In this document: piece by piece, positions 1 to 33,114 of the stretch
Position numbering within the stretch: position 1 is the first letter of the stretch
Layout of the letters: every line of letters begins with the position of its first letter
Source of the DNA: Nemertoderma westbladi
Lineage: Eukaryota > Animalia > Xenacoelomorpha
Direction of reading: 5' to 3'
NCBI GenBank assembly: GCA_032718475.1
Contig: JAUCBJ010003754.1
Span: 1 to 33,114, forward strand
DNA length: 33,114 bases
Notes under the pieces: generated by a model
The model's input: the letters and a program-made list of their open reading frames with translations, nothing else
Database searches by the model: none
What the model was told of the DNA's origin: nothing
Made by a program: the position numbers and the translations under genes

Positions 1-74
1 CAGTAGGCCTAATAAACTTATAAATAAATACTATGATCTATAATATTACAAGTAACCTTATTAAAATATTGTAG

Positions 75-241
75 ATGGAGGTAGCACTACCATATGTATG
101 CGGTTCGCAGATCGCCGACAACACTGCAATGCAGGCAGTTATTCTTTCTGTTAGCTATGGGCCAGCAAGGAAGAAAGAGGCAGCTGGAGCACCAACTGCC
201 AAAAAACAGCGCACTTCATATCACACGCTGTTGTTCGCCCT
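75..241 (+). CDS. Exon 1 of a spliced Cys-rich gene of unknown function (MEVALPYVCGSQIADNTAMQAVILSVSYG...SYHTLLFAL)
   Basis: ATG at 75 directly follows an AG, so an upstream exon is possible. The frame is open to a GTAAGT donor at 242. The phase-2 end joins in frame to the AG acceptor at 601-602 (L-DLISGETFAM). GC-richer island within AT-rich flanks. Confidence 0.6.
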
Positions 242-602
242 GTAAGTTAATAAAATATTTAATAATTAAATTGAATATTGAAATTGAAATTAATACCTTT
301 TTTGAAATAATATGTTACCCACTTAATATACATTTAACAGACGTGAAACACAGGATTCGATTTTCAGGAATTATAAAAATACCATAGCATCATTTAGACT
401 GTTAAATTACAATTTAGTTTGACCAAAATGACCATAAAGTAAAATATATCACGTTTTACTGTAGCTGAACATATATTTTATAAAGATTAAAAGATTTTAT
501 AAATACTGAAATATATTAACAATAAATAACATTTGTACCCTAATAATTATAATTATTTTTACACTACTGCACTAACATTAATATTTTTGGAAATTTATTC
601 AG

Positions 603-928
603 AGATTTAATTAGTGGCGAGACATTTGCCATGTTGGCTGAGCATCCCCATACTACGGCGTTATATTTTCACTCTGCTGGAGTTGGCGTCGGATCGTTCA
701 TACGGATAGTAGAACCAACAACCACTGGAAACACGATTGTTAATCTACCGGTGATACCCCAAACAAACACGATTGTTAATCTACCGGTGATTACCACGGA
801 CGCGAAGTTGGAGCCGATGAACGACCCGCCGACAATACCCCCAGTATCGAGTCTTCCATCCCTCATAAGCTCATCGAAGGAACTCAAAAGGCTTTTACAT
901 GCGACTAGAATCATTGCAGTTACAACGG
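603..928 (+). CDS. Exon 2 of the Cys-rich gene, with an apparent internal frameshift near 850-870
   Basis: TTTATTCAG acceptor and GTGAGT donor at 929. The 5' frame reads DLISGETFAMLAEH...GVGSFIRIVEPTTTGNTIVNLPVI. A phase-0 join to exon 3 needs the alternative frame (NSKGFYMRLESLQLQR), which has a TAA at 866-868. Contains an in-frame 36-bp tandem duplication. Confidence 0.55.
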
Positions 929-1237
929 GTGAGTTTATTGTCATGTTTATTCTTTAATGTCATAACTCAACACACAGTTACTAAAATTAAAAATAATAGT
1001 ATGTTGTAAATGTATATAACAATGTTCTGAATTTGTAATATAGAATACTAAATACGAAAGCTGTACCTGCAAAATATTCTTGAGAAAAAGCAATCTACAT
1101 TGAACGCAATCTATAGTTTTTCATTTTTTCAATCTGATATATTTATTATAGTGGTCATTTTGTGGCTAACCCTAAAAGGTATTTTATATATGAAGATATT
1201 ATAATATATTTTCACACAATATATTTTATATTTACAG

Positions 1238-1450
1238 ATCAACATCGTCCAAGGATGCAGAGGGGCAGTGTGCAGGGGCACCTACTACGGTAGGCCGTGT
1301 CCCTGTTTTCGAATAGTGGACCCCGTTTGGGTACTTAAGGTCGATGTCGTGCTTGAGGAAGTATTCGATAATGAGTCACGACGTATCCGCCCTCATTATT
1401 TCTGCAGTAATGAGTTTACCTCATTATTCTTCGATAAAGCGCACCTAGAA
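1238..1450 (+). CDS. Exon 3 of the Cys-rich gene (INIVQGCRGAVCRGTYYGRPCPCFR...FCSNEFTSLFFDKAHLE)
   Basis: TTTACAG acceptor, 213 nt open, GTGAGT donor at 1451, phase 0 at both ends. A homologous exon lies at 11466-11690 on the minus strand. Confidence 0.7.
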
Positions 1451-2065
1451 GTGAGTAATAAATAAATAGGAAATGTACCTTATGTGTAAAGTAAAGCACC
1501 AGTGTCTATTGTAACGGAAAACAAGTTGACTTTCAGTGTAATGAAAGAGTCTAGACATATAAAGTATATATCTTTTCTATTCTTCCCTATATTGATTTTA
1601 CAGAGCGCTCTAATGTTAAAGTTTATTAGATAAAATATATTACTTTACAAATAGAATGTATTGGTCACTCTTTGTGAATAAATAGTTATTAAGATATTAT
1701 ATTATATTATTATTATATTATTTACTATTATAGATAAATAATATTTAACATTATTTATAATATAATACAAAACTACAATACATTTGCTGTATTGAATCAT
1801 ATTAGTATAAACTAAAAAACTAACTATATGGCACTCACATGTTTGACATTTTAGAATGTATTTTTGGATAAAAGTTATCATAATTACAAAAACTAACAGC
1901 AAAAATTAGAACTCAAGCTTTTGAATTATATTAATTAATTGAATTACTACATACAGTATGTTGAATTGTAATATTTATAGAATAACAAAAATACTTGTAA
2001 AATGCATGGGAAAGAATATCCAAATTTTTTTATGTTTCAATTACACCTTTTATATAATCATGTAG

Positions 2066-3733
2066 GCAAAGACGAATCGCATCCCAGGGGGCGCTGCCCG
2101 GGCCCACGTTGTTGGTGAACTCGACCGGTACGGAGATCGTGGGTGGAATGTGTTCGGGTGGGCGAAGTCGGCCACTAACGTGGAAGGGATGGTGATGGCT
2201 GCCCGTGTACATATTATCAGAATAGTGCCAACCGATCGGGAGCTCGTGTTCAGAAAATATGTCGACCAGGACGCTCCTCACCACGTCGCCCCGGGTCAGG
2301 GTGCTCCACTCAACGTCGCCCAGGGTCAGGGTGCTCCTCACCACGTCGCCCAGGGTCAGGGTGCTCCTCTCAACGTCGCTCAGTGTCAGGGTGCTCCACT
2401 CAACGTCGCTCAGTGTCAGGGTGCTCCACTCAACGTCGCTCAGGGTCTGGGTGCTCCTCTCAACGTCGCTCAGTGTCAGGGTGCTCCACTCAACGTCGCT
2501 CAGGGTCAGGGTGCTCCCCACCACGTCGCCCCAGGTCAGGGTGCTCCACTCAACGTCGCTCAGGGTCAGGGTGCTCCACTCAACGTCGCTCAGTGTCAGG
2601 GTGCTCCACTCAACGTCGCTCAGGGTCTGGGTGCTCCCCACCACGTCGCTCAGGGTCAGGGTGCTCCACTCAACGTCGCTCAGTGTCAGGGTGCTCCACT
2701 CAACGTCGCTCAGTGTCAGGGTGCTCCACTCAACGTCGCTCAGGGTCTGGGTGCTCCCCACCACGTCGCTCAGGGTCAGGGTGCTCCACTCAACGTCGCT
2801 CAGTGTCAGGGTGCTCCACTCAACGTCGCTCAGGGTCTGGGTGCTCCCCACCACGTCGCCCAGAATCATGGTGCTCCACTCAACGTCGCTCAGTGTCAGG
2901 GTGCTCCACTCAACGTCGCCCAGGGTCAGGGTGCTCATCACCACGTCGCCCAGGGTCAGGGTGCTCCTCTCAACGTCGCTCAGTGTCAGGGTGCTCCACT
3001 CAACGTCGCTCAGTGTCAGGGTGCTCCACTCAACGTCGCTCAGGGTCTGGGTGCTCCTCTCAACGTCGCTCAGTGTCAGGGTGCTCCACTCAACGTCGCC
3101 CAGAGTCAGGGTGCTCCACTCAACGTCGCTCAGTGTCAGGGTGCTCCACTCAACGTCGCTCAGGGTCTGGGTGCTCCCCACCACGTCGCCCAGAGTCATG
3201 GTGCTCCACTCAACGTCGCTCAGTGTCAGGGTGCTCCACTCAACGTCGCTCAGGGTCTGGGTGCTCCTCACCACGTCGCTCAGGGTCTGGGTGCTCCCCA
3301 CCACGTCGCTCAGGGTCAGGGTGCTCCACTCAACGTCGCTCAGGGTCAGGGTGCTCCACTCAACGTCGCCCAGGGTCAGGGTGCTCCACTCAACGTCGCT
3401 CAGTGTCAGGGTGCTCCACTCAACATCGCTCAGGGTCAGGGTGCTCCCCACCACGTCGCCCAGAGTCAGGGTGCTCCACTCAACGTCACTCAGTGTCAGG
3501 GTGCTCCATTCAACGTCGCTCAGGGTCATGGTGCTCCCCACCACGTCGCCCAGAGTCAGGGTGCTCCACTCAACGTCGCCCAGGGTCAGGGTGCTCCACT
3601 CAACGTCGCTCAGGGTCAGGGTGCTCCCCACCACGTCGCCCCGGGTCAGGGTGCTCCACTCAACGTCACCCAGGGTCAGGGTGCTCCACTCAACGTCGCT
3701 CAGGATAAGGGTGCTCCACTCAACGTCGCCTAG
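2066..3733 (+). CDS. Exon 4 of the Cys-rich gene: unique AKTNRIPGGAARAH...GWNVFGWAK...HIIRIVPT followed by (GAPLNVAQGQ)n repeats. First stop at 3731-3733; without the repeat-borne TAGs the frame would end at 4781-4783
   Basis: TGTAG acceptor at 2064-2065 joins exon 3 in phase 0 and matches the frame of ORF 2150..3733. The unique part resembles the paralog exon at 10305-10545. Confidence 0.6.
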   Translation, partial: AKTNRIPGGAARAHVVGELDRYGDRGWNVFGWAKSATNVEGMVMAARVHIIRIVPTDRELVFRKYVDQDAPHHVAPGQGAPLNVAQGQGAPHHVAQGQGAPLNVAQCQGAPLNVAQCQGAPLNVAQGLGAPLNVAQCQGAPLNVAQGQGAPHHVAPGQGAPLNVAQGQGAPLNVAQCQGAPLNVAQGLGAPHHVAQGQGAPLNVAQCQGAPLNVAQCQGAPLNVAQGLGAPHHVAQGQGAPLNVAQCQGAPLNVAQGLGAPHHVAQNHGAPLNVAQCQGAPLNVAQGQGAHHHVAQGQGAPLNVAQCQGAPLNVAQCQGAPLNVAQGLGAPLNVAQCQGAPLNVAQSQGAPLNVAQCQGAPLNVAQGLGAPHHVAQSHGAPLNVAQCQGAPLNVAQGLGAPHHVAQGLGAPHHVAQGQGAPLNVAQGQGAPLNVAQGQGAPLNVAQCQGAPLNIAQGQGAPHHVAQSQGAPLNVTQCQGAPFNVAQGHGAPHHVAQSQGAPLNVAQGQGAPLNVAQGQGAPHHVAPGQGAPLNVTQGQGAPLNVAQDKGAPLNVA

Positions 3734-4700
3734 GGTCAGGGTGCTTCCCACCACGTCGCCCCGGGTCAGGGTGCTCCACTCAACGTCACCCAGGGTCAGG
3801 GTGCTCCACTCAACGTCGCTCAGGATCAGGGTGCTCCACTCAACGTCGCCTAGGGTCAGGGTGCTCCCCACCACGTCGCCCCGGGTCAGGGTGCTCCACT
3901 CAACGTCGCTCAGGGTCAGGGTGCTCCCCACCACGTCGCCCAGGGTCAGGGTGCTCCACTCAACGTCGCCTAGGGTCAGGGTGCTCCCCACCACGTCGCC
4001 CAGGGTCAGGGTGCTCCACTCAACGTCGCTCAGGGTCTGGGTGCTCCCCACCACGTCGCTCAGGGTCAGGGTGCTCCACTCAACACCGCTCAGGGTCAGG
4101 GTGCTCCACTCAACGTCGCTCAGGGTCAGGGTGCTCCACTCAACGTCGCTCAGGGTCACGGTGCTCCACTCAACGTCGCTCAGGGTCAGGGTGCTCCCCA
4201 CCACGTCGCTCCGGGTCAGGGTGCTCCCCACCACGTCGCCCCGGGTCAGGGTGCTCCACTCAACGTCGCTCAGGGTCAGGGTGCTCCCCACCACGTCGCC
4301 CCGGGTCAGGGTGTTCCACTCAACGTCGCTCAGGGTCAGGGTGCTCCACTCAACGTCGCTCAGGGTCAGGGTGCTCCCCACCACGTCGCCCCGGGTCAGG
4401 GTGTTCCACTCAACGTCGCTCAGGGTCAGGGTGCTCCACTCAACGTCGCTCAGGGTCAGGGTGCTCCCCACCACGTCGCCCCAGGTCAGGGTGCTCCACT
4501 CAACGTCGCTCAGGGTCAGGGTGCTCCACTCAACGTCGCTCAGGGTCAGGGTGCTCCACTCAACGTCGCCCAGGGTTAGGGTGCTCCATTCAACGTCGCT
4601 CAGAGTCAGGGTGCTCCACTCAACGTCGCCCACGGTTAGGGTGCTCCACTCAACGTCGCCCAGTGTCAGGGTGCTCCACTCAACGTCGCTCTGGGTCAGG
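2271..4700 (+). repeat. 30-bp GC-rich minisatellite, 81 units (consensus GTGCTCCACTCAACGTCGCTCAGGGTCAGG)
   Basis: The period-30 register is held with no indels across the whole span; variants are substitutions only. Confidence 0.98.
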
Positions 4701-5269
4701 GTGCACACCGCAAGATCGCCCAGGGCGCTCCCCAAAATGCAGCCCGCGCCCGCAATGTTCCCCGTGAGGGTCCCACGCATTGACCGCGTGACGCATTCAG
4801 ATCGCCGCTATCGACATTGAGTACTGTATATATACATAATTATTACCGGTAGTATTGTTTAATATGGATTATATAATGAATATATAATAATTATTACTGA
4901 CCCGTTTTCAATTAAAATCTAGTTTATCATCAAAGTATGTAGGGAGGGGGGGGGGGGTGGGGGGTGGGATATCTTCACTCATAATATGACGTACAACATT
5001 GTCAGTCTTCAAACAACACCAGTTTGTTTTCGTTTGTTGTGGAGGTAATCCTTGTTAGAGCGTTGTTTCAACATGAATTATGTGACCGAGTTAAGAGACA
5101 CATATCCAGCACAATCATATTCATATAGCATCTGCAATGCAATAGAATACATGAAAAGTCAAATAACAACTCCTACTCCAATACTGGTCCAGTATAAAAC
5201 AGTCAGTGTATAACATCAGGCAAAAAACCTCAATTATTGTGATATCAGTTTTGAGTTAAATCTGATTCC

Positions 5270-6715
5270 ATGAGTCGTGATCGTTATATATCGATTCTCC
5301 GGTTTATTCCATTTTCGAACCCAAACAATGTAGATCCTGAGGACAGGGAAACAAGAATCCACGGTATTACAGAATTAGTAAGTGATATCTGTAAACAGTA
5401 TACACCAGGTCGAAATTTATCCCTTGATGGAGCATTACTACTTTTCAAAGGTCGGCTCGGATTCGAAGTATTTATTCGCACGAAACGTTCCCGCTTTGGG
5501 ATCAAACTATTTATTCTTTGTGACTCTAATGGGTATTTGGTTGTTGCAAGGGTGTATTTTGGGAAGAATGCCACAATACCCCAGATATTGGCAACACCAC
5601 TGAGCCTTCACATAGCGAGAACATAGTCGCTTTGTTACTTGATAAATCCGATTTATTGAAGAAAGGATACATTGTCCACATAGATAACTGGTATACTAGC
5701 ACTCGCCTGGCGACGTTTTTTGACAATACAACTGGTGTGAGAGGAACGATTAATGTAACTAGAGGAATTCCAGACGAATTAAAACACCTCAAACAGAAGG
5801 GTACTAGTTCGAAGTTTATGCGAAATGAAAGTAAAACAATCTTAGCTGTCAAATTTACTGATAAATGAGATGTATATTTGTTGTCAACTGTGGAAGATGC
5901 CAAAGAGGTTGAGAAGAACCGATTTGTACCACCATGGACAAATCGGTTCTTCTCAACCTCTTTGGCATCTTCCACAGTTGACAACAAATATACATCTCAT
6001 TTATCAGTAAATTTGACAGCTAAGATTGTTTTACTTTCATTTCGCATAAACTTCGAACTAGTACCCTTCTGTTTGAGGTGTTTTAATTCGTCTGGAATTC
6101 CTCTAGTTACATTAATCGTTCCTCTCACACCAGTTGTATTGTCAAAAAACGTCGCCAGGCGAGTGCTAGTATACCAGTTATCTATGTGGACAATTTTTGC
6201 ATTTTGTAAACCAACCCCGATTGACATGTATAACAAATTCATGGGAGGCGTTGACTTGCAGGACCAACTTATAAAAATGTACAATCCTGTACGGAAGAGC
6301 CATTCGTGGTATAAAAAGATTGGATTTAATCTGGTTATGCGTTTGGTTATAAATGCTTATGTCATTCATAAGCGCGAGAAGAATAAGAAGGCAAATCTCC
6401 TAACTTTCCTAACAAACGCAATTATTTGGCTGACTCAAATGAAATGTGATAACCCCCGTAAGTGGCAACGTGGCTTCTACTGTACGAAAGTGACAGTTGT
6501 GATTTTGTAGTTCCAGGCCCAGGGGCCTTTGTCCACCACTCCCTCACACTAATTCCACCAACACCGAAGGTTCGCAAACCAAGAAACCGTTGCTGATTGT
6601 GTTACTCTGATGGGTGCAAAGAAAAACTGTCACGATATTATTGCCCGCAATGCCCCTCTAAGCCATCTCTATGTCTGTATTGTGAGACTCCGTGGCACAA
6701 GAACATAAAACAATA
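5270..6715 (+). pseudogene. piggyBac (PGBD-type) transposase relic, 5'-truncated, with stops and frameshifts
   Basis: Motifs MSRDRY.SILRF, SLDGALLLFKGR..F..FI..K..RFGIK, IDNWYTS and YNKFMGGVDLQDQ. The C-terminal cysteine-rich domain (C*LC...SRYYCPQCPSKPSLC..C..PWH) lies at ~6590-6705. Confidence 0.9.
5671..6194. repeat. Long palindrome with arms 5671-5927 and 5938-6194 (257 bp each) and a 10-nt spacer ACCACCATGG
   Basis: The arms are reverse complements of each other. The ORF track shows identical peptides on opposite strands (5632..5868+ vs 5997..6284-). Confidence 0.95.
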
Positions 6716-6802
6716 GGTATCTGTTCACTATAATACTAATGTAATATCAATCAATCAATCATTTAATATATTTTTAACTATATTAGTCATTTTTTTATTC
6801 GA

Positions 6803-7100
6803 TAATTTTGACAGACAGACTGACCGACAGACAGTAAACCGTCAGGGTATATTCAACCAAACTTGAGAATTGACTTCAGAAATGCAATCAGCGTCCAGAA
6901 AACCCCCACGGCGAACGTTTTAGCTGCGTGGTAGAATTTTTTAATTTTGACAGACAAATTGACCGACAGACAGACAAAACAGTAAACCGACAGAGTATAT
7001 TTAACCAAACATGGGAATTGATTTCAGATATGAATCAGCGTCCAGACAAACACCCATGGCGAACTTTTTAGCTGCGTGGTAGAATTTTTTAATTTTGACA
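6803..7100 (+). repeat. Two diverged ~150-bp tandem units with a GACA microsatellite, possibly from a non-autonomous Helentron/DINE-like element
   Basis: Duplicated AATCAGCGTCCAGA...GGCGAAC.TTTTAGCTGCGTGGTAGAATTTTTTAATTTTGACA. The family assignment is inference only. Confidence 0.6.
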
Positions 7101-7131
7101 TTAATATACACCAAACATAATGTACTGTATA

Positions 7132-8838
7132 TAGGTAATGTCCAACACAACATATAGGATTATAGGATTACCCATAAAGCTTTGCAGCTTATTTCCATGG
7201 GGGTCCTTAATGTTACTTGGTTACAAATACAGTACAATATGAAAAATATGAAAATGGGCAATTGGGCTATAACTTTTACTGTCTTTTTTCATATCAATAA
7301 CACTATTAGTAATGGTGGGGTCTATAAAACATTAAATGCCCTAAGGAAGGTTGGGGGGGGGGGGGGGTTGGTGGGCGCAATTCATCCTCATTAATTACAA
7401 TTTTTCTAATTCTTCATAATATTTTAATAAAAATACATCCCTTAAAATCAAATCATTACTACTTATGATACATTAATAAATTGTTGATTAACACAGAACC
7501 ACCATTCCTCTAATCCAAATATATTGTAGTATAATACAGTATAATTGTAAGGCTTTATACCTACAATATACTGCTCCATACAAATAGCCTAAGAGAGCGG
7601 CATTACCGGTAGCAATTTCCGCGGACATAAAAAGATAAAATCAGCGGACATAATGAGTAAATTCAATGGAAAAAAAATTATTGTGGATCTAAAGCACTGT
7701 ATCCTAGTGGACCAACGAATCCTTTGACAATCAGTGAATAACTACTCCCACAGCCCACCACTCCCCCACCCCATCTCTCTCTCACAAACTCAGCTGTCCT
7801 ACCAAACTAATGTGTTCTATATTATCTCCCTATAGAACCTGTTGTATTACATCTAACCAATATTAGTTAACTTCTCTACCTTTATGAAGGGCCTATGAAT
7901 TTCGATGGTTACACTAAATAATTCCACTCTGCTACTAATGACTCACCATCAGATGTCTTTTCCAGCGGCCTTCATTGATTGGCTAAACTCTTGGCTATCA
8001 TTTGGTTACATGTTATGCAATATATACAACAATATTCTGTACATTATTACTGTTCTGGGTTTGGGTATTGCGTTATTTTATATATATAGCTAATGGTCTG
8101 AATGTAGATCAATCGCACGATCGGACCACTTTTCTTCATATTTGTTTTTAAGACTAAGGCAGGTACAAATGTAGCATACTGTAACCCGTATTTATATTAA
8201 TTAATTGCTTTGATTTTAGGTGTAAGTGTAAGTACTTTGTAAACATAGGCCTGTCTACCTGTAGCTTCTATGCTATATCAGTTCAGTACATAGTAGGCCA
8301 ATACTTAGGCTGTTAGGCCACCAGTATTGGTTATGTGGTTTGGAAGCAGTGGAATTGTGCACTGGAAAGCACCCATGGTACTTTAAATTAATCTAATTAA
8401 TCTAATGTAATCTAATTATTAATTAATCATAATAATTAATTTATCTAATCTAAAGCCCCGGTTTCCATGATTTAACATAGCTACAGTACTATAGCTATAG
8501 TACTATATACTAATACTTATATATACTATAGCTAAATTGCAAGTAATGCTAGCTGTAGTAATACTACAGCTGCAATAGTACTATACTAATTAATACTACA
8601 ATAGTAATACTAACAGTTGGCCGTGTCTCACAGCTACCTCCTACTGTATTTCAGATACTCTCATCCCGGTTTCACAACACTACTGCCGCTAAATGTGGAA
8701 TGCCACAGTACTGGTTCTGCTACTGCAGTACCTACAAAATATATATATATATAATTAAATCAATTTATCAAGAGATTAAATAATATTTTTATAATCTGAG
8801 GCGAATCGGAGCAGCACTTAGGCTGCTTAGCGATAGTC
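7132..8838 (+). repeat. Left arm of a large inverted repeat (partner at 14229-15702), carrying an extra ~300-bp insertion at ~8392-8689
   Basis: Collinear reverse-complement match to 14229-15702. Matching ORF pairs: 7182+ with 15436-, and 7905+ with 14708-. Confidence 0.92.
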
Positions 8839-9420
8839 CAGGCATTATTTAAAAAAAAATGGAAAGAAAAACCAATACGAAAAAAAAGGCAATTAAAAAC
8901 TGGTATTGAATAAAAAGATAATAAAAACCAGTAAGAAAAAACGGCAAGTAAAGTAAAGTAAAAACTGATATATTGCACAACCACATGATACCCCCTTGGT
9001 TTGGCCGCTGGTTCCTATTGCTACTTCGACCTTTCTATCTAAACCATGTACCGGTACTTCACACATTCATTTAAGTCTCTTTGGGTTGTGAACTCATAAC
9101 TCAGTTCTACCCAGTAGTTACTGGTATGATTCATAACTCGTATCTTGTAGTTTAATTAGTTTAATTTAATTAGTTAGTTTAATTTTAATAGCGCTCATAG
9201 TACTTTCACACCTCACATACTGTACTGATGTTACTCTTATTCCACTGTGCCACTGTTTTAGTAGCATTCTTACTACATGTAGGCCTTCAATCACTTAATT
9301 ACTTAAATTTACTGTGCAAATATTCAATTATAATTAAATTAAAATCGTATTCATACCTTAAAATAATTGTGAAGTCATTTTCACATATATTCGTATGATA
9401 AATACAATGCAATTATACGA

Positions 9421-9625
9421 ATTCAGTTCATATAGGTATCAAGTATAATTGCTTTACTTTCAGTTACTTTTACACATTTCATAAAGGTAAGAGTATAATT
9501 GCAGTAATTCAAGGTACTTTTTTACTCAGTTCATAAAGGTGTCAAATATAATTGCTCTACTCCAGTTAATTTTATTCAGTTCATAAAGGTTTAGAAGTAT
9601 AATTGCACAATTTCAATTTACTTTT
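9421..9625 (+). repeat. Degenerate ~51-bp tandem repeat, about 4 copies
   Basis: TCATAAAGGT...TATAATTGC recurs at about 9428, 9479, 9531 and 9581. Confidence 0.7.
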
Positions 9626-10304
9626 ATTTCCAATAACTTCCTGAATGTTTGATACATCTGATGCAGAAAACAATATTTGTTTTTGTCAAGGATTTGCAGA
9701 AATCGTCTGTCTTAGAGGAACAAAATAACGTAACTCATTAAAATCGTAACTCTTTCAATCTCTGACTAAATTATACCAAACTTGTAATCTTGTAAACTTG
9801 TAAACATTTAATCTTGTCTATCGGCTAAAATAAACACAATTTGCTAAAATTTCCCCTATAATGTTTTTTTTCCTATAGAGCAATCTTATACATTGACAAG
9901 ACTTATAAAATAATTGATGTTGAATAATTATTATTAAGATTAAAATATATTATTACGACCCTCCAACCGGTCGCTTCCCACTCCCAGACAGTCACCGACC
10001 CACCCCTATAGGTTCATGAGGCAATGCGGTTCCTGTCCGTAGAAACTGCGACTCTGAAGTAAGTGATAGAATCTCCGGATCGCGATAGATATTCCTTTTT
10101 GTAGAGAGTTGATGAGTTTATGATACAGGGGAGGTTGTTGTAAAACACAAAGACAACCTCATCGGTTCTGGTTGACTTAGAATGGACAGTTCTTCAGTAT
10201 TACTCTAATATAAAATGTTTATACAGTATAAAGGGTTTGCTTTCAGAAACTGGGGAATACCAGTCACTCTGTCCACTGGAAAACTTAAATATGGCTACTG
10301 CAAG

Positions 10305-10545
10305 CTATAATCTAAATAAGTTAATTATAAATTGCATTTGCATACCTGCCCACTGCCTGAAACCAAACTGTTGTGTTGGAGACACACTCGTTATATGCAA
10401 CTTCGGTGGCTCAAAGACCCATTTCATCCACCGTCGAAGTCGACGACTTGGACCAGCCACAGATATCCCAACCTCCCCCGTAGCGAGCGACCTCCGCTTG
10501 AACATGAGCACGAAGCTCCTCATTGCTAATCCTCTGATCAATACA
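10305..10545 (-). pseudogene. Downstream exon of a diverged paralog of the Cys-rich gene (equivalent to exon 4)
   Basis: IRGLAMRSFV...ISVAGPSR...PKLHITSVSPT aligns by eye with IPGGAARAHV...WNVFGWAK...ARVHIIRIVPT. The nearest AG acceptor is one base out of phase. Confidence 0.45.
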
Positions 10546-10639
10546 CTATATTGGAAGGAAGTTTAATAATATAATTATACGAAGTTCTACTATTTAATAT
10601 TGTTACTATTACTACTATAAGTAAGCATCCAACTCATCT

Positions 10640-11183
10640 TAGAAGGACATAGAAGTTAGGAAAGTAAAGGCTTGGGTAGCTCTATCAAAAATGGATACCA
10701 TCTGGAAATCAGATCTCTCCAGGCACCTGAAGACTAAGTTCTTTCGAGCCACAGTGGAAAGTGTATTTTTATACGGGGGTGAGACCTGGACAGGACACTG
10801 ACTAAATCACTTGAACAACGAATTGATGGTTGCTACACAAGACTACTAAGGGCAGCCCTAAACATCAGCTGGAGACAACACATGACAAACGCCGAACTTT
10901 ATGGTACAATACCACCTGTATCAACCACCCTCCGTGAACGCAGATTAAGATTCAGTGGCCACTGCTGGCGAAGTAAAGACGAGGTCATACCAGATCTACT
11001 TCTCTGGCAACAAACTCATGGAAAGCGTAGTCGTGGGCGACTGGCCATAACATATATAGATCAACTTAAAAGGGATACTGAACTTGGGAGAAACGAAATT
11101 GCGACAACTATGGAGAATCGGGAAGCCTGGAAGGATCTCATTTCCACTGTCCGAGTTCGCTCGACCTAGTAGTAGTAGTAGTA
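10640..11183 (+). mobile_element. RTE-clade LINE 3' fragment with a (TAG)n tail
   Basis: IWKSDLSRHLKTKFFRATVESVFLYGGETWT and RERRLRFSGHCWR...GKRSRGR..TYIDQL are typical of RTE ORF C-termini. The stop at 11167-11169 runs into a TAG microsatellite tail. Confidence 0.88.
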
Positions 11184-11465
11184 TTATGGTAATTAAAATA
11201 TTCAGCATTAGGCGTCCTACTAACAGCCTCATTTAATATAAAAACATTAATTGGACATTCTTAAAAAATTTTATCATAAGTGAATTATCATGAAGTAGGC
11301 CTACTTTTTACAAATACGAAAAATTACGTGGTAGTCAACTCAACTCGCAAAGTATTACTGAACCTTTATTCCATTTGTCTATACATACAGTTGATCTAGG
11401 AAACATTACATATCAATGCTAAAATACCAATGCCTTTTAAATATATTCATAAACTAATTACTAAC

Positions 11466-11690
11466 GTTCAAGTACTCTCCTTCTATGAACAACAGTGTGA
11501 ATGAGTTCGAATTGAAGGGCTCCTGTCGCAAAGGCAACCCCTTCTCGTTGACAGCCTGTGGAATATTAATAGCTGTCGATATTACCCACCTCCTTTCCTT
11601 TGAAATTGTTGTGGAATAACAGGGACACGTATGGAACAAACCATACGTGCCCTGACACATCACCCCAGTACAAACTGAGGTTAGGCGAAT
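11466..11690 (-). CDS. Paralog of exon 3 of the Cys-rich gene (IRLTSVCTGVMCQGTYGLFHTCPCY...FNSNSFTLLFIEGEYLN)
   Basis: Shares the C-x-G-x2-C-x-GTY...CPC...W...F-x-SN-x-FT-x-LF pattern. AG acceptor and GTTAGT donor sit at equivalent phase-0 positions; 225 nt. Confidence 0.65.
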
Positions 11691-11744
11691 CTCCAATTAA
11701 AAATAGTAACAGCACTGTCTGTAGTCTGTAGTCGCACTGTCTTC

Positions 11745-12010
11745 AGTCCATCTTATCCTTATCGGCCACATCTGTGGCTGCCATTTCTTCGCCATTCAGT
11801 GCTTCCTCGCCATTCGGCACTTCCTTGCCGTTCGGCACTTCCTCACCGTTCGGCGCTCCCGCGACGTTGCCAGGTGCCGCGCTGTTTGTCTGTCCCGGGC
11901 CGTGACGAGGTGCCGCGCTGTATGTCGCTCTCTCGACACGTCTGTAAGCTCTCCCACCGCGTCCTCGTCGACGGCCCTGTCCGCGGCCCCGTCCACCCCC
12001 GAACTCTCTT
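11745..12010 (-). other. GC-rich coding-like fragment: an RGG-rich stretch followed by an 18-bp (PNGEEV-like) repeat and a stop
   Basis: A minus frame missing from the ORF track reads GGRGRGQGRRRGRGGR...APNGEEVPNGKEVPNGEEALNGEE...KMD*. Confidence 0.35.
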
Positions 12011-12455
12011 CTCGGTGGCTCCTCAGCTGCGTGCCTCAGTCCTTAGTTGCTTCAGCAAAGTGATTTTGGGTTATCGCTACCCGGCAATGACTGATATTTA
12101 TTGCGCTTTATTTGTCAGCCATAATAATAATCCACTGTATACTTGTTTTAACACTCTTTTAATTTTGTTTTAACACTCTTTTAATTTTATATAAAGTTAG
12201 TTAATTTTTTTAGAAAATACTTTAATTAATATCTATAATTACTTCAAAAGCCTACTTATTACTAAAAAATGTTTGCTTTAACGATTTCATAGTGTTTTTT
12301 TTGTTTTTATTTGATTTAATTTTTTTTATTTGATTTTTATTTTTATTTGATTTAATTTTTGTTTTGATTATTGTTGTTTTTGGTTTTAATAAACTTAACT
12401 TCTTAATAACTTCAATAATAATCCACCAATTATATACAGTAATAGATAAGAAATT

Positions 12456-12659
12456 ATGAGCTGGCCAGGACCAGCAACAACCTCATTCCTGAAAGAGGTC
12501 GGCAGGAAGATTCGACAAGCAACACAGGAACCCCGGTCTCATCGATTCCTGCTGCAAAGACTCCTGATAGCCATCCTAATCGGCAACTCGGCCTCGATCC
12601 TAGGAACTGTAGACTCCACTAACAATAGCGGCCTCTTCGACATACTTGAAGAACATTAA
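12456..12659 (+). mobile_element. 3' end of a CRE/R2-group (restriction-like endonuclease) non-LTR retrotransposon
   Basis: GP....FL..VG..I...T.E......L.QR..IAI..GNSASILGT is the characteristic C-terminal motif of this group. Confidence 0.75.
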
Positions 12660-13209
12660 TAATTATTAAACACAAATACAAAACATTTAATTTAATTTGA
12701 TTATAATATAATTTAATAAAAATGAAACTTTATGACGTACAATATAACTACATAATTTATACCACATATTAAGGATAGGTGTAGAGAACATCCACCATTG
12801 GAAATCCTCCAACATATTCCCCTCCCGACTCGAATCCCGAAATGGAAGTAGATATGTTCAACGTTGATGAGGTCAATGACGAGGACATTGTAGCTACATT
12901 TGAACAAAAGTGAGTGGTTGGCCCTACATTATTCGCAATTAGATATTCTGGAATGTTTTGGATTAAAATTAATTGTTTTGGCATAACCTATATTGTTAAC
13001 ATTGTTCATGCAATATTTTTTTACTAGCTATTGATATAATGTACATAATCTACATAAATTTAAATTTAAAACAAAAGATATTGAAAATTAAATCTAAAAT
13101 AACCTGTTACTTCGAGTCTGATAGCGATAGTGAATTTTATTTATCATTTTTGAATAGGTTTAATTATTGTTTTCAACTATAATACATATGCCTAAATTTA
13201 AACTGCCTT

Positions 13210-13279
13210 GGTCCATGTGGCGATTGAACCTACGACCTCCGTGAGATGTGAATTCAATGCAACCACTAACTACACCATA
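13210..13279 (-). mobile_element. Degenerate tRNA-derived (SINE-head-like) sequence
   Basis: The minus strand reads TGGTGTAGTTAGTGGTT...TTCACAT...GGTCGTAGGTTCAATC, giving A-box-like and B-box-like motifs at tRNA spacing. Confidence 0.45.
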
Positions 13280-13679
13280 GTGGAGTGGGACTATGCAACC
13301 ACACATCATGGTGGGACTATGCAAGAACTACACCATGGTGCATGGTGGGACTATGCAAGACCATGGTGCATGGTGGGACTATGCAAGAACTACACCATGG
13401 TGCATGGTGGGACTATGCAAGAACTACACCATGGTGGGACTATGTAAGAACTACACCATGGTGGGACTATGCAACCACTACACCTTGGTGGGACTATGCA
13501 AGAACTACACCATGGTGGGACTATGCAAGAACTACACCGTGGGACTATGCAAATACTGTACTACACGACTACACCATGGTGGGACTATGCAAATACTACA
13601 CGTCTACACCATGGTGGGACTATTATGCAAGAACTACACCATGGTGGGACTATAGAAGAACTACACCATGGTGGGACTA
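13268..13679 (+). repeat. ~27-bp variable minisatellite (AACTACACCATGGTGGGACTATGCAAG)
   Basis: Roughly 14 visible units with indel variants. Confidence 0.92.
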
Positions 13680-13699
13680 GTCCAGTTGACTTCCGCACA

Positions 13700-14200
13700 G
13701 TTGTCCTTCTGTTTATCCTAATTTATGTTTAGTTTAGTCTAGTTATTCTATGTTTACTTTTTATATTTTCATGACTAGGATTCGAACCCTGGTTTAACTT
13801 ATTTTGTGTTGGTTTTATAATGGTCGCGAGTAGGGATTGAACCTGTGACCTTCTGTTTATTTTCCATAAAACGGGATACGAGTAGGGGTCGAACCTGTGA
13901 CCATCTGTTTATCCTATTTTATGTTTAGTTTAGGTACTCTAGTTATTCTATGTTTAACTTATTTTGTGTTGGTTTTATATTGGTCGCGAGTAGGGATTGA
14001 ACCCGTGACCATCTGTTTATCCTATTTTGTGTTTACTTTTTATATTTTCCATAAAACGGGATACGAGAAGGGGTCGAACATGTGACCTTCTGTTTATCCT
14101 ATTTTATGTTTAGTTTAGTTATTCTATGTTTACTTTTTATATTTTCCATAAAACGGATACGAGTAGGGGTCGAACCTGTGATTACTGGTTTAACTTATTT
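13700..14200 (+). repeat. Mosaic tandem repeat built around a reverse-complement B-box-like motif (GGG[AG]T[TC]GAACC[TC]GTGACC)
   Basis: About six copies of the motif between ~13778 and ~14180, with shuffled AT-rich modules. Confidence 0.75.
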
Positions 14201-14228
14201 ACTTATTTAACTTATTTTAACTTATTGT

Positions 14229-15702
14229 GACTATCGCTAAGCAGCCTACTAAGTGCTGCTCCGATTCGCCTCAGATTATAGAAATATTATTTTATCTCTT
14301 GATTGATATAATTATATATATATATAGATTTTGTAGGTACTGCAGTAGCAGAAACAGTACTGTGGCATTCCACATTTAATTTAAAGTACCACAAGACCAC
14401 GGTGGGTGGTTGGGTGCTTTCCAGTGCACAATTCCACTGCTTCCAAACCACATAACCAATACTGGTGGCCTAACAGCCTAAGTATTGGCCTACTATGTAC
14501 TGAACTGATATAGCATAGAAGCTACAGGTAGACAGGCCTATGTTTACAAAGTACTTATGCTTACACCTAAAATCAAAGCAATTAATTAATATAAATACGG
14601 GTTACAGTATGCTACATTTGTACCTGCCTTACTGCCTTAGGCTTAAAAACAAATATGAATAAAAGTGGTCTGATCGTGCGATTGATCTACATTCAGACAT
14701 CATTAGCTCAATAGGCCCTATAAAATAACGCAATACTGCAATCTCCAAACCCCAGAACATGTAATAATGTACAGAATATTGCTGTTGGTTTGCTTATAGG
14801 CAGTGCAGGCATAAAGGTGTAACCAAATGATAGCCAAGAGTTTAGCCAATCAATGAAGGCTGCTGGAAAAGCTATCTGCTGGTGAGTCGTTAGAGTCAGA
14901 GTGGAATTATTTGGTGTAACCATAGAAATTCATAGGCCATTCATGATGGTAGAGAAGTTAACTAATATTGGTTAGATGTAATACACCAGGTTCTATAGGA
15001 AGATGTATAGAACACATTAGTTTGGTAGGACAGCTGAGTTTGTGAGAGAGAGATGGGGGTGGTGGAGTGGTGGGCTGTGGGAGTAGTTATTCACTGATTG
15101 TCAAAGGATTCGCTGGTCCACTAGGATACAGTGCTTTAGATCCACAATAATTTTTTTGTCCGTTGAATTTACTCATTATGTCCGCTGATGTTATCTTTTT
15201 ATGTCTGCGGGAATTGCTACCGGTAATGCCGCTCTCTTAGGCTATTTGTATGGAGAAGTATATTGTAGGTATAAAGCCTTACAATTATACTGTATTATAC
15301 TACAATATATTTGGATTAGAGGAATGGTGGTTCTGTGTTAATCAACAATTTATTAATGTATCATAAGTTGTAATGATTTGATTTTAAGGGATGTATTTTT
15401 ATTAAAATTATTATGAAGAATTAGAAAAATTGTAATTAATGAGGATGAATTGCGCCCACCACCCCCCCCCCCCCCCCCCCCCCCCCCCCAACCTTCCTTA
15501 GGGCATTTAATGTTTTATAGACCCCACCATTACTAATAGTGTTATTGATATGAAAAAAGACAGTAAAAGTTATAGCCCAATTGCCCATTTTCATATTTTT
15601 CATATTGTACTGTATTTGTAACCAAGTAACATTAAGGACCCCCTTGGAAATAAGCTGCAAAGCTTTATGGGTAATCCTATATGTTGTGTTGGACATTACC
15701 TA
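14229..15702 (-). repeat. Right arm of the large inverted repeat (partner at 7132-8838)
   Basis: Reverse-complement match, including the poly-G/poly-C tract, with scattered substitutions and small indels. Confidence 0.92.
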
Positions 15703-18539
15703 CAGTCGGGGTCTCAAAGTGCATCTGTTCTTTGAGATTTTCTCAAAGTTTTTCTAAAAGTGTCTAAAAGTCATTACATTACTCCCAATGGCCGCTTTGA
15801 ATTCTTGTAGACACTTTTAGTTGGGAATCTCAAAGTGATTTCCTGCTTTTAGGCACTTTGAATTCTTTGAATTCTTTGAGAAATGTCACTTTGAGGTAGT
15901 TTGTCGGCACTTTTAATTCTTTGAGAAAATAAACTCCGAGGCATTCCTGATTGACAGCTCGTGGTAAGTTAACTGAGAGGCAGAGGCATTCTCGGGGATC
16001 AATATTATGCGGGCAACAAAGTGATACTTGTGTGTTGGCCAGTTGTTGCATAGAAGCTATATTCCCATTAATTTATCAAATTGAGGTTCCTGAGGTCATT
16101 ACAGGATGGGTTTTCGGTCGCAAGTACAAATTGAATTTACGGCACCCTAAAGTCTTTCTAAAAAACATTCATTCAAATAATACATGAAACATAATTTGTG
16201 AAAAAAGATTAATGCTTGACAAGATTGATTATTTTAATAACATAATACAATATCAGATTAACAATTAATATAAGAGAAACTCCTCTGTAGTTTCTCTGTG
16301 TATGTATACGCAGTTTCATTATAATGACCTAAAGAAGCCCTGTTGGGAGAAAGCTTGTAATAACATTTGTTATTCATTTCATTAGTCACCTCAGGTCAAA
16401 CCGTACTACCTTTACTGTTTAATTAATATGATACCTATGTTGACGAGAGCGTGAGAATTCCTTCTTAAAAACTAAGAAAGACTTTCGACTTTCAAGTACG
16501 ATAGAACAGCTACACTCTTGTGTTGTTTTAGCTTTATAGAGATATTAAAATATCCCCTGCCGCTGGCGTTTATATTTGAGCATATTTTAAATGTTTGCCT
16601 CATATTCAATTGATGTGTACCGCCTTCTGGCAAAGCGGCACCCAGTTTAAACTATCAATCACAGCTAGTGAGTAGCGACCCACGTTCGGCGACCTTCAAA
16701 CAAACAGGTGCAGAGTCGGAAAGAACTGTCACATGCTTTGCTTGGCTTGTGGTACCATTTGATTACATAATAGATTTTGGCAGACTGGGCGGTCGCTCTG
16801 ACCATATGCATTGCGCACCAACAATGCCTAAAACATCTATGGGAACAGCCAATTAGTGCGCTTGAATCATTTATCTTTATTCCTGCCTCTATCGTTATTC
16901 TTTACTTTGTATAACACAATTTATAGTGCGGCAAAGTATGGCTGGTTGACCATTGAAATACATTGGTAAAGGTATTCGGTAACACTAAAGGTAACACTAC
17001 AGACTATTTGATTACACTGGCCTAATTTAAATGTGGCATGCCTTTTATACTGTATTACTATTTCATATTATTAGTTATCACCTGTCTAGCGCCATTTACC
17101 CAATGGAAATAGAGTTGCCAATGAAATGTTATTATTTAAAATGGGAGGTATGGTAGATAGAGGGAGGTAGATAGGGAGGTAATCCTACTGACAGCCTTCA
17201 AGCAATAACCACATTTACCAGTAGGCTACCACAAGAACTGTTAAGGTAATATTACAGCAAGTGTTTCAGTGTACAATGTAAATTGCTAGGTACAGTTGCT
17301 GAGACGAAATTCAATATGTAGTTACAAAGAAACAGTAGCCATAATTACCATATATGGTATTATTAGATTGGGTGACTAATCCTCACATGTACCCCGTAAC
17401 CACCCACGCTGATTTAACAACTGTCTCCACCATCAATATGGTTTACAATTTTCTATATAAACGGAACGCTGTTTAATATTAAATCATCACTTCACCCATT
17501 TATCTTCACCCACTACTTTGCTCTATTCAGTCTATATTATGCCAAGACCGGTCCAAGCTATTAGTACTGTCGATCATGTGAGATGTGGCAGGACGGAATC
17601 ATTGGGGGAAATGTTGTAGGTGCCATCTCCATATGTTAGGTGGTGGGGGGGGGGGGGAGTATTGTGGTTTTTGTGTCCGTTCGATGAAGTCAAAATTCGG
17701 AGGGCAGACCAAAGTTAGGAAGATAGCGAGGCCCAGGAAGGAACCAGTTCAAGGAGATGGAAATTTTTGTTGGCAAACTGTGAGTGGAATGGAATGTTAG
17801 GAAGGGTGTAGTAACTAAGGATCACCAGGAGCAAGTTCAGCCATGTTAGAGCTTGAGATCTAAGGATGGGGGGAACCAAAGGGAAGAGGATATGGAGATC
17901 TCAGTGTTAGAATTGGGTAGCAGGTCTGTGTCCAAAGCTATTGGTGTGTCAGGGTCTGGGCGTAGTATGTGTGTGAAGAACCGCTATAAGGATTGTAAGC
18001 ATTTTATGGGTAAGAGGTTTTTGTGTTGCAAGAAATGTGAAAAGCAGAATATTTCTCATAGTGACTTTATTGAATCAGGATCAGATATATCGATATATAA
18101 GATCAGTGTATTGGAATCGTTTCCAGATTTGCCGATTTCTAGCCAGTGTAGAGTTGAAGTGATGGATATACGGAATAAAGAGAAATGGGACAAGGTTGTT
18201 GTAAAATCAAGGGTTACATCAGATAGGGTGTCTGGAATATCTGAAGGTAATGGGAGCAGTACTGGAGGTACTGTAGTAAGAAACGTGACAGATGTGTTGT
18301 ATGTGGGAAATTTGCGGGTCAGGTCAGGTATTCTAGGTCATTGATCAAGAAAACTTACCACCTCCATGCAGCATAAAGGAGGTGCCACCTATAGCTGCAT
18401 AGACCCTCTTACTAGGACAAATAGAATGTTTGGCTTTGAAACGCATAGCCCAATGTGGAAATATACCAAACCTTAACCTCACTCATGAATTATCAAATAA
18501 CCACATTTCATTTAAGTACAGGATGCAATGGCTATCTGA

Positions 18540-19715
18540 CACGAATTTAAAAAGCCTGACGGATTTATAACCATGACGTGCAACACCAACTGGCCAGAAC
18601 TCCAACAGTCGCTTTTTGAAGGAGTGGTGCTGAAGATCGTCCTGACCTGGTCGCCCATGTCTTCAGAATGAAACTCAAACAACTCATTGATGAAATGTGG
18701 GATAAGAAAATATTAGGGAGGCTGAATGCCCGCATTCATATTGTTGAGTTTTAGAAACGTGGTCTACCCCATGCCCACATTCATGTTGTTGAGTTTCAGG
18801 AACGTGGTCTACCCCATGCCCACATTCTGAGTATCCTTCATCCAGAAGATCGATTTACGTGTTCCGATCACGATGATGCAGTGATTTCTGCTGAGTTGCG
18901 GCCTGATCCATTCATTCTGCCCCCTGGACCTCAATGCGAACAAGCTCAGATCCTTCTGGTCAAAGTTTTAAACTGCATGGTGCATTCATGTGGCCCTGCA
19001 TGCAAACAACCGAATGGCACCTGCAAGAAAGGATTCCCTAAGGCCTTATGTGAGGCCACCAAATGGGAAGATGACGCATTCTACCCCGGATAGCATCGGT
19101 ATCAAGGAAGGAGTGTTGAACACAAGGGGAAAACTGTTGACAACCACTGGGTTGTCCCATATTCGCCATACCTCCTTTTAAAGTTTGATTGTCATATCAA
19201 CTTTGAGATATGTATTTCCCCCGTACTGTCAAATACCTATTCATGTATATTCACAAAGGGGGCGATCAGCTCATGCTTGATGCCATGGATGTCAATGTGT
19301 TCACCAGCTACCAGAATATGCATTACATCAGCGCCCCGGAGGCTGCATGGCGCAAGGCTTCAAAATCACGCAGCAGATTCCCCCGTTCAGGCTCTCCGAA
19401 TTTATCTGGAGAATGATCACATGGTAATATTATGCCAGGAGGCTGATCTTCAAAATGTTATTTCAGAGAAGTCGCACAACACTGAATTAACAGCCTTCTT
19501 TAACTATAACGCCACCAATCCTGGGACTGATGTTTCCTACGTAGATTTTCCAAAAAAAATTTACGTTTAACCACTCTATGAAGAAGTGGCACAAACGTAA
19601 GCGCGGTTTCAAAGTCAGGCGTGTTCATACTGTCCATCCTTTGTCAGGTTATGAATTTTACCTGCGACTGTTACTCCATCAGAACCATTGCAAGGGGAAA
19701 ACCAGCTTTCAGGTC
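18540..19715 (+). pseudogene. Canonical Helitron Rep (HUH endonuclease) domain relic
   Basis: Motif 1 PDGFITMTCNTNWPE, then DRPDLVAHVF, motif 2 VEFQERGLPHAHIL, HSCG..C...C.KGFPK, motif 3 VKYLFMYIHKG, YISAPEAAWR and LTAFF..N. Multiple stops and frameshifts. Confidence 0.92.
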
Positions 19716-20015
19716 AACTGGGAAACATATCAAGGCATAGGAGTCTGTGTCATTTAAATATGCTATACATTGGAACTAAAAAGTAAGTGTTGCTTATTTC
19801 TTTTTAAAATTTACTTATTAGAATATTCATTACATTTTTGTACCATTATGTACGGTAGGTATCTACTATCTAGGCACTCTTTCGTTCTTTATCTGCAATT
19901 TTATAATTTTTATTTTTACATTTTTGTATTAAAATAATGTTGCTGGCAGGTAAATGACGAAAAACGTCAATAATAATTTGTTAAACGTTTTTAGTGGGTA
20001 AAATAAAAAAGTAAG

Positions 20016-20791
20016 TGGGAAGGTGGGTTTAGATACATGCAGTAATGTATATGGGTGGAGAGTGGGTTTATAGATAATGCAGTAATGTACAGTATATAGG
20101 TGGAGGGTGGGTTTAGATACATGCTGTAATGTATATGGGTGGAGGGTGGGTTTATAGATAATGCAGTAATGTACAGTATATAGGTGGAGGGTGGGTTTAG
20201 ATACATGGTGTAATGTATATGGGTGGAGGGTGGGTTTATAGATAATGCAGTAATGTACAGTATATAGGTGGAGGGTGGGTTTAGATACATGCTGTAATGT
20301 ATATGGGTGGAGGGTGGGTTTATAGATAATGCAGTAATGTACAGTATATAGGTGGAGGGTGGGTTTAGATATATGCTGTAATGTATATGGGTTGAGGGTG
20401 GGTTTATAGATAATGCAGTAATGTACAGTATATAGGTGGAGGGTGGGTTTAGATACATGCTGTAATGTATATGGGTGGAAGGTGGGTTTATAGATAATGC
20501 AGTAATGTACAGTATATAGGTGGAGGGTGGGTTTAGATACATGCTGTAATGTATATGGGTGGAGGGTGGGTTTATAGATAATGCAGTAATGTACAGTATA
20601 TAGGTGGAGGGTGGGTTTAGATATATGCTGTAATATATATGGGTTGAGGGTGGGTTTATAGATAATGCAGTAATGTACAGTATATAGGTGGAGGGTGGGT
20701 TTAGATACATGCTGTAATGTATATGGGTGGAGGGTGGGTTTATAGATAATGCAGTAATGTACAGTATATAGGTGGAGAGTGGGTTTAGATA
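20016..20791 (+). repeat. 84-bp minisatellite (dimer of related subunits), about 9 copies, G-rich on the + strand
   Basis: GGTGGAGGGTGGGTTTA occurs twice per 84-bp unit. ORF 19991..20710 shows a 28-aa periodicity. Confidence 0.95.
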
Positions 20792-20807
20792 GGTTTTGTC
20801 AGCACAG

Positions 20808-21540
20808 CTAACTCATGACCACCAGCGGATAAGTATGACGACCACCAATAAGATTACTATATCGATTACCCTGATCATCTAATCTAAGAGTTCCATCGTC
20901 ATTTCTTTGAATAAGGTTTATAGATTCAAAATCATCAAAGGCCTCATCGCTATACAATGTATACATATCTGTCTTCAGTGTGAAGCCATAGTCAAAACTT
21001 GCTTGGTGACGAGGCATTCGCCAAAACGTATTTCCAGTCTCATCAATACGCTTATGACACTGACTGCCAGCATGGTCACAGTGATTTTTGTGATTTTGCA
21101 GATGCCCAAGGCAGCATAGCTCAGACCATTGATCATCCTCAATCATTCCTTGCTGAACCAATTCAGGACAATCTGTCTCAAACATAGGAGATAGCAAGTC
21201 AATGGTTTCGCAGCATATTCTCCCTGTGGTTTCCTCTATAGACTCTGGGTGGAGGGTTATTCCACCATGGATATGTAGCATGTTTGCTACAGGGGATCCC
21301 TAGTCTTGAGCCTCCATTCGTGTCCATAAATACTTCACATCAACAAATGGTTTATCAATACCTTGTTCAATCCATTGGTGAAGGTGATCCATGAAACGAT
21401 TCCAACAGCATGTGAGAAAGGTTGCATATTTCTCTATTGCTAAAGCCAGCTTTCTGCCTTCCAGATGCTCATAGATGATAAAAACATAAAACCTAGACTT
21501 CCTGACAAAATGCACCAATATTGCAGACGTCCACGGATCT
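20808..21540 (-). pseudogene. Divergent Helitron-like HUH Rep relic, copy A
   Basis: CCWNRF...VKYLWTRMEAQD*GSPVANMLHIHGGITL (HUH motif), then LQNH..HC...G..C.K. Homologous by eye to 24272-25254. Confidence 0.6.
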
Positions 21541-21695
21541 CAGAATCAGATGGATGATCTCCTGATGTACCAACAAGGCAAATAGAAACTTTAGACGACT
21601 GGCTAGGAATTTAAATAGAATTAAATAAGACAAAATATATAAATCTAAATATAATAGAACTTCCTTCTAGAGGCAATAAAAAACAAAACGATTAA

Positions 21696-21951
21696 TCTAT
21701 ACCTATAAAAATCAAATTCTGTCTGTCTATCTCTCTCTGTGTTCGAACTCCTCCAAAACGGGCCGAGGGATTGCGCTGGGACTTGGCATGTGTGTATAAC
21801 TTTAACCAGCGGTCGTTATAGGCCACTTTTCGAAAAGTTTAATTCACGTTCGGTACCGGTACCGGTAGGCCTATACTGGTGCCGCTACGCCAGTAGGCCT
21901 ATACCGGTAGCGGGAAATACCAGGTAACCCGCCTCAGGTATTGCCTGCTAG
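21696..21951 (+). mobile_element. Short non-autonomous Helitron (~256 bp)
   Basis: 5' A|TCTATAC, an internal TCTG microsatellite, a subterminal GC-rich hairpin (GCGGG...CCCGC), 3' CTAG|T and no TSD. Confidence 0.7.
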
Positions 21952-22061
21952 TAAATTTATAAATATATCTCCAATAAACAACCCCATGGGCAAAACTGGT
22001 TCTCGAAGAGTTGCCAAGACTAAATTGAGAACGCTGCTATCGCGGGTGTGGAATGGGTCTT
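21862..22061 (+). repeat. 200-bp direct repeat, copy 1 (Helitron 3' end plus ~110 bp of flank)
   Basis: Near-identical to 23143-23342 (offset 1281). Confidence 0.93.
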
Positions 22062-22800
22062 AACCCCTTCAGTACGGGGACGAGCGGGTGCTCGTCATCA
22101 CTACCACCACGGTGACGAGCATGCACTCATCATAAGTTCAATGCATTTTAACCAGTCTTGACATTCACCCGGTGACAGAAACTTAGTAATTTAAACCTCC
22201 CGCGCACTATAGAAGCCTCCTATAACTTATATAGTGCGCCGGAGATTTAAAATACCAAGTTCAATAGGTTTTAAGTTGACTAATGGAATACTGGAATAGG
22301 TAGGATATACTGTAGCCTACACTGCATTCTATACAGTTCTATACTGATGGGTGACAGCAGTAGGCCTAAGCGAAAAACTAGACCTGTAAGTTACTACGGG
22401 TTTGAGACTGTTGATAGTGGTAGTGAAGATGGCCTCGAAGGAGATGATGAGGAAGGAAGTGTTGAAGGAGATGAATCGGATACTGGCGATGACGAGGAGA
22501 CAACAACTAGCGAGGAGACAGCAACTAGTGGTCCTAGTGAGTTTGTGTTTATTTCTCCTAATGCAGACAGTTATGCGAGTGATCACCCCTGTGTATTTAC
22601 CGGTAAACCTGGTTGGAAAGTTACGGGAATTTCTGACGGCGATGACTTTGGGCCTGTAGATTACGGTAAACTGTTTCTGACATATTGAGGAGTATAACCG
22701 GAACATGGGTGGAGTTGATCGTCAAGACCAATATATATCTGCAAACAACCCTGTTAGAAAGAGCCATATCTGGTTCAAGAAGGTAGGCTTCAATATATCA
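22060..22800 (+). mobile_element. Internally deleted piggyBac element: left end, acidic N-terminus and catalytic-end fragment
   Basis: TTAA at 22060-22063 followed by a CCC terminus. ORF 22347..22688 has an acidic N-terminus and FTGKPG...GPVDYGKLFLT, joined to YNRNMGGVDRQDQ...RKSHIWFKK at ~22690-22790. No right TIR was seen. Confidence 0.82.
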
Positions 22801-22894
22801 GATAAATTCACATAAATTCACATTTTCAGGTTTTCTAGGGCGCTGATTCTAATGGAATACATTTCTGAAATGCCCCATCATTGCTACTTGTATT

Positions 22895-23105
22895 TTTCGG
22901 CGGAATTTGGCAAATTTTGGTGCTAGCACCAAATTGCGTACCCATCACCAACAAGTACAAGTTTGCGATGTCCAGTGCTCTTTTTATTGATTCCATCGGA
23001 TTCAGGACCCTCATAAACCCGTATAACGCAATAAACAATATGATACTATCAACTGATCAATTTGCTTATTTTCCAAAATTTGGTGCTGGCACAACAATTT
23101 TCACC
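22895..23105 (+). repeat. Dispersed repeat (MITE-like) related in inverted orientation to 32563-32720
   Basis: Shares the palindrome TTTGGTGCTAGCACCAAA, AAAATTTGGTGCTGGCACAACAATTTT and CATCGGATTCAGG. Confidence 0.7.
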
Positions 23106-23142
23106 CACCGGCGAAAAATACAAGTTTGAAAACTCCGGTACG

Positions 23143-23342
23143 CCGGTAGGCCTATACTGGTGCCGCTACGCCAGTAGGCCTATACCGGTAGCGGGAAATA
23201 CCAGGTAACCCGCCTCAGGTATTGCCTGCTAGTAAATTTATAAATTTATCTCCAATAAACAACCCCACGGGCAAAACTGGTTCTCGAAGAGTTGCCAAGA
23301 CTAAATTGAGAACGCTGCTATCGCGGGTGTGGAATGGGTCTT
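23143..23342 (+). repeat. 200-bp direct repeat, copy 2
   Basis: Near-identical to 21862-22061. Confidence 0.93.
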
Positions 23343-24271
23343 TAGGTGGGTGCTCTGGGTCCACCTAATCGTTTGTTATTTACTGTTTTCCAATGAGAAT
23401 TTTATTCCAGTATCTAGTAGAAGAGTGTGCTAAATTTCGGGTCAAAATAATTTTATATAATTTCGAAGTCCAACTTTTGGATCTTGAGTGATATATATAT
23501 ATTATTGACCATTGGTTATATAAATAGAAGCTCACCACAAGAACTAACCGACAGTCAATAAAATACGCACCATTATTAATTGTAATATGATATTATAAAT
23601 ATTATGAAGAACTAATTAATGGTTAAATAATCGAGGTTACTGGGTAAATGAATTATACTCTAGTAATAAATTACACAAATAACTAGACATTAATGGAGAG
23701 TTAGTAGCGAATATAGAACATAATATTATTATACATATTATTCAATATAAATGATTATTAAAAATAAACGATAAAAAGCGATTATTCAAGGATTGTTAAG
23801 GCGTTATATATGGATTAAGGGACATCTTTGACATATGAATTTTTTACAATGAAACATTTTGTATAAATCTCTACAATGTCGAATGGCATTAGTTCTAGGG
23901 GACGCAGATTGAAAGAAGTAAAGATATCGGAACAGTATAAACTAGAAATATAGTCTCTAATAAATAGTATTTGAGAGTTAGTAAATTGTCTCGTGGGGGG
24001 TAGATGGGCCCTACATGAAACAGGCAGAAACGTACCATCAGAATCAGTAAATATTTGGTTTTGTTGGCTGGATAACGATGAACAATGCCTGACCTATTTT
24101 CCGGTGATACACTTTGTAGGTGGAGGAATGTAACTGTTGTAGTGAAATAATCAAATTTTAAAGAATAAAAAATAATTTCATTTGTACTAATGATTCTATT
24201 TGTGATATCTTTCTTGGTAATTTTTTCCGTTCACTTGCGATCTTTCCTTTCCCCTAAATTACCCAGCTACC

Positions 24272-25240
24272 TTACTTTCTTGTATTATATGTTTTCTGTG
24301 TTCCTCTTTGCTCGCCCCATATTTTAGTAAGTACACCTTCATAAAACGTACAGCGCACACCTGGACGTTTGTACAGGCGCGCATTACACAAAGAGCCGAG
24401 GTATTGTTGGGATGAAGAATTCGTTAGCCATAGCAGCGTACTGATACGACCCAGCAATACAGATTTTCCTTTGGAATAAATTTGGAAACCCCCGATTCCG
24501 GATATTTGGTAATCTGCAAATGGGTTTTCCAAATTTATCAGTATGTTTCATGCATCGCCCTCCCGCACTGTTACAGCTGTGCGTTTGTAAAAATTGTAAC
24601 TGATTTAGAAAATTATTTTTGTCCCGCAAGTCTCGTACTAGTCCTTCCCCAATAAGATCATATAAATTCCGAAACTCCCATGAAATAAACTTTTAGATTG
24701 GCAGCAGATTCTAGATAGTGACACATTGACGCCCTCTTGGAAATAATGTTATAACCATATGTACATTTGGCTTGTTCCCTATGGCCTTCTGGTCTTGGAA
24801 CTCGAACCTGGACCACAAGTTTTTAACATGTCCGCAGGTTGTTCTTTGCTGAACTGCAGCCAATGGAGTACGTAATGTACGGTGCGCACCCACACTCTGA
24901 GCAATACAACACCCCATTGAACAAGTTGAAACTTGCAGTCCTCTGTGTGGCCAGCGGCCGTATTTACGTTTCATGGCGTTGGTAATGGGCGCCACACCGG
25001 GTCTCAGTGTCATTACAAGTCAATGTAATAAAGTAGGTCCAGGGTCTGTCCTTAGTCAGAGCGGCCAGTTTGTTTACCTTTTTTCGACAATCGATCTCGC
25101 TGAAGTTTAATTTATTTTCCCTCATCCCAATACTTACTTTATTTAAGTTTAAAAATTCTAGACTGTGGTTTAGTACTAAGGATGCAGAGTTGTTATTGAG
25201 TTGCGTGTTGAGTAAATTATCAAGTAAATTAAAATATGAG
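24272..25240 (-). pseudogene. Divergent Helitron-like HUH Rep relic, copy B
   Basis: Motif 1 PWTYFITLTCND, a motif-2-like VKNLWSRFEFQDQKAIGNKPNVHMVITL, and LQTHSC...GGRC.K. Frameshifted across several ORFs. Confidence 0.68.
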
Positions 25241-25826
25241 TAATAAGTGGGCATTCAATCCACTACGCAAGTACAGTGAGAAATACAAGGCATGGTATGC
25301 TAGCCACCAGCGAGAATGTACTGAGCACCATATTGGCTCAAATGGTATTATGGAATCTGCACTCGCCATAGACCTTTTCCAACGGTCGAAAGATGGGCTG
25401 ATGTCAGATAACCATGGTGTTCGCTATGCGGATATGGTCTGTGATGGTGACAGCTCATCTTACAAGTCTATATGGGATATATATGGTGCTTGTAACCAAT
25501 GCCAGAGTTATGAACAAATGCCTTGTGCCTTAGTTAGAGAAAGTAGAATTCAATGCTTCTATCATTGGTAAAAAATAAATTGGACTGAACAAACCCATTA
25601 TATTACACCTTTAATTACAGTTGCAACAGCTCATCTCCAATTTATTTAATTAATATCACCTGGCAGCAATACTCGAGCTGAATATTTATTTATTTGTACT
25701 TCCCTCCTGTTTCACTCTAGCATACTTGATGCCGTTAGGTCCGCTGTTAGAGATAGAATATATGCAACTTAAGACTGCCCGTTCAATAGAAGTGGATTAG
25801 GTGGGACTGTGAGTGTCAGGGGCTAG

Positions 25827-25919
25827 TGGCTGAGCTGGTTAGCGCTACTGATGAGGCCTGTTAGGCCGAAACGTACGTATAGCGCTGGTTCAACCCCCGG
25901 TGACGCGCTCTCATTTTTT
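25827..25919 (+). promoter_or_regulatory. Pol III type-2 promoter (A box 25827-25838, B box 25887-25897) and T6 terminator (25914-25919) around the hammerhead; repeated in each unit
   Basis: TGGCTGAGCTGG fits the A-box consensus, GGTTCAACCCC fits the B-box consensus, and TTTTTT follows downstream. Confidence 0.7.
25841..25886 (+). ncRNA. Type I hammerhead ribozyme, copy 1 (predicted cleavage after GUA at 25879)
   Basis: Stem I AGCGCTA/TAGCGCT, core CTGATGA, stem II GGCCT-GTT-AGGCC, GAAA, and a minimal stem III with palindromic ACGTACGT. Confidence 0.93.
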
Positions 25920-26181
25920 CCACTTCTGAACAAACCCATTATATTACACCTTTAATTACAGTTGCAACAGCTCATCTCCAATTTATTTAATTAATATCAC
26001 CTGGCAGCAATACTCGAGCTGAATATTTATTTATTTGTACTTCCCTCCTGTTTCACTCTAGCATACTTGATGCCGTTAGGTCCGCTGTTAGAGATAGAAT
26101 ATATGCAACTTAAGACTGCCCGTTCAATAGAAGTGGATTAGGTGGGACTGTGAGTGTCAGGGGCTAGTGGCTGAGCTGGTT

Positions 26182-26227
26182 AGCGCTACTGATGAGGCCT
26201 GTTAGGCCGAAACGTACGTATAGCACT
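26182..26227 (+). ncRNA. Type I hammerhead ribozyme, copy 2 (one stem I mismatch, TAGCACT)
   Basis: Same core and stems as copy 1. Confidence 0.9.
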
Positions 26228-26522
26228 GGTTCAACCCCCGGTGACGCGCTCTCATTTTTTCCACTTCTGAACAAACCCATTATATTACACCTTTAATTAC
26301 AGTTGCAACAGCTAATCTCCAATTTATTTAATTAATATCACCTGGCAGCAATACTCGAGCTGAATATTTATTTATTTGTACTTCCCTTCTGTTTCACTCT
26401 AGCATACTTGATGCCGTTAGGTCCGCTGTTAGAGATAGAATATATGCAACTTAAGACTGCCCGTTCAATAGAAGTGGATTAGGTGGGACTGTGAGTGTCA
26501 GGGGCTAGTGGCTGAGCTGGTT

Positions 26523-26568
26523 AGCGCTACTGATGAGGCCTGTTAGGCCGAAACGTACGTATAGCGCT
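26523..26568 (+). ncRNA. Type I hammerhead ribozyme, copy 3 (the adjacent B box reads GTTTCAA)
   Basis: Same core and stems as copy 1. Confidence 0.92.
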
Positions 26569-27135
26569 GTTTCAACCCCCGGTGACGCGCTCTCATTTTT
26601 TCCACTTCTGAACAAACCCATTATATTACACCATTGGTAAAAAACACTGGCATGGTCATGAAAGTGTGGATGAGAGTGAAGTACCTGAAAAAAAAATAGA
26701 TTGCCTAAGAGTCAACCACATTTCCTGTGTCAACCATGTACAAAAGCAGATGGGTACAGCTCTTAGGAAGTTTGTTAGTGACACTAAGGGATGACTATGT
26801 GATGGCAAATTTGTAGGTGGTAGGACAGGTAGGCTTACATCAGCTGATCAGGAAGCAATCACCTAAAATGACTGATGCCCAAAATCTTCATGCAATGAAG
26901 CGCAACATCATTGCTTCACTCCGACATTGTATAAAGTCTGGAATTGTCATCGATCGACACAAATTTTGCCCTGAAGGTGACTTATCTTGGTGTGCATACA
27001 AGCGCACTGGTATAGCAGGCCCAGATAAAAGCCATCATCTAGATGCCGTGTTCCTGCCTCTGCTACTGCCCATTTATCGACGATTGTCCCACTCAAATAT
27101 TATTGAAGCGATGTTTGGGAGCATTTACCCAGAAC

Positions 27136-27195
27136 CATCGGAAACTTAAGGTCCGATTATTTAGAGCAGCAGTAGTTCCAGTACTCCTCTACGCA
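27136..27195 (+). mobile_element. Short RTE-LINE fragment on the + strand
   Basis: RKLKVRLFRAAVVPVLLYA resembles RHLKTKFFRATVESVFLYG of the RTE at ~10725-10780. Confidence 0.6.
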
Positions 27196-27312
27196 CCCTC
27201 TAATGATTCTGAGAGTACTCCTAAGTCATCAGCAAAGTCTAGATCAGTTAGGTACTTGGCAGGATTTCCTCGACTTCTGGAGCCAGTAGGTGGAGTTATC
27301 ATCACCCCATCA
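27190..27312 (-). mobile_element. RTE-type reverse transcriptase fragment containing the catalytic FADD motif (27225-27236)
   Basis: SRSRGNPAKYLTDLDFADDLGVLSES matches the RTE-clade RT active-site region. Confidence 0.8.
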
Positions 27313-29234
27313 AAGGATAGTGTCAAAGGATATTCGACACCATTACATTCCATAATACATCGATTGGTAATGTGGCTCTTAGTAACAATGCTCCCTCCCA
27401 TTGGTATAAAAGCCATAGCCAACGTGCAAAGACATGCTCAAAAGCCACTCCTTCGTTAAATCGACTACTTCGCCTTCGCGTGGCTGACGACCTGGGTTCT
27501 TAACTGAGCTCATGCTTCCACCGCTGTGGTTGCTATCATTAATGTTGAAGCCCTTGCTGTCCTCAGGTTCGAGACCCTCCTCATGTTCATATTCTTCGAG
27601 CTTCAATCCACTAGAACTTATACGCCACCCAGTGGGTTGTGCATTTATTTTGGTATCCGATAGCAAGATCAGATCATGGTGAAAAAGGCTCCCCCAATAT
27701 ACTTGGCTATTCGGGTAGCATATTCATTCCCCAACCTATCTAATCCATATCCCAGAAGGCCCATGCCGAACAATCCCACGCAGAAAAGAATGTCTCTCCT
27801 GGCGTGGTATCCACTACTAGTGCGCCGATTACTCAAAAATTGGAGAAACAAGCTCACTAGACCCACAAAAGCGAAAAGAATTGTGGTGATGAGCCAATCC
27901 CCAACAAAGAGGTAACCCACCACAGTCATCACTATGATCTGATCACGTTTGGATCCAAACTGTCTCTCCAACAATACTATCGGGATTCCGGCCCAAAAAG
28001 GGAGAATTCCGATGACAATGGCCCTGTAAAATATCAGATTATGCGGCCATTCGCTACTGGCATCTCGCTCAGACCAAAAATATTGTTCATACAAACGGTT
28101 GCCCGATCCGATCCGATCCGTAAATGATTGCTGCCATCCAGGTATTGATCGATCCAGTAACTAGCAGTATATAGATACCACACAAAGACAGGTAAAACCG
28201 AGTCGTCCACCTGGCAACATACAATATCACGATATTGAGGATGTCCCGAATACATTTGAGATGTGCTACGCTAATCAAGTACGCATACTGCAGCCAATTG
28301 GTTACAAGATAATACAAGTTCTTGGTCCTCCAAATGAAGATTCTCCATCTTTGGCGGCCACGCCCTAGATAGTGGAGCAATCTAAACCGAATGGAGACCA
28401 CCAAGAGATAATCAAAGCGGGCCCACAGGACACGAAAAAAGTATCGTAAAACACGAATCCTCGACCATACCAAAAAATTAAGAGTACGGTTGTAGAGGGT
28501 CGTATGATACTTCCGACGTTTGATCCTGCGGATGCGGTAAGCGATATCACGGGAAAATATAGAGAAACTTCCCCCAATCCCCGTCATCCCAATCAAGTGA
28601 CGCTTAGTCAAAACACGTTTTGTGCATTTGACAAAGATCTTTGCATAGAGAAACACATACAAAACCAGAACACGTCCCCCCCACATCCAATGCACGTGGA
28701 GGGGTTCAACTATAAAAAATGACAATCCTGATTACCATACAACCGATTCGTGACCAGTGAGATTTTCAAAATGATCATCTCTTCCCCCGAGGTCTGCTTG
28801 GCCATCTTCATGGAGGCCCATTTTTCATCAGCCGAGGCTGAAGTAAGCGTGACATCGAGTTTGATGACATACAACAAACTCAATTTCCTATACTTGGCCC
28901 ATTTATCCATACGATCGCGACGTTGCATCTCATCACGGTAATCAGCATCATTCCCCCATGTTTGCTTGGCGCTCTTGGGTATATTTCGACTTGGTAAAGT
29001 CCAATTCCACAGGCAACCGCCTCTCGAACCGATCGGAAGTGCAGTAAAGCCAGTTGAATCCTTGCTATCCAAAGTGTAAACTTTGTACCCAGTGGGCGAA
29101 GTTACATGCTGATCGCCATGGTAAGTGGTCACGTCTACCCCCATAATGGTGGTGGGTTCCATAGTGGCTGCTAAATTCAAGGACTGTTCAATATCTGATG
29201 CGCTGTACTTGGACCCTACTTGCCTAAACAAAAC
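27313..29234 (-). pseudogene. Endogenous flavivirus-like element, 3' part: NS1-like, multi-membrane NS2A/NS2B-like and NS3-protease N-terminal-like sequence, frameshifted
   Basis: A contiguous intronless chain of minus-strand ORFs (28710, 28087, 28034, 27669, 27379) with hydrophobic segments. It ends in VGYGFYTNG/GSIVTKSHIT, which resembles the NS3 GVG...GVFHTMWHVT catalytic-His motif. The NS1 and NS2 labels rest mainly on gene order. Confidence 0.62.
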
Positions 29235-31271
29235 TGTTACGATATATGGCGCTGTGTACTATTATCAGCCCATTATACGGTATAGATATTTAGATAAGCC
29301 ATAATGACGCGCAATCATATTCAGATAAGGAAATTAAAATGCCCATATTTTGAATTTTATCCATTTTGTACAGTATGCAGTCCTACCTATGTAATTTTGT
29401 AGTAAAATATAAATAGATAGTTCCACGGTAGCGAGTTTCCTGTACAACCCTGGATGTAAGCTTGCTGTTATTAGTATCAATAGGATTAACCGTGTATTTG
29501 TTTTAATTTCCATTGTATTTGCGCTAAATTAGATTTTATGTACTGTGCTTTAATGTGTCGCAAAATTAAGTAACGCAATCATTACCATATATGGTAATAA
29601 TTTGCGATTTCGAAAGCCATTAGGTTCACAATCCGGCTTCCTTATTGGCCTAGCTGCTTCTAGGCTGGTCTAATGGTAGCGCGGATTGGGGAACCAATGA
29701 GAGGATTATTGCATCATCCCTGTTGCATCATCCTTTAGGAATCACCTATAAATTGGCTGTATTTTCTTATTACTATTATTATTACTACTGCTACCGTTGT
29801 TTAATTTTCTTAGTTGCATTATAGTATAATTTCTCGCTTCTGTAATTCCATTCGTTTTCCTGCAATAATTAGCAATTTTTTGTAATTTCTGCTTATTTCT
29901 CGTGTTTCTCACTTTAATCTCGATGATTACTGCAAATTACAATCAGAACTATGATTTCTACCCTTTGATTAATGGTTCTATGTGATTAAGATGCGATAAT
30001 CCCATGGGATTTCTCTAGACTGTCAGACTGTGTGATTGCATGCGCCGTTCCGGTAGCCACTCACTAGATGGAGGGCTAAGGTACCGGGGGGTAGCGACGA
30101 AGGGAGTGCGGAGGATTCAAAGGCGAGCAACGCTGGCGGGGGGTCACCGTTGCGGTCGGAGGGCTAGCAGTGTAGAGGGAAGACTGATCGCTGGTACAGT
30201 AATTAGGGGGCTGATGATCCAGATTTTGTCTCTATTTTGTAGTATTAGGGGGGCAGGAATCGGGTTAGTTAGGAAGCCTACATGTACCCGAGAGAGGCCT
30301 TCGTGCTTTAAATTGTAAATTGTAAATTGTGAGTTGCGAATTACGAATTGTGAATTGCGAACTGCAGACTGAAATTGTACATTTGGGAACTACAAATTGG
30401 TAAGTATCGACTATTGATCATTACTCTGATTGGTGTGTTGCTAGAGTGTGCCTAGTTAGATTATGAATGCTTAGATAGGTGCCCTTTTCCCTTGATTGAT
30501 TTCTATTTCTTAGTTTACGATAAATAATTACTGATTAGGCAAAATTAATACGGTATTTAGGCAGTTACTAGTGTAACCCGTTGCGTAATAAATTAAAATT
30601 GCGCATTCTGGAACACTTAGTAATTAGTACGCTGTTTTATATTTGTGACTGTAATTAATTAGTAAAATTAAGAATTTGTACGCAGCATAGCGGAGAGTAG
30701 TTAAGGTAATAATTTGGAGTACTGTAAACTATTCACGCTGGGCGGTTATTTGAAATTAGCGGACAATAAGCTAGATAGCAGTATCCAAGACGCAGTATAC
30801 AGTAGTAAATTGCTGGCCTAAAGCCAGCCGAAGGCAAGTTTAGACCCATAGTATCAGTCCCCGATAGACATTCTGTCCCATTTTTGAATTATTTAAATAT
30901 TCTCACATTCACCCATTCCGTTAGGGAACCCCAGTATTTGCGATTGGAAAAGGCACGTTTATTTGTGCGTTTTAGCAGTAGGATTAGGCGATAAGAATAC
31001 ACTCTGAGTGTCAAGCCTCTCGTTTTAAGTAGCTTAGGGAGCCGATTCGGGTTTATTGTTTGGTTATTCCCGCGTGGCTCATAGATTCGAACAGTTAACT
31101 CTCTACCGAGCGATCGGTAGAGAAAGGAACAAGCGATTTGCAGGAGCCGTATAAAATTAGTAAAATATATTAGCGGACAGCAGGTTAGCGCCATCCAATG
31201 GTAAGTAGCAGTTTTGTGTATAGCAGTTGTGTAGTAGTAATAGCGCGCTCCTGATCGCCCCTTGCTTAACA
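29235..31271. mobile_element. 2037-bp apparently non-coding insertion with TGTTA...TAACA termini (solo-LTR-like) splitting the viral element
   Basis: TG...CA ends with a short inverted terminal match. Removing it restores an in-frame join (KQTPVLD|VLFRQVG). No TSD was seen. Confidence 0.5.
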
Positions 31272-32560
31272 GTCAAGCACGGGTGTTTGCTTGTTTAACA
31301 AAAACTTCAAAGCATTCAAGCCAACATTAAGATCACGCGTGTCCATGTACACATGTTTGCTATGCCCTGACCAATATCCAATAGGATTAATTCTTATTCC
31401 AAAACGCCAGTTCCATACATAGTCCTTTAGCTGTCCCAAGGCCAGGCTGTAAGTTCCTCTATCAAACTCCAATCCTAAAGCGGTAAACCAGCGTGATTCT
31501 TTCACGAATTTGGACATATTGGGTGCTTCGATGGTGAGAGATCCAGCTTCCAATGCAGTTATTATATCTTTCGCTGCTTGATCTCGCCATTCAAGAGACT
31601 ATGTATTCTTCCCGGTGACAAAGACTTAAAATGCACTGGAAAGCCATTATCAGTGGCCGAACCAAAAGTCAGAGCACTATGCGGATTATTCACTTCAGCA
31701 GAAGTGCCGGTAGTATGCATCCAGGGTGTGTTGATGACATCCTCAAATCGATGTGCACTTTCCACCACCTGGCAATCGTTTCCATTACAGAATACCCATA
31801 AATAAGGCATCATCTCCAAGTGATTGTCACAATGCATCCTAAAAGTTCCTATAGTTGGTAAAGTGCAGTGAGTTTCAGCACTAGTGCCATCAATCTCCAT
31901 TCTGCACACCTTCTTGGTACCTCTAATATTGGCAGTGACATCAACGTGCGCCCTGGCTTTCTCCAAGTTCATCACTTCATACTCCCACACGTATTTGCTC
32001 ACGGCTGCTGAGCCGCTGAGCTTGATACAAGTGCACAAAGGTCCTTCACCAAAGAGTCCACAGCCATTCCCCCACCCTCGGGATACCACTCCATTGTGAC
32101 AAACATCGTGTTCCCTTGGCTTACAATTGGGTGGTGTGCCTCTGGGACACCCCCAAAGAGTGGGACATCACTTGTGATCTTGTGGCCTAGTTGGATAGGG
32201 TAAACCCACGAAAAAGCCCATCCACCATTCATTTCTGCATCATGGCTGGCTATGTAGAAATTTCTCTTAGGATCAGTCACACGCAGAAACTTGCATTCAT
32301 CCCCACGCAGCATCATGTTGATCTGAACATTTTTGCTGCCTTGGATAGTTTCCAAGTTCTCAATCGAAGTACAATGATCATGTAAATAAGTAACATCCAG
32401 GTCGACAGCATCATGTTCAGCTGCATACACTTTCAGAATAGAACCAGTCAACCCGCTGAGTCCAACGAGTATAAACAACATTCCTGGGATAGGACTTTGG
32501 ATGTAACATAAAGTTAAGATTCCAGTCATCAGGAATCCAATACTAAAGATGTTCTCACAT
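31272..32560 (-). pseudogene. Endogenous flavivirus-like element, 5' part: prM-like membrane anchor/signal and envelope (E) class II fusion glycoprotein
   Basis: GCPRG...DVCHNGVVSRGWGNGCGLFGEGPLCTCIKL (fusion loop at 32048-32080) matches flavivirus C....VDRGWGNGCGLFGKG...TCAK. Downstream G...MHC, RFEDVINTPW and NNP..ALTFG parallel E domain II. Frameshifts near 32150 and 31560. Confidence 0.88.
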
Positions 32561-32562
32561 AA

Positions 32563-32720
32563 GTGTTAAAATTGTTGTGCCAGCACCAAATTTTTAAAAA
32601 TAAGCAAATTTATCAACATATATTATCACCTGAATCCGATGAAATCATTTAAAACAGCACTATCTCAAACCTGTACTATTTCATCATGGATACGAAATTT
32701 GGTGCTAGCACCAAATCTTT
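32563..32720 (-). repeat. Dispersed repeat related to 22895-23105, marking the 5' boundary of the viral element
   Basis: AAAATTGTTGTGCCAGCACCAAATTTT, CCTGAATCCGATG and the TTTGGTGCTAGCACCAAA palindrome. Confidence 0.7.
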
Positions 32721-33114
32721 ATAAAAGAAATCCAAACATAACCTTATACAACGCCGATTTATGACCATGCATTAAAATTAAACTGTATGCTAATGCAATG
32801 CTCGTTTACTTTGTGGCTCGCCCTACATTTTAGAAATAAATGTATACCATGTCCCGGTATACCATGTCATCTGAATTCCAGTCCGACAGTAAATGTGAAC
32901 TGCGCCGTAAGACAAGTTCATCGTCGCATCCCCCCATTCGTTGTAACATCTGCGCTTGCGTTGCAGATCGCAAGCGCAGATTGCGTCACCTGCAAATATA
33001 ATTAACCAAAAAAACATAATTAGAAAATACATAAAAATGTACTCACTACATTTCAATATACTGCGTAGCAAAAATCGTCTTATCAATTAATAAGCGACAG
33101 ATTAGATCTGCAAT

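What the first reader, a model, noticed from the sequence alone, without database searches (positions are those of the whole stretch)
25563..26644. Retrozyme array with a TSD: footprint of rolling-circle reverse transcription of a circular RNA
Seen: 3 x 341 bp plus 25 bp, with only a handful of substitutions between units. The array starts and ends mid-monomer, far from the cleavage site, has 9 extra 5' bases (TAAATTGGA), and is bounded by a 13-bp TSD within a transposase gene. Known: metazoan non-LTR retrozymes are short tandem repeats with type I hammerheads that yield circular RNAs, and TSDs of this size typify target-primed reverse transcription. Inference: the whole multimer was inserted in one event by a borrowed LINE or Penelope RT circling a 341-nt circRNA.
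Basis: partly seen in the sequence, partly recalled or inferred. Interest (0 to 1): 0.8.

Follow-up and report, generated by a model that had tools for sequence, protein, structure and literature searches.

The report
Retrozyme trimer with Penelope insertion footprint
Three near-identical copies of a 341-base non-coding repeat with a predicted self-cutting hammerhead RNA sit in a broken transposase gene at a spot that is empty in another sample, and their lopsided ends indicate that a Penelope-type enzyme likely wrote them in one step, probably by copying a small RNA circle three times round, which would be junction-level support for a route so far only proposed.

Summary
Observation confirmed: 3 x 341 + 25 bp, four substitutions, type I hammerheads, and a 13-bp duplication inside a Mutator-like transposase. 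Contigs from two runs of one other sample cross the site with one 13-mer copy and no array, so it is a real insertion. The family is high-copy.

The '9 extra bases' are an inverted piece of the monomer (unit 52-60, or 52-63 with the duplication's AAA). The forward arm ends at unit 24-25 and the inverted arm at 60-63, 35-39 nt apart. Two other loci break at unit 64. This fits the two internal start sites and 30-40-nt tail of Penelope-like elements, not a LINE tail, and suggests fixed rather than random start points. The hammerhead lies between tRNA-type A and B boxes, followed by a T6 run.

A circular template is the likeliest source but is not shown. An uncleaved linear multimer gives the same anatomy, and no RNA data were available. 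The circle-copying model is already in print as a hypothesis, and this scan has noted similar insertions on other DNA. Verdict: a variant of known animal retrozymes with an unusually readable insertion site.

The parts
25563..25575 (+). Left copy of the target-site duplication (13 bp at most; its last 3 A could belong to the inverted arm)
   Evidence: single copy in empty-site contigs
25576..25584 (-). Inverted arm: reverse complement of unit positions 52-60 (52-63 with 25573-25575)
   Evidence: 93 of 20000 shuffles reach the 9-mer, 1 of 20000 the 12-mer
25585..25925 (+). Retrozyme unit 1 (341 bp, 43.7% GC)
25926..26266 (+). Retrozyme unit 2; one private substitution, in hammerhead helix I
26267..26607 (+). 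Retrozyme unit 3; three private substitutions, one of which breaks the B-box match
26608..26632 (+). Partial fourth unit (positions 1-25); inferred start point of reverse transcription for the forward arm
   Evidence: start point inferred
26632..26644 (+). Right copy of the target-site duplication
25841..25886 (+). Type I hammerhead of unit 1: 7-bp helix I, CUGAUGA core, 4-5-bp helix II, 2-bp helix III with palindromic tetraloop; predicted cleavage after 25879 (after 26220 and 26561 in units 2 and 3)
   Evidence: activity not tested
25827..25838 (+). tRNA-type A-box match upstream of the hammerhead (also 26168, 26509)
   Evidence: consensus pattern recalled
25887..25897 (+). tRNA-type B-box match downstream of the hammerhead (also 26228; lost in unit 3)
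   Evidence: consensus pattern recalled
25914..25919 (+). T6 run, the only run of 4 or more T in the unit; would act as a Pol III terminator
   Evidence: terminator role is recalled knowledge
25610..25648 (+). Unit positions 26-64, between the two inferred start sites; equivalent to the Penelope 30-40-nt 'tail'
   Evidence: inferred
25233..25562 (+). 5' part of the broken Mutator-like transposase (target)
   Evidence: PF20700 E 1.1e-6
26645..27137 (+). 3' part of the broken Mutator-like transposase (target), with further stops and frameshifts

Best explanation
This is a recent insertion of 3.07 units of a high-copy hammerhead repeat (non-LTR retrozyme) into a broken Mutator-like transposase, likely made in one event by a borrowed Penelope-type endonuclease/reverse transcriptase that probably copied a 341-nt RNA circle. 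Shown: array, duplication, empty site, inverted 5' arm, high copy number. Inferred (about 0.9): staggered nicks 9-13 bp apart and target-primed copying in one event. Inferred (about 0.8): the enzyme was Penelope-type and primed from both target strands at two internal RNA sites, unit 24-25 and unit 60-64. The first copy ran three times through the unit and stopped at position 1; the second stopped after 9-12 nt; the two were joined head to head. Inferred (about 0.6): the template was the self-cleaved, ligated monomer circle and not an uncut multimer.
For: Empty site: an X1 contig (1468 nt, depth 92.8) and an X2 contig (595 nt, depth 49.2) map 25563 and 26632 to the same record base, with over 100 letters on each side. 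The inverted arm is far beyond chance. The two arm ends are 35-39 nt apart. Penelope-like insertions often carry an adjacent inverted 5'-truncated copy and a one-sided 30-40-bp tail (PMC8557442). The purified PAc protein nicks and extends both strands and starts at two internal RNA sites that bound the tail, in an AC-rich loop (PMC11167929). The forward end here falls after ACAC in a region predicted unpaired. Two other family junctions fall at unit 64: one joint seen in X1 and X3, and one inverted piece that matches unit 46-64 at 18 of 19 letters, read by eye from the joint letters of X1 (about 0.03 by chance, post hoc). Three of the 15 listed joints are opposite-strand. There is no poly(A) or microsatellite tail. 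For a circle: three cleavage sites are crossed without an indel; no end lies at a cleavage site; all three units carry T at unit 146 where 98.6-99.9% of family depth in three runs has G; circles make up about half to nearly all of the retrozyme RNA in coral, axolotl and mussel.
Against: No RNA evidence for this element could be obtained. PAc uses unprocessed RNA in vitro and hammerhead cleavage is dispensable. The circular fold is no more stable than shuffles (z -0.39; 49 of 150 as low). A T6 run 17 nt after the B box would stop Pol III near 100 nt, short of a full unit. No second locus ending at unit 24-25 was seen, but only 15 of 64 joints, 12 of 36 joint-letter rows and 18 of 695 loose-end rows were displayed. 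On a circle already copied once, unit 52-63 would be covered by cDNA, so the second priming must be early or on another molecule. No autonomous Penelope partner could be looked for. The empty contigs differ from the window by 12-13 substitutions in 215 nt on the right, so a paralogue is not excluded; both come from one sample, and only 12 of the 13 duplicated bases matched on the left.
Confidence: 0.45

Rival explanations
1. Same Penelope-type, one-step, two-armed insertion, but the template was a linear, uncut multimeric transcript of an existing array of four or more units.
For: PAc inserts unprocessed RNA and a multi-copy mRNA is its proposed template. Axolotl has dimer and trimer RNAs. Helix III here is only 2 bp, so cleavage may be slow or need dimers. 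One of nine Xenopus dimers cleaved in vitro. The unit 2 substitution (G to A at unit 300) also appears in the joint letters of another locus, although it is a CpG site and may recur.
Against: Three or more hammerheads must stay uncut during export and copying, and the coral and mussel motifs cleave at about 0.8 and 0.1 per minute. The source array would itself need the rare T146 in adjacent units.
Confidence: 0.27
2. A LINE enzyme made the insertion by target-primed copying, and the 9-12-nt inversion comes from twin priming or from a repair-templated patch at the 5' junction.
For: A 13-bp duplication and 5' inversions are ordinary LINE-1 outcomes (PMC10760644). There are 3 nt of complementarity between the target end and the RNA. 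LINE-like fragments occur in this window (motifs recalled, no Pfam hit).
Against: No poly(A) or simple-repeat 3' tail. The duplication does not begin with the A-run expected of L1-type nicking (recalled). Twin priming or patch repair predicts no fixed end, yet three junctions fall at unit 63-64.
Confidence: 0.13
3. A shorter insertion (one unit plus 25 nt, or two units) was later expanded in place by unequal exchange or slippage.
For: Local amplification of tandem retrozymes is proposed in bioRxiv 10.64898/2026.07.22.740005. It explains unit homogeneity and the shared T146 equally well.
Against: The insertion looks young (4 differences in 1048 nt; absent in another sample). No two units share a derived change, though four changes give little power. 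Even the seed must span an intact cleavage site, so it still needs a longer-than-unit template.
Confidence: 0.1

Closest known systems
Metazoan non-LTR retrozymes (Cervera and de la Pena 2020, PMC7229834; review PMC7761336; Li, Clavereau and Pollet, bioRxiv 10.64898/2026.07.22.740005)
   Same: Tandem 341-bp non-coding units, GC under 50%, type I hammerhead in each unit, duplication longer than 4 bp, high copy number. Copying of a circle into multimers, and Penelope-like elements as mobilisers, are proposed there.
   Different: In the parts read, those papers argue from co-occurrence, shared ribozymes and pLTR homology, and give no junction analysis, inverted arm, tail geometry or empty allele. 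They report no A/B boxes around the hammerhead. Their RNAs were shown to cleave and circularise; this one was not tested.
Endonuclease-bearing Penelope-like elements, e.g. Poseidon PAc of Anolis (PMC11167929; PMC8557442)
   Same: Tandem copies, adjacent inverted 5'-truncated copy, two arm ends 35-39 nt apart, internal start in an AC-containing unpaired region, hammerhead.
   Different: No ORF, so not autonomous. The hammerhead has a helix III rather than the minimal form. No homology to a named Penelope element could be tested.
Schistosoma Sm-alpha / Sj-alpha SINE-like hammerhead repeats (via review PMC6765202; primary papers not seen)
   Same: Tandem non-coding repeat that combines Pol III-type promoter motifs with a hammerhead.
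   Different: There the promoter is followed by the hammerhead; here the hammerhead lies between the A and B boxes and a T6 run follows, so Pol III production of full units is doubtful.
LINE-1 5' inversions, twin-priming model (via review PMC10760644)
   Same: Inverted 5' piece, short complementarity at the target end, duplication of about 13 bp.
   Different: No poly(A); the inverted arm appears to end at a fixed site.

Membership tests
Metazoan non-LTR retrozyme | Type I hammerhead in every unit | tested here: met
   Core and helices I-III in all three units; Rfam below threshold; unit 2 has a mismatch in helix I
Metazoan non-LTR retrozyme | Tandem units of 150-450 bp, GC under 50% | tested here: met
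   341 bp, 43.7% GC
Metazoan non-LTR retrozyme | Non-coding, no LTR layout | tested here: met
   No ORF of 80 aa or more in the array; pure tandem units; PBS and PPT not searched separately
Metazoan non-LTR retrozyme | Dispersed multi-copy family; duplication longer than 4 bp | tested here: met
   Summed depth about 3e4-3.5e5 over inner monomer bins against about 12-93 over the transposase flank; 1460, 2380 and 1229 contigs laid on the stretch, a count that includes a second repeat at 25100-25230; 9-13-bp duplication with empty site
Metazoan non-LTR retrozyme | Highly self-paired predicted circle | tested here: inconclusive
   Rod-like, 61% paired, but z -0.39 against 150 shuffles
Metazoan non-LTR retrozyme | Self-cleavage and accumulation of circular monomer RNA | not testable with these tools
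   Needs bench work or raw RNA reads
Penelope-type insertion footprint | Inverted 5'-truncated copy adjacent to the 5' end | tested here: met
   9-12-nt inverted arm; feature from PMC8557442
Penelope-type insertion footprint | 30-40-nt tail on one arm only | tested here: met
   Arm ends at unit 24-25 and 60-63; feature
Penelope-type insertion footprint | Both start sites fixed across the family | tested here: inconclusive
   Two other junctions at unit 64, none seen at 24-25, from partial tables
Penelope-type insertion footprint | AT-rich target with ATT at the nick | tested here: inconclusive
   The duplication starts C-ATT, but 6% of window positions do as well; PAc preference
Penelope-type insertion footprint | Autonomous partner with a homologous start region in the genome | not testable with these tools
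   No genome held
Autonomous Penelope-like element | ORF with reverse transcriptase and GIY-YIG endonuclease | tested here: not met
   No ORF in the array
LINE-mobilised SINE | Poly(A) or simple-repeat 3' tail and promoter at the 5' end of the insertion | tested here: not met
   3' end is mid-unit; A/B boxes are at unit 243-313; criteria recalled
Sm-alpha-like Pol III hammerhead repeat | Pol III promoter motifs in each unit | tested here: met
   A box in 3 of 3 units, B box in 2 of 3; 1.42 and 0.34 matches expected per whole window; ARAGORN finds no tRNA
Sm-alpha-like Pol III hammerhead repeat | Multimeric Pol III transcripts | not testable with these tools
   The T6 run after the B box argues against simple read-through

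The most novel reading that the evidence does not exclude
A non-coding RNA circle that carries its hammerhead in the anticodon-arm position of a tRNA-derived shell and mimics the paired internal start sites of a Penelope-like element. A Penelope enzyme dimer primes from both sides of a DNA break and rolls round the circle, so each insertion is a direct record of rolling-circle reverse transcription in an animal germline.
Probability: 0.3. Interest if true: 0.75.

Novelty: new variant of a known kind. Interest (0 to 1): 0.48.

Why it matters
Which enzyme moves animal retrozymes, and whether the circle is the real intermediate, are open: the papers read support Penelope-like elements only by co-occurrence and sequence kinship. 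A young insertion with a known empty site and two readable start points turns this into a concrete test, namely map all ends in one genome and offer circular and linear RNA to the partner enzyme. A eukaryotic reverse transcriptase that rolls round RNA circles and inserts multimers would also explain how ribozyme satellites are seeded at new loci.

Tried and rejected
Own-genome survey: no genome is held, so end positions and copy numbers could not be counted directly. Run search: no RNA holder listed. Run X4, guessed to be RNA and labelled as another organism, gave one 371-nt contig (unit plus 30, wrapping round, 6 differences, depth 5.5). A tandem array, a multimer and a circle all assemble this way, so it is not used as evidence. 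The metagenome scan gave one hit, L001, which shares only the 20-nt hammerhead core and is not this family. Folding stability of the circle is not significant. The depth profile along the unit is too noisy to place ends. Snap-back of the cDNA end as the origin of the inversion: no complementarity at the internal junction by eye, so not preferred, but not excluded. Assembly artefact: rejected, since units carry private changes and the duplication fits the empty site exactly. Sequence look-up in earlier scan notes found nothing, nor did the look-up near this place. Paper searches returned nothing.

Full report
Observation. The array is real: 25585-26632, period 341, 3.1 copies, 99% matches. Unit 1 differs from unit 2 at one position and from unit 3 at three, and no change is shared. 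A 13-mer bounds it at 25563-25575 and 26632-26644 and is found nowhere else in the window. The flanks match consecutive parts of the Mutator-like transposase family PF20700; the gene carries other stops and frameshifts as well. The window looks like repeat-rich animal DNA, with piggyBac-like and Helitron-like fragments. No whole genome is held.

The ribozyme. Each unit has CUGAUGA, a 4-5-bp helix II, GAAA, a 2-bp helix III closed by a palindromic tetraloop, the GUA cleavage triplet and a 7-bp helix I: a type I hammerhead, predicted to cut after 25879, 26220 and 26561. Rfam does not reach its threshold. A 2-bp helix III with a tetraloop is described as the invertebrate-like form (PMC7229834). 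The circular monomer folds into a rod with the hammerhead at one end, but no more stably than shuffles (49 of 150 as low). Following a lead from earlier scan notes, I tested for promoter motifs: an A-box match at unit 243-254 in 3 of 3 units and a B-box match at 303-313 in 2 of 3 flank the hammerhead, against 1.42 and 0.34 expected in the whole window (patterns recalled). A T6 run follows at unit 330-335, which by recalled knowledge would end a Pol III transcript near 100 nt. How a full 341-nt unit is transcribed is therefore open.

Empty site. Laying public contigs on the two flanks separately gave, in X1, a 1468-nt contig of depth 92.8 that matches 25312-25574 at record 1158-891 and 26632-26846 at record 902-700, and in X2 a 595-nt contig of depth 49.2 that matches 25449-25574 at record 1-119 and 26632-26846 at 108-310. 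In both, 25563 and 26632 fall on one record base, so there is one copy of the target and no array. That the record is the same in both calls is inferred from equal length, depth and strand. X1 and X2 are one sample. The left match stops one base short of the 13th, and the contigs differ from the window by several percent, so an allele is likely and a paralogue possible. Either way the duplication was made on insertion. Summed depth over the unit is several hundred to a few thousand times that of the flank in three runs; this overcounts, but the family is clearly large and diverse.

The ends. Shuffles reach this 93 and 1 times in 20000; other window words match 201 of 32019 and 5 of 32016 times. 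So the insertion has two arms: a long forward arm ending at unit 24-25 and a tiny inverted arm ending at 60-63. Penelope-like insertions often have an inverted 5'-truncated copy next to the 5' end and a 30-40-bp tail at one end (PMC8557442, passages). Purified PAc nicks and extends both target strands and starts at two internal RNA sites; the tail is the sequence between them (PMC11167929, parts 1-2 of 4). The 35-39-nt offset here fits. Among other family copies, one search shows a joint leaving the unit at position 64 (X1, X3) and, in the letters between the sides of another joint (X1), an inverted piece that by eye matches unit 46-64 at 18 of 19 letters and stops at 64. Two hits in a 2-nt window among about 42 breakpoints has a chance near 0.03, computed after the fact. 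Three of 15 listed joints are opposite-strand. Only 15 of 64 joints, 12 of 36 joint-letter rows and 18 of 695 loose-end rows were displayed, and no second end at 24-25 was among them. The reading 'two fixed start points' came as a lead from earlier scan notes and is only partly tested here.

Mechanism. Most likely a Penelope-type enzyme nicked the target 9-13 bp apart and primed from both strands. One copy ran through three hammerhead sites without an indel; the other stopped after 9-12 nt. A self-cleaved linear monomer cannot give this, because it would begin and end at the cleavage site, 46 and 70 nt from the actual ends. The template was thus a circle or an uncut multimer. For the circle: circles are about half to nearly all of the retrozyme RNA in the three animals studied (PMC7229834), and all three units share a letter at unit 146 that at most 1.4% of family depth can carry. 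For the multimer: PAc prefers unprocessed RNA, multimers exist in axolotl, and helix III is short. I put the full chain at 0.45, the linear-multimer version at 0.27, a LINE at 0.13 and later DNA expansion at 0.10.

What is known. Multimeric cDNA from a circle, DNA target priming and Penelope-like mobilisers are all proposed in PMC7229834 (parts 2-3 of 6, passages and Discussion) and PMC7761336 (passages); the former also notes duplications longer than 4 bp. bioRxiv 10.64898/2026.07.22.740005 (parts 1-3 of 5) adds co-occurrence and pLTR kinship and notes limited evidence on the life cycle. Pol III plus hammerhead repeats are known from Schistosoma (PMC6765202, passages). I also read passages of PMC10760644, PMC6155905, PMC11722881 and PMC8969392. 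Ten searches turned up no paper that reads the Penelope two-start geometry from a retrozyme junction; the library lacks most subscription journals. The supplement of PMC7229834, which holds the life-cycle figure S9, could not be read, and the preprint's supplements were not seen; either may show such ends. Earlier notes of this scan report similar insertions in this and other genomes; they are unchecked and not counted as support.

Verdict. A real, young retrozyme insertion with a clean Penelope-type footprint. New variant of a known kind; interest 0.48.

Noticed in passing
window 30889-32565 (-): Flavivirus-like endogenous viral element: the ORF at 31565-32167 matches the flavivirus envelope glycoprotein family PF00869 (E 3e-12). 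Neighbouring ORFs lie in other frames, so the gene is broken; they have no Pfam hit.
   Followed up: partly
window 27137 onward: A second, very high-copy repeat (summed depth near 1e6) begins at 27137 inside the same transposase; X1 and X3 contigs leave the window there, so it is probably another polymorphic insertion. A minus-strand ORF has an RT-like FADD motif (recalled, no Pfam hit).
   Followed up: partly
window 25524-25532: The window is 7 nt longer here than contigs of X1, X2 and X3, apparently a short tandem duplication.
   Followed up: no
window 25100-25230: Depth rises to several hundred or more, indicating another moderately repeated sequence upstream of the transposase fragment.
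   Followed up: no
window 13778-14176 (-): Five B-box matches in a degenerate tandem repeat, possibly a tRNA-derived satellite.
   Followed up: no
window 2283-4704: 30-bp-based tandem repeat, open in several frames for 500-900 codons.
   Followed up: no
window 5255-6510: piggyBac-like transposase fragments (PF13843) with an internal inverted duplication visible in the ORF list.
   Followed up: no
window 18726-19570: Helitron-like fragment (PF14214, E 1e-4, below cut-off).
   Followed up: no
L001 808-841: Hammerhead core in an intergenic region of an unrelated contig with short phage-like ORFs.
   Followed up: no
window 25861-25867 (family variants): About a third of family depth in X1 has C to T at 25867, the base pair next to the core in helix II, which may mark a less active subfamily.
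   Followed up: no

Follow-up and report, generated by a model that had tools for sequence, protein, structure and literature searches.

A decayed flavivirus-like element in the genome of Nemertoderma westbladi, likely from an undescribed deep branch, with a predicted −1 frameshift signal

The window, the whole 33,114-base stretch that was analysed, contains 3,187 bases of virus-like minus-strand DNA, split into blocks of 1,265 bases (32565–31301) and 1,922 bases (29234–27313). This matches the ~3.2 kb proposed in an earlier note on this DNA. Of the 5,248 bases in the interval it had assigned to the element (27313..32560), 2,066 are a host solo LTR. Most of the viral pieces were identified against P0002, an unnamed viral polyprotein of 3,101 amino acids from a single 9,691-base contig (L001). 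Along the minus strand the features are:

32566..32715, strand not assigned: host repeat of high copy number flanking the element on its 5′ side, recognised by depth, with a related inverted copy at 22916–23104
32421..32565, minus: last part of the M (prM) membrane anchors, with a putative signalase site before E placed by eye
32170..32420, minus: N-terminal part of E, with a frame break near 32170–32155
31580..32167, minus: E domains I/II with the fusion loop
31560..31580, minus: internal deletion junction that joins E domain II with the NS1-position gene, where P0002 coordinates jump from 541 to 780–793
31301..31541, minus: NS1-position protein, first half
29235..31300, strand not assigned: host solo LTR of 2,066 bases with TGTTA...TAACA ends
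28710..29234, minus: NS1-position protein, second half, with a stop directly after a slippery heptamer
28676..28719, minus: predicted programmed −1 frameshift signal
28087..28731, minus: −1 frame at the NS2A position
27669..28160, minus: membrane protein frame at the NS2A/NS2B position
27313..27522, minus: beginning of the NS3 protease, truncated at 27313
27137..27312, minus: host repeat of very high copy number, directly joined to the element's 3′ end

The fusion loop, SRGWGNGCGLFGEG, lies at 32083–32042 on the minus strand within an open frame (32167–31562) that matches Pfam Flavi_glycoprot (PF00869; E 3.1e-12), solved flavivirus E chains over E residues 90–273 (E 1.7e-11) and P0002 residues 323–541 (z 19). 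A structure model of this fragment (pLDDT 57) gave three viral Foldseek matches at E<=0.001, all of them flavivirus E fragments. The best PDB match reached E 0.006, and flavivirus E occupied ranks 1–31 among the matches listed, with low TM-scores that reflect the partial nature of the model. Pfam, PDB sequence and Foldseek searches thus all identify a class II envelope protein with its fusion loop, and both the near-canonical loop seen in the earlier note and the Foldseek comparison with flavivirus E that it had proposed came out in favour of this assignment. Upstream of the loop, two hydrophobic segments (32520–32434) correspond to the anchor/signal segments seen at that first reading. They fall in a frame, continuing into the N-terminal part of E, that aligns to residues 200–321 of P0002, its M anchor and the beginning of its E (z 5.9, 0 of 500 shuffles), and tblastn with P0001 and P0003 joins the N-terminal E frame to the next E frame. 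Relative to P0002, ~230 residues from E domain III to the anchors are missing at ~31580; a contig from set X2 (31152–31622) spans this junction with no difference. A search with the E fragment among longer proteins retained none of 206 candidates.

Downstream of the deletion, two stretches align to P0002 at the position of NS1: 31502–31308 to residues 793–857 (z 10.2, 0/100 shuffles; tblastn E 3e-5) and 28976–28740 to residues 931–1009 (z 11.5, 0/100 shuffles; 32% identity in the alignment). The region 29234–28710 was initially taken for E domain III, a guess dropped in favour of the latter alignment. Canonical NS1 (PF00948) has no Pfam match in the window or in P0002, and a profile of 23 NS1 sequences gives no match. 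In a profile–profile comparison with NS1 the score was 13.1 against a shuffled mean of 14.9, with 147 of 200 shuffles as high, while the positive control reached E 9e-29; a weak match to the NS1 N terminus (E 0.12, from a two-sequence template) was not upheld by this comparison. The NS1-position protein has three cysteines, compared with 13 in canonical NS1, and so differs from the cysteine-rich protein of Orthoflavivirus and crustacean Crangovirus-type viruses. At the level of sequence, homology to canonical NS1 is undetectable, and 'NS1-like' is a statement of position. For the corresponding protein of L001, the predicted fold was uninformative (pLDDT 36, no Foldseek match at E<=0.001), a PDB sequence search returned no hits and an Atlas search no usable match.

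The NS2 region is represented by a membrane frame with three hydrophobic segments (28037–27828) that resembles P0002 residues 1023–1117 weakly, 8 of 500 shuffles reaching its score. Across 28060–28760, comparison of six frames with nine reference slices put 3 of 54 tests higher than z 1.8, and none of these was convincing. An inverted fragment here was ruled out, as the minus frame is fully open. The NS3-start piece (27522–27412) aligns to P0002 residues 1181–1219 with z 5.8 and 6.4 (0/100 shuffles). Taken alone, the stretch carrying the putative protease histidine falls short of significance (75/1000 shuffles). The element retains only the start of the protease; the region of the His-Asp-Ser triad is seen in P0002, whose residues 1211–1324 match a flavivirus protease profile at E 0.004.

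Five pieces (M anchor and E start, E, the two halves of the NS1-position protein and the NS3 protease start) are therefore collinear with P0002, giving the order (pr)M-E-NS1-NS2-NS3 in one sense. The order E, NS1-like, membrane, NS3-protease-like suggested at first reading survives, with the qualifications that the second is NS1-like by position and that the membrane frame matches P0002 weakly. Beyond E, P0002 is the only sequence in our reference set that matches the element. NS5 methyltransferase and polymerase are absent from the window, so the element has no direct phylogenetic placement.

The second half of the NS1-position protein ends at the in-frame heptamer U_UUU_UUA (28719–28713), with a stop two codons downstream. 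An 8-base spacer separates it from an 11-pair hairpin (28704–28676; −21 kcal/mol) that is the strongest among 264 canonical heptamer sites in the window (next, −14.4) and the most stable of 629 35-base windows in the block. The −1 frame, hydrophobic and basic, is open for ~210–214 codons, a length seen in 0 of 2,000 shuffles; a 214-codon translation has no homologue in Pfam, the references or Atlas. By prediction, the site thus has every part of a programmed −1 site as defined in PMC12942856 (an in-frame X_XXY_YYZ heptamer, a 5–9-base spacer, a stable structure and an open −1 frame). Given the heptamer and the top-ranking hairpin, we read the frame change behind the NS1-position gene, a feature newly recognised here, as a likely programmed −1 frameshift and not as decay. 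Frameshifts had been taken as marks of a fossil in the earlier note; this applies to most of the breaks, but the one at 28719–28710 is probably a viral signal.

Slippage in homopolymer runs is common after integration, and the break could instead be plain decay of such a run beside a coincidental hairpin. The heptamer is itself a slip-prone homopolymer, the remaining breaks in the element are decay, and 7 of 200 shuffles fold as well as the hairpin, which alone stands at z −2.1. P0002, moreover, reads through in a single frame, with no in-frame canonical heptamer at the corresponding place and no counterpart of the 214-codon frame. We nevertheless regard decay as improbable, given the conjunction of heptamer, nearby stop, spacer, hairpin and open frame, and given a location after the NS1 gene like that in other aquatic flaviviruses. 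Frameshifts of −1 reported elsewhere lie after NS1 in ostracod flaviviruses (PMC9854234) and join the two frames of infectious precocity virus (PMC8269200). An X2 contig (28442–29264) is letter-identical across the site, so the frame change is not an assembly slip.

The element is embedded in host repeats. The solo LTR is flanked by a 5-base target duplication, AAAAC, at 29230–29234 and 31301–31305, and none of its six frames matches a Pfam family below E 0.07. Its summed contig depth is ~700–175,000 in X1–X3 as against ~8–26 alongside; X1 and X3 derive from one sample, and their depths differ too much to be read as copy counts. The repeat at the 3′ end has a depth of ~1e5–1e6, loose ends at 27137 and 27312 and no Pfam match. 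By eye it carries a DLDFADDL motif, which we take to be that of a LINE reverse transcriptase. Contigs in X1, X2 and X3 cross the 27312 junction by 29 letters, providing the support for a host–virus junction that the earlier note had sought, and contigs in X1 and X2 bridge the right end of the LTR. The listed holders of the element are DNA runs of two samples from two studies, with no RNA run among them; X2 may be the same sample as the window, and gaps in contig cover in X3 and X5 were given no weight. The element is thus joined to host DNA and present in the DNA of more than one sample. An assembly chimera, or contamination with viral RNA, could draw on the fact that no single contig among those listed spans the whole stretch. 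It is extremely improbable in view of the two studies, the contigs across the 27312 junction, the LTR end and the deletion, and an LTR with target duplication plus many frame breaks that could not come from a live virus.

A second copy of E, 98% identical, occurs in contigs of the element-bearing samples. Only 2 of 11 listed shared differences from the element fall at third codon positions, as expected for drift of DNA rather than a replicating virus. Together with the frame breaks, the deletion and the LTR insertion, this lack of third-position bias indicates decay after integration. Taken with the E matches in Pfam and PDB, the collinearity with P0002 and the joins to host DNA, we conclude with good confidence that this is an endogenous viral element, as the earlier note had claimed: a decayed DNA copy of an M-E-NS1-NS2-NS3 stretch, from what is likely an undescribed deep flavivirus-like branch. 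Viral RNA would have been reverse-transcribed, probably by a host retrotransposon enzyme; a template switch would suit the junction of the 3′ end with a LINE-like fragment on the same strand. Germ-line integration and inheritance would have been followed by the LTR insertion, local duplication, a ~700-base deletion and scattered frame breaks free of coding constraint. The copy in the genome is most probably a neutral fossil. In the virus it derives from, a class II E bearing a canonical fusion loop was likely combined with an NS1-position protein that was short and poor in cysteine, and ribosomes likely had to shift by −1 to reach NS2–NS5.

E scores equally high against the Photeros and Sea-firefly viruses as against P0002, and an E tree neither shows nor rejects a clade of the window E with P0002 (p-AU 0.45); what ties the element to P0002 is therefore the NS1-position and NS3 pieces. 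Their ~30% identity fits the deep divergence from familiar flaviviruses perceived at first reading. P0002 carries a flavivirus NS3 helicase, methyltransferase and polymerase; the polymerase is ~28–33% identical to named and insect-type flavivirus references, with jingmen-like ones about equally far. In NS5 it forms a clade with P0011, a gene model from Cyprideis torosa that represents a fragment in an ostracod genome (support 100/99). NS5 matches were 43% for this fragment, 27% for Wuhan aphid virus 1 and 25% for Tafomo and Palm Creek, with no named virus above 27% in word-limited searches that also missed dengue. Scanning viral contigs with pieces of the window brought up no relative. Apart from L001, the lineage scans yielded just 18 contigs of insect-type flaviviruses (a label drawn from the fusion loops), a distant polymerase contig and a DNA-virus helicase locus that is unrelated. 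Since the nearest relative is an unnamed polyprotein, the proposal of an undescribed lineage is supported within our references. On these sequences the source lineage is likely undescribed, relative to a set without tamanaviruses, infectious precocity virus and lineages Ie–Ii of PMC11760431.

The source virus could instead belong to a described lineage (tamanaviruses, the infectious precocity virus group, Termitovirus, or tunicate/flatworm lineages), with only the fossil being new. None of these groups was in the reference set, and infectious precocity virus, as portrayed in PMC8269200, likewise infects a crustacean, uses a −1 frameshift and is, like the P0002 polymerase, about equidistant from jingmen-like and insect-type references. 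We consider this rather unlikely: P0002 is one 9.7 kb frame as against 12.6 kb in two frames for infectious precocity virus, its NS5 is closer to the ostracod fragment than to any named virus in the word-limited searches, and the frog tamanavirus loop quoted in PMC10770923 differs. A more specific proposal, which we hold tentatively and at somewhat less than even confidence, is that the element, P0002 and the ostracod fragment represent a branch of Flaviviridae clade I, of genus rank and without a name, that occurs in aquatic invertebrates and pairs a fusion protein like that of dengue virus with a short protein, poor in cysteine and un- or barely related to NS1. Non-segmented flaviviruses would then be able to replace NS1, and a predicted functional viral recoding signal would have been kept in this genomic fossil.

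Outside mosquitoes and bees, elements derived from flaviviruses are seldom found (36 of 1,075 screened species; 10.1101/2021.09.19.460981). Those of Bamford et al. 2022 (PMC9752770: Craspedacusta, Daphnia, Lepidurus, Priapulus X1, copepod and fish X2) are likewise fragmentary flavivirus DNA in invertebrates, often duplicated or rearranged; ostracods have no mention there. Compared by description, the present element differs in keeping M-E to the NS3 start with a predicted frameshift signal, and in having an unnamed polyprotein as its closest relative, though it may overlap with an entry of that catalogue. P0002 itself departs from the element in its single open frame, its NS2 region of ~160 residues versus ~400 codons and its non-canonical fusion loop. 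The Photeros and Sea-firefly ostracod flaviviruses (P0004, P0005; PMC9854234) share the canonical loop and a reported, predicted −1 frameshift downstream of NS1, but their NS1 is the canonical protein with 13 cysteines and finds no match in the element. By the descriptions in PMC8269200 and PMC11760431, infectious precocity virus (lineage Ij) is also a deep clade I crustacean virus with two frames and a predicted −1 frameshift, but has a 12.6-kb genome and a different heptamer. Through the element, an environmental polyprotein that had been an orphan becomes connected with animal germ lines. Together with the ostracod fragment, the element suggests that the dengue family has a deep branch not yet sampled, for which replicase expression via frameshift is also suggested. 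Two independent NS1-position sequences unrecognised by current profiles make the origin of NS1 testable by structure.

Transposon-rich surroundings are ordinary in a repetitive animal genome. The same fossil might nonetheless act as a working antiviral memory, in a piRNA cluster yielding small RNAs against a related virus, as its dense transposon nest, the other E copy elsewhere and reports of mosquito flavivirus elements in piRNA clusters would allow. We consider this doubtful. Transposon density alone does not mark a cluster, and the copies bear no sign of constraint, though piRNA sources need no coding constraint. The recognisable remnants also lie on both strands, piggyBac-like, Helitron-like and Mutator-like pieces on the plus strand and the element with the LINE-like piece on the minus strand.

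The minus strand of 27313-32565 holds a genuine endogenous flavi-like element, whose virus-like blocks (32565-31301 and 29234-27313) sum to 3,187 bases, in keeping with the roughly 3.2 kb of virus-derived DNA claimed in the earlier note. Of 11 frames scanned against Pfam, 10 gave no match above the cut-off; frame 32167-31562 matched Flavi_glycoprot (E 3.1e-12) and contains the nearly canonical fusion loop of the envelope protein (E) which that note had described. Among the sequences of solved structures, 121 match this frame at E<=1, led by chains of flavivirus E (1.7e-11, residues 90-273). The predicted structure of the fragment (23 alignment rows) has a pLDDT of 57. As the earlier reading anticipated, all three viral structures matched by Foldseek at E<=0.001 are flavivirus E; against the PDB none reached 0.001, and the leading rows were flavivirus E.

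A search of the E fragment against 1.84 billion representative sequences returned six matches, the Photeros and Sea-firefly flaviviruses and four unnamed proteins. The nearest relative, P0002, is a viral polyprotein of 3,101 residues encoded on a 9,691-base contig (L001) and carries the helicase, methyltransferase and polymerase domains of flaviviruses; a Pfam scan of P0002 found no NS1. Positions 140-9442 of L001 form an apparently near-complete flavi-like genome, whose polyprotein starts with a hydrophobic stretch and lacks an obvious basic capsid of normal length; its NS2 region is short and its fusion loop non-canonical. Single-frame pieces of the window were aligned against six references with 100 shuffles as controls, and further pieces were assessed in a position-restricted test with 500 shuffles.

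Pieces of the element aligned to P0002
32544-32170, minus strand, M anchor and E start: P0002 200-321, position-restricted, 0/500 shuffles
32155-31589, minus strand, E piece: P0002 323-541, z 19, 0/100 shuffles
31502-31308, minus strand, NS1-position protein, first piece: P0002 793-857, z 10.2, 0/100 shuffles
28976-28740, minus strand, NS1-position protein, second piece: P0002 931-1009, z 11.5, 0/100 shuffles
28067-27786, minus strand, membrane frame: weak P0002 match, position-restricted, 8/500 shuffles
27522-27412, minus strand, NS3 start: P0002 1181-1217, z 5.8, 0/100 shuffles

The other five references matched the E piece only. The element therefore runs from M through E, the protein at the NS1 position and NS2 to the beginning of NS3. 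The pieces are collinear with P0002, the membrane frame only weakly, which upholds the proposed order of E, NS1 position, membrane and NS3 start. Near window 31580 the P0002 coordinates jump from 541 to about 780. In the position-restricted test, the first part of 29234-28950 and a 214-codon frame fell below significance against P0002, and 14 queries found no further flavivirus-like pieces elsewhere in the window.

The protein encoded between E and the NS2 region, where flaviviruses carry NS1, is NS1-like by position only. A profile from 23 canonical NS1 sequences detects neither P0002 nor the window, and profile-profile comparison with canonical NS1 scored under the shuffled mean (positive control E 9e-29); the earlier label "NS1-like" holds for position, with no homology detected. 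Whereas the Photeros flavivirus NS1 has 13 cysteines, the corresponding region of P0002 has only 3. The protein may represent extreme divergence from NS1 or a replacement. With a 2-sequence template, 33 columns aligned with the N-terminus of NS1 at E 0.12, a result that was not reproduced.

The NS1-position frame terminates in U_UUU_UUA (28719-28713) followed by a stop. An 8-base spacer leads to an 11-pair hairpin (-21 kcal/mol, z -2.1; 7/200 shuffles as stable). Of the 264 canonical heptamers on the two strands of the window, no other is followed by so stable a fold (next -14.4, median -2.5); for the remaining four heptamers within the virus-like blocks the lowest value is -10.7. Past the heptamer the zero frame meets repeated stops and the -1 frame continues uninterrupted for 210 codons, a 214-codon frame length being reached in 0/2,000 shuffles. 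Heptamer and hairpin quite probably constitute a programmed -1 frameshift signal, as predicted from sequence. They agree with the frameshift-site definition in PMC12942856, and the position agrees with that reported for ostracod flaviviruses in PMC9854234. The less probable alternative is that the frame change at 28719-28710 is not programmed: P0002 lacks an in-frame heptamer site, and the heptamer of the element is a homopolymer run. Frameshifts also come and go among relatives elsewhere, the frog tamanavirus having a single frame and the lumpfish virus being frameshifted (PMC10770923). Under the programmed reading, the break at 28719-28710 does not serve as one of the frameshifts taken to mark a fossil. 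Among the literature matches listed, none described such a signal within an endogenous element of flavivirus origin.

Searching with the NS5 of P0002 gave four other long proteins at 24-25% and four shorter ones, the best a Cyprideis torosa gene model (P0011; 43%, on a 65-kb contig) and the remaining three at 27-28%, of which one bears the name jingmen-type NS5-like. In a 17-row NS5 tree, P0002 and the ostracod fragment P0011 grouped (support 100/99), their long branch being separate from the jingmen-like and insect-type rows; this placement is relative to the rows of the tree, among which were no vertebrate orthoflaviviruses, tamanaviruses, infectious precocity virus or lineages Ie-Ii. A 16-row E tree did not place the window E. 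Judging by the relatives and the repeats, the host is probably an aquatic invertebrate. Residues about 660-1085 of P0011 are a flavivirus NS5 fragment, 53% identical to P0002 over 399 aligned residues, and probably represent a further endogenous element from this branch, not previously reported; among the literature matches listed, none described a Cyprideis flavivirus fragment. Behind the fusion loop, P0002, the window and two E-fragment proteins (P0001 and P0003) have in common a Y-x-W motif that is absent from the other 12 E-tree rows; P0001 and P0003 may also belong to the P0002 branch, as members or as fossils. Among the literature matches listed, none described the 27313-32565 element; a relative may appear in supplementary virus tables.

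The stretch, or part of it, was found in three of the six sequencing runs listed, from two studies. Contigs of four DNA runs (X1, X2, X3 and X5) were compared with the window. Among the matches listed, low-depth coverage of the virus-like blocks comes from X1, X2 and X3, whose letters differ at about 0-2% of places, and contigs of X5 cover repeats only. X2, which may be the window's own source sample, bridges the E deletion and the LTR right end with zero differences and is identical over 28442-29264, which takes in the frameshift site; X1, a different sample, is identical over 31259-31493. Among the matches listed, one X3 contig lacks 28046-28269. X1, X2 and X3 also carry a second version of 31578-32309, which over 721 letters differs at 12 and by one short gap and has different flanking sequence on both sides, diverging on the left exactly at the window copy's jump. 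The 11 shared differences listed, a small sample, fall at first, second and third codon positions 6, 3 and 2 times, a spread that fits duplication after integration.

Between the blocks, 29235-31300 starts with TGTTA, ends with TAACA and is flanked on both sides by AAAAC; it is a solo LTR, high-copy as judged from contig depth. The 3' end of the element adjoins a very high-copy repeat at 27312, in which a translated motif is presumably LINE reverse transcriptase, and a Pfam scan of this repeat gave no match. The 5' end adjoins another repeat at 32566. Viral RNA would likely have been reverse-transcribed by a retrotransposon enzyme and the DNA copy integrated in the germ line, with LTR insertion, duplication, deletion and drift afterwards. 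The same-strand fusion to the LINE-like fragment fits a template switch; it could instead reflect a later insertion at 27312. Around the element, six of 18 frames matched a transposon family, and piggyBac-like (E 1e-16), Mutator-like (1e-6) and weak Helitron-like (1e-4) remnants, with the solo LTR, bear out the transposon-rich surroundings noted earlier. A piRNA role is possible, as conjecture.

An X1 contig matching 32280-32565 continues with 166 letters that differ from the window; this may reflect polymorphism of the repeat at 32566 or another version that reaches further. The piggyBac-like transposase remnant (5526-6510) contains an inverted duplication of part of its coding sequence. A LINE-like 3' end at 10400-11169 (plus strand), which we take to be RTE-like, terminates in short tandem repeats and has no Pfam match. 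A 200-base direct repeat (21862-22061 and 23143-23342, 99% identical, 1,281 bases apart) could be a duplication or a small LTR-type element of recent origin. Near-perfect tandem arrays lie inside the Helitron-like region (20018-20791, 84 bases x 9.2) and the Mutator-like remnant (25585-26632, 341 bases x 3.1), and a GC-rich array of about 2.4 kb (2283-4704; 30/60/90-base units) has several open frames on both strands.
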